Shown here: positions 1 to 64,000 of the stretch, piece after piece | Layout of the letters: every line of letters starts with the position of its first letter | How positions within the stretch are numbered: the first letter of the stretch is position 1 | Origin: Podarcis gaigeae | Lineage: Eukaryota | Direction: 5' to 3' (one strand) | Assembly: GCA_964106915.2 (NCBI GenBank) | Contig: OZ066919.1 | DNA length: 64,000 nt | Position numbers and translations under genes: made by a program | The notes under the pieces: model-generated | The model's database searches: none | What the model was told of the DNA's origin: nothing | The model's input: the letters and a program-made list of their open reading frames with translations, nothing else

Positions 1-3000
1 GGAGCAGGAAGGAGCAGCTTGGATGGGACCAGCAGGTCTGAAGTTTTAAAATTCTAGTTCTGATTTGCTTCTCTCTCTCTCTCAACCAAATCAGTTGGCC
101 TAGTAAGGCATGGTTACTGGAACAGAATGCTATTTAAGGACATGGGCTTCCAAACATCTTAGCTCACAAGGAGACCATTATTCTGGCAGCAAAGTAGAAA
201 GAAGTGACAGTATCTCTTTAATTACAGGCTGCTGTGATTGGAATGCAGCGTGCACAGGGCACTAAGGATGTGAAGGGCATGATGAAAGCATATTAGACAT
301 GCATCTATGAAGGTAGGAAGAGAACCAATAAAGAAAGCATGTCAGCACATATCCTGTCCACCTTTCAAGCGCTAATAGTAACTTTTCCCCTGGACTGCTC
401 GATTCCTTGTGAATTTTAAGCAGCTAACCACTTTGCTTCTGACTCCTTATGGGAGGTGTCATTTTCTAACACCCTGCATTAACACTCTGGTTAATTGTAA
501 AAAGAAGAAGAAGAAAAATCTGTGATTTTTATCTAGGGGGGAAGGGGACGACAGTTGTTAAAGCATTGTGCCTTCAAAGTGCCCAGCTTGCACATCATGA
601 GTAATCACAGTTAATGGCTTACTGTGAATGCAAATATCACTCCTCTCCTCTAGAGGAGGGATGGGGAATTGGATCCAGACTGCCGGCCAGCTCTTTATTT
701 TCCCCACTCTCCATGGACAAGGTTTAACAGGTAGATGAGGTCATGCAGTGCGTGCTGCATAGAAGCCTCTACTGTCAGCTGATGGAACTTCAAAGTACCA
801 TGCATGACTCTCTGTAAGCACTAACGACCAGCTGATTGTAAGGGCTTCAAAGTGTCACACACAGCGTCACAAATGTTGGGGCTTATTATGAGCCTCACTA
901 GGCACTATGTACAGGGTTTTTCAGGTCCTGCTGACTGGGAGTATCGACAAAGCTGTTTTTGGCCCAGCAATGTCTTTACCTGCTCCACACCTGGTGCCAT
1001 TTATGACTTCTGGTGAAGGGCAGCGAGGTATGGCTTGGTCAAAACAACCTTGCAGGTAAAATGAGGTTTCCCACCGCTGCTCTTGACAGTGGGAGCAACA
1101 AGCGACGATCTCTGTCTCAGCATTATGCCTGACTGGGAACTGTAGTTTGCTATGCTGAAACAAAACATGGTTGGTAAGACAAATCTTGGCTCAACACCCT
1201 GGTTTGTTTGGAAACAAACCACAATCCCTACTTCAGACATAACCTTAATACCTGGGTATTAAGGTTTGTTACGCCTGCTGGCTACAAGGGACGAGTGAAA
1301 CGAAAGCCTTCTGTGCATTTGATGGTTTAATGGATTACTGTGGTGTGCAAATTCTGCCAATGTGTGTGCATGAGGAGCTTAATATCAAAGCTATGGCATG
1401 TAACACAGTGACTGCTTCTGCAGTTATAAAATCTAAGTTTTTGATGGGTTACTTCATTCATTCGTACTGTGCTGTTTTCTCCTGTCGCCATATTATTATT
1501 GTATTTGTCTCTTTATTTTCAATTTGTGTGTTAAGAAATTTTCTTTCAGATTTATGCAGAATTCTAGACTAAACTTTTATTCTCACAATGGTTTTCTTGG
1601 ACAAGAATTGGTGATTCTCAAATTCTCCTGATATGCTTCATCAACACACTTTCATTTATTCAATAAAGTAAGTAATGCCTGATAGGATAGTCAATTAACT
1701 AGTGTTAATCATAGTTTTTCTTCTAGGTTCATTAGCTTGGAGAGTTCATAATCATCAATATAGTTTGGAATAATAAACTCACTAAGAGAACTTTAGAATA
1801 GAGGGCATGGGTTGGAAACCAACCCACTACTTACATGAACAAGACAGTGCTTAAAGTTTCATGGGGTGACAAATTGGAGTGTATCCTCTAAATGTCTAGT
1901 TATGTTTGCAAATGATCAGCCTTCAAATAATCCCTCCATTTTAGATTTGCTTATATGGTTTTATGCTGCAAGATGTATGCATGGTACTTCTTTCAAAGTT
2001 CTGCAGGGAACCGTTTAAGCAGCTTGTTATTCATGACACCAGTTCTTGCTCTTCATCATTTCAAATCAAGCCCTTTTGTATTTCTTTCAAATAATTCTGG
2101 AAACTCTGGAGGATTTCGTGGGAGCTCAGTTCAAAATTAATTATATCTGAGCAGAGGGTCTTACCATTAGGGAGGGTGAACCAGCCACCTCAGGCAGTAA
2201 ATTTGGGGTGTCATGAAAGGGCAACAAAGTGTTCATTATTTAGTTTGTTATTATTGTATCTTTACTGCCAGGAAGCAGGGAGAATTGCTTGTGGGGTTTT
2301 CAGGTGCCAAAATAACTTGACTGGCCTCACGAACTATACACCTTGACTTGATGGTGGTATACCATTTGCTGTTCTGCCTCAGGCAGCAAAAGGTGTTGGG
2401 CTGGCTGAATCTGAGTAAATCATCCTGTTTGCTTAAAAGCACTAAGCAAGCAGAGATGTACAAAGAGCACGTTGGCTCTAAGTCACATAGATTAACAAAA
2501 TGCTAGCAGTGTTACCTGTTTCAGTGCCTTGGAAGCAAGGGGGAAACAAATGTAAAACTTGAACGCAGGACCCATCTGTAAACAGCCAAAGAAAACACCT
2601 TGCTTTGGGAAGCTGAGATAAAAAGTGGCTGATGTCCTTAAAAGGTTGCCTTTGAGTTTCATAGAGGGGTGATTGTAGTGGCACATGGCCCCCACTACAA
2701 CAGTCAAGAGAGGTGGGTTTGCTAGGTTATACAGAGACGATCAACAAAATGAGATTGTCTGAGATCCTATAGAAAAGGATGGAATATGGAGCCCATCACA
2801 GGCTTTTGGAGAAAATGTGTTTATTTTTCTCTGGATACAATCTGAGCAAGGTTTTCTGGGCAGTGAACGCACGAGCGTGAGGAGGGTAAGTTGCTGAAAA
2901 ACCCTGAAGATGCCTCTCTGAATAATCTGGTGTGTGAGAGAGACCAAACACATTGCTTCCATCTCTCCCATAGCATCTAGCTTTCTATCTGCTGTGGTGA

Positions 3001-3465
3001 TGCTAATGAGCATTCCATTATCTTTCTTGATCCATCATGTAGTGCAAATTTCCTGGGACTGTACCATTTCAGACTACACATGAAGCACTGCACATCTGAA
3101 TGCCCCGTCCCCACTATCTGCACATACAATACTAGCACAAACATAAGCTAGGACCTCTGTTCCTCATGTGCTAAGTTTCCAGAGAAATTTTGATGTGAGT
3201 AAAAAACCATCTCTTATCTGCAGCCTGAAATGGTACAGATATAGGAATAGTATACCATGCAAGTTATCTGCATATGGAGATCAACACCTTTTTCTTTTGC
3301 AGAGATCTTTGAGACATAATGGGAGAACAAAGGGTGGTAGAAAATGCACATTTATGGGAATGTGATATCTTGATGACTATTGAACTGACAAAGTTGCTCT
3401 TTGTAATAGGTGGGGTAGAGAGCCGAAAACAAATGCCTGTCACACATGCCAAGCAGGAAACATAC

Positions 3466-3535
3466 CTGTAATCAAACGACCCATTATCTACCTTCTGGTC
3501 GTCAGGGTCCAGGGGTACATCTTTATTTTCTCGCA
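3466..3535 (-). CDS. NFASC: NFASC first cytoplasmic exon (VRENKDVPLDPDDQKVDNGSFDY)
   Basis: ttcacag| ... TAC AG|gtatgt, 70 nt, phase 1-2. Confidence 0.95.
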
Positions 3536-6350
3536 CTGTGAATAAATATTCAAATAAGCACACATTTTACTTTCATGTATTCAAGGCTGCGGTCCTAAAC
3601 ACACTTACGGGACTTGCTTCTGACTTGAGTGGGGACGGGTGAGCAATCCACCAAACTCTGATTCCAAAGGAGACTCTCACATTTTGATCTGGGCAAATCA
3701 TGATTTCAGAATGAGGGCTGTGGGCCTGCTTCTGCTCTTTTGAAAGAGTTTCCTGATCTTTAAATTTGTAAAAATGGTTAATCCAGCCACCCTTGGCCGG
3801 AGCAGCTAGTGCTTTGAATGCAATAGAATGCAAGTCCCTCTGGGAGCGATGGGATTTGATGAAGCTCCATCATTCTCATGAAGAAATGTATGGGAAAAAA
3901 CACTGCTGCCCCCCAAATTCACATGGACCCTTCACCTCTCTCAAACATTTTTTTTAATACCTTGCTGTTTGTGCATGGATATTTCATGTTTTTCTTTTTA
4001 AAAATATACACTGAAATGGGATGGGGGGACTTAAGTCTCATCCCCATGTAGAATTGGTTCAGATGTTTATGTGTCCATCCATTCCTAGGTCTGAGAAAAC
4101 CTGTTTAGGATTGTGCTGCTAGCCTCCCAGCTTCTGCTGTCTTGTAGGTGGTCAGGAATTTAGACTGAAAATGGATGAGAAGCATCTGAAGAAATAACTG
4201 ACATTGAGGTGGTTTTGCTGTTGGCAAATGTATGTGCAAAGTCATTTTTGATCACTTCCATGCTTTTAATCTCCAAAATATAATACACATAAATCCCAGG
4301 CTGAGCAAGATTCTGATTCAAGTTCTCTTTCAAATCTTGTCTCCTGCCATTGAAGTAATCATTATTATTTCCTGCATCACAAATGCCTGGCTCAAAACTG
4401 TCACGCTAGTTGCATGCTGAACAGAGCGCAACAAATAAATTGATGTTACTATATTGTGAATAGTAAGGGTAGCATTTCCTGTGCATATGGCGTTTAGAAT
4501 TGTTGGGAAATTGTCCCATGAGCTTAAAGCAAGACAAAATACAAGCTCATGTGCCTTATTTTTAGAACTGCTGCTCTAGTATTATTTGGATGCAGTCCTG
4601 AAAAAGCCGACATTTGCCGACTACTATCATGCAGTGTGATATCCGGTAAATAATAAAACAGAAGAAAATAGTAGTAAAAGATTATGGCTTGGAAGTGTTT
4701 CCTAAACCACAGCTATTGTAACGTACAAAGAATATTTCTTGGACTCTTAATATGACCATACTCATCTTAACTGCATACCCTTGGGGCTAACTGAATACCC
4801 TTAACTGTGTTTTATAGAGATATTTAGCGCTCTGCTATCTTACTTTGAAACAAGGATCTCTAGACAGACCAAGCCAGGTATACTATTTAGCAACAAGTGT
4901 GCACATGTGCATGTGCGCACACACACACAAACATACACTGGTTTGCCCTTAATTGACTAGAATGTGGGATTGCTCCCTAAATACAGTGGCCGGATACACC
5001 AGACAACTTGGATTACAAGCCAACATGGCAAGCGTTTCAGTTCCATATGAGAACCTTCCTATTTATGCCAAGGCATTTTGGATTGTGTGGATGGCTTTTG
5101 GAACTGTATTCTATTTTTGCTTTTAGCTTCTTGAGTTTTTGTTCTCTCCTCTTGCATTTTGTCAAACTTATTTGTAGGTTTTAAATTGTATTTATACGTT
5201 GTGTGAATGAATTCTATTCACACTTTCGTACAGCACTTTGGAATCTTTTTGATCTACAGTGGTTAAGACATCTTTGGAATAAATTAAAAGCAACCAGTTT
5301 ACTTCTTCCCAATATCACATAGACACTTTCTACTGGTGAATGTATTCTTAAATTACCACACTTCCTTTATGCTTGAAGAGACCCGTGAAAAAGTAAATAA
5401 TTTTTGCAAGGGACAGTGGGACAAGTGAAAGAAACACAAGTACATCTATCAGCTGAAAAATGTGAGTACATTTCAAATACCTCTTCCAGCAAATAAAAAA
5501 AGGGGGGGGGGAGGGACTTATATCCTGTTATGTGATTGCCTCTCACCTCCAGATACAGCATAGTCAAAATCTGTATGGTACTTCTCTCCCCCTCCCCACT
5601 ATGTTTAATAGTTCAGGTGGGATGGGGGTCAGGGATCAGTGCAATTGTGATATAGAAAACCGTACAGGAAGAAAAGATTAAGAACTCCCTGTCCTAATGC
5701 AGCTCCCTAATAAAAAACCCTCTTGCATATCTGCTCATAAATAATATGGTTTTTCTCTTTCCTTTAAGGAAACTGGTCATGGATGCCCCATGTTATGTCT
5801 CTTTTGGACCTTGGCATAATATACAAACAGCATGCCATGTATTTTAGGTAGGGCATTATTTCCCTTTGGACTAAGGAAACAGGTAATTGTTTCTGTATAA
5901 CTGGCTTGTCATTCTTGTCATGCACTGCAGCTTGATGTTAGAAGCTGCCTGCCACAATCTTTGTGTGTACTTAAGGGTCTAGCAGAAAACCTTCTTGCAC
6001 ACAAGACCTTATCAGATCTTGGGAGAGAACAGAGTAGTCATCACACAACCATAGTATGCAGTCCAAGCAGGTTCTGAGAGAGGTGTTTTACCCCTAAGCC
6101 CTTCCTCCTCCTTTGAAAAAAAAAAGGTATCAATGCAATCCCCTCTAGAGAAAGTCCTTTTGCAAATGCAGAATGAGTAAAGACCCTTATCGTACGTGGG
6201 GTCAAATCCCAACAAAAGTCATGGGATGAGGCTTCACCTCCTACCTAGCTGGAAGTCCTCTTGCATTGCTTTTAATGAGATAAATTATTTTCAGTGCCAC
6301 AGCTGCTAAAAAATGGTAGGACTAAATCCATCCACTGGGAAGCCTATGAT

Positions 6351-6485
6351 CAGTGCTATTTTTCTAGAAAAAGAGGTGCTGGAATTCGCCATGAACATCT
6401 CCCTTGTTTTCTTATAATGGCAATGGCACCCACGTGAGAGATGCCAGAACTGACTTCCAGTGAGTTCTGGCTGAAAAAAGCCCTG
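6351..6485. mobile_element. Short non-autonomous DNA transposon (hAT-like)
   Basis: Imperfect TIR CAGTGCTATTTTT / AAAAAAGCCCTG; resembles a recalled squamate repeat. Confidence 0.6.
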
Positions 6486-6577
6486 GATGATTATGATCAG
6501 ACCATCTATCTAGATTTGGGAATGAATACTTCAAACCCAACAACAATGCTACACCAGTTGATAGCTATTTCTCTTAC

Positions 6578-6709
6578 CTGGATATTTCCCTCCTCTGCTT
6601 CTCTTAATGAAGCAAACTATCAGCAAAATAAGGACCAGGAGAGCGATGGCACACATCAGTCCAATAAACCAGCCCTGAGTTGCAATGTCCCCTTGGTTCT
6701 TGTTATAGG
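6578..6709 (-). CDS. NFASC: NFASC transmembrane exon ([44 protein letters not shown])
   Basis: ctactag| ... |gtaaga, 132 nt, phase 1-1; diagnostic neurofascin TM segment. Confidence 0.97.
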
Positions 6710-7087
6710 CTAGTAGGAGAAGTTGAAAGAAAAAACGTTAAGAAGAAATAGAATTGATACACATAGTGCTGAAAAATGAAAATAGCAAGCAAAAGCTATT
6801 AGATGCTTCCTGTCCCACCCATTCCCAAGCTTCACATTTGAGGACTGGAGTCTCTCAATGCCGGTCTTCCCAAATTGGCCTGGTTTGGAAGCCACATGAA
6901 ACCACAGTTAAAATGGAATTATGGTTGATGTAAAAGAGCAGTATGCTAGTACATGCTGCTCTAAAGTGCCTGTTGGGACCGGGGAGGAAGCAAATCAAAG
7001 GGTGGTTATGTATATTATATGTGAACCAGCAGTTGTGATTTGTTTCTCTCCAAACCAAGCATGGAAGCTAAGGTTTGTTCTTTGCTT

Positions 7088-7317
7088 AATAATAATAATA
7101 TTTATACCCACCCATCTGGCTGGGTTTCCCCAGCCACTCTGGGTGGCTCCCAACAGAGGACTAAAAACAGAATAAAACTTCAAACACTAAAAACTTCCCT
7201 GAACTTCAGATATTTTCTAAAAGTCAGGTAGTTATTTCCTTGACATCTGATGGGACATCTGATGGGAGGGTGTTCCACAGGGCGGGCGCCACTACCGAGA
7301 AGGCCCTCTGCCTGGTT
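7088..7317 (-). mobile_element. L2-type LINE 3' end
   Basis: (TAA)n tail next to ...ATACCCACCCATCTGGCTGGGTTTCCCCAGCCACTCTGGG, recalled as a lizard L2 3' end. Confidence 0.7.
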
Positions 7318-7326
7318 CTGCTCATG

Positions 7327-7650
7327 GGCTGCATTCACATTGCAGTTTATTCTGTTTCCCTGTTTTTCTAACCGTTTATTTCCACATCACATTTGAGCTT
7401 TTACAACACCTAAAAGCTACTTCCAGAAATACACTAGAATATAGTGCAAGTTTAGTGCTTATTTTCATGTTATTTGCAAATGGATTTTTTTTGTAAACAA
7501 ACAACATAGAAATGAGTGCTAAAGTTGTGCTATATTCTGATATATTTGTGGAAGTGGCTTTTATGTAACGTGAAAGCTCAAATATAATGTGGAAATGATC
7601 AGTTAGGGAGATACTGAGAAAATGGAATAAACTGTCATGTGACTGCAGCC
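7327..7650. mobile_element. Near-palindromic MITE, PIF/Harbinger-like
   Basis: Long inverted arms GGCTGCATTCACAT..CAGTTTATTC..ATTTCCACAT..ATTTGAGCTTT / AAAGCTCAAAT..ATGTGGAAAT..GAATAAACTG..ATGTGACTGCAGCC; 3-bp duplication ATG. Confidence 0.7.
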
Positions 7651-10266
7651 ATGGTTTCTTTGGGGGAAACAAACCATAAGCACTGGTTCACATAGAAGAC
7701 AATGGCAGCCTCTGGTTTGTTTCCTCCTTGACACACCAAAGGAAGGAGCAAGGGGAAGAGTACAATAGGGATTTTTGAGCAGTATGCTCCAGCACACTGC
7801 TCATTCGCATAAAGCATTTGTTTAATTTTAACTATGGTTTAACATGTACAAACCAGGTCATTATCTGTGTGGGGATTTTTCAGATTTGAGACATCATATC
7901 GGGCCTTTCTATTTTTCCAAATGCATCACAACTCAAGTTCTAACAGTGACAATTCAGATCCAAGGATAGCAGTGAAGGCAAAGGAAAACACAGGTGGGTA
8001 CAGCAGACTTGCGTAGAGAAATAAATATATGGTATTGCCTAACAAAGGAGGGTTATATAAAATGGGTGGGGGAAGCAGAAGAAGCTGGGTAACAGATTTG
8101 ATTCATGGTAATGGGAAATATTGTAGGTGGTACCTCAAAAGAGGATGCAAAGTTCTCCAAGGAGCAACCAAGGATTCATATTTATCTGGTACCTAGCTAG
8201 AACAAACAAGTACAAAAGGCTTCCTAACACATTATTCAATGTCCTGAAAACCACAGAGAACATGAGAGACTGAGGCCTGCCCAGGCTTGTCCCAGCTTGT
8301 GTACAATGCATTAAGTAATGGTTTATAGCATGATGTGTTTTTGCAAAACATCACAAAGTTTTCCCAGGGAAAGTGGCAGGACTAAAAAAAAACAAAAAAC
8401 AAAAAAAAGCCCACACAAAACCCTCTCAGAGCCCTGATTAGAAAGCATGGGACAAATGGAAGAAATCATGGGATGAGCCCTAAGTCAGGCTCATTAATTT
8501 CAATGCGTTTACTCTGAGTAAGACTTAGTTGAATACCACCCAAAGCTTGAAGCTTATGTGACTTACCAACTATGGTGGTAGTATATTTCTTCTACCGGTA
8601 AATTATTTTGCGAAAAAGGAAAACATACACATCTAACTGACCTAATTATTATAATATTGCACACAACCCATTACTCTGTTGGATTTTAAATAAATGTTAT
8701 TAGTGACATATGACAAGTGAAACAGTGTCAAGTCTTAAATGAGCAGCAATTCAATGAAGTCAATTCTTAGCTTATATAGCACTTTATTTTCTTGGGCCAA
8801 GTTCATCCTGGATCACTAAAACATAGACATTTGAGAGTACCTAACGTAAAAACTTGTGCATTTCAAACTTCGCAAAAAAGCAGAGCTCATCAAGACTGTA
8901 TGCACACTTCATTATAGGAATGATTCACTCAGAGAAACTGTGAAAGGGTTTAATGGTTGGCTTCATGACTTTAAAATCAATGGTAATTTTTCCTCCTTGT
9001 GAATCAAACTGGAATTGCGCTATTAAACCATAACCTAATGGCTTTATCAGAACGCCAGTAGGAAGTAACATGTATAAGCAGCTTTCAAGTTATTGACAAT
9101 AAATTAAAAATATCCTGAATAGCACTAATGGAAGATTATCACAGCCACGCAGAGTTGAAGCTCTGCCAACAGTATAATGAAGATACACTCTATATTCGTA
9201 GCCAACAGACCTTTCTTAGACTCTCTCTGGGTCTTCTCACATTAAGTGCTCAATTCCGCAATACTTACTTACAACAAAAGTTTGATCACAGGAGGACATG
9301 CAAATGTATTAGAGGACACCCTCTCTTTTAATTCCACCCAAATAAGTGAATATATGTTATTTTGGTTCCCCAGCCACCCTAAAATCAGGTTGTCTTCAAA
9401 GCTGGGAATGGATTATAAAAAATGTGCATTTGGCGTCAGGATCTTTGGGGCAGAGGCCCAAACTCACACGATACCAGGGCCCATGAACATTTAGGCCCCA
9501 GAGCCATCTTTCTTACATATAAGTAGGTAAAAATGTTGCCATGCTGTAGTTTGCTTGGCCACAGATAGGGAGCACTGCAAAAAAAATGATGATGAGAGGC
9601 AGTGGATGGGAAGTCCAGGCAAGTCATAGAAGGGCAGTCAGAGCAGACTGCAGCCTTGCACCTCCCCCTCCACTGACTCCTCTGCTTGCCAGCCTCTGGG
9701 ACCTTGCCCCTAGGATCCAGATCCCCAAGCCAGCTAGCCCTGTGCTAGCTACCTTCTTCCTCCCTGGCCAGCCTCAAAATCCACTGCTGTTTCCACCACC
9801 GTTTAGCATCAAGAGCAACGCAGGGGTGAGGAAGGCGCCCAGAAGTGCCAGCTAGCCTTGAGATCCAGAGCAATGGCATTGAAGTGGAAAGGAACAAGGC
9901 AGACACCCAGAAGTGGTAGCTGCCTGTCCTTGGAATCCATGGAAAGTGGAAGGTCTAAGCTGCCCCACCTTGGCCCTTTCATCCTCTGAAAGAAAAACAA
10001 ACATGTCCAACTACTCTCCCTAACAAAGTCAGTACTTCTCAATTTGCCTCCCTCAGTGCAGCCTCTAGGACCTCTGTAGTCATCTTCCAGCATCTTTCGT
10101 CTGTCATGATCTGAACAATCGCCAGTGTTCCAGCTCCCTTAGAAAATCTTAAGGGCTTTTTTGCTTTTTACCTCCATTTCTTCAAGTGTCTCTCACAGCA
10201 GCTTTTTAATTACACTACTTTCCAGCTTGAGTTACACACAATGATTTTACTTCCCTCCCAACCTCT

Positions 10267-10469
10267 AGGCACCGGAAGAAAGGTAAACAGCGTTTCTGTG
10301 TGCTGCTCTGGCTCTCCAGAAGCGGCTTAGTCATGCTGGCCACATGACCCGGAAGCTGTCTGCGGACAAACGCCGGCTCCCATGGCCTATAGAGTGAGAT
10401 GAGCGCCACAACCCCAGAGTCGGACACGACTGGACCTAATGGTCAGGGGTCCCTTTACCTTTACCTTTA
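10267..10469 (+). mobile_element. 5'-truncated Sauria SINE
   Basis: Matches the 3' half of the other copies; (ACCTTT)n tail; 9-bp TSD CCAACCTCT (10258-10266 / 10470-10478). Confidence 0.9.
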
Positions 10470-13400
10470 CCAACCTCTTAGCCCATCATTAGAAGTGTAC
10501 TGTAGACTCCTGCTTAAAGTTTCTGGGTTTTCCCCTTAACTGTCATGTTCCAAGGCTGAACCTTTGATCGTCCTGTGCCAAACTTCCAGAACATTCCCTA
10601 GTACTTTTAACCTTTTTGTGAGTTTTTGAGCTTCTAAAGCAAAAGCTATTGTTGGACAAGTTTTAACAGGAAACGCAAACTCAAAATGTTTGAAAGGCCT
10701 ATTCTCAGGGGCAAATACTGATTTCCTGTTACGTTCATATCATTTGAGGAATCTACCAATACATCATTATGATGTTTTTTCAAAAGGTATGAGCAATTTT
10801 AATTGACTCAAAAGTGCCAGGTGCCCCATTGGCCTTTGTGCTTTGACATTCTCCCTGTTCACTACTGGCAGCTGATTTACCATGCATCCCCTTTTCCTGT
10901 TAAAAGCACTACTGTGGGAAAAAAGTCCACTTTGAAGCTATTCTAATGGAAGGAGCAAGACACTAATTGCATGGACTTCAGAACTGCATTAGGCTAAATG
11001 AAACTACAGGGTTGACAAAGAGGGAATAGAATTATACTGGAGGCTTTTGGAACAAATGGTGATTCAATTAACGATGCTAACATATAAAAGCTTTCAATAG
11101 AATAGAAGGAAGATAGGAAAGGCAAATATCAGATCGCACGATATACAGAATGAAAGGGGGAAAAGTATAATATACAAGTATACTTTTGATACAATAATGA
11201 TAAAAAAATCCTCCAACATATTCACAGAACCCTGTCCAAATCAAATAGGCAATGTCAAAATGATACAATGGCACACATCAAATGTAGTTGTTCTGTCCTC
11301 CTTAAACTTACATTTCATTTGCAAACAGCCTGATCCCGTTTTGCAAAGCCAAAATGCTTTCACCTGATCTCTTATAGCCATTGGCATGAGGCAACAGTTT
11401 CTAAACTTGATGTAGCCTTGCTTTGGCTATGTACAGGAGGAATAATAATCTTCCCATGCTTTTAGGGGGAAGTGTGACAGAGACCAAAAGAGGATGCCAT
11501 AGGACAGAGCAGGGAATCTTTCTTTAGCTCAGTGGGCCAGATCCTTATCGGGACCAGTCTCGCGGGCCAAATTTGACAGGTGGGTGATACCATCTGCCAA
11601 TTAAATGACATAAATATGATGTCACATGATTGACAGGTGGGTGCGGCCATGCACCTGTAAAAATCCCTACGGCAGTTTTGCAACTCTCCATCTACTCCCC
11701 ATTTAAACCCCTAATTCCGGACGTTAGGGTGAGCATGGGGAGCTTTGCAAAGGCTTTAAAGCAACCCCTGTGTTCCTGCTTGAGTGTCAAAAAAATAGAA
11801 GACAGGCCTAAATGTACATTCCCAATATTGAATGTAATTTCACTGTACTTAAGGTGGTGTCAGGTGAATGTGACTTAGGCCCCAAAGTCCTTGTCAGATA
11901 ACAGGAATCCACACCTACTTTGCAGTTGGCTGCAATTTTTATGGATTGGCCTTGTTGGCCTCCTTCTGGGCCCCACCTGTAGAGCAACATCAGTGATGAA
12001 TTGCATTTTGCATATAATGGGTTGTCAAGACCTATTATAAGTGTCACACCCTTATGACATTTTACATGTATACTTACTGTATTTTTAACAGGGCAGTGGA
12101 AGTTAATATTATTTTTCCATCCAGGTATATTTGTGTAACATTAAATATCACTCACTGCACGGCAAAGTATTGTTCAAATTAACCAAAACTGAGCAAAAGA
12201 AATAATGTAGTAAAACTGCAGCTGTGGGGCTACTTGGCTAGTACAATTTCTACTTAGAAAAATAAGCTGCTGTCTCCAGAAGAGTGACTTTCAAAATAAC
12301 CTAAAGAAAAAGGACAGCGCTTTCGTCTCACAGGTATTAATGAGGGAACATGATAGTAAGCTCTGATCTATCACATCAGAAGCAGCCAGCCTGGAAGAGA
12401 AAAGGAATGAAAATACAAGAGGCACTAAAAGAAAGCAAGGGAGGTCACTAAAATAGTGTAGCTTTGGCAGTCACCTGGGATGCATTAGAGGAAAAAAGCA
12501 TAGAATTTGGAAATCTTCCATTACTGTATCTTGAGATACAGAAAAAGTACTCTTCTAAAGCACAAAATACATATGGAACACACATAAACATACAACAAAA
12601 AGCAAATCTATCAGCACTGATCCAATTTACCCAATTACGGCAAGGAGCAAGAACTGTGTTATTCCCATGTATTTTTTTGGGTTGATGTAGCTAGGAGGTT
12701 TGCCAAGCCAAAATAAACTAAAATATTTAGCCCAATATATGTTGCATTTTGGATTCTTATTTGTAAACCACAACACATTATGTGTAAATCAGGCTTCATC
12801 TGAAGCACCGCTCTCAATATCCAGTTTCCTGGGAAAAACACCACCAAATTTCAGTGAGATAGCACCACTAATGAACTATGTTAGGGTTACATTTTCAACA
12901 TATCCATCCTCAGCTGGGAGGCATTTCATCTGCAACACAGAAGATGATCTCACTCTCTACACACATACGTAACTATGTACAAACTGATACTGGATTGCAA
13001 AAAAAATAAAGTTCCCCAAGATCAAATAGATGGTTCTCTCTGGTTCAGTCCATTAGCAGGAAGGATGTACTCCTCCAGTTGCTGGACTGCTAAAACTGTA
13101 TGCCATCTGAGCAAATATTTTCAAATGCAGCAAAGGAACTGTTGCTCAAGCATTTATGTAAAAGCTACTAGTCGTCATGATGGCTATACAGAAGCTGCAT
13201 ATCCAGGGGCACCATGCCTCAGTGTACCAGTTTCTGGAGATCAACAGTTGGAGAAGGCTATTGCCTTCATGTCCTGCTTGTGAGCTTTCCAGTAGCATCT
13301 GGCTGAACACCTGGGAAGCAGGATGAGAACCTCTCCACTCACACCAGGGCAACTGTGAAGGTCAGCAGTGTTACAAAAGTTAATTGTTTCTGACGGAACA

Positions 13401-14386
13401 ACCAAGTTGTTGAGGGGCTGGGGCAGGCAGGCAGAAATTGCTTGGGGGATGTATATGAACTGTGGGCCACTGGTTAGTTACCCGTGGTAGATTTAAAAAT
13501 ATGGCATTTTTCATTTGTTTTCACACATGTTCAGACTAGGTTAGCAATTTCTTTCCACCATTTGTCTATATGCCACCATAAACTTTATCATTTTAGAGTT
13601 AAAAGAGAAACCTTGCTTAAATTGTGTGGACATTTTGCTTATAGCTTTTGACACATTGCTTAAAGCTTTCTACTGAATGACCCTCCGATTCTTTCCACTC
13701 AGCATACATTTCAGCTATTTCTCACATGGAAACCACTTTTCTAATTACCTGCATTGACAAAAGGAGCTTTTATTATGGACACAGGAGGAAACCTGGGATA
13801 TGATTATGTTTGATTAAGCTTCACTATGACTGAAGCTGATTATTTGACAGCTACCTAAAATTCTGAAACCAGAGGTCAGAAATGTGAATGCATAAACTAA
13901 TATCTACTGAAGTCTGACTGGTTCCATGCTGCAGCCCTATAGCACTACCAGGCAGTACTGTAAATAGATCTAAAAGGAGGTTCCACACAGTATTTAATAT
14001 TGTGTTATACCATCCAGGAATGTCTTTTACCATGGTCAATATCCATTATGTTTATTCACAGGCAAGTCCTGTTCAGCAAAGGCTCTTTTCAATGATAATT
14101 AAAAGCTTCCTGCTTAGGGTTGTAGCCATTTTATTGCTTCATATTCAGTGGTGCTGAAGGATTAGTGAATTGCCCCTTAATTTCCTCATCTGTAAGCTTC
14201 CTTTCATTTTTAAAAATAGTGAAATAGAAAAAAGGAAGCTTCGGGTAAAGATGAAGTAGCCCTGAAAGATGTCAATAGAAATTGTCTACATTAGACTGGC
14301 TGGCAATGCAATTGTGTTTTTATTGCCACTCCCCCAACTGAAAAAACCCTTTGGAAACAGAAAAAAGTTACTGAAATACATTGACC

Positions 14387-14792
14387 TAGAATCATAGAAT
14401 CATAGAATAGAATCATAGAATCATAGAGTTGGAAGAGAACACAAGGGCCATCGAGTCCAACCCCCTGCCAAGCAGGAAACACCATCAGAACACTCCTGAC
14501 ATATGGTTGTCAAGCCTCTGCTTAAAGACCTCCAAAGAAGGAGACTCCACCACACTCCTTGGCAGCAAATTCCACTGTTGAACAGCTCTTACTGTCAGGA
14601 AGTTCTTCCTAATGTTTAGGTGGAATCTTCTTTCTTGTAGTTTGGATCCATTGCTCTGTGTCCGCTTCTCTGGAGCAGCAGAAAACAACCTTTCTCCCTC
14701 CTCTATGTGACATCCTTTTATATATTTGAACATGGCTATCATATCACCCCTTAACCTCCTCTTCTCCAGGCTAAACATGCCTAGCTCCCTTA
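14387..14792 (-). mobile_element. CR1 LINE 3' fragment
   Basis: ORF RELGMFSLEKRRLRGDMIAMFKYIKG...FKQRLD is typical of the CR1 ORF2 end; 3' (ATTCTATG)n tail at 14387-14427. Confidence 0.95.
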
Positions 14793-15512
14793 TCCTAATG
14801 ATGTTCATTTGAATTCTTCATAAAACAGAGTGGCAACATAGAAGCAACCTATACAAGGCACTTTTGAGAAACACAAATAGGATATAAGGCAATATTCTGT
14901 AAAGGTAAATTGCTCCAATTCTCAGATTGTGACTTCATTTGAAATTATGAGTATGCCACATAGCTCTGCGGATGTCTTGCAGACAAATCCACCACATTAT
15001 AATATCTAAAATCTTTTTCATGAATACCCAGACATAAAGCCAATCAGAAATTCACATGTGCTCATGCAACAGCTGGCAGCATGATAATGAGCAGTGCACA
15101 CGCACACAAAGGGAAACATGAATGCGCAGACAGCAACACGTAGCCTATAGCATATTCCTTAACAATAGTGTTTATTATTAAGTCTAGATGGAAAACCATG
15201 GGTCTCTGCCCTTTTTATAGATATCTTCCAAAACCAAGCTTGTTTCATTAAAAGAAAAGTTATGCCAATATTTTTTCCTTTGTTTGTTTTAGCAGAACAC
15301 AGTCTAAAGAACCTCATTAAGAGAGAATACATTTCACTTTGGTACTTGTATAATAAGGGCAGAGTGCACATCGTCAGTGAAGAGATGGATGACATTTTCT
15401 CCATGCATGGCATAATTCCTCCATCTGAAGCAGCAGCACGCAAAGGCAGTAAGGCTTGGAATGGAACGTGCCTCCAAAATGCAGCACATTGCGGGGCTGA
15501 ACCCCATCTCAC

Positions 15513-15653
15513 CTGGACTTGTCTGAAAGGTTACGTTCGAGCTGATAGTATCATTCCCTTTGAGAAAAACCCGCACTATGTACTTCTCCCCAGGAGTCAG
15601 GTCAACCAGCTCCAGAAAGCCTTTAGCAGGGGAAGATTTCACTGTTTTGTTAC
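15513..15653 (-). CDS. NFASC: NFASC alternative exon, FN5 C-half (SNKTVKSSPAKGFLELVDLTPGEKYIVRVFLKGNDTISSNVTFQTSP)
   Basis: ttctcag| ... |gtgaga, 141 nt, phase 1-1; FNIII L-x-P-G-x-x-Y-x-V-R-V motif. Confidence 0.9.
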
Positions 15654-17494
15654 CTGAGAAACAGAAACTTCATATCAAAGGCAGCTAGCAGGAAATGCAG
15701 ATTACTCTGTAGGCAAACATCTCTAATGCCAGGTCCAGCTACTGACTCGACACATGTCCCTGCCGATGACACCACTGACTAACACAGAGTGAACACCCAG
15801 AGTTTTTGGCACCATCAGTTCAAAGTTGAAGGGCTCGTTTACAGAAGCTCACTCCACTTGTATGTAGGAGAATTATATTTTCCAGACACCATTTAATCTA
15901 ACGGAGCACCTGCTTTGGCATCGTAAGGCAGCCAGCAACCAGATGGAAGCTTATCACATTACTGGTTCAGCGATTTTGCATAAAACTAGAAGTGTGGGGG
16001 GGGACAACCAGAAAAAGAGGGAAGACTTTGTACAGCCATCTCTGGGAAATTCTTACTTGGAACAGAAAGCGACTGGCATAGGCTTTTTGCAACTCGCAAG
16101 TGCCAGATGTGCCGAATCAGTAATAACAGCAACTCTTTCTCTGGCAGCATGCTTCTGATGCACTAGAACTGCCTTTTCTGAATTAACCTCAACACATTTT
16201 GCAAAATATGTAGAAAAAGTCACTTCTAAACTCTTATTAAGAGCATGCACACAACGTCAAATTATATTAAAGGTACACTGCTAAAAGCATTCAAACATAA
16301 AGTGAATAAAAAAGAACCCTGTTTGCAAACTCCAATGTAGATACCCTATGAAACTGCAAGTATTCCAATACTTCAGGAGTTTTGGAAGTGCTTGGATGCT
16401 GTGTTAACTTAACCTTAGCAAATCATTAGGCATGGAAGTCCCTAATCGGCAATGTTACAGACGTGTATGAATCTACAAATATACTTTTGCTAGCAATGGC
16501 TAGGTTAATGAGAGCACCAGGCCTGAGAATTGAAATCACTGGAGTCCTTTAAAGAAAATCTAAGCAGCTGGTTTTGACAAACCTAATTTATCAAAGTACT
16601 ACAAAACTGGAAGCATGAAAAGCTTCCCAAAGAAAAGAAGATTCCCTTTCCCACTCTGTGACAATGCAGCAGCCAGCTGAGGAATACACAGGAATCCTCC
16701 AAATATCCACACAATGGGTCTTACATTGACTGCTTACTATTTAATCATGCTAGATGCAAATTCCTAAAGGGCCAGTTCTTGATTACTTAATTTAAAAATC
16801 TAAACACAATACTGTATTGATAATTTTATGGAACCAACACCTAGAACAGGACTTGGCCCAGCAAACTAAAACCAAGGAAAGCAGGTTTAGGGCACATATA
16901 TAACTTGCCCCCAAAGTTATAAGGTTGACAGTCAATGTTTAATTCTTTGACCAGCACATAACCACTTAAAAACTGCAGGTAGCATGCCAGCAGGAAGTAG
17001 AGTGAGGTATGAATGGCTTGAAAACAAAATTTATGTAGATAACTAATTATAAATCTCCAACTAAAACAAAATGTGAGCATTACTATTAACCCCCAAATTA
17101 TTTGCTATAGAGGGGATCTATAGATTTTTGTATCTATTTCTGCTTCATTCTACGGCACTTACAGCCATCACAGATTCACTTAGGGCAGTGTTTTTTAAAA
17201 ACAGGTCCTTTTTAGGATGTGTTATTCTGAATCCTCCACTGAAAGGAGTCGGCAGTTATTGTGTTTAAGAGAACAGCAACATAAAACACAGTGTCAATAT
17301 AATCTGCAGGACAAGTTAAATGGCATGCCTTTGGTCCCCCCCCCCAAAAAAAAATCCTCCATGCACAAATTAAGCAGTACGATTAGTTACACTATAATGA
17401 ACATTGCATGAAAGGTCCATTAAACCTCTGAGAGATGACAGAATCTCTGGTGACATTAAGGACCCTGCAGAATTCTCGAGCTCCCAATGCTTAC

Positions 17495-17614
17495 TGTTGA
17501 TATACTCAACCACAAACTCAGTTTCAGGATCAAATGTGTGGTTCCAGGTGATGTTTGCCCAGTTACTGTTAGGTGAAGCTTTTACATCCCAGATAGGCTG
17601 CTTTGCACCACCAG
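17495..17614 (-). CDS. NFASC: NFASC alternative exon, FN5 N-half ([40 protein letters not shown])
   Basis: TACTAAC-type branch point, ttcgccag| ... |gtaagc, 120 nt, phase 1-1; matches human PNSKWANITW...FVVEYID. Confidence 0.92.
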
Positions 17615-17989
17615 CTGGCGAACAGGTTAGAACAGAGGTTAGTAAACTGGATTATGAACAGAGAGATGCATTCTAACTGCATGCCCAGATTTAAATGAAT
17701 TGTTTTCCTTAGAAGGAAATGCAGAACATCCTCCTCCTCCCCACCCCCCCAGGTATAGCACACAACAGACTGTGGATGCTTCAACATTACCTCACATAAC
17801 ACAAACAAAAAACATTGCAAAGCCATTTCAATTCATACGTCACTTTAGTAATGAAAAGAACTTTTTTGGGGGGTATATCTAAATATATCCTTTGCAACAG
17901 CAAGGTTTGCATATAAATTACATATTAAAATGTACACCTGGATATATGCCCATGCTAATACTCTCTTCAGCCATAGCCATTTTCTGGTG

Positions 17990-18093
17990 CAGCCTTGAAC
18001 AACCTGGTGCCCCCTAGATGTTTTGAACTACTACCAAAGGTGATGGGAGTTGTAGTCCAAAACATCTAGAGGGCACCAGGTTGGTGAAGGTTG
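17990..18093. mobile_element. Palindromic hAT-type MITE (internally deleted)
   Basis: Arms CAACCTGGTGCCC..TAGATGTTTTG / CAAAACATCTAG..GGGCACCAGGTTG. Confidence 0.7.
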
Positions 18094-18674
18094 TCGTTGC
18101 ACCAGCAAATTGAGAGGTACAGCATTTTCAAAATGGCCAACGATAGAGACATCAATCTTTCTGCCAAATTATCTTGGAAGAAAGATAATGGCCCTAGATG
18201 GACGTCATGTGTCCATACATCTATAAGAGAACAAATCACCTTAGGAATTTTAGTACCACAAACTAATGAGCCACTTGCCTGTCAAAAGCAACACTCTACA
18301 GGGCAGGGTCAACTCAGCTGCCTAATTCTTACGGTGCAGAAGGTTACGTTCCCAGCACTTATGCCAATTCCTACTTTGCAGGATTATAGAAATCCCACAT
18401 AGCAGCTCCTGATGGTCTATGTAACTAGACAGGCAGAGATTTGTTAATGATGATCTGTTTCAACATTGCACCAAACCAAGGTGAAATTCATTGCCAATTC
18501 TCACTGTTTTAAAATTGAGAAAATACTGGAAAGCAAAATATTCTTGTCACTATTCTGGATAGTGGGTAACAGAATTAGCTGTTTTTAGGTCAAGTTAGTT
18601 TGTTTGTGACAACATCAGTTTAACTAGCTTCAATCCATTAGTTTAGAAACTGTGACTACTGCATTAGGCTTCAA

Positions 18675-18778
18675 GTCTATACATACTTACCTGGGAGTAA
18701 GTCCCACTGAATTCAGTTGGAGTAAGTCCCATTGAACTCAGTGGGACTTACTTCTGAATAGACACGCAGAGAATTGTT
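18675..18778. repeat. Short palindromic squamate interspersed repeat (relatives near 8480, 27950, 37260)
   Basis: GTAAGTCCCACTGA / TCAGTGGGACTTAC hairpin, with an internal duplication of GGAGTAAGTCCCA. Confidence 0.6.
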
Positions 18779-20005
18779 CTATTAGTTATTATAACATGAT
18801 AAAGTGAAACCAATTCAATATATCTTTGACATGAGAGCACATTCTTCAACAATACAGCTACTTTATGACTTAGAAAATGACAGTTTCCTCCTCAGCTATA
18901 CTTTTACATCTTTACAAAAAGCTATTTCTAACAATAACAGTTCAGTTTTAAAAATGTCTATAATTTCATATCTTGATCCATCAATTACCACTGCATGCTC
19001 ATTCATGCAACATTTAGTTTTGAGCCACAGCTGAGAAATCCTTGCATCAATAAATTGCAAGCCAGGCACCAAGTTCATATGCCTGTGCTTAGAATATACA
19101 TGAGCATTCCCATTGACTCCAATGAGACTCCATGCATGCAAGAAATTTGAAGCTGGGCTTAATCAGAACTACTTGAGTTTGCTTTAACTTCTCTTCAGGA
19201 GTATAAATTTACTGCAAACCATGAGATACTACATGATTGTGGTTTTTTTTTTTTTTTTAAAGTGGCTAAGCAAAATGAGGCATTGTGCCCCAGTGGTCAG
19301 TCAAAGACCTTTTTCTGGATGTGTTCCTATTTCAGATTGAGGTATTTATATGCAGTAGATGTGGACTTGGTTAAATATCTGTTCCAGTAAGTTTGACACA
19401 TGTTGCATTTTTCATACAGGGCAACCAAATATTTGCATAGTGAACGTTTGGATGTGCACATCATTTGTTGGTAGGGACCTAGCATGATCTCTCTGCAGCA
19501 ACTCTAAGAAGCAGTTCTCTTATGTAAAGATTTTTTTTAACACTGAAAAGCATCATATGGTATTTGCCAAGTCCCATAATGAAACAGATGAATTAATTAA
19601 TGCAACCACTGCTTTTACTACATTGTAGGGATGACAGCCAATTTAGCCCACTATATTTTGTTATAGTGTATTTGCTGTAGCTGCTTATCCTAGCCTACAG
19701 AAAGCAAGGAAAACTCTTGTGTTATACATGTGCATAAACAAAGCTGACCTGTCTCTCTGAAGAGCAAATTAATCTAAAGTAACTTTATCACGACAACATA
19801 CTGAGACCTTGAATGCACAACCCAGGGATTACTTTTCATTTGCTGCTAATCTTTTATCACAGCACTGAGTAACTCTACGTGTTGGATGGTTTTCAAAGCA
19901 ACCATACCTTGATGTTAAGCCTGAATTACAGGCTTAAAAAACCCCTGACAAGATCCAGGTATGGATTGGACGACTAATAGAAAAGGAAAGATGAAAACAC
20001 AGTAC

Positions 20006-20230
20006 CAGAATCCTCTACTGGGATACCTATTGTGCTAGCAATAATTGTGGTGATGGCTGCTTCTGTGGTGGTTGGAGCTTCTGTGGTGGTTGGAGCTTCG
20101 GTAGTGGTTGGAGCTTCTGTGGTCGTGGTTGTGGTAGTAGCTTCTGTGGTGGTTGTGATAGTAGTAGCTTCTGTGGTGGTTGTGGTGGCCACAATGGTAG
20201 TAGGGCTGATGGTTGTTGGAGAGATTACAA
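20006..20230 (-). CDS. NFASC: NFASC alternative mucin-like PAT exon (VVISPTTISPTTIVATTTTTEA...EAPTTT x3...IPVEDS), NF186-type
   Basis: cttctcccag| ... |gtactg, 225 nt, phase 1-1; Pro/Ala/Thr-rich; in frame with ORF 19974..20192. Confidence 0.9.
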
Positions 20231-20348
20231 CTGGGAGAAGGAAGTGTAAAAACTACATTTTGAAAAGTATTTAGATTTTCCACTTCTTTGGCTTTGTCAT
20301 TCCCTGAAGCTAGGCGCGCATGCAAGATATGGCAAAGTGGATCAAGTC

Positions 20349-20393
20349 ACACACACACACAAACAAACAAACAAACAAACAAACAAACAAACA
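20349..20393 (+). repeat. Compound (CA)n(AAAC)n microsatellite upstream of the PAT exon
   Basis: Direct reading. Confidence 0.9.
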
Positions 20394-21239
20394 CAAAACA
20401 TACAATTGAGGGGCAAAAAGAACGAAGCCATCTGCAAAGAGGACAACAAAGCCTGAGTTTCACTTTCTTTCCTCGGCACACTTTTGACTAACAACAGTTA
20501 ATGCAATTCAGCTGCAGAGTGGGCAGGTGTGGGAGAGTCCTGGAATCCGTCAAATAAAGGCGCATGCAAAACCTTCTGTAGGCAAGTGCACTGTAAACAT
20601 ATGGGCAAAGCAGCAGAAAGTGGGAGGCATTGGCTTAAAACAAATAGTTGCCCACAAACATGCTATTTGTTTTTAGGTTCCATTCACTGACTTGGTTGTG
20701 AGAGCATTAGGGCACTCCAGCCCCTGCGGACAGCAAATATAGGCTTAACTGGATTGAAAAGCAAGAAAATGCATACATATCTCTGTGAGAGAACATGAGA
20801 ATGGGCCTGACTCCTCAAAATGAAGCAACTTGTATGATACAGCAAGTAAAGTTTTCCTCCCTCGACACTGAAATAGGAAACTTCAAGAAACAATGCAGAA
20901 CAAGAAACTGTAATTCAGCCTTTTAACGTTAAGACATGTGGAAACCACAAACAATGAACTTAACTTCTAAGTGGTTTTCACCATTCTAAAGCTACTATGT
21001 TTAAAACATAGCTATTTTAAGACTCAGTAGGTTGCCAAATAATACATCTAAAGAAAATACATAATACAGTTTCACGTGTGAATGCACTTATAATGTGATC
21101 CTGTATATATCTGGGCCTTACTCCCAGGTAAACTGATCACAGCTTTAGCTCATGAACATGTGTTTGCTTTTCAAACATATGTAAGAATTAAATATAAATA
21201 GCCTTTATGTATGCCCCTGAATATTTCTGATATTTCCTA

Positions 21240-21480
21240 TGGTGGCTTCCTGCTTCTGGAATACTCTCCCCAGGGAGTTCACCTGGAACCTTCGTTACCT
21301 ATCTTTAGTGGCCAGGCAAAAACGTTCCTATTCACCCAAGTCTTTGGCTAATTAAACAATCTATGGCCTTTTAAAGTGTGTATGGGGTAGTTATTCTTTT
21401 TGTATGTATTTTCGTTTTTTTTATTGTGAACCACCCTGTGATCTTTGGATGAAGGACGGTATAGAAATTTTATAAATAAG
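21240..21480 (+). mobile_element. Old L2-type LINE 3' end
   Basis: ...TGTGAACCACCCTGTGATCTTTGGATGAAGGACGGTATAGAAAT terminal stem-loop motif. Confidence 0.6.
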
Positions 21481-21540
21481 AGCAATAAGAGTAAGAACTC
21501 TTATACAGGTGGGACTTAGCTCAGGGTTAAAATACTAAAG

Positions 21541-21871
21541 GGACGCGGGTGGCACTGTGGGTTAAACCACAGTGCCTAGGGCTTGCCAATCAGAAGGTCG
21601 GCAGTTTGAATCCCTGCGACGGGGTGAGCTCCCGTTGCTCGGTCCCTGTTCCTGCCAACCTAGCAGTTTGAAAGCACGAAGTGCAAGTAGATAAATAGGT
21701 ACCGCTCCGGTATGATGGCATTTCCGTGCACTGCTCTGGTTCGCCAGAAGCGGGTTAGTCATGCTGGTCACATGACCCGGAAGCTCCCTCGGCCAATAAA
21801 GCGAGCTGAGCACCGCAACCCCAGAGTCGTCCGCGACTGGACCTAATGGTCAGTGGTCCCTTTACCTTTAC
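21541..21871 (+). mobile_element. Sauria SINE (Squam1), near full length
   Basis: GGACGCGGGTGGC head, (ACCTTT)n tail, 14-bp TSD TTAAAATACTAAAG (21527-21540 / 21872-21885). Confidence 0.93.
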
Positions 21872-24790
21872 TTAAAATACTAAAGTAGCGAAGGGAAGAA
21901 GATTGTCCCATTTCTGCCAAATCAAAAGGTTTTCCATATTCTTCAAAATCACTAGGTTTTGATAATTTTTTGGCAGGAAGCATATTGTGCTAAATGGGGC
22001 ATTGGCAAGGTAAATCCTATTCTCTTAAAAATGACAGAATTTGGCCTTAAGCAGGCAAGTCACCTTTAAACAGACAATTAGATTTTAAAACTCTTAGCAA
22101 AATAGAATGATCCAATTTGTTGTGGACCAGGCAGAGCAAAAATTAAATTAACACTGCACACCCTGAACTGTAGCAAAGGCATTTCTCAGTTGACAGCTTT
22201 CTGACAATAGAATTTTGTGCAGATCATACATTTTCCCTACTTTTAAGCTCTGAAGCAACATGAAATACTTATCACAGATTCTCACACCTTGCAAATTTCA
22301 AATTATTTATTTTAAATGAGGTTGGACTTCAAATTGAAGCCCATTCCCACACTCCAATCCCCATATTGTGTCAGTTAAAAAACCCAACAACCCTAGTTTT
22401 TGTAGAATCACACACACATGCTGTAAAATATATATACCATAATTGTAATGTTAGTCTGTAGATAAGGAACAGTTTTAAGCTGATCTGCTTACTACAGCAT
22501 CAGTGCTGTATACTTGCTCTGTCTGTTTAAGATTTTTGGCAGAGCAAGCTGAAAATGGAATTTAAGGCATTTTTAGTCTTCCCTGAATTCTCCCGGGGGG
22601 TCAGGACCTGAATCCCAAAAAGGATATGAATAGGAAGAGAAATAGTGCTTTTGGTTAATAACATTGTAAATGGACTCTTTGTTAGTGAATTCTAGATGAA
22701 ATAAGATGGTCTGGGTTAAGACCAGAGGTCAGGCTACATTATGAAAATGGACCTTCCTAACTGCAGAAAGTCTTACTAGCCATTTTGGCTTTGTTATATT
22801 GCTCTCTCTGCAAAATGTCTCTGAAAACTCTTGGCTGGTTTGCTGTAATACAGATTGCTTCTGAAATTTAAACACATGGTAGAAAGTAGCTCAGCTACTG
22901 GGTACTGCTCTACCTATAAAACCTGCTGCACACTCTGATGGCTTTTGTTTGTTTTTGTAAAAATTAATATCAGAATATTTAATGCTGGAACTTTAAATAT
23001 GGCCCACTTAGTGATCTAATCCTACAGAATACTAGGTTTTGTCACTCTCATAATGTGGAAAGATTACAGCTGCAAGCTTCAATCAACTAACCCAGGGATG
23101 TGAAATCAGCTAAAGCTTTAATGACAAACTAAAAATCTGCACAATTAATCAGCTGGGCCAACAAGAAACAGACATCTCACATGGGAAGTCGTGAATGCTT
23201 CAATAATGTGCAACATACCAGTTCTCTCCTCCCTTCACTAATTTGGACTAAACAGAATTTGTCCCCCCCCCCCCCATTCTCATTCCAGTTTCTATCTGGG
23301 AGGCAAACTATAGCTTCCAAGGAACAAACCGCTAACAGTGCTCAATTGAAATCAGTGGGCAGGATTCACCTAACCAACCCCATCAGCAGAAGCCCTGTGT
23401 AAGGGCTTCCACTTGCACAATGGGGCTTCCTTCCCCCTTCCAAGGTTCCCCCCCCAAAAAAAAAAAATTGGTTGGGGTTTTTACCTCAGAAGAAGCCCCA
23501 GAATAGTGCCTCGGGGGAGAAGACCAGGCAGGGGGAAGAGGGAGCCCGACTGCACATTGAATTCCACTCAGTATGTCTTTTAAACCTAGATCTTGCATAA
23601 AACTGATAGGCCGTGAACTTAAGGTTTTCCCCTAAGCCGTTTTGTTTCTGATGACTTGCTGCAATTGGGAAAATTCCATATTCTCAATTTCCTGTTTTTA
23701 AAAAATGAATGCCAAACTGGTGGGCTTTTAATTCTAAACGATGTAACGTAGCTTTCATTTGTTATACTTCCAAACTCTCCACACATGACTGAAAGTGTCC
23801 TTTTCCTTCACCCCAAGTCTGACTTCCCAGTCACAAGAAGCCAAGCAAGGCTTTAAATCTTGAGGATTTCATTGTTGTTAACAGTCTTGCCATCCCTCAA
23901 AGTTCACTATATATAATGAGTTGGCTTAAGTGCCCCTTTTATCATCTAGCTTTCGACCTCCTCTGGGTCCATGAGGGTCAGACACTTGATATTCTCCAAC
24001 AGAGCGAGGGTTGGAGAATTACTCCAGCATTAAAACGAAAACACACGTTCTCATGAATTTCTATAACAAATGAGGTTTGGAGTGAAAGATTAATTAAATA
24101 CACTTGAGATAATCACAAAAGCTGTCTGGACTACAAATGGCTCCCCTGCTGCAGAAGAACCAAGATATGCCCCCCCCCCCAAGCACTTGCAGGTTCACTG
24201 AGGTGGACACACATATGTTTTTTTGTCTTTGAAGGAGCTTGAACAAAAGATGCATGACACCAAAAGAGAACCAGTACATAAAATCAGAGACCAATGAAAA
24301 TCATCACACTATACAGGTAATCTTCCTGCTGCTTTTGTCCAACAACATAATAGGTGTAAAAGAAATGAAGACACCAAGCAGCCAACAATACTATCTATAT
24401 TGCAGGATCTTCATGATAAACTAAGTGTTCAATTCAACATCACAGCAGATGCCACAGCGATAGCATTTCATACCTTCATGCAAAAGCACAGCAAATGAAA
24501 TAAAGTCACTTTAAAGTGTGTAAGATTTGTCAAACAACACTGAAGAAAAACCCAGAGAAAGTGCATTATATAACCAAGGAACTCAAGCTTAGGAAAACTA
24601 GCATGTATACTTTATAGAATATGACAGAGGGGAAGTGGAAGAGTCTGAGTTCTCTTAGGGCCTTTCTGCACTTACCATTATAGTGGTAGAGTTGTTAGGT
24701 TTGGGGCACTTTTTGGCTACACAACATTGGCATTATTCAGCTAGTATTCTGGAATAATGTACTAAAGAAGCTGCCTTTTCTTGTGCTGCC

Positions 24791-24793
24791 AAA

Positions 24794-24832
<39 letters not shown>

Positions 24833-24833
24833 A
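24791..24833 (+). repeat. (AAAT)n microsatellite
   Basis: About 10 perfect units. Confidence 0.95.
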
Positions 24834-27800
24834 CACACACTGACTCAGGAAAGATCCAAAATGGATCTTTGTGTGACAAGCATCCTCCTATTTTCTGTGT
24901 GGAGGGTTGGTGGATGTTGTTTGGGAGGAATCTGTTTCCCAACACTTCCATCTGATGGGTGCAAGCAGCTCAGAGGAGAGCTTTGGCCAATGCAGAGTCC
25001 AAGTCAAAGTACTGTCCTGTCAGCAATCATTAGCTGCATGCAAAATTTCATTGCAGCAACTAGGTTTGCAGTAGCTCAGGCAAACACATAATTCCTCTTC
25101 TAGTCTCCTAGACAACCACAAAATTACAATTCTGGAATACTAGGCATTAAATACGCTGCCCTGAAAAAGAAATCCAGGAAAGGGCTACCCATGCCTAGAA
25201 TGCCAACATTTTCTGGCTGAAGGAACACGAGGGTGTGACTACAGCCATAGCACAATTCTCACTTCGGTGCAACCTTTACTTTTTTGTGGAGAAAAGCAGC
25301 AGCCCTTAATCTTTATTAGGAATTAATTTGTTACTGAACTCCCTTCCTGAAGCTTCTGATTTCACTCACCATTTCAAACTGCATTCAGCTTTTCACCTGG
25401 CATGTTTCCTTAGATGTAAAAAAGTTATTTCCTGCAATTCCTAGAACTTTCTGTGGCCTAAGGTGCCATTATATATTGTTCACCGGAGCTAGTCTTCTTT
25501 AACTGGGTCTCCAACAGCAGTCACACAAAGTACTTAGTACAAAAAGCAGGTCCACCAAAATGATTATCTTGGGGCAGCACAATTGCATTGTATAGCATAA
25601 CTACGGCAACCATTGCTGAATGTTTATTTTAAAAGAGGGTGGGGAATCAAGCCCTGCTGTCATAAAGATAAAGCTGCAAAAAAAATGTCCAATCTTTGGG
25701 CTTCATGTCTGGATGGATATGAAGTTAGATTAACAGATGCTGGCAGGTTCCCTGCTGTGGCAATAGGAAGAGAAAGAACTAAACTGGCCAGATGGAGGAA
25801 GATGGAAGCAAAGTGTAGCACTGGAGAGTGGTTGTGTGGATTTAGTCCTAATCCTAATAAAGGTATTCCTTCATTTGCTTCTGAATATTAAACACATGAC
25901 AGAAAGAAGCTCAGCTGCTGGGTACTGAAGGGCGAAGGAGGGGACTGTCTTCTCATTTGAAATCCAACCCTTTAATGAGAGTGCACTGCGGGCTTAAAGA
26001 TAAAGGGAGCCTTTGATCAGAAGCAGAGCCTTGCTGCATATGAGGAGTGACAAAGACATACTGTGAAGGGCAATGGACACTTGGGCAGCCATCTAAGGGA
26101 GTTGTGCAAGCACACAGTGTGTGGTGCTGGAAGCAGCATCTGAGCCATAACCCTCCTTGTGTCACAATGAGGACTTCAGGACTTTGAAGCCCTGTCCCTC
26201 TTCTAACGCACTTGGGTAACGTTACTGTTATCAGCCCACATGGGAGATGGAAACCTTGAAAACATACTAAAAGGAAAAATCTGATTTTAAGATAGATCCC
26301 ACTAAGGTTACTATTTTGGCAGCAGAATGCTGCATAAAAGACAATGGCCATTCAGCCACGTTAAGGTCCCAACAGATAGTCATGGCCAAGGTATTTCAGC
26401 TGTTTTTTAAGGACATCAAATGTGGGTTTGGTTTTGAAGGTGCTGTCAGCTGAAACCGCTGGCTTGCTTGCCTTTGACTATCAAAACCTGACGTTTAATA
26501 CATCCATCTGTCATTTGCTTAAACCTGCATTTTTAGCTGTATGGTAAAACTGTGTCAATGCTGGAATAACATTGAATTTCTGTCCATCAATCCTATTAAG
26601 GGTCCATAAATTGGCCTTGCTGAACCTGGTGGCCATCAGATTTATATATATGTTTACTACAATTCCCATCAGGTGCTGTCAGTACAGCATCAGGTTTAGG
26701 AAGGGTGTCATGGAGCAAGTTTGCTATCCAGTGCTCTAACCACTATTGGGCACAATTTACCCTTCAGCAAGGATTAACTTCGGAAAGGAGTGACAATTAT
26801 TTGCTGGAACCGTGCACTTCCCTTGATGCGAGTGATGCAGATAAAACAAGTGCACTAGAGGCAGGCTTTTCTTACACAATTTATAGAACAGCATGTCTGG
26901 GCTTATTTCCTTGGTATGTTCCGTGAGACTGTGTTTAATTGCTATGGTGTAAGAGTCAGTGAAAGCAGGCTAAAACACACAGATGTGCAGCTTTCTAGCT
27001 GATTAGCTAAAAGTAAATGAAACCAAGAGACCCTCACTAAGTAATGATTTTCCCCAGAGTAAAGGGCTCCACTTATGTTCATAGTCTCAACCTCTATACC
27101 CAGATACAAATGCTGCCTGCTTTCATTAGCAGAGACGAGAACGCAGAATTTGAGGCTCTGCCTAATTAAATTGAGTGTATTATTACTGAGCCTGCTTCGA
27201 CAAATATGCAGGCTGAATGGGGAAGGTGGGGAATCTGCATGCAGAAAGAGATACATATCTATATTTCACAGATATATATTGCATTCTTACTGATCACCGA
27301 AACTTCAATTTGATGCGAAGGAGGACAATGCTCATGTACCTAGAATAGCTGGAATGAAGAAGGAATTTTAACAGGTACAGGTCGTTAGGGAGGGGTAAGA
27401 AAAGCTGTAGCTGATGAGCCTCTTCAATACAAGTTATTTAATACAGGAGGCCTGACCTTTATATGTAGTCATTCTATCTGTGATGGATAAGAGGAAGGGA
27501 AAATCAAGACAACACGCTGAGGCTTAAAAGCTGCAGAAATGCAAGGAGCAAAGTCTGAGAGCAAGGTTGTTCTAGATAATTGGAGGATGACCTCTATTTG
27601 CCAGAACAGCAAGCAATAGGTACACAGAGCACAATTTCCTATGGTAGTGAGATAACCACATATATTCCTTATTTAAACCAATACACATGGTAATCAGTAT
27701 GTTAATAACTTCTAATTCAGCAGGTTTTGTTTTGTTTTGTTGTCCAGTCCCCTTAACATTTTTTCTAAAATTAAATGTAGCACTTTAAAGGCTCAAGGTA

Positions 27801-30020
27801 GAAATGTTTCCCTACTAGCTGCTGAACATTTCCAGTTTTCAATGTTGAACAGGCATCCATTCATTTACTTTTATCCTACTAAACTGAAATAACTGCTAGA
27901 AAGGCATGGAACTCAGTTGAAATTCCTCCATCACTAATAGTGTAATCTCTATGTAAGTCTACTCAGAAGGGAGTTCAATGACACATGCTCCCTGGCAAAT
28001 GTGTATAGTGCTGCATCTTTAAAAGTACACTTCTAGAGCCCTAGTACTGCCATGCACAAAGGAAACAACTAGACACACACATACTATTATTTAATTATTC
28101 AAAGAAGATTCTAATGGGCTGTTAACAAGAACTGCCTTCCCAGAGTGTGTGTATAGCACTTGTAGGCTTGGGAAGGCTGGATGAATATTTTATAAACACT
28201 GATGGGGAGCCAAACCTATTTCCAGGAGAGTTTTCCCTTGCTTTGGCAATGTGAGGAAATTGAAAGAGAAATAACCCATTAATTTGCTCCAAGTCTAACG
28301 ACTGCAAAACAAACAAACAAATAAATAAATAAATATGCAGACATGTAGTCATTCAGTAAGTGATATAAGTGCCAAATTGAATGAACCACAAATGTGAGGA
28401 CTGAAATATGGTTCTGCTGAAACGCTAATCATCTTAGGCTTGTAACAATATAGCACTAAGTAAGCATCCCTTCAGCGTAAGGATTTATGCTTGCGCAACA
28501 GGACTTTCTACCCCTCTGTACCTTCTCCAAATATGCTCCAGAGAGTGGGGGAACCAGTAGGAAAGATTTAGGAGCCATGCATGGAGAGGTGAGAGAAAGT
28601 CCTGTTGTTTGTGTAAATCCTTGTGCTGGCTGGATGGTTACTTAGCATGACATTGCATACAAGCCATTATCCTCATGTCAATCTCTACCCTTGATTTTGA
28701 AGCATTTATCTCCCATTTCTTAATATGGGGAAAGACTAGCAAATTCTTTATTTTCTACCACTTGACATCCAGTCTTTTTCTTCCTGACAAATAAATTTGT
28801 CAAGAGCTTGCTTTATAAACTTGGTGGAGTTTATAAAGGAACAGCCCAAATAACGTGCTACCCAGTCCTATTCCACAGAAACCAGTGGCTGATGCTTCTT
28901 AGGCAGAGAACCAAAAATTCTAAAACTTATTCTTTCAAGAGTCAGATCTTTCTGAGATTTTAGTTGTAACTTCTTACATATTAGCAAAACTGCCTCTCTG
29001 TAGCAGAAGAGCCAGAATCAATCACTTATGGACTAGTTGTACTGCATAACAAAAAACAAATTGATCCAGATTTATCCTGAAACTACAATCCTTTAAATCA
29101 GGGTTGCAGGAGAGCAAGGCAGACAATTCTAATAAGCCACTTTCTTTCATCAGAGCACACTGCTGGATTCCTAAGTGTACGTGAGGAACGTCAAATCCTT
29201 CCCTGTCCCTAATGTAAACCTTAGGTCTAGCTTATACAGTGGATAATATCACATCATAAAGAAAACATGGAACTAAGAGCCTTTTGCTCATAGTGCACAT
29301 GTCAACATTCATAGGATCTTGGCAACCACACATGCATTTACTCTGTAGGAGCTGCAAAACACCACTCATAAGAGCTAATAATTTTAATGTATGCCGTGCT
29401 AGACTGGCATCCTTTTAAAACAAATTGGACAGGCCCTTTTTATGTAGGCCATGCAACTGTTTTCACACTGTGGTCCAGCAACCCCTGAAGTTTCAGTTCA
29501 TCTAAATGTACAGCTTTGTTCTATTCAGTTTGTACATCAGTTCAAAATATGCTAGACTAAAGGGCAACTGTCAGCTTTAGAGTCTGAGTAAAAGGCTTTT
29601 TTTGTTTTGACATTGCACAGAATATTGCTCTGGTTCTATCAATTTTATGTCTCCAAAATTGTCAGACTTGGGTTTCTTGACACTTTCCAGTTTTGACTGT
29701 TAATATTACTAGATCTTATGATTCTAGTCTGAATTCCGCTACACAGTAGTTCTTCTGGAAAGCATAACAAAAACCTTACACTTCCCTTTCCAAGGTGGGA
29801 TGTATCTGACTTCAAGCAGTAAAAATCTGTCTGCTATTTGCACAAACAAAACATGGGTCAGGGTGAAGCCAAAGCTGGCCTATATAATGCTACATTCATA
29901 TATGCTCAAATAGAGCCTAGATTAGATTCAAGTATTATTGGTGCTGTTCAGCAATGAGTTTGGTTAACATCAGAGGTCCACAAATACAGTAATCACAGTT
30001 TACTAGCGGCAAATTTGAGG

Positions 30021-30209
30021 AGGGTTGTAGCTCACTTATTGAACATCTACCTTGCATTCAGAAGGTCCCTGGTTCAATACAAGATCTTTCCAGGTAGGGC
30101 TTTGGAAAATCCTTGCCTCAAACCCTGGAGAGCCATTGCCAATCAGTGCAGGCAGTACTGAGCTAGATGGACCAATGGTCTGACTCAGTATAAGGCAACT
30201 TCCTATGTT
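30021..30209 (+). mobile_element. tRNA-derived SINE (Squam3-like)
   Basis: Degenerate A box (GTAGCTCA) and B box (GGTTCAATAC), followed by the squamate SINE body ending ...GGCAACTTCCTATGTT. Confidence 0.75.
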
Positions 30210-31862
30210 ATCATTGGTTGCCAAGCTCCAGGACCAACTCAGCAATAGAGGCAAATGAGTCAACTCCATGGAGTTCAAGATCTCAAGAGTGCCAGCCTCA
30301 GCCATGTCTGAGAGAAAGAGACAGAGAGAAAGAGACAGACAGAGAGAGGTGCTGCCCATGTTTTAAAATGAGGTTCACAGTTGCAGCTTGCAGCTGGATT
30401 ACATCCCCTGTATTTCAAGGTTCTTCTGAGCTCTATCAACTTTACAGGGCTTGATTATAATTATAATAGGGAGGAGTAATGAATGGAAAATTGTATTCTG
30501 ATCCAAAAATGTATATTGATCCAATTTAAAAGCATGATCTGATACACATTTACTCACAAGGAAGCCCTGCCAAACCCAAACCAAAATGTGTGGGCACTTG
30601 GTTATCCTAGAGCAGAAATATAATTTTGGTTCTTTAATGATCAAAAGTAGATCAATCTGCTACCCTTTATATCGCTGGGAATAAAAATACAGTTAAAAAG
30701 GTAGGAGGGAGGATCTATACATAAGGAAAGTAAGTTTGCAAAGTAATATCAATTAAATAGTTACAACAAAATATGGCAGGGGAAAGTATCAGCAGGAAAT
30801 ACAGCCCAAACGCTACTAAAATATTCAAGTCCAATGCAAACAAAGACTTTAGATGGGGCAAGAAGGCTAGAGAGTGAATTATTTCTCTCTCATCCTGTGA
30901 ATGTAGCAGCTTCTGTAAGCTCAACGGGAGGGTGAAGCCTTTTCTTGCCCAGGATTCAACTAATCCCAGAATACCAAGGGCACCAAAATGCATTCTCATT
31001 TCCCAGAGTTCTGTATTTGTGACTCCTGCCAACTGAGATTTCCCAAGCCAAAAGGGGACTGTTTTTATTATTGCGGTGAACAAACTTTGAGTGCTGGGGA
31101 CACAAGGGTTCAGGGACACTCTTTGGTTCTCCACAAGCTGGGCTACAGAAAGCTCCTGGCACCTGCAATCTGATCAGCAGACAGTCTCTGGCATCTGCTG
31201 TCAAAAGAAATTTGGTGCTACCCTTTTGCCTATCAGCCAGACAACCCCGGAAAAGAAATGGGGGGGGGGTATTGCTTTGTGTCTGACTAACAGTCTCAGG
31301 AGAACAAAACAATTCCCACCTCCAGTTGTGACTAAAGGCAAATGTGGACCTTTCTGTGATGCAACTGAAAAATGGATGCTGTTCCAGAGAGACACATTTC
31401 CAAAACTAGGGCACTTTTAGACAATTTTTTATAGTGGAAAACAATAGCTGCTCTCAGGTTACATGTTCGGGTGCTATGATGAACACAACTTTGAAATGCA
31501 ACCTGGTGAGGATCTTTTCTTCTTTTTAAAAACGCCTCTTCCCCATTATAGACTGTTGTTAACACTAGGATCTAGAGTAGGGAGAGGCAACCTGATGTCT
31601 TTTTTCCCTGGAAAAGCACCCTGGTCCACTCATGGAGCAACTCTCCTACGGATGGCTCAACTTCTGGTTGGTCACTGTAAGAACAGGATGCTGGACTAGA
31701 TGGGTCCTTGGCCTGATCCAGCAAGCTTTTCTTATGCTCTTAACACATGTAGCTTGAGGGAATGGGGCAAGCAGAGGATGGGGCCTCTGGCCTGCATGTA
31801 TGCAGAAGATTGAGCCTTTCATTCATCAGACAGCCTTCAGTTCTCCCCTTTGTGCATAAACA

Positions 31863-32153
31863 CATGCAACTTCTCTGTATCTCAGTGTTGTTAAGTGGTA
31901 GCAACAGCAAAAAAATAAAAAATGCGGAAGCCTATCATGCATACATGCGCAGCAGCAGCAGCAGCAATAGCAGCTCAAACATTATGGTCAACCCTTTCAA
32001 TGGACCCATTCCCTACATCAGAAAGAGGAGGCTATCTGCCAATGCATCTGTCTATACGTTTTCTACCCCATTGAAAGGGTTAACTTGGTGCATGCTTAAA
32101 TAATGCCAGCGCTCCCAAGAGACAAGCCTTCAGCTCACACTGCCCCATCATGC
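31863..32153 (-). promoter_or_regulatory. Cluster of five (U)GCAUG Rbfox motifs downstream of the 15-nt microexon
   Basis: + strand CATGC(A) at 32149, 32091, 31944, 31936, 31863. Confidence 0.6.
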
Positions 32154-32182
32154 CTGTGTAGTCTGCCAGCTTGGTACAGTAC

Positions 32183-32197
32183 CTGAGGTTGGAAGAA
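32183..32197 (-). CDS. NFASC: NFASC 15-nt alternative microexon (VLPTS; equivalent of ATPTA/ATPTP)
   Basis: Long pyrimidine tract + ctctgaag|TTCTTCCAACCTCAG|gtactg, phase 1-1. Size and position match the known 5-aa exon between FN4 and PAT. Confidence 0.8.
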
Positions 32198-35100
32198 CTT
32201 CAGAGTGTGCAGCGCCAAACACAGGGAAGGGGAACATGAGGAAAGAAGGGAAAGAGAGAACACAGGAATATATAAAACCACAGCACAAACATGGTACATA
32301 AACATGGCAGGCTGAGGCTGTAATAAAGAGAAGGTGTGTTAGTCCTCCATATTCCACGGCTACCCCCAGCCAATCTTTACCATAAATGAACATCCAAACC
32401 AACACAGGGAGACACAGCTGATTTGCTTTCCTTCACTGTATCTTCATTTCTTGGGGCAAAAGTTCCGCAGTTTGTGGTTTTAAATTCAACCAAATGGGTC
32501 TTTCGCATCCTGTCAGCTTCCATTTGAGTCCCCTAAATGTCAGGACAAATTCTATTCTACTGCAACTTGGCTGCAAGCTCATTATCGATTCTTAGACACT
32601 TATGATGGATGAGACAATAGGCAATGCAAATAACCACAGGAATACTGTATTTCATTCGCATCCCCTGGCTCAAATAATGTCTGCGAGAAATGGAAGCTGT
32701 GGCTTGGATCTTTATTTCCATTTATAAATGCCTCCCCTGCATCGGTAGGAGAAAAGAAAATTGGCAAGGCTTCCTCTAGGCAACATGCTTTTGTGCAATT
32801 CCAAATGCTTAGCTGCGTATTGCGGAGTGTCTGATGGGCTTAAACGTTCTGCCTACGGAGACTGCTCAACATTCATTAATAATCTGAGTGGTACACATCT
32901 CCGCTTTTATTTGAAGATCCTGCAAAACCTCACTCATGAGATTCCACTGAGGGACAATTCCCTTGACCCACAAGATCACTACAGTATTTATAAAATCTTT
33001 GTTGCCACATACACTGAGGCAGTCTTGCATTACCGACACCACATGCAGAAGTCAATGGAGTTTGGGGTTTCGCACACTGCTTTGAACACTCACAAAGCAA
33101 CAATATTCACAGTATGAAGAATCTTCTGCATCTGGTGGCAGTTGCACACAGTCACTTTAACACATGACAGCTATGGGTAGAATTCAGCATGAAAATGAAA
33201 GAGGACCTTGGCTACTAGAATGCTACCAGGAGGATGTTCTTCTTTTGCTTTTTTAAGCATAAGGCCATAGTTCACCATCTTTGTTGTTCAAACTGTTCAG
33301 TAAGTTCCATTAAATGTTGCAGGGCCTACAGAGCTCTGGCTCTCTGTGGCAAAGCAACTATTCTTGGGTATCTTGGAAAGATAAGCAAAGGTTTGGGAGA
33401 AAGAAAGAGTAGTTTTGAGTATATCAGACCTTTTCAGAATATCTTTATTTTATATGAATGTGTGTGTGTGTAGTTGTTTTAATGCAAAAGGCTGGGAGAC
33501 ACTGGACTCGATTACTGTGATGCAAACAGCATCGGCAATAGAGTAATTGCCTCAATTCAGACATAACAGCAATTCATGGTTTGTCATTATGAGAATTAGC
33601 CAAGTGTTAGGCTTGCTTGTTCCTCCTTCCCCTTCCTTTCTCCACTGAACACAAGGGGAGCAGATTTGAAGCTTTTACTTCAAATTTGTGCTAAACCATA
33701 CATTTTCATTTCATCTAAATGTGGCAAGCTATGGTTTATGGAACCCATAATTTACAATAAAACTAGGCTCTCAAATGAGAATCTAGCTGTGGTTTGGTAT
33801 CCCAACTTGATTGTAAACAACGGTTTGCATGCAACAGTTTGCCACATTCTGTTGAAATGACAAACCATGGTTTGCTGCAAATCAGAAGGAAAAATTTCTA
33901 ATTCACCGCTCCCCAGATTTCTTCTACAGAAATTGTTACAAGAAAGCCTTTTTAGACTGCTATGATTGCTCTTGGGCTAATTCAAATTACCAGCAACATA
34001 AGAAATGCATAGATTCTATACAACAAATCCAGGAAAAATGTGTCTAGAAATAAGATTCTGAACCATTATTTAAATTCTCCACTCTTCCTCAAAGCAGTTT
34101 GCAAATTCTAAGAAAAATCCAAATTTAGTGTGGGAAGCACCTTCAGAGTTCAAAAGTTGCAGTGCATTCACTAGCTATTGTCAACCAGAACATTATCCCC
34201 TCCCCCCCTTAATACAGTATGGGAAGAAATATCTGATAACATTATCAGCAAGTGCTATATATAACATACCCGGAACTTGCCCACTTATAGAAATATGGGA
34301 AGCGATTCATTTTTAAAATGTGTATTCAGGGAAATACTTTTCCCACATATTGCCATTCAGGAGATAAAAAGCAACAGCTCATTAAGTAATGTGAGAGACT
34401 GAGCTGAATTTGAGGGTCTTTCTGGAAACGTTACAGAATATTAAGAGTCAGCTTTGTTTTGCACTCACTTCCCAGAGGGCTACTGAACTTTCACTTAGCT
34501 TGACGGATATTTCACAAAGAGTATTTTATCCTATTACAAGTCTGCAAGTTGTGGCATTTTCCTACGGAGGGTCGTTTGTTGATTACAGCAGTGATGAGAA
34601 AGGCTGTGCATCTCTAGCTCATTTCTTGGAGTTTTCAGGAGACTATTGGATGCATCTGTTTTATAAGTTTCTCTATCAATAAGAAGTATTTAAGCTTGAT
34701 TAATAGTATATCAAGTTGCAGAGAAGTTCTTATGTTGTTCAAGCTGATCGCCTTACAGAAGAATGGATTATTATTACGAAAGCTAACAAAGGATATAAAA
34801 TTTCAATTAAAAGTATTCACATTCTGTCTTCTTTCTTTCAAATGAATGCAACTGCTTAATTTTGTAACAAAGCACATTCCCATAACTCTCCAACAGTTGG
34901 GAGATTTTGTTGGTCTTCATTCCCTGGCATATTCAACCGTAAAGACTGTTACCATATACGAAACCTTTTCTCTAGAAAGCACTATTTCCTTAGCATAAAT
35001 GAAAAGAAATAATTGTAGAATATATTGTAGATTATCCTCTAAAAACTTCTACATTATAGTCTTAATTGTACATTAATATCTCATTGCAAAAATACTTGTC

Positions 35101-37516
35101 TTCTGGGCAGTGCAGTTCTGTCCTGGGGAGGCAGGGAAGAGACTGCACAGCAGAGCAACTGTTGTATCCACAGCCCTGTCAGCATCTGCCTGAAGTCACT
35201 CAATGAGTTTTATTGCCAAGCCCTTATTGAAGTCAACAACTGGCAGCCTTGTCCAATACCCCTAAGAACTTTTGCTAGTCTTAATAAAAACTCTCTCTCT
35301 TTCTCTTTTCGCTTCCCTCAGAATGGATGGGTATTTTGATCAAGCAGCATCAATGGTTGAACAAAATGGTCCCCTCACCGCATTTATTCTGTAAGCAGTG
35401 CAACAGGAGAGGTGGTGTCTTCTGGACAGAGGGTCATGAAGGGCAGAAAAATAAGGGACTTACCCGAGGTAGCAAACAAAGCTCTTCCCAGCAGGCTGCT
35501 GGCAGCCATTTTCTTCTGCCAGAATCTATCTGGGAACGACAGTAGGTGATGACAAAGTGTCATTCCCACGAGACTTCTGGGATGAAAATGGCGACTGCTA
35601 TACCAAAGTACTGCATTATCACGTAAGGTTGTTTTCATATGGGTTCTAGGATAAGAAAAGGTGATCTTCCAACCAGAAACCACTGGAAAAATTCTGTTCT
35701 ACTGCTGTGAAACTGCCAAGGAAAAGCGGGCAAGCAAAGGGAAATGCCAGGGTGCTAGGGGTGTGCCTACCGACCCCAAGTGGCCTGGGTGTTTCCTAAA
35801 AGGCTAGAAAAGGTCAGGAAGGACATAAAACCTGCAAGGCTTCTTTTAGGGGCAAGGAACCTAGTTTGGGAGTGGGGTTAGTCTGGAACCTGGCTAGAAG
35901 CTAGCAGAGATAATGTGGGGTGCTGGTGGAGTCATAAGGGTTCTTTCCCCCTCTTGAGCTGTTGTTTTAAGCTAGCATCAGTCCAGCCTGCTCGCCCAAA
36001 AGCCAGTTCTTCTCTACTTGTTTAGTGCAAATCTGGTATACCCTAACCTGAAAAACATGTCAAGTTTCAAAAAAGGGAGAAAATTATACTTAATGGACCT
36101 GTGAGTGGGCAGATACATAGCGAGCCAATCAACACAATATACAAGAAGCTGGATGCTAATGTCAGTAAAATAAAAACTTGAGAGCTGCTTAAAATCTGAA
36201 ATTATTATGGCAAGCAAGGTAGTGGTGGTGAAAATGATTGCCTATCAAGCAATTGTTTTCCTGATTTACAGTCTAGCTCTTATTGCATTGAAAGAATGGC
36301 AATCTATTACAAATAAGTACATTTAAAGGTAAAAATAAACCTCAAGTAAGTAAAGCAATCTACTTTGCAAAAGACCCAGCAGTGCCAGACACAAACAGTT
36401 ACTGGCATGTTAGTCAACTTTGAAACCTGTTAATATTGGATAAAATTGTGTCACAAACATATATTTGAGAATCAGAAAGAGAGAGAGAGATGGAGACAGA
36501 GAGAATGAATTACTATTATTGCCTAAAAACATGAATGGGTTAAAAAATGATGATTAATTTTAAAATATAAAAACTTATATTATTATTATTTATTAAATTG
36601 GTATACCACCCCATACACAAAGGTATTTAGTTGAAAAATAACTAAATTATAAATACTAAGTTTCTCATAATCATCTAGTTGACATTAAGTAATGAGGCTA
36701 TAGGCATGCTTGTCCACCCTTGAATTTATCAACTAGCCTGGTTGCTCTAGGCAACAAGGAATTCCATGCAGGCAAGTGAGTGGGATGGCTAATGGTGGAA
36801 GAACTACTGTACATCTCCTTTGCCAAACCCAAGGAGCCTATTGAGGTTTTCTCTCTTTTTTTTTTTTGCAAACTCATAATTTGGGGTGGTTTAGTTACAG
36901 TGGTGTGTTAACTCTACAGTCAATCTCTATCCGCATGTCTTCTACCCGATAAAGATGGCTTTTATATGTAAATGAAAAACCAAGCTGATCGTTTCTCACT
37001 AATGAAGATTTACACTCCACCTACCAAACATAGGCATTTTATCTTCACCAGATGAAAATAAACTGCTCTAGTCTGCACAGTAACAATGAGTCCTGCTTTG
37101 ATCTATCAGCCATAAGCACTTCATTTTTGTTTGCTACTCTCCCCTCCCGTTGCCACGAAAGGGTGTGGCTGGGCCAAGTGAAGAAGAAGGAGCAATACTG
37201 GAAAGAAGAATTGAAGTCCACATTGTACGGGTGTGAAGGTTCCTACATTTCTATCCTTAGGATACAGCCATAAACACAGTTACTTGGAGAAAGCCCCTTT
37301 GAAGTCAAGGCTACTTGCTTCTAAGTAAACATGCAGGCTTGTGCTGTTAACCTTGCAAATCGTCATCTGCATAGATTCAGAAAGAATCTATACGGAAATA
37401 TTTTAAAGAGATTCTTTCTATTGGTAAAGAAAAACATGGAAAATGCATATTGTTTGACTATGGGAGGCAAGGCCTGGTTGCAAAACTGAAACAATAGTAT
37501 AATTAATACTCTGTTT

Positions 37517-37651
37517 CAGACACGGGGAAGTTCTTGTTCTACAAACATTGTTGGACTTCAGCTCTCATCAGCCCCAGCTGATATGGCCAATGGTCAGGGA
37601 TGATGGGCACTGGAGTCTAACATCCAGAGGGGTACATTTCCCCTATTCTTG
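37517..37651. mobile_element. Degenerate hAT-type MITE, same family
   Basis: Core ...CATCAGCCCCAGC...GGCCAATGGTCAGGGATGATGGG. Confidence 0.65.
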
Positions 37652-39128
37652 CTTTAACTAGTTGTAAATGAACATGGTCTACTGGTCAGATCTGCATCAC
37701 ACTTTAGGAAATATGAGATGAAATATAAATGGGAAACTTAATTCAATGACAGCCTTTTTCTTGCTTATTTAAATAATTTGAATCACCTTGGTTTAAACCA
37801 GTCGACCCTGTCTAAAATTAGCAAATGTATGCCAAGAGTGATGCTTAGCCATTGGTACCTTCAAACAACCTGCTGGATAAAGGTATCTTTTAGGCCCAAA
37901 TGATGCAACCAACTATTTTGAAAAACAATGCAGGATATATATGTTACCCCTGAACTGCTTTTCTGCAGCACACTCATTATTTAAAAATAATACAACTAAA
38001 TCCATCATTCTTGAATATAAATACTGAATTTAACACCAATAAAACACAATGGAAACGTTAATACATAAGACAGCACTGCTATTTAAAAATGTGGCTGGGT
38101 AAAAAGGAAACACATTCAAATCATTTGAATACATTTGATGAACAACAAAGGTTATTAAAAGCTCATTCTTCCAGTATTTGCACTGAAAAAGTACTTAATA
38201 GAAGCTTAAAGGAAAGCTGACTATAGAATAAAATCGAGAGGTTTTGCATAAAAGCTGCTTTGCAATTTCTGTTATCAGCTGTTCCTTTGAAACACACAAT
38301 CCTTTTAAAATATCTTTTATAGTAGGGAAATCTGTATTCTCACATAGCAGGAGAAATAATTTATGGTAAATCATTTCACAAAGGAGAAGCAGTGGGAAAT
38401 GACGTGGAATCTTTTATCAATGTTATCTTGCACCTTCTGAAAAAGAGAGTATGCCTACAGTGCAGGGACAGGCTAGGGTCTGGGGGAAGAAATGAAGACT
38501 TGAAATGTTTCACATGAGGCAGAGATGCAAAGGACAGGCAGCATGAGGCACTTGTACTTATTTATTTCATAAAATTTATACTTGACTTGATTGTTAAAAA
38601 CTCCAGGTGGTTGTACGTCCTGTCACCCCCAGCATCAATGTCACTCCAAAAGCTGTTGTGTGGACATTCTAAATCATGTGACTAACGTCATGTGGAGATG
38701 TCTTCTGAATCCAGTGGAAAGCCCACATTTCTCAGATCTTCCCCTGATGTGTCGTCAGTACTGGCAGGGGAAGCAACAACTGGAGTGGAGCCAATGGGTG
38801 CTCTCCTACTCCACACAATGTTAATCGCACAATTTAGAACTCCCACACAGAGCTACATGGAACTTCACAAGTAGTTTTGATAAGGATTTTATATGGCAAT
38901 GGGACATGATTAAGAGAGCTACTTTTGTGGGACAGGAAGGGGGCATATTTAAGAGGATGCAAATGATTCTTTCTCAATTTGCAGCAGGCCAAGACCTCAC
39001 ACATCAAAGGCTGATTTTTATATAGGCGTGTGTGGATTCTGAAATACTCGTGAATGCTGCTCCTATGTCCAGCTTGGCAGGGCACACCTCTCTCACCCCA
39101 GTTACACTGGCATCATGTTCTCACTTAC

Positions 39129-39302
39129 CTTCATTCAGTGGAAGTGGTGACTCCCCCGTGGCAGGCTCACCTTCCCCAATCTGTGTCCTGCCACGCAGGT
39201 TGAATCTATAGCGTGATATGGGGTCCGTCCTCTGGAGTATAAACTTTGTCTGATTAGGAGAGAAGTTTTCCACCATTGTTCTGCCACTTTTGGATCCATT
39301 AA
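39129..39302 (-). CDS. NFASC: NFASC exon, FN4 C-half ([58 protein letters not shown])
   Basis: ctctccag| ... |gtaagt, 174 nt, phase 1-1. Confidence 0.95.
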
Positions 39303-40029
39303 CTGGAGAGAGAGGCAGGCTGTGTAGGCTTCAGTCTTATTTTGAGAAACATGCTATACTATGCATCTCACCACTTCTCAGTCTAGGATTACACCTGACA
39401 AAAGCACTGGCTGTGTTTAAAATGGGGCATGTTCATTTTAGAGGACTTTTAAGCAAAAACGGCTGGGGAATGTTATGCATTCAAGAAGGAAGAACTTTAA
39501 TTAAGCTAATTAAACTTTTAGCTGCCATGTAGGCCAAAGATAAAACACCATGTTAGTTTTGCAGGGGCTTTCAAGTCAGGGATTTGTTATGGTGGAGAGC
39601 TTTTGCACTAATTATTTGAGCAAAAATTACATTGTTCATGCATTTCCTTAACAGTTTGGGGCAGGGGATTTTAGGAAGTTAGATGCATGCTTGTTCAAAT
39701 TCTATCAAGGGGTGGGAAGGAGGTACATTTTCAGGTGCCACTGGCCATATTCTTGGAAATATCTTCTTATGTAAATATCATTTAACTAAAGAATCAAAAT
39801 GATCAGTAAGAAAATTTGTCACATGTGTCTGGAAATTAGCCTGTTAGTGATTCCTATGAAATCCTCCTGCACTAAGATATGCAATTCAATTCCAAAGTAA
39901 TTCTAATTCCTGAATTCCTGATTTCCCCTCCACTGATTTATTAGTATTGTTTTTTCTAATTCCAGATAAATTAGATTCTAAATCCTGATTAATAAAGAGA
40001 CAACAAACAAAAACAAGCACAGGACATAC

Positions 40030-40152
40030 AGGCTTGGTATCTAAGGGTGTATCCAATAAGAATGCCATTGGGGTGTTCAGGGTGTTCCCATTCCATAGTG
40101 ATGGTTTCCAGGTTTGGTTGGCGGATTCGGAAATACCTTGGGGGACTGGGTG
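40030..40152 (-). CDS. NFASC: NFASC exon, FN4 N-half ([41 protein letters not shown])
   Basis: cctgaag| ... |gtatgt, 123 nt, phase 1-1. Confidence 0.95.
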
Positions 40153-41256
40153 CTTCAGGGAAAGATGGGTCCGAGAGAGAAAAGGGAAGAGGAAAAAGAC
40201 ATATAAGGTAAGGTAACTTAGAAGGTTGACTGGTCAAGAGTATGCATATAGAAAAGTTTGAGTCTGGTGGCACGGAGAACTTGGTAGGAGCTGTACAAGA
40301 TGCAGTTTCAGTGCAACACAATCATGCCTGCATATCCATTAACAGGAACCTATCCAACTGTTTCATAGTTGTGCAAATTTAGTCATTGGTGCACGTGCAC
40401 TCCTATGAGCTTGTCTATTACCAAATGCAGTTTTCATATAATTAAAAACCTACAGTTCTTACCCTTGCCTGGAACTGTACAGATAACCTAATATGTGAGT
40501 GGATTTCACCATTCTATCTCTTTGGGATGGTGCCTTCTTGGCCCATTTGCTTTCATCACAGCTAAAGTCCCTCACCATAACCAGCTCCGTTTCCTATGCT
40601 CAAAGCACACAAAGCTTATCTGAGCACAAATCACAACACTCAACTTTGAGTAATAGGAGCCACATTTTATCCATGATGCTTCATGCAACCAAGGCCATCT
40701 AAGTCCTATTGATGTTGATGTGAGAGTCGAGCAGTGGGGACTCACAAGCAGGGTACTGCAGTATGTAGGAAGAGGATGCTGGGGAAAGACCCTCTCCTGC
40801 CATGCCCTTTACGGGCAGGTATGTGGTACAGAGAGTAAAAAAAGACAGCTTCACAAATGATGTCAAGAAAATTGCTTTTATAAAGGTAGTTTCCATCCAT
40901 GCTTCTTAAAAAGACTGCTTGGAAGGAAATTTCCTTGATAAAGGAGATTTGCTCAAAATGCATTAGGAACTCAATCATTTGTGAAGCTGTTTCTTTGTGT
41001 GGGTGTTTGGTCTTTTCCTACAGATGTTTTTAATCCTCCTTTGCCTGCTGCCTGGATGAGATCCACATATGTGTGGAACTGCTGACTGACCCCAAGGGAT
41101 GCAGGGCTCTCACCTCCCTGCATCACAATGAAATGGAATGGATTTTTTAAATGCCTTTCCAGTATGCAGCTGGTTAGAGTTTTATGCTGAAACTTCCAGG
41201 GCTTACCAGTATAATTCTATGCATAGCAAAAGAGCATTTAGCAAGTAGGTAAGTAT

Positions 41257-41601
41257 GGGACACGGGTGGCGCTGTGGGTTAAACCACAGAGCCTAGGACT
41301 TGCCAATCGAAAGGTCGGCGGTTCGAATCCCTGTGACGGGGTGAGCTCCTGTTGCTCAGTCCCTGGTCCTGCCAATCTAGCAGTTTGAAAGCACGTCAAA
41401 GTGCAAGTAGATAAATAGGTACTGCTCCGGCGGTAAGGTAAACGGCATTTCCGTGCACAGCTCTGGTTCACCAGAAGCGGCTTAGTCATGCTGGCCACAT
41501 GACCCAGAAGCTGTATGCCGGCTCCCTCGGCCAATAAAGTGAGATGAGCACTGCAACCCCAGAGTCGGCCACGATTGGACCTAATGGTCAGGGGTGCCTT
41601 T
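41257..41601 (+). mobile_element. Sauria SINE (Squam1), full length
   Basis: Colinear with the 21541 copy; no clear TSD. Confidence 0.92.
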
Positions 41602-42515
41602 CAATCAAGTTACCAAAACCAGCAACAGCTGGGGGGGGACCCCAGGATTTCACTTTCTAAAAATTGCAACTGGAATGAATTCTTGGAAGAATCTTAAAGA
41701 ACAAAGATATCTGTCTGGTGTGCAATTCTGTGGTTTTAAGTATCTCTAGAATCATAAAGGCGCTGGTGCTTATCAGTCAAAGCATGGTCCATTAGAGTGA
41801 TATGAGATGGAAACTGTAAACATTAAAGAAGCTTTCACTGCTAGTTATGAGAACTGATGAAAAGCTATTGATCTAGCTGTGAAAGCAAATACAGGCAGTA
41901 CTCTCAATTCTACCATAAAATCTATCCTTGAGTATGTTAAGAATCAGATGGAATTTGTAGAGTTAGGTAGTAATTGCAACATAAAACCCTTCCATAGATC
42001 ATACTGCCACGTGCGGCAATGGATCTCATGACTGTTCCAATTTTACAGAATAAAGCTAAGAGAGACTTGTCTGAGAATACTTAAGAGGACAAACAGGAGA
42101 GCTACAAATAAAACCTGGTGTCAAAAGTCAGTGCATCGTGCTCTGCCTAACTCACCCATTTTCAGTTAGTTTCCTTGTGCATTCATTTGTCTATCATAAT
42201 CTATTATGTATTATGAGTCTGAAGCTGGTGAAAAACAATCCCATGAATCAGAACAGTCTCAGTCCTTAGGGCTTCACTGTGTTGACTTTTGCCTTGCTCC
42301 ACACTGCAGGAGCACACAGTAATCTGGCAGCTGAAGCCAGCCTAACTATTCATTTCAAGTGGAAAATCCTTTTTGAAGTCTTTATCAGGACTGATGACAT
42401 AGAACCTAAGGAACTCTAAGGCTCTCAATAAGACCGTGTTCTGTTCTACTTTCTTATTTCACACATAAAAGGATGGGATTCTGCCAAGCTGGGCCAATAT
42501 TATGCAGAGACCTAC

Positions 42516-42720
42516 CTCCTTCAGGCATTGTGAACTCCAGAGTTTCACTTCGAGGCCCATCTCCTCTCCCGTTGACTACAACCATCTCCAGTTTGTAGTT
42601 GCTGTAAGGAAACAGTCGGGACACTATGCCCCGTGTCCGGTCTCCAGTAAAACCCATAGACTGCTTTTTCTTAGAGACCCATAGATTCTTCAGCAAACTA
42701 CTTTCTCTCCAGAAGTAGGC
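42516..42720 (-). CDS. NFASC: NFASC alternative exon, FN3 C-half with RGD (AYFWRESSLLKNLWVSKK...VVVNGRGDGPRSETLEFTMPEG), NF155-type
   Basis: cttgaag| ... |gtaggt, 205 nt, phase 0-1; RGD codons at 42559..42567. Confidence 0.95.
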
Positions 42721-43653
42721 CTTCAAGAAACATGCAAGGTGAGTGATGTTTTCCCCATTTGAGTGTTAACTGGATTTCAAGGACAAAGTCACTATGGATC
42801 TTCTTCCACACAAGGATTAGTTCGATCTCACCAACCATTCCACAGGAGAGGAGGAAGTCAATACTGTTTATTGCTCATTTTATAGATGGGGAGACTGAGA
42901 CATATGGAAGCTGACTCTTGGTCAAGACCATTTAGGCAGATTATGCAGTGGCTATCAAAGAACTGCCCCCTCAGCAAAGACCAGGCTTCTAGGCTTCAAA
43001 CTGCAGTCTTCCCTCATCTCTCACTGATTATTATTATTATTATTAGCAGTAGTAGTAGTAGTAGGATGAAATTTTAATTTGTCAAGAATCACTCATGGCC
43101 AGACTCCAGTACAGAGGCAGAAACAAAACAAAATATACCCTATGAATGAAAATTCTCAGAGCTGAGAAATGTGCAAATGCTTCAAATATATATTATTATT
43201 TATTAGATTTATTAGATTTATATCCCACCCCTTATCCAAAGATCCCAGGACAGTGATATAAATCAATTTTGAAAGAAAGTATTTCGCTGCTGATTTGTGT
43301 GAATTTTTGCTTGCTTTCTGTTTGGTAAGACAGAAAACAAAGAGAGAAAAAACATGAACTTGAGGACAGAACATGTTTGGCTTTCTGGAGACATTTTTTA
43401 TTATCTCTGAGCACAATCCTTGAATTCTGACTAGGCCGAAACAGAACTTTAGTGTATTGATTAATGACATGCTAAATACACACTGGGGATGACACAGAAG
43501 TCAGGGGAAACTGCTCTAGGAGCTGATTTTCTTAACCACATTAAAAACAGTTTGTTGGTTTTGTTTTGTAAGCAGAAAGACCTCATAAGATAGCAGCTAC
43601 TTGGAACTCTCTGTTTCTAACTGACTGAGCAATAACTGGATGTTCACAACTAG

Positions 43654-43867
43654 GGGTGCTTCCAGACAGGCTGCACATTCAGAAAAATATATATGTTATC
43701 TCACACTTTCTAGTACAATTACTCTGTTACTTTACTCACTGAAAAAGAAAAGTAATTGACAAGTTCTAGAAAGTATGGAGTAACAGCCACTATCCGGCAA
43801 CCTTGTAGAACTTCCATACAAACATGTCAGCATGAATGTTCAATGAACACCTGGTCTAGAAGTTCCC
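43654..43867. mobile_element. Harbinger-like MITE
   Basis: TIR GGGTGCTTCCAGAC / GTCTAGAAGTTCCC; 3-bp TAG on both flanks. Confidence 0.55.
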
Positions 43868-44725
43868 TAGAGATGTCTAGAATGTATAGTGTGTACTTTG
43901 GATATGATTGGCTAGGAAGGTACCTGATGTGTTGCCCTATGCATGAGCAGAATGTTACATGGCTTCTAATGCTTATGGGAAGCACATTTTTGACTTCCAA
44001 ATGGTAGAAAAATATCTCTGAGTAGCACAACTTTAGAACATGAAATAGAACAGGTTAAAAAAATGTGCCAGTCCATAAGAACGGAGAATCTAAATTGTAA
44101 TAAACGCAAAGATCAAATTTATTTTTGCACATAATGTAAAGTCTTTGAAATGAAGACTTTTTTTGCTTTCAATTCAAGGCTAAATAGAAACTCATGATTT
44201 TGAATCAGGAAGAAGCCAATTAACATTCAAAAGATCAAAACAGGCTTTCTTCAAAATAGGGGATGAAGAATTGCTAAAATTGAACTTGGCTTGGATTCCC
44301 TATTGAAAAAGAGCAATTAAAAAAAATGCTTTGTCTCTCTGGTCTCCCTTCCTCATTCCCCCAGCCTTACACCCACCCCCCCCCAAGCAACCCTTCAAAA
44401 CAAATCACAAAATTATTTTTTGGGTGGATTCTTGGAGGAAACCACAATTGGCACACTAATTTAAAACTGCTTAAATTTCAAGGAAAAGGCTAGTCTCCTT
44501 GTCTAAACTCTTTGAAGTGGGTGGAGAGGATATATACAACTGGTAATAATATTTTGGTTTCTGTATCTCAGCAATGCCCTTACATCTGTACTTTATCACC
44601 CGCCCACCAACACAACTGCAAATACTTATTGTCTACATAATAATAGTCTTCAATGCCATTTTAGCAATTTCTGGGTGTTTCATGTCATCTCCATTGTGTA
44701 AAAGACAATGTAACCATCAGTCATC

Positions 44726-44754
44726 ATTAGTGTTGGGTGTTAGCCACATTAATG
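44726..44754 (-). promoter_or_regulatory. Putative QKI response element (ACUAAU core + CUAAC/UAAU half sites) just downstream of the FN3 N-half donor
   Basis: Minus strand reads ...CACATTAATGTGGCTAACACCCAACACTAATG, within about 55 nt of the 5' splice site. Confidence 0.65.
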
Positions 44755-44778
44755 TGATTGGGTTTGGGTTTTGCTCAC

Positions 44779-44894
44779 TCTGTATTCCTTAAGTTGTCCC
44801 TGGACGGTTTCCGGGTACACTCTACTCCATTGCAGGCTGATTGCTGTGCTGTTTACAACTTTGAGTCTAATATCAGTGGGAGCGGCCTTAGGAT
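44779..44894 (-). CDS. NFASC: NFASC alternative exon, FN3 N-half (YPKAAPTDIRLKVVNSTAISLQWSRVYPETVQGQLKEYR), NF155-type
   Basis: acttag| ... |gtgagc, 116 nt, phase 1-0. Together with the next exon it totals 321 nt, so the pair can be skipped in frame. Confidence 0.94.
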
Positions 44895-47576
44895 CTAAGT
44901 TGCCAAGAATAAAGCAAAGCAGATATTAAGCATACACAGAAATTTGAAGAAAATCCCCATTTCCCTCCCTAGATGCTGCAGTGGTTTACCCAAAGAAAAT
45001 CATGTAAACAGGAGGCTGCTCTTAAACATTGCTGCCATCATGTGGAGATATAAAGCAATTTCAAGTGCACATTTTTGACATGCGTTTGCATGATGGCGGG
45101 ATCCATTCTACTCTGGTGCCAGTTTCCTGTATTTCTCACATTTCTCTTTTCTGCCTACCTCACCAGTGCACTCACAATGCTACAGTGCCCTCATAGGTTT
45201 TCACAGTTCACCTGACAAACAGAAAACTGGCAACTCTAGAGATTTATACAAATGCCTTTTAAATTCAGAGGTGTTCGATTCACAACAAATCAAGTTCATG
45301 CTGTACCCATAAAATCATTTACAACTGAAAGTCCCCACAAGCAGTAGTAAGCAATTTCAGATGGAGAAATGCCCATTTAAGTGGAGAACACCTCACAGCA
45401 CAGGCGAGCAGCAGGTCTTAAATTTCAGCTTCAGAACCGCTGAGGTAAATTTCTTTATCCAGCAGTTGTTAACCCAAAGAAAAGTTACTCCTGTTGCAGG
45501 GAATAAGTGCAGAAACATTTTGTCCATAGCTTTAAGGAGAGTTGGTGGCCTGACAGAGACATATTTGACTCCAGGTGTTGTTGAGCTGCAACTCTCTTTA
45601 CCCTTGACCATTAAAAGCACTGAGATGGGCCGATGCACTTCAATAACACACCTGGAAGGTACCATGTCGGGTACCAGTGGTTTAGACACTTGCTGCTTCT
45701 CTCGGCACTTCTGTTCAAACAGATTTTACTGATTTTTGAAACAATCCCAAACCCCACCCTGGGAAAACCTGTTTATAAGATAGAATAGTGAGAAAGTATA
45801 CATGCCATGAACAACCAAGCTTGTTTCATATCACTCAGCGCCATAAAAATAAACAAACCCCACACAACCACTCTGCCCTAAGTAAAAGGCGGTATGTGAT
45901 TAAAGAGGTTTCCAGGGAAGCATTTGGCCTATTGACTGCTTAGTCATCTACAATTAGAATTTGAAAATGCCCGCATTGTACTACTCACAGGAGTTATAAA
46001 GTTCTTTACTTTATCTCATTGGTAAAATAGATTCTACTTGTTCAGTTACTGCATCCAGTGTAGCTTCTTATTGTTCAAAATGCCAATGCAGTTTATTGCC
46101 TTGCTTGTTATTCATTTCCTTTTTTTAAAAAGTGCTTTCCTCTTTAAACAGCAAGGAAGCTACCCCAGCAGGATGAGAGGCTTCCTGGTAAGCAGGCTGG
46201 CTGGGCTACAGAGCAGATGGGAGGAAAAACCTGCTTGTATTTTCCCATTCCCTGGGGACAGGATATGATGCTCAGGCCAATGAGGAGGGAAACAGCTGTT
46301 GCTGGAAAGTGTTTCCTGTGGCTGAACACCGTGTGGTGGGGGACAGCTGATTTGCTCTTACTGCCCCTTCCTCCAGGGCTGGGTAGAGCACAGATAATAG
46401 CAAAAAGCGTAGATAACAAAAGGCAAAACAAAATGAAAAAAGTCTACCAGGCAACTGACTGGATGCAAGTTTACATACAATGTATCTGGGTAGTTTGAGA
46501 ACAGTACTTCAGTTTGCAGTGAACATAGGGCTGCCATATCCGGGAAATAGCATCCAGGCAGAATTTACAAAAATCAGAAAGTCAGGTATATGGCAACCCA
46601 TTCTTTTTGGTGGTGAATTTAAAAATATTAAAAATAGCCCCAAAAGGTCAACTTTTTGGGGGAGATTTTGAAAAACAACAACAACTCAACAATTTTGCCC
46701 CCCCCCCCGGAGCTCAACAACTTTTGTGTCCGGATTTTCACTTTTTGAAATGTGACAACCCTAAGTGAACAGTTACATTTTAATTGGAAGAAAACCCAGA
46801 CACCATGCTGTATTTCTTTCTGCAGACTACTAAGTTGAGGATGATGGCATTTCTTCATCTTCCCCCCTCCCTGCCTCCTTGTGAACTGCAGCCATGAAGG
46901 ATATGCACAACTGAAAACATCATCAACAGCACCAGTTTACTCATTTTCTCACCTTCCCCACTGCAAATGGTTAATTAATTAACACAGCATTGATGTGTGA
47001 ACTAGTTGTGATTTCTGGTGCAGCAAAATTTTACTATAGAATGGATTCCCCACTCCCATTTACACACTGTGACCTTACATACAACCTGGAAGGAAGGGTT
47101 GTTCTATTTATTAATAGGAATAGAAGTGAATTCTGTGATCTTTCAAGCTGATAAAGCTTTGATAAGCAAGCACTTTTTGAGAGGATGGTTACGCTGTCCT
47201 TGGTCCTGAAGTCATTCATAGTTGCATGCAACTGTTACTTAGCTTTATTTTGCAAAGCAAGAAAGGAGTGACCACAGTTCTTTTCTGCCACAGTCCTTTT
47301 CTCCCCATTGTATTGCAGCACTTTTTCTTTCTTACATCCCTCCTTTCCTACCTCATCTTCTCCCCTCCCCCACTTACTTTGCCTTTCTATTTCTTTGTTG
47401 TTGCAAGTTATTTTTTACGTTGTTAATCTGTATCTATACAAAATTACACAGAAAAAATTCATTTTAAGAAGAGCACGTGGAAGTGTATGACACCAGTATT
47501 TGCTTTGCTTTGCTAGAGCCTTCTGAACACAATCCACAAGGTGATTTTGACCAAGAAGGCCTGTAAGAACCTAGAG

Positions 47577-47712
47577 CAGGCTTCCTCAGCCTCGGCCCTC
47601 CAGATGTTTTGAGACTACGATTCCCATAATCCCTGACCACTGGTCCTGCTAGCTAGGGATCATGGGAGTTGTAGGCCAAAAACATCTGGTGGGCCAAGGT
47701 TGAGGAAGCCTG
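47577..47712. mobile_element. hAT-type non-autonomous MITE
   Basis: TIRs CAGGCTTCCTCA / TGAGGAAGCCTG; perfect 8-bp TSD ACCTAGAG (47569-47576 / 47713-47720). Confidence 0.9.
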
Positions 47713-48260
47713 ACCTAGAGTAAAGATGCTAACAAGATTGTGGCATGACACAGTAAAGAGGCAATCCCTAAAATCAACTGAGGTTTCTTCATAAACCAGG
47801 TTTGTACATATTGACTTGACAAGCAGGGCATTCTAGATTGATCCCTCTCTCTTTACACCCTGGTAGAACATAGTAGAATATACCTGACCTCCCTAGATAC
47901 TCACCCAATTTTCAGGAGGCATTTGAACACCCTTTAACTTGGGTTGCCATTTAAAAAACAACCACTTCCTTCTGATTTTGATCACTAGATATCTACTTCT
48001 AAACCTTGTAACCTGACAGAGCTCTTGGCATGTATTACACTTCTAATTCAAATTGAACAATATATTTTTGAGAGTTGGCTTATTCAGCAATTCTTGAAGA
48101 TGATTGCTGGAGAACCACAATGACCAAAACAAACATCACATATAGATTTAACTTCAATGCCTGGCAATCATTTTTGTGCCTTGTAGACCTATCTGGCAGC
48201 TGCTGAAGGGCATAATTCACTTGGTGACTATTGATTTTGTTTCGGGATATGATTTCAGAA

Positions 48261-48401
48261 CAGGGGGAGAGGATCTATGGCCCTCCAGATGTTGTTGGAC
48301 TCCAATTCCCATCAGCCCCAGCCAGCCAGCGTATGACCAATGTTGAAGGATTCAAGTTGTAGTCCAGCAACATTCTGAAGACCATATGTTCTCCACCTCT
48401 G
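48261..48401. mobile_element. hAT-type palindromic MITE (same family as 51629 and 57036)
   Basis: Shared core GGCCCTCCAGATGTTGTTGGACT...CCCATCAGCCCCAGC. Confidence 0.7.
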
Positions 48402-49691
48402 CCACAGAACATAGCAGCAGAGGATATGATTCATGTGTCCCTTCTGAATTTTGTTATGGAATAATAAAAGGGGATTATAGTTTTGAGGACTCAGGTGAAT
48501 TTCTTATGTTCCTGAGAACATTGGGAATAATTCCAGCATGAAACTTTAAGAATCATAAACTGTGGGAGCTAAAATCAGACAGAGAGCACCAGGCTGATGA
48601 TCCAAGCACTGGAACACTGAGCTCACTGCATAGTTGTATCCTAGAGTCTTAGCATGTCTGGGACTGTCATACAGATAAACAGACACCTGTTTCCAAGCTG
48701 ACTTTAGAAATGATGCTGGCCATTGACCAAGACTCCCGTGTAGGTTTGTTTGTGAATAAAACCGCTACCATATGGTGTGTTAACAGCCCCTATTCCCTCC
48801 ACCAACAGCATGACTGCAAGGTACGAATGTTCAGAAGTCTCAGAATCATTTAAGTCTACATGATCGATGCATAGCAAAAGAATGAACCTCCTGTGAAGCA
48901 ATAAAAATAGGAAGTGAATTGGAGTAAAAGTTATTGAAGATGGATGCCTTTTGAAGGTGGAATGAAGCACTTCTACATTCCAGTGATTGTAATGGAAAAG
49001 GTTTAAGCCTATGCTTAACTCTCCTGATGAAATCAGTGTAAAAGTGAATACGGATTTGAGCCCAAGTACCCACAAGTTACATCCAACACTCTCTTGTATT
49101 TATCCATGTAACTTTTTATTTATACCCCCATTCATATGAATGTTATTTACCTACTTACTTACCTTTGTTAGACAGACAATGAAGCTGGTGACTACAGCTG
49201 GTTCATATAACCTCTCTGAGTCTGTTCTAGACCCGTAAGATGGAATAATATCTTTTTCTAAGCTCAAAATGCTGAGGCAGCCTAGTAACTATATTGTCTG
49301 CTGCTGCTCTGCCTCTGATATAGTGTGTTATTCATGGTTGGCATGTTTTGTTCATTTTCATGTGTGCTGTTAGCTTGCCTTGAATATTCTATGAATGCTT
49401 TAAATAAAGAAGATATGTGTGTTTTAAATAAATAAGAGATGGAAATATAAATCTTCAAGAAAAATGAGTTAATTTGAAGTTCATGGGCATGCAAGCTAAA
49501 TGGTCTGTTGGGGCACTCCAGAGACCTCTGAAGTTTCTACATGAGTGTTTCATTCTCCAGAGTGCCTGGCACTGGAATTCAATGCCTCCTGTTAACAGAG
49601 CCAATCACATTTAAGATCTTGGATTGCAAGACTGCCAGTGGTGGAGTCTTTTTTGGTACCCCAAACTCTTTACATCTATGAGAATACTCAC

Positions 49692-49920
49692 AATCTTCCC
49701 CCGAGTAGCCAATGACGGTCTCAGGTTCCATAGCAACCCCATAGTCGTTTTTGGCCTGCACTTTGATCTCGTAGGGTGTATAGATGGGCGTCTGTGTGAC
49801 AGTGAACTGGTTGGTGTCACCCTTTACCGTCCTGTTGTTCCAACTCTCCCGGGTGTCTCTTCTTCTCCATTTCACAATGTACTTGAGGTTGGGGCCGTAA
49901 ACTTGGGTTGCATTTAGCGG
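49692..49920 (-). CDS. NFASC: NFASC exon, FN2 ([22 protein letters not shown]...VIGYSGED)
   Basis: ctttaag| ... |gtgagt, 229 nt, phase 0-1; lies inside ORF 49579..49977. Confidence 0.95.
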
Positions 49921-50080
49921 CTTAAAGGATACACAAAAATTAAGAAATCCATTATTACTTTTGTTAATTTTGAACACCAGCTGCTATCCCTGCCACCTGA
50001 ACAGTGTTTCTGTGACTCCAGAGGATACAGAATCATAGATGGATCTAAAAACAAACAGGACTAACAAGCCCATGGTGTCA

Positions 50081-50230
50081 TAAGCTTTCATATGCTAGAA
50101 TCTACTTTATCAGATGCATGAAATGTTGCCCTCTGTTGGCAGATTCTCCCTCCCTCCCTCTGTATGTGTGTTTTCGAGCTTTCCTCTTAGCCTTTGTGGA
50201 CTCTAGCCCACAAAAGCTTATACCCAAATA
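50081..50230. mobile_element. Penelope-like terminal-repeat fragments in inverted orientation
   Basis: TAAGCTTTCATATGCTAGAATCTACTT..ATCAGATGCATG and GTGGACTCTAGCCCACAAAAGCTTAT; similarity from recall only. Confidence 0.45.
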
Positions 50231-50289
50231 TGCAGCTTGAGTATTTACTGTGTCACAGGACACTCTGTTTTCACTGCAGCAGACTATTC

Positions 50290-50361
50290 TGTGAACTGCC
50301 CTGAGACCCCTGGGTATAGGGCAGTATATAAATTCTAATAATAATAATAATAATAATAATA
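50290..50361 (+). mobile_element. L2-type 3' terminus with (TAA)n tail
   Basis: TGTGAACTGCCCTGAGACCCCTGGGTATAGGGCAGTATATAAAT + (AAT)n. Confidence 0.65.
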
Positions 50362-50731
50362 TCATCACTTTAGAGATAACAAATGCAAAAGGCATCCAGG
50401 TAACTGCACAGTTTCCAATTACATGAATTGCACCAGCAACAAATATACATATTGGAGAGTTATTCTCTTGGACTTGCTGCAGGAATATTTGGACTGTTTG
50501 GCTTTGAGATATTGGATTGTGCATGCCATTATTATTTTGGCATTGTAAATATCATTTAAGTATTAGAAGGTGTTGAATTTTTTTTTGTACATTACTGTCA
50601 ATGAATTTTTGTAAACCACATGCAGAGTTATTTAGCTTGTGATAAAATTTATTGCAGCAAAGGCCATGGAATGCAAACCTTGTATACAAGAAAAGAATGT
50701 GCTATAAACAACAGCTCCCATGTTAACTCAC

Positions 50732-50802
50732 CGTCCAGGATATCACCATGTTATTTTTGGCTGTTCCTGCTCCTTTAACTCCTGTGGGGTTAATTTCTGG
50801 AC
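50732..50802 (-). CDS. NFASC: NFASC exon, FN2 start (RPEINPTGVKGAGTAKNNMVISWT)
   Basis: atttcag| ... |gtgagt, 71 nt, phase 1-0. Confidence 0.94.
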
Positions 50803-51628
50803 CTGAAATAAATTAACACATGAAATTTGTTTTAAAGCATTGAATGCTACAACACAGCTACCACAAGCTTTTCTATACCATGCAATATTGCTAAAGGAAT
50901 AATCTCTTTTTTTCCCCACATAGGAATGCTAGAACACAAAGGGGAGACCCACATAAAGCCTCTGCCAAAAGGAAAGACCTATGCAGTTGCTATGGTACCA
51001 CAAAAGCTATTTGCAAAGCAAACTTTTAAAGTTACTATGACACTGGTGATGTCAGTTGTTTAAAAAGCACTTGAAACAAAGATGGGGAAACTATGAAGGG
51101 ACATTAATCCCCTCAAAAAAGTCAATCTGGAGCAGCGGCTGATGCTGGTAAGGCTAGAGAGAAAGTGGTTATGGTGTACAGCACTACAGACAATTCCCTT
51201 TATGTGTGCTACCCTTTCTCTCTCTCTCTCCTTCTGTGTTCCTATTAACACTGGCCTGAACTAATCAGTTGCAGAGGCTGCCTGGAATTTGGTCAAGGGC
51301 TGCTTATGGCCCATGAGGTCATGTTTCCCACCACATATTTAAACAAAGGGTTATGAGTAAATTAAGATGCACAAGAGCCTTGTCCTTAAAACAGAAACAA
51401 GCCTTCTTTGATGTTATGTACAAAAAAATCCAGCCCATCACTTCCCTAATTTGAGAAAAGTATTTATTTGTGAGGTTCCCCTTGCATTCCATGCACATCT
51501 ACAGTCCAAAATCTTAAACTTAAAATTCCAAGCCAGTACATATCTGTTAGGATCTCTGACAAAAGCCCATTAGCATAAAGATACTTGGTCGACTCAGAAA
51601 AAGCTCAGGGCTGCTTTGTACATTACAC

Positions 51629-51764
51629 CAGGGATGGGAATTCTGTGGCCCTCCAGATATTGTTGGACTTGACTCACATCCTCCCTAACTACTGGTGATG
51701 CTGGCTAGGGCTGATGGAGGTTGCAGCTTAGCAGCATCTGAAGGCTGCAGATTCCCTATCTCTG
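51629..51764. mobile_element. hAT-type palindromic MITE
   Basis: CAGGGATGGGAA...TTCCCTATCTCTG; degenerate 8-bp TSD CATTACAC / CATGACAT. Confidence 0.75.
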
Positions 51765-52112
51765 CATGACATGGATAAGATGCACCAAAAATGTTTTTAT
51801 GTGCACGCATTAAATGTAATGTAATGGGACAACATGACAAAGAGGTGCATGCATATATTTCACAGGTATACTTTCCAGGGAACTGAGAATGGCCACTACT
51901 GCTTCAAGAGCACACATGGTGACAAATATGGGCTAGCTAAAAAGGTAACGCGTGACACAATCCACATTCTTAGTGTCTCTCTCTTTTATATGTCCTTGTT
52001 CTTGCGTACATTACAATTGCATAATTTTATGTAAGTGTTCTTTTCCTTTCAAATAGCACTTACGTGCCCCATTCAAGTCAAATTCAAGCACTTCAAGTCA
52101 AATAGCACTTAC

Positions 52113-52310
52113 GTGCCCCATTCGTATGGTATCGCTCAGAAGGCAAGCTGGGGTAACTGCTTCCTACTTCGTTCACAGCTATTACTCGGAACTGATAGTT
52201 GACATAGGGTGCAAGGCGCAGGATGGCAGAGTTCACGCTTCCTGGGTAACGGGAATGGTTGTGCCAACTTCCAGGTTGGAATCTATCCTCTTCAAATTCC
52301 ACAATGTAAT
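52113..52310 (-). CDS. NFASC: NFASC exon, FN1 C-half ([66 protein letters not shown])
   Basis: ttctag| ... |gtaagt, 198 nt, phase 1-1. Confidence 0.95.
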
Positions 52311-52475
52311 CTAGAAGAGCAGAGTGTGAAGGCTTGCTAAAGTTGCAACATAATTGTCAGGGAAGAGTTAGACATTAATTATCGGCCAGCTGACTTTTAG
52401 AAAGGAAACCAAACCAAAGCAAAGCAACAACACTGTTCACCTGTAGGGTTTCAAAGTAGAGGAACAAGTGCTGAC

Positions 52476-52577
52476 CTGTGATAGGGCTGTTGTTGTCGTC
52501 GCCAGGAATCCACGTCAACCGCACACTCCTTTCAGCGAGGTCAGTTAGTTCAAGATCACGAGGACGTTCAGGACGTG
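52476..52577 (-). CDS. NFASC: NFASC exon, FN1 N-half ([34 protein letters not shown])
   Basis: cctgtag| ... |gtcagc, 102 nt, phase 1-1. Confidence 0.95.
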
Positions 52578-53439
52578 CTACAGGCAAAAGAATGCATGTA
52601 AGGTGCAGGTGTCCCTCATGGGCTAGTCCACTCAAAATATATTTGGGTATCATGACCACTGACTCTGGGACCTTGCAGCATGAAGCAGAGAGAACTCCAC
52701 TAAGGCCATTTCCTCAGAGGAAGAATAGCCAGTATTGCATTTGGGGACCTCTTGGACACAGAACACAGCCCTGCCTCCATTGATGGACTCAGATTAGGAA
52801 TCAGCCTTGCAGAAGGCTACAAGATCAGTAAAGGCCCTTTAACAACTCAGCCAGCTCCTCTACACAGGTGGAACCAACCATGCAACAGGTCTTACCAGCC
52901 TTCAGTTGGCTTCTGGCCTCTGCTGGGACATCTTCATAAAGCTACCTTGGTAGGACAGCACTTCAGACAACAGGGCTCACTTAGAACTATCCAAGGTTCT
53001 GTTTTTCTCTGCCCTCTTCGTAAAAGGGCCCTAACAGTTAATCCACATTCTTTGCAAAGACAGAGCTTTACAAAGAAGGAACATAAATACAATGAAAGGC
53101 AAAGGTCACCTTGCAAAAATAAAAAGGAGGGTAAGAAACACCTCCCATTACTTTTAGCATCAGCCCCCAAAATTCATCCATGCAGACTAATTAAAATATT
53201 CTTCCTTTGCGGTAGGGGGCAACATCAACAACAATTTGTGCAATAGAAATCAAGATCCCCTACCTCAATGAGGTCCAATCATCAGGGATATTTATCATGA
53301 GGTTTGGGCCAGCCAAAGTTACCCAACTTTCAGAGGCACTTAAATTTCATACTAAAGTCATTGCAATGGTCAAGCAACAGTGTAAGAGAATGTAAAAATT
53401 AATAATAATCAAAGTGGTAAATGGATCAGTAGAGATTAC

Positions 53440-53475
53440 CTTTGGGTAGGGTCATACGGTTAACAGAAGAAGGAG
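53440..53475 (-). CDS. NFASC: NFASC alternative Ig6-FN1 linker microexon (APSSVNRMTLPK)
   Basis: tttttgcag| ... AAAG|gtaatc, 36 nt, phase 1-1. Resembles the known alternative linker (chicken AIPANRLRDLPK, human ...TNRLAALPK). Confidence 0.85.
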
Positions 53476-53816
53476 CTGCAAAAATAGATATTAGCTATTT
53501 AGATAGTTAGTTCAATTCTTAAGCACAACTTGTTGCAGGGATACAATGTGCAGTGGCTGTGCCAGGTTTCAAGAAGCCCTGGGCAAGATGACTTCCAGAC
53601 CCTCCTCCACCACTGAAACACTTTGTCTTCCTCTACCAGGCGGCTCTAGTTGCTTCCTATCTTCTAAATGGTGAGAAGGGAATAGACAGAACCCTAGTTA
53701 TCTCTTTTGCTTGGAGGAGGGGAAAGAAAAGAACCTGTCTGTTACCTTCCTACAACCAGGAAAGTTTAAAAGGGCGTGAAAGAATGGATATCCTCCCACA
53801 AGTACAAAAATAAAAA

Positions 53817-54628
53817 AAAACACGGTTGCCAAGCCTTTAGGTATGTGGCCCTGAAAGCGAAGTTATGGCTTTGGCTTAAGCTTTGTTTCAGACCGGTAGG
53901 TTTGGCCCCCTTGATTCTGAGGGATAACTTTAAATCTCCATGGGAAGGGGAGATAGTGGAGGAAGTGCAGAAGTGCGGGTTGTCCTCCCTTTATATAGAG
54001 TCCATGACGTATAGCCACGCAAAGGCGGTGATCGCCCAAAGAGTAAGGGATATTGCGAGACAGGAGGACATAGCCCGTGTGAAACCAGGGCTGTTTCTGG
54101 GGGAACAGATGTACCGAGCTGCTCCAGCTTGCTACCTGTCGGATATCCACTACGTGGAATACCACAGACTATTTACCGCGGCTAGGCTGAATGTTCTTGA
54201 CTCGGCGGTTCTGAAGGGAAGATATGGAGGAGTCCCATATGACCAGAGATTATGCCATTGTGTGTTGGGTGAGGTAGAATCCACAGAGCACATTTTACTG
54301 AGCTGTCCCTTCTACAACGATTTAAGACAGTATCTTATAACCCCATACTTACCCCAGCTTAGTCCCTGACAAAGAGGAAAGCAGACAGCATATCTGCTAA
54401 ATAAGTCTTCTAGGAAAACAACTTTGTCAGTGGCTAAATTCCTTTTCCTGGCACTCAAGCGTCGGAAACGTACAATTGAATGCCTTGATGTGGGTTATCT
54501 GTGAGAAGTTTAGTGCTGTGGCCCTACCTTATTCATGTACCCCTATGATGTTTTAGTTCATAATTCTGTATTGTGTTTTATTTCTGTGTTTTATTTCTGA
54601 CTATCGGTCAAATAAAGGAAATTGATTG
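53817..54628 (+). mobile_element. 5'-truncated non-LTR retrotransposon (RTE-X-like ORF2 C-terminus with CCHC finger)
   Basis: ORF ...GRYGGVPYDQRLCHCVLGEVESTEHILLSCPFYNDLR continues in frame past a premature TGA (54367) to ...VAKFLFLALKRRK...TGA (54504). It is followed by AATAAA and an ATTGATTG tail, and flanked by an AAAAATAAAAA duplication (53806-53816 / 54629-54639). Clade assignment is from recall. Confidence 0.8.
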
Positions 54629-55110
54629 AAAAATAAAAAGTAAAAAGGACTCATCCTCCCCATCCCTTAACAAGCAGCAGGAAAGCAAATTAAGTTCCTT
54701 TTCCTAGTCCTTTTTCAAAACCTTTTTATAGAGGCTGATGGATGCTTTGGCTCCAACATACCTGACAATCTCTAAAATAACATTTTGGGGAAAAAGTTTG
54801 CTTAGTGGTGGCACTTCCTCCCTCTTGGTGGTGGAAGCAGTCAACACGTAAAAAACACACACAAAAAACAAAACAAAACAGCAGAGCAAACAAGCTGCTG
54901 CATTCAGAGCAAAAACTGGATAGTTTTATCTTTCTTTTTAATTTCTCAGAGTGTTTATGAAGCCCACATGGAAACCAGAGGCACCTGGGTGGGTTCAACT
55001 GTCTAGAGCATTGCTCCAAAGGCAACTGTGCACCAAACCCTGCTGTAAGGGTTTCAAAAAAGAAGAGTCAGGGACTACCATGGTGGTGCCCTTTGGGAGC
55101 ACACGGCACT

Positions 55111-55268
55111 TACCTTACCCTAAATCAGGCCATTGCTCAGTTATGTGTGCACTGACTCACAGTGGCTCTCCAGGGTTTCTGGCAAGAGTCACTCCCTGGA
55201 GATGCCAGGGACTGAACCTGGAAGCTTCTGCATGCAAAGCAGATGCTCTACCATTGAGCTACAGTCCC
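55111..55268 (-). mobile_element. tRNA-derived SINE (Squam3-like)
   Basis: Reverse-complement relative of the 30021 copy, with head GGGACTGTAGCTCAATGGTAGAGCATCTGC. Confidence 0.75.
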
Positions 55269-55992
55269 TCCTCTTGCAGTTGTGTCCCATGGTCCAGCCC
55301 TATCAGCACCACTCACCACAAGGACCAGAGTACCAGCCTTCACTGAATTTTCTTGGAAAACAGGCCCTGCTATGCACCTATATGTATTCCAGTTATCATC
55401 AGTGTTTCCCTAACTAGCTCACAGACAAGACCGAAACACAAAAGATGCAGAGTTGTTCAAAATGTTTGCTTAGGTGTCAGGGACTTCAACATCTGGACAA
55501 AACTCAAGTGTACTTCATTGACTTCAGATTAACCAAAGTCCTGTGGGCCCTGCCTGGTCACTTGCAACAAGGAATGGAAGGATCTGTCCATTTCATTTCT
55601 CTCAATTTCTCATCTTTCCAATTTTAAATTCAGTTTCCCACATTTCTGCAGCATTTTGTGACTTTTTTTTTTAATCCTCATGAAAATTAGCTACAGTTAG
55701 CAAGGTGCCCTGGTTAATCTTCAGATATCTGCTCAGAAAGACCACTGAAAGCTTTTTGAGTAAGCTTTTACTTTAAAGACAATACAGGGTGTTAGAAATT
55801 GTTAAGAATAACATTCCAAATTCAAAGGAATTTGTTATATGTTTCATGACCATTGCACATGGTACCCTGTATGTGTTACTCTACAACACAGGAGAACAGG
55901 TATTAAAATCTGTCAAAATAAGCTGTCAGTCCCCCCCCCCCCCCATGGACCTCGTCTCAAGCTCTGTAAACTTAAAAGGAATATCAAGTTAC

Positions 55993-56117
55993 CCAGAACA
56001 GTGAGATGGGCTCTGGCAGTGTCTCGATCTAATTCAGTGCTGGCAACACAGGTGTAATATCCTTGATCTTTTTCAGCCACTCCATATATCGTCAGGCCAT
56101 CTTCTTCTTTCTTCATC
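55993..56117 (-). CDS. NFASC: NFASC exon, Ig6 C-half ([41 protein letters not shown])
   Basis: gtgaaag| ... |gtaact, 125 nt, phase 2-1. Confidence 0.95.
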
Positions 56118-56998
56118 CTTTCACAAAAAGAAAACATCAGAAATAAATCTACACACAGTAAGAATAATCTGACCCCACAGCTTGCTTCAAGCAAAGGCAG
56201 GACCAGCTGTAACAGCTATCTTGTGTATGTTTATTCATTTTTATTTTATTTAGTATACTTTTATGCTGCCCTGCATCTTATAATCTAAGGGCAGGTTACA
56301 AACAAAATGTAAACATAAGAGATAAAATATAAAATGATCTAGTACAACAATTTTATGTTCTGTAACATGGCAGCGTAAGAAAACAGTCTCTGACCTCTGG
56401 TGACAAAATCTTTGGCTGCAATTGAAACCCCCTTTGCAATGCCCCTCCATGTAACTGGGTAAAGGTGTCCGTCCACTGGCGCAGAACTCTCAATGCACCC
56501 ACTGAACATGCAGGAGATGTACAGGCAGTGGGATCCTCAACAGTGGTAGCCTTCAGAAAGCTCCAAAATATGGTGCTTTGGGGGTAGGCTGAGCTAGCCC
56601 TGGATCTGCTAGATCTCAAGCTGGCCCTCCTGCTATAATTTACCAGCACTGGGCCATATCCAGGCCAGTTCCAGGCTGACACAACAATTTCCAGCAGCTC
56701 CACCTCTCTATCACACCCTGCTGCTGTCGTCTAGACTTTAGATTCTCCTGCCAAGCTTTTAATTTCCAGTAAGAGGTAAGAAACACACCCACTGTTATTT
56801 TCACACAGTCTGCTACTTCTGTTGTATGTCAGAGTAAGCAATATTAACTGCTGCATAGAGACACCACCCCCAGGAACAATATGGGAACAATTGGCCATTC
56901 CAAGTTTATTTATACTGTAAGACACTAATTAACAAATTACATGGAAATAATATTATTCATTATGGTAGAAGAGTGATTCTGGCTGGCTTTGGCAACAC

Positions 56999-57294
56999 AG
57001 CTACCTTATATAAAGTCAGACTATTTGTGCATCTACGGATGGGGGAACCTTTGGCCCTGCAGATGTTGTTGGATTCCAACTCCCATCAGCCCTAAGCAGC
57101 TTGGCCAATGATCAGGGATGATGGGAGTTATAGTCCAACAACATCCAGAAGCCCACAGCTTCCTCATCCCTGATCTAGGTCAATATTGTCTACTCTGGTT
57201 GGCAACAGCTCTCCAGGGTCCTATCACTTATCACTTGATAATTTTACCTGGAGATGCCAGGGGCAGAACCTGGGACCTTAAAACTACAGTCCCC
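56999..57294 (-). mobile_element. Degenerate Squam3-like SINE interrupted by a hAT-type MITE (57036-57172)
   Basis: The SINE halves flank a palindromic MITE, with ATCTA duplicated at both MITE junctions. Confidence 0.65.
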
Positions 57295-57428
57295 CTCCCT
57301 GGAGAAAAGACAGCAGTACAGCTTACCAAGATAGCAAAAGGATTTATTCCTTCTTTGTGTCCTCTGGATACATAAAATGTTAACGTCTTGAGAAACATAC
57401 AGCCTATGAAAACGAAGACAGCACAGAC

Positions 57429-57576
57429 CTGCTTCCAAAGTACAGAGGGGAATCATCCTTGAGCCAGGTGACCGTAAGTCTCAGCGTGGGGTCATGCCTA
57501 ACCCGACACATTAGATGAACTGTGGAACCCTTCTTTGGCACAGCATCCTTTGGCCCATCTATGATCCTCGTTAGAT
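57429..57576 (-). CDS. NFASC: NFASC exon, Ig6 N-half ([50 protein letters not shown])
   Basis: ttcacag| ... |gtctgt, 148 nt, phase 1-2. Confidence 0.94.
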
Positions 57577-57903
57577 CTGTGAAGAGTTATACAGTTATAA
57601 ATCGTAAGAATGTAATTTTGGGGACTGTGCGAGTAGTCAGTTTAGTGGAAAGTTTAGTGGAAAGAAACCACAGACACTTTGGGCAATTAGAAATAATTTA
57701 GTCAGATTGCAGAGTTCCTACAGATTTCTAGCTGCAATTCTTTTCCATACCCATAACTACCCGTTTTAGAGTGATAAATCCTGTAAATATTCTTTTATTC
57801 CATAGCAATGCCAACTTTGAATACACATGGTGGTGGTATCTGAGACATGTACTTTTGTGCTATGGAACGATTTGATAAATGGCTGTTTTAGAGAAGCAAG
57901 TTA

Positions 57904-58321
57904 CCGTATTTTTCTGTGTATTGGAAAAATACACGGAAAAATCATGTCAAAAAACTGGGGTTGTCCAATACACGGATAGTGGCATGGGGGGGGGGAGAGA
58001 TGTTGCATGCAGGGAGCTATCTGGGGGCACTGGCTGGTGGCGCGCAGCTTCCCCTGATGCTGCTGTGCATGGGAAGCACTCCCTGGATCATTTCCCATGC
58101 ACAGCGGCATGGGGGAAGGTGCCCTCTAGCCAACTGGCTGGCTGGCTGGAGCACAACTTCCCTTGATGCTTTTGCACACAGGGAGTGTTTCCTGCCCACA
58201 GCTGCATGGGCAGAGAGGCTCAACAACTTTGGGCCATCTCCCCTCATTTTCTTAAAACTGAGTCCCCCCAAATAGGGGGGAGTCTTATATATGGGGGCAT
58301 CTAATATACAGAAAATTACAG
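57904..58321. mobile_element. Tc1/mariner (Tc2/pogo-like) non-autonomous element
   Basis: TIR CCGTATTTTTCTGTGTAT vs ATATACAGAAAATTACAG; TA on both flanks. Confidence 0.7.
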
Positions 58322-58408
58322 TATATCACAAATTCCAGTGACCTGGTTTGGATAAGCTGTTTTAAATATTTCAGGTTACAGATATGTACTTCTCCAATAT
58401 ATTCACTT

Positions 58409-58761
58409 GGGACGCGGGTGGTGCTGTGGGTAAAACCTCAGCGCCTAGGACTTGCCAATCGCATAGTCGGAGGTTCAAATCCCCACGGTGGGGTGCGCTC
58501 CCGTCGTTCGGTCCCAGCGCCTGCCAACCTAGCAGTTCGAAAGCACCTCCGGGTGCAAGTAGATAAATAGGGACCGCTTGCCAGCGGGAAGGTAAACGGC
58601 GTTCCGTGTGTGCTGGCTCGCCAGATGCAGCTTGTCACGCTGGCCACGTGACCCGGAAGTGTCTGCGGAGAGCGCTGGCTCCCGGCCTATAGAGTGAGAT
58701 GAGCACACAACCCTAGAGTCTGGCAAGACTGGCCCGAATGGGCAGGGGTACCTTTACCTTT
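58409..58761 (+). mobile_element. Sauria SINE, distinct subfamily
   Basis: Same architecture with diagnostic variant blocks; 13-bp TSD AATATATTCACTT (58396-58408 / 58762-58774). Confidence 0.92.
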
Positions 58762-59449
58762 AATATATTCACTTACTCCCACTCTGAGGTCTCTTCAGAG
58801 TTCTCAGCATCTGCTTAGGGAGCCCCCAAAGGCAAGAGTGTGTGGCAGAGTGTGTCCCCTTTCAGCTGGCCGTCTCCATTCGAAGCTCTTCTTTTACTCT
58901 CCTTACTCTCTATAATCTTTATATTTCCACCTCCTTCTCCTTCATTTCTATCTTTCCTCCACTTAACATATGTTGCAAGCATCTACTGATTAGGTGGTGA
59001 AACAGGGTCAAATGACAGATCCCTCCTGTCACTGGAGTGTGGTGCATGGTGTTGGGAGTCCATAGCATTCCCATCTCTGTGGGCAAAGCTAGATAGCCTC
59101 TGTATCTTCTCATAATGGAACAGGTAAGCAGGATGGGAAATGAACCAACTCACAGGACTTTTGGAAATTGTTGCTTAGCGTTAGTTCGGAGGAGTCTATC
59201 AGCTACAACTCAACAAGTGACAGAGGCCCACAGTCCATTTATTTCAGGAACACTCAATCAGTCACATCATAGCATGTATTGCTGCTTTCCCTCCTGGTTA
59301 TACTTGAAGGTACTTAAGACCCACTGAAGAGCACAGCTATTTAACCTTATGAGCATAAACCAAATATAGCATTCTTGTCATCAGAGGGTACCCAAGATCT
59401 ACATTTTCTGGAGGATACTTGTTCTCTGCTTAAACAGAAGCCATCTTAC

Positions 59450-59616
59450 CTTTTATTTCCAAACGAACCTGGTTCTGTGCTTTACCCAGAAGATTGGTGG
59501 CCACACAGGTGTAAGTTCCTTGGTCTTCTTTCCGAGCCCTGATTATTTCCAAAGTCCCATTCTCGTGAACTATATAGTTGCCACCATGCAGCGTGCTTCC
59601 CTGGCCATTCTTAAAC
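59450..59616 (-). CDS. NFASC: NFASC exon, Ig5 C-half ([55 protein letters not shown])
   Basis: gtgag| ... |gtaaga, 167 nt, phase 2-1; DxGxYTC motif. Confidence 0.94.
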
Positions 59617-59881
59617 CTCACAACAACACAAGATAATGCTTGTAAGAGAGGGAAGCAGAATAAAGGTGCAGATTGACTTCCAAGTGTGGGTACAGGATTG
59701 CAGAGAAAGGGAGCAATCCTCTGCTCAGTAGGCAGGCGGTTGAGATACATCCAAGATACATTCCTTTATGGCCATTTATCAATGAATTGAAACACATTTG
59801 ATTCTAATAGAAATTCAATTGATTTCAAAAAAGATTATCTGTCCCAAACAGATGGTATGGCTTAATAATAAAAATCCTTAC

Positions 59882-59993
59882 CATCGTAATGTGGGGATTG
59901 GGGATCCAAAGAATGGACAGTCAAGACGAGTCCGGTTGTTTAGAATTACTTTGATCAGCTGATTACGAGGGGCAAGGATCCGAGGAATAACAT
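59882..59993 (-). CDS. NFASC: NFASC exon, Ig5 N-half ([38 protein letters not shown])
   Basis: tttaaag| ... |gtaagg, 112 nt, phase 1-2. Confidence 0.95.
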
Positions 59994-60002
59994 CTTTAAA
60001 AG

Positions 60003-60048
60003 AGATATATAGATAGATAGAAAGATAGATAGATAGATAAACAGATAG
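60003..60048 (+). repeat. (GATA)n microsatellite abutting the Ig5 exon acceptor
   Basis: Imperfect GATA run. Confidence 0.9.
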
Positions 60049-60419
60049 CCTGTAAAGGTAGTCAGAGATTTTCATTTGTTTTACAGAATATATATTATGT
60101 CTAGCTTTACATTTTTGTTTTTTTGGCTTTTGCTTATTGTTCTCATTGATGGATTTTTGTCCTCAATCCATTCTAGATGGGATGTGTGACACAATCATCT
60201 TTGGAAGGGAATAAATATATTCCTTTTGCCTATCAGTAACTGCCTACACATATAAGTAAACTCCTTTGCCTTTTGTGAGTTAGATCAGCTGGCGTTCAAG
60301 GATGTTATGGTTTGCTAGGGAAAGAGAAATAATGATTTCATGTTCACTTCAAAATGGTGCCTTCGGTGACCTCTATAATCTAAAGATGTCAAGAGCCCAT
60401 TTGTCCATTCAATACTTAC

Positions 60420-60563
60420 CCAGCACACTGACAAAGGCATTGGCCAGCAGGTACCCATGTTCGTTAGAAGCATTGCATTGGTATACAGCACTGCTGCCAC
60501 TTTGGATGTCCCGAAACATAACAGTGTCTCCCGTTACTTCACGGCTTGGGTTGGGAGTGGAAC
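60420..60563 (-). CDS. NFASC: NFASC exon, Ig4 C-half ([48 protein letters not shown])
   Basis: ctcaaag| ... |gtaagt, 144 nt, phase 1-1; Ig YQCNASN motif. Confidence 0.95.
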
Positions 60564-60953
60564 CTTTGAGAAAGACATAAACATAAGTGATACATAGTTT
60601 TTAGCCTTGCCATTAATAGGGCTTGGCTAATTTGCCAATTTTGGTTTCTCTCGTTTTCTCATTTTCCTAAGTCTTCCATTTTCCACATCAGTTTGTGTCT
60701 TTTTTTAAGTCCTCGTGAAAATTCACCAGAATTTAAGTGTGAATTTATTTTAATATAGTATTGCATGTTTTTATGCAATTTTGCCCAATATACACATTTT
60801 TGCAAAGCTGAACATCTCAACATGGAAATGACTTCCTTTTCTGTGGTGCTTAAAGGCAGATCCCCATTATCATAATATAGTTCACTATGGGAATAAATGA
60901 ATTTGTTCAGAATTCTGTCTTCCCTTTAAAAGATTACCATGGCTGATGCTATG

Positions 60954-61155
60954 CACTGGTGAAGGAAGAGCAGTGGGGGGGGGGGAATGCACCGCCCCCG
61001 GCAGCATGATCTCGGTGGGATGCCAACGCGGCTGCCCTCCTGCCCGCACTGGGCGCCACGCCCCGCAGGCAGTGTGCCATGCCTCCGGGATGCACGCCAG
61101 CCCCGCCCCGTCTGCTCTCCGCCCCCCGGTGCCGGAGCATGGAGCTCCGCCACTG
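60954..61155. mobile_element. GC-rich hAT (Tip100-like) non-autonomous element
   Basis: Perfect 8-bp TSD ATGCTATG (60946-60953 / 61156-61163); imperfect TIR CACTGGTG.. / ..CGCCACTG. Confidence 0.8.
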
Positions 61156-61278
61156 ATGCTATGTATGGTCATCAGTTAAGATCACAGTTACTTGAAATTA
61201 CAGCATTTCCTTCTCCACACCCATGAAATCAAGATACACTATAAGCCATTATCTTCTGTTCATAACAGGTTTGCTTAC

Positions 61279-61410
61279 TTTCTATAGGTTCTCCATTCAC
61301 CAGCCACTGGATGGAAGGCTTGGGGTTACCATTGGCTCGGCAAACCAGTCTCCCATCCTCACCAGGAGCCAAAATAAGATTCTCTGGTTCATCCAACCAG
61401 TAAGGAGCAG
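61279..61410 (-). CDS. NFASC: NFASC exon, Ig4 N-half ([44 protein letters not shown])
   Basis: ctaaag| acceptor, |gtaagc donor, 132 nt, phase 1-1; lies inside ORF 61229..61492. Confidence 0.95.
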
Positions 61411-62016
61411 CTTTAGAACAAGAGAGTGAGAGACACACACCAAAGTGTATTATAGCTATCTCAGCAAAGCTCCTTTTGTGTTCTTTCAGCATAGGCTATA
61501 CTGATTAGTATATAAAAGTGACTGATAATCATCCTTCTGTACCATTTTTTTTAAAATGCACCATCTCAAGAACAGCTAACCATGACCAGCATAGACATAT
61601 AACAGCAGACACGATAATCCTGTGTCAGTAACACTTAATAAAAATCCAGCAGCAGTAAGCAGCCATATTCATTTCCCACAAAGTATCAAAGCAATGTTTT
61701 CAGGCATTGTGGGAAACTTAAGTGGCTACAAAGCACTGCCACCACTCTGTCCTAGGAGGGGCTTACTAAAGGGCACTTTGGCCATGATCCCCTCAAACTT
61801 GGAGCTTGCCTTGGTAGATTGTAGCTTTATGGGAGGAAACCAGCACTTTGGTATAGGTTATAAAACATTTAAGGTCAAAATTGATGTCACTGCTGGAAAT
61901 GTTTGGTTATTATTACCAAATGTTTTTTGTGGATATTACACCTCCAGTATAATATCCAGCTAGGGGTCTTCTTATATAACACAGGGAGGATTCACATTAC
62001 TGGTAGCAAAAGAGTG

Positions 62017-62229
62017 CAGTGGTACCTTGGGTTACAAACACTTCAGGTTACAGACTCTACTAACCTGGAAGTAGTACCTCAGGTTAAGAATTTTGCCCCA
62101 GGATGAGAACAGAAATCGCATGGCAGTGGTGTGGTGGGGGGGGGGGGGAGGCCCCATTAGCTAAAGTGGTATCTCAGGTTAAGAACGGTCCTCCGGAACA
62201 AATTAAGTTTGTAACCAGAGGTACCACTG
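62017..62229. mobile_element. Tc1/mariner (pogo/Tigger-like) MITE
   Basis: TIRs CAGTGGTACCT..GGTTACAAAC / GTTTGTAACC..AGGTACCACTG; TA at the 3' flank. Confidence 0.85.
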
Positions 62230-62443
62230 TACTGTTCTCATTCATGTAAATAAAAATTCTATTGTCTCTTTGCTGAAGACAGTCTTTTTTCGTATTGACA
62301 GGAACGGTAATGTTTTGGAGGCACAAATTAGATCAACCTGGGTTGAGGAAACATGCATCTCTCATAATGACAGAATGTTGCATAGGGGATGTATTCTCTC
62401 CCTAATGATATTAATGACTAAGTGTATTAAGTCTGAATGTTCA

Positions 62444-62850
62444 TGTCAGGGAACTGCCATCGGAAAGACAGGAGGTGGAGGGGCTCTCAGAAGTCAGGAG
62501 AGACTCAGCAGCGGAGGAAGGCACCAGCAGGGGGAGAATGGGAGATCAGAGAGAGAGGGAGGCAAAGGAATGGCTCAGGGAGTCTTCTAGCGATAACAGC
62601 GGAGAAGTCTCAGGACCTCCCATAGGTACACCCACTCCTCGCCGGAAACTGTCGCGCCGAGAATCCAGACGACGCGTTTCCGTCAAGGAGCTTTTATGCT
62701 GGAGTAAATTCCGTAAACGCCCACTGTCGGATTCTGCCAGCGATTGAGGGAGCCATGCTTAAGGGCTCCGCTAAAGACAGAGCTTTGCTAAGCTGAGCAA
62801 ACTCTGAGGGACTAAGCTTTTACGCACAAGCAGCTCATCATCCCATCACA
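62444..62850 (+). repeat. Putative 5' LTR (TGT...ACA)
   Basis: Starts TGTCA and ends ATCACA, 2 nt before the putative PBS. The 3' LTR is not in the window, so the boundaries are inferred. Confidence 0.7.
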
Positions 62851-62895
62851 GCAATCCGACAGTCTTTGAAAGCAGCTTGTGCAAGGAGAGGCATC

Positions 62896-63909
62896 ATGAG
62901 CAACCCAGCCGGAGCCGGAGAAGCAGGAGGAGCTGGAGCGGGTCCAAGCCTGGAAGAAAGGTACAGGATGTTGGAGGTCCAGCTAGCGCTGCAAACGGCT
63001 AGGCTCGAGGAGAGGAGGGCTCAGGATGCAGAAAAGGGAAAAGCCACCCCACTCACAAGGAAGGTGCCAGGATTGGTGCAGAAATTTGGGGGTGATCCCA
63101 GGAACTATCAAGCCTTTAGGACAGAGATGCAATATGCCCTCAATCTGCAGTTTGATGACTTTCCTGATGAGGAATCGAGGGTAGCGTTTGTGATTGGCCA
63201 TCTCGAAGGGGAGGCGAAAGACTGGGTGAGACCCCTGATGGCAGCTAATAATGACGCCCTAAAGGACTCAAGGAAGTTTTTTCGCGCCATGGATCTGATG
63301 TTTTCCAGCGAGATTGAGCAGGGTGTGGTGCGCAGACAGTTAATGGGGTGTAAACAAGGGAGCCGAAATGTCCGTGAGTACTGGACTGAGTTCACCATGT
63401 TGATCCATAAATTGGGTTGGGATTTGTCGGCGGAACCGATACAAATGCTGTTCGAAGAAGGACTATCTTCGGCAGTGAAGGACGAACCTTCCCGGGCACC
63501 CAGGGCGGAGTCTATGGACCAGCTGACTAAATCTGCGCTGGCCATAGGAGCACGCCAGGAGGCGAGAGCTTTGGAGAAGCGGGAAGGGAAGGGGGAACGT
63601 TGGAGGGATTTCCGCATTCCAGAGATTCCCGAGCAGCATTCCCTGTCAGCAGAGCCGATGGAAATTGGAACAGCGCGCGCGCGCGCAGTTTCAAACCCCA
63701 GTGAAGGATGGAAGAAGGAGGGAAAAGGCGCCAATAAATGTTTTCTCTGCCAACAGCCAGGTCACTTTGCCAGAGTCTGTCCGCAAAGAAAGGAATGGCA
63801 AGGGATGGCGGGAGCTGTTGGGGGGGAGGAGGAGGGAGTTAAGGAGCAAGTAAAAGCCAACGCCTGGCTGCCACCATCGGGGCACAGCAGCCAGGCCAAA
63901 GAGCAGTGA
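62896..63909 (+). CDS. Retrotransposon Gag (capsid + CCHC zinc knuckle)
   Basis: Uninterrupted ORF from ATG 62896. Motifs KFGGDPRNY, CKQGSRNVREYWTEF (retrotransposon gag), EPMEIG, and CFLCQQPGHFARVC (CX2CX4HX4C). Confidence 0.93.
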   Translation: MSNPAGAGEAGGAGAGPSLEERYRMLEVQLALQTARLEERRAQDAEKGKATPLTRKVPGLVQKFGGDPRNYQAFRTEMQYALNLQFDDFPDEESRVAFVIGHLEGEAKDWVRPLMAANNDALKDSRKFFRAMDLMFSSEIEQGVVRRQLMGCKQGSRNVREYWTEFTMLIHKLGWDLSAEPIQMLFEEGLSSAVKDEPSRAPRAESMDQLTKSALAIGARQEARALEKREGKGERWRDFRIPEIPEQHSLSAEPMEIGTARARAVSNPSEGWKKEGKGANKCFLCQQPGHFARVCPQRKEWQGMAGAVGGEEEGVKEQVKANAWLPPSGHSSQAKEQ

Positions 63910-64000
63910 ATGTGCCCACGCCGGAACCCCCAAGACCAGCGCTTGTAATAGAGGTGTCGCTAGAGCTGCCAAACGGACACCCACTAAAGATTAAGACGCT
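63855..64000 (+). CDS. Start of pol/protease in the -1 frame (SQRLAATIGAQQPGQRAVNVPTPEPPRPALVIEVSLELPNGHPLKIKT...), partial
   Basis: The -1 frame is open from just after TAA 63840-63842 to the window end. The C-terminal residues resemble the strand preceding the aspartic-protease D-S/T-G site, which itself lies beyond the window. Confidence 0.7.

What the first reader, a model, noticed from the sequence alone, without database searches (positions are those of the whole stretch)
2516..2527. Candidate 12-nt microexon carrying an in-frame stop that would remove the ankyrin-binding tail
Seen: the minus strand reads ttacatttgtttcccccttgcttccaag|GCACTGAAACAG|gtaaca. That is a strong pyrimidine tract with a UGC near the AG, a strong CAG|GTAA donor, and exactly 12 nt, in the intron after the ...GSFDY exon. 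Established: L1-family genes have a 12-nt neural RSLE microexon in this intron, and UGC near the acceptor is the SRRM4 signature. However, the upstream exon ends in phase 2 (TAC AG), so inclusion gives AGG CAC TGA = R-H-stop, not RSLE. Inference: the stop is 5 nt from the next junction, so it should escape NMD if only an RSLE exon and/or the terminal exon follow. The product would be a membrane neurofascin ending ...FDYRH, keeping RGGKYPV but losing the FIGQY ankyrin motif and the C-terminal PDZ ligand, i.e. a splice switch uncoupling it from ankyrin. No RSLE-coding exon is visible in 1-3465; it may lie left of the window.
Basis: partly seen in the sequence, partly recalled or inferred. Interest (0 to 1): 0.75.

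Follow-up and report, generated by a model that had tools for sequence, protein, structure and literature searches.

The report
Stop-codon look-alike microexon in neurofascin
A 12-base stretch in a lizard neurofascin intron has good splice signals and would cut off the protein's ankyrin-binding tail if it were spliced in, but the gene's known 12-base exon lies elsewhere, nothing shows this one is used, and it is likely a silent look-alike.

Summary
Sequence confirmed: a 12-nt AG…GT site at 2527-2516 (- strand), 938 nt after the phase-2 GSFDY exon of neurofascin. Inclusion would give R-H-stop and drop the FIGQY/ankyrin tail. It is not the RSLE exon. That exon lies 3.65 kb downstream, left of the window.

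For use: the acceptor outscores all 17 mapped real acceptors of the gene. Sites this strong occur 11 times in 800 kb of background, 0.11 expected in this intron. One relative's contig over the site differs at 3 of 364 bases against a 2.8% mean (p 0.01-0.04).

Against use: 0 of 159 database neurofascin tails carry R-H-stop, while 23 carry RSLE and other truncated isoforms are annotated. The donor is middling. UGC precedes 5 of 17 ordinary acceptors. Two equally strong frame-shifting sites lie in the same gene. No paralogue has a counterpart.

Splicing itself could not be tested. Verdict: likely a silent pseudo-microexon (0.65); a real truncating switch 0.2. The scan's earlier notes held no such finding.

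The parts
2516..2527 (-). Candidate 12-nt pseudo-microexon; would read R-H-stop after the GSFDY exon (TGA at 2523-2521). The true RSLE microexon and the terminal FIGQY exon lie 3.65 kb and 7.1 kb downstream, outside the window (L002 8865-8854 and 5374-5143)
   Evidence: Sequence; in-script translation with the upstream exon; scores: acceptor 6.2, donor 3.6
2528..2557 (-). Pyrimidine tract (85% C/T), UGC at 2537-2535, AAG acceptor
   Evidence: outscores 17 of 17 mapped real acceptors of the gene
2510..2515 (-). Candidate donor GTAACA (no +5 G, no +6 T)
   Evidence: 9 of 16 mapped real donors score higher
2516..2575 (-). Alternative 60-nt version using an upstream CAG acceptor (score 7.1) and the same donor; in frame, ends at the same stop after 18 residues
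   Evidence: not seen in any of 281 stored proteins
3466..3535 (-). Neurofascin cytoplasmic exon ending GSFDY, phase 2
6578..6709 (-). Neurofascin transmembrane exon ending RGGKYP

Best explanation
A 12-nt stretch with AG/GT ends and a strong pyrimidine tract sits in the neurofascin intron after the GSFDY exon, and it is likely a silent pseudo-microexon that the spliceosome skips or uses only at noise level. Shown: the gene makes its tail by joining the GSFDY exon to the terminal FIGQY exon, directly or through a separate RSLE microexon 3.65 kb downstream of the candidate. Inferred: the candidate is skipped because a 12-nt exon is too short to be defined without dedicated enhancers and its donor is only middling, so neurofascin keeps its ankyrin-binding tail. 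Any rare inclusion would give a protein ending R-H, predicted to escape nonsense-mediated decay but at too low a level to matter.
For: The intron's known microexon is accounted for by another site, which codes RSLE. Of 159 database neurofascin proteins over 120 aa with the GSFDY motif (157 squamate), 133 go on with SDEDNKPL, 23 with RSLE, 2 with a longer in-frame insert, 1 frog model stops at the exon end, and 0 carry R-H-stop. Among lacertids the count is 12 skip, 5 RSLE, 0 R-H of 17. The same annotation sets do hold other truncated isoforms (P0126, P0129, P0162), so truncation alone does not hide an isoform. Sites this strong arise at about 1 per 70 kb of strand. Two others lie in this gene, both frame-shifting (13 and 17 nt). 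Under a looser score, 12-nt sites also occur in the tail regions of two paralogues. UGC precedes 5 of 17 ordinary acceptors. No paralogue intron aligns with the candidate region (best E 0.92).
Against: The acceptor outscores all 17 mapped real acceptors, as expected of a real microexon. Only 0.11 such sites (0.02 with UGC) are expected in this intron, and 0 of 11 background sites were 12 nt long. The 364-nt contig of a related organism over the site has 3 differences where 10 are expected (Poisson p 0.01; 0.04 allowing for overdispersion; one contig, depth 3.9). The database test is incomplete: only 15 of 38 members of the lacertid cluster and 15 of 59 of the largest snake cluster were listed, and the best 120 of 7978 hits. 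Gene predictors can miss 12-nt exons.
Confidence: 0.65

Rival explanations
1. One reading: a real, regulated 12-nt microexon (SRRM3/4-type, perhaps confined to lacertids or squamates). When included it ends neurofascin at R-H, escapes NMD, and yields a membrane protein that cannot bind ankyrin.
For: Acceptor stronger than 17 of 17 real ones; UGC at -10 to -8; AAG acceptor like the gene's RSLE exon; 0.02-0.11 such sites expected in the intron; low divergence over the site in one relative; stop 5-17 nt before the last junction; the whole ankyrin-binding segment lies downstream (PMC9396398 passages).
Against: 0 of 159 database tails, 0 of 17 lacertid tails; middling donor; no paralogue counterpart; 65 of 72 nSR100-activated microexons add residues in frame rather than stop the protein (PMC4387716 passage).
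Confidence: 0.2
2. The donor at 2515 is real but pairs with an upstream acceptor: a 60-nt exon from 2575 (in frame, same stop, 18-residue new tail) or a 251-nt exon from 2766. The 12-nt acceptor is then incidental or a minor alternative 3' site.
For: Acceptors at 2575 and 2766 score 7.1 and 7.7, above the 12-nt acceptor's 6.2; the low-divergence contig spans window 2490-2853, the whole of this longer region; longer exons are easier to define (established knowledge).
Against: Neither tail is among the 159 database tails, although a 60-251-nt exon is much easier to annotate than a 12-nt one.
Confidence: 0.08
3. The splice-site pair is a non-productive decoy or silencer that is kept by selection because it binds spliceosome parts and tunes RSLE inclusion or removal of this last intron.
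For: Strong acceptor with weaker donor; weak conservation signal.
Against: No direct evidence; the site is 3.65 kb from the RSLE exon; the conservation signal rests on one low-depth contig.
Confidence: 0.07

Closest known systems
RSLE microexon of L1-family genes (L1CAM, NrCAM, neurofascin; YRSLE conservation stated in PMC2173555, passages read)
   Same: Same intron region, 12 nt, phase 2 on both sides.
   Different: Codes R-H-stop, not RSLE; 4 of 12 bases match the gene's true RSLE exon, which exists separately downstream.
nSR100/SRRM4-activated neural microexons (PMC4387716, passages read)
   Same: Short, multiple of 3, pyrimidine tract with UGC just upstream of the AG.
   Different: Most of those preserve the frame and add residues (65 of 72) and are shown to be spliced; this one carries a stop, and inclusion and SRRM4 dependence are untested.
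TDP-43-repressed cryptic exon CE1 in mouse Nfasc intron 17 (PMC7946431, passages read)
   Same: A normally skipped exon with a premature stop inside neurofascin.
   Different: CE1 is 104 nt, lies mid-gene, triggers NMD and has RNA support; the candidate is 12 nt, next to the last junction, and has none.
Drosophila neuroglian Nrg167/Nrg180 tail isoforms (PMC3627646, passages read)
   Same: Alternative splicing changes the cytoplasmic tail of an L1-type protein.
   Different: Both fly isoforms keep a FIGQY motif; the candidate would remove it.
Lineage-specific exon gain in TRPV1 of catarrhine primates (bioRxiv 10.1101/2025.01.24.634766, abstract read)
   Same: A short exon confined to one lineage giving an altered, possibly dominant-negative membrane protein; the model for the novel case.
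   Different: 33 nt, in frame, characterised in cells.

Membership tests
L1-family RSLE microexon | Lies between the exon ending in Tyr (GSFDY/FGEY) and the terminal FIGQY exon | tested here: met
L1-family RSLE microexon | 12 nt, phase 2-2, AG/GT ends | tested here: met
L1-family RSLE microexon | Codes R-S-L-E and keeps the frame open into the terminal exon | tested here: not met
   Reads R-H-stop
L1-family RSLE microexon | Is the gene's copy of that exon | tested here: not met
   A separate RSLE-coding exon lies at L002 8865-8854, like those in two paralogues
SRRM3/4-dependent neural microexon | At most 27-30 nt with a strong pyrimidine tract | tested here: met
   12 nt; acceptor above 17 of 17 real ones
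SRRM3/4-dependent neural microexon | UGC close upstream of the 3' splice site | tested here: met
   UGC at -10 to -8; weakly diagnostic, since 5 of 17 ordinary acceptors of this gene have one within 20 nt
SRRM3/4-dependent neural microexon | Sequence conservation of exon and flanks across vertebrates | tested here: inconclusive
   Only close relatives reachable: 3 differences in 364 nt in one contig; no distant orthologous intron could be fetched
SRRM3/4-dependent neural microexon | Included in neural mRNA | tested here: inconclusive
   0 of 159 annotated tails, clusters only partly listed; raw reads were not available
SRRM3/4-dependent neural microexon | Inclusion depends on SRRM3/4 | not testable with these tools
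   Needs knock-down or a minigene
NMD-escaping truncating exon | Stop codon less than 50-55 nt before the last exon junction | tested here: met
   5 nt to the next junction, 17 nt if RSLE follows; assumes no intron in the 3' UTR, which was not checked; the rule itself is established knowledge
NMD-escaping truncating exon | Stable mRNA and truncated protein detected | not testable with these tools
   No reads or proteomics available

The most novel reading that the evidence does not exclude
Lacertid (perhaps squamate) neurofascin has a second 12-nt microexon upstream of RSLE that ends the protein at R-H, escapes NMD and makes a full-ectodomain neurofascin with no ankyrin or PDZ anchor: a splice switch that frees neurofascin from axon initial segments, nodes and paranodes, with two tandem 12-nt exons setting three different tails.
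Probability: 0.2. Interest if true: 0.6.

Novelty: not a real feature. Interest (0 to 1): 0.25.

Why it matters
If silent, it is an ordinary pseudo-exon and shows how easily a 12-nt AG…GT site with a UGC mimics a neural microexon. If used, it would be a natural ankyrin-free neurofascin. Ankyrin-G binding holds neurofascin at the axon initial segment (PMC9396398) and is needed for its adhesion (review PMC4754453), so such an isoform could act as a mobile or dominant-negative form in development or regeneration. I found no such neurofascin isoform in ten full-text searches, which miss most subscription papers. One RT-PCR or junction count settles it.

Tried and rejected
Sequencing runs: 9 listed, no RNA holder on record. 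Three guessed-RNA runs and one other were laid as contigs only. The joint table showed 15 of 43 rows, all at repeats, and the loose-end table 24 of 724, so no splice junction of this gene, not even the ordinary ones, was visible. This is no evidence either way. In all three guessed-RNA runs the deepest listed contig ends exactly at the terminal exon's AG, which fits splicing there but does not name the upstream exon. One contig crosses the candidate unspliced, as pre-mRNA or DNA would.

Conservation in distant species: an exact 24-letter pattern found 0 matches in metagenome contigs. A protein-guided scan gave 6 loci of 220 candidates, at 54-80% identity, none aligning with the candidate region. 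Translations of two open frames across the site found no relative (none; 3 repetitive hits at 32-40%, judged chance). A 67-residue TM-plus-GSFDY query against short proteins gave 109 hits, mostly genomic read-throughs, none ending R-H. The ESM Atlas gave only scores of 0.82 or less.

Microexon catalogues: the MicroExonator mouse table (2,987 rows) lists two microexons at the locus I recall as Nfasc, neither in the last introns. It lists no RSLE exon there either, so this negative has no positive control. The zebrafish table has an 18-nt exon starting with the RSLE 12-mer and no match to the candidate; one file of that paper was too large to read. Supplements of PMC12868881, PMC12626420 (one of 13 files not searched), PMC13059442 and PMC12456627 gave nothing on this intron. 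For PMC2289533 and PMC2119766 only abstract and reference passages came back.

Rejected: that the candidate is a mutated RSLE exon (the real one is intact downstream); that it is a repeat fragment (one match in the genome; single-copy depth); that paralogues share it.

Full report
The observation. The upstream exon, 3535-3466, is 70 nt and ends in phase 2, so the 12-mer would add R and H and then a TGA at 2523-2521, 5 nt before its own end. The 251 bases around the site have one match in the genome.

The gene. The TM exon (6709-6578) translates to a peptide 100% identical to proteins named neurofascin in Zootoca, Podarcis and Pogona, and most window exons match Podarcis isoforms. The organism is thus likely a lacertid lizard (inference). 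I fetched 40 kb left of the window. The terminal exon starts at L002 5374 (4,626 nt left of the window's start) and codes SDEDNKPL…FIGQY…IYSLA-stop. A single RSLE-coding 12-nt exon lies at L002 8865-8854. The order is: GSFDY exon, 938 nt, candidate, 3,650 nt, RSLE exon, 3,479 nt, terminal exon. The segment solved with ankyrin-G (PDB 7xce) lies wholly in the terminal exon (residues 1187-1214 in PMC9396398, passages).

Is it more than chance? I scored sites with simple weight matrices typed from general knowledge; no MaxEntScan was available. The acceptor (6.2) beats 17 of 17 real acceptors mapped in the window; the donor (3.6) is beaten by 9 of 16 real donors; UGC within 20 nt precedes 5 of 17 real ordinary acceptors. 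Of 7,029 AG-(3-30)-GT sites on the sense strand over 68.5 kb, 3 reach both scores: the candidate, a 13-nt site at 54365 and a 17-nt site at 9985; 0 of 6,653 antisense sites do. In 40 background stretches (799,600 strand-bases, genes not masked) 11 sites reach both scores, 2 with UGC, none of exactly 12 nt. That gives 0.11 expected in this 8.1-kb intron, 0.02 with UGC and 0.9 per 64-kb strand. The thresholds were set at the candidate's own scores, so these figures flatter it. The true RSLE exon scores -2.6 on this acceptor matrix, so the score is a poor predictor of real microexons. The site is uncommon, but not beyond chance in a scan of many windows.

Annotated proteins. From I examined 159 proteins over 120 aa with the GSFDY motif (157 squamate, one marsupial, one frog). 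After the motif, 133 read SDEDNKPL, 23 RSLE, 2 a longer in-frame insert, and 1 frog model ends at the exon border; 0 read R-H-stop or the 60-nt variant. Among lacertids the count is 12, 5 and 0 of 17. The same sets include isoforms truncated further upstream (P0126, P0129, P0162), so the pipelines do report truncations and do find a 12-nt exon in this intron. Limits: 120 of 7,978 hits were listed, 15 of 38 members of the lacertid cluster and 15 of 59 of the largest snake cluster; almost no bird or mammal isoforms were seen.

Conservation. Only close relatives were reachable. In run X1, the contig over window 2490-2853 differs at 3 of 364 bases with no gaps, against 141 of 5,078 (2.8%) in the six other listed intronic contigs of that run. 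That gives p 0.01 (Poisson), 0.04 with overdispersion, and 0.04 against the four nearest contigs. It is one contig at depth 3.9, it covers 325 nt upstream as well, and the positions of its differences were not shown. This is a weak hint in favour. Three paralogues were read; by recalled motifs they are NrCAM (C21), CHL1 (C2) and L1CAM (C30). NrCAM and L1CAM have RSLE exons, CHL1 has none, and none aligns with the candidate region (best E 0.92). Under a looser score, NrCAM and CHL1 each have a further 12-nt AG…GT site in the tail region.

The same donor has upstream acceptors at 2575 (score 7.1; 60 nt, in frame, ending at the same stop after 18 residues) and 2766 (7.7; 251 nt). If the donor is used at all, the exon need not be 12 nt.

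RNA. No direct test was possible: only contigs were served (see Tried and rejected).

Mechanism. Shown: tail built from GSFDY exon, optional RSLE, terminal exon. Inferred, 0.65: the candidate is skipped, because so short an exon needs dedicated enhancers and its donor is middling. Rivals: a regulated truncating microexon (0.2), a longer exon on the same donor (0.08), a decoy element (0.07).

Comparison with what is known. It is not an RSLE exon (coding feature not met; the real one is present). It has the outward marks of an SRRM4-type microexon, but those mostly add residues in frame (65 of 72; PMC4387716, passages), and membership is untested. Known neurofascin stop-exons are of another kind (TDP-43-repressed 104-nt exon, NMD; PMC7946431, passages). 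Fly neuroglian tail isoforms both keep FIGQY (PMC3627646, passages). Ten full-text searches (listings read) showed no neurofascin isoform of this kind. I recall reports of NrCAM splice forms with shortened tails but could not confirm them. bioRxiv supplements were closed, and one large MicroExonator file could not be read; either may bear on this.

Verdict. The letters are there and the consequence would be as described, but there is no evidence of use and moderate evidence against. Interest 0.25; the bold reading has probability 0.2 and would deserve 0.6.

Noticed in passing
window 54365-54353, - strand: 13-nt AG…GT site with the best splice scores of 7,029 short candidates in the gene (10.3 and 5.9), in the intron between the last Ig6 exon and the optional linker exon. 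It is frame-shifting. By exon order this may be the intron that holds the TDP-43-repressed cryptic exon in mouse; not aligned.
   Followed up: partly
window 9985-9969, - strand: 17-nt AG…GT site scoring above the candidate (6.6 and 4.9), in the intron before the TM exon; frame-shifting.
   Followed up: no
window 2575 and 2766, - strand: Two stronger upstream acceptors share the candidate's donor (60-nt in-frame and 251-nt exons).
   Followed up: partly
L018 (G000:C2:95067001-95071500), - strand, about 1,737 nt from the high end: The CHL1-like paralogue lacks an RSLE exon but has a 12-nt AG…GTAAGT site without a stop in the equivalent intron; use unknown.
   Followed up: no
P0126, P0129 (Podarcis raffonei X25, Lacerta agilis X6): Two lacertid species have an annotated 976-aa frameshifted neurofascin isoform that ends before the TM segment, a predicted secreted or NMD form.
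   Followed up: no
L006 347-2500 (last intron, next to the terminal exon): All three guessed-RNA runs have contigs over the part of the last intron next to the terminal exon; may reflect a slowly removed or retained intron, an internal start, or DNA in the runs. Contigs cannot rank levels.
   Followed up: no
PMC7821500 supplements, files 2 and 4: The zebrafish table has an 18-nt microexon that starts with the same 12 bases as the lizard RSLE exon, while the mouse table has no RSLE-type exon at the locus I recall as Nfasc.
   Followed up: no
L002 5140-5110: A short CAG repeat just after the stop codon varies in length among the laid runs (insertions of 6 and 9 bases).
   Followed up: no
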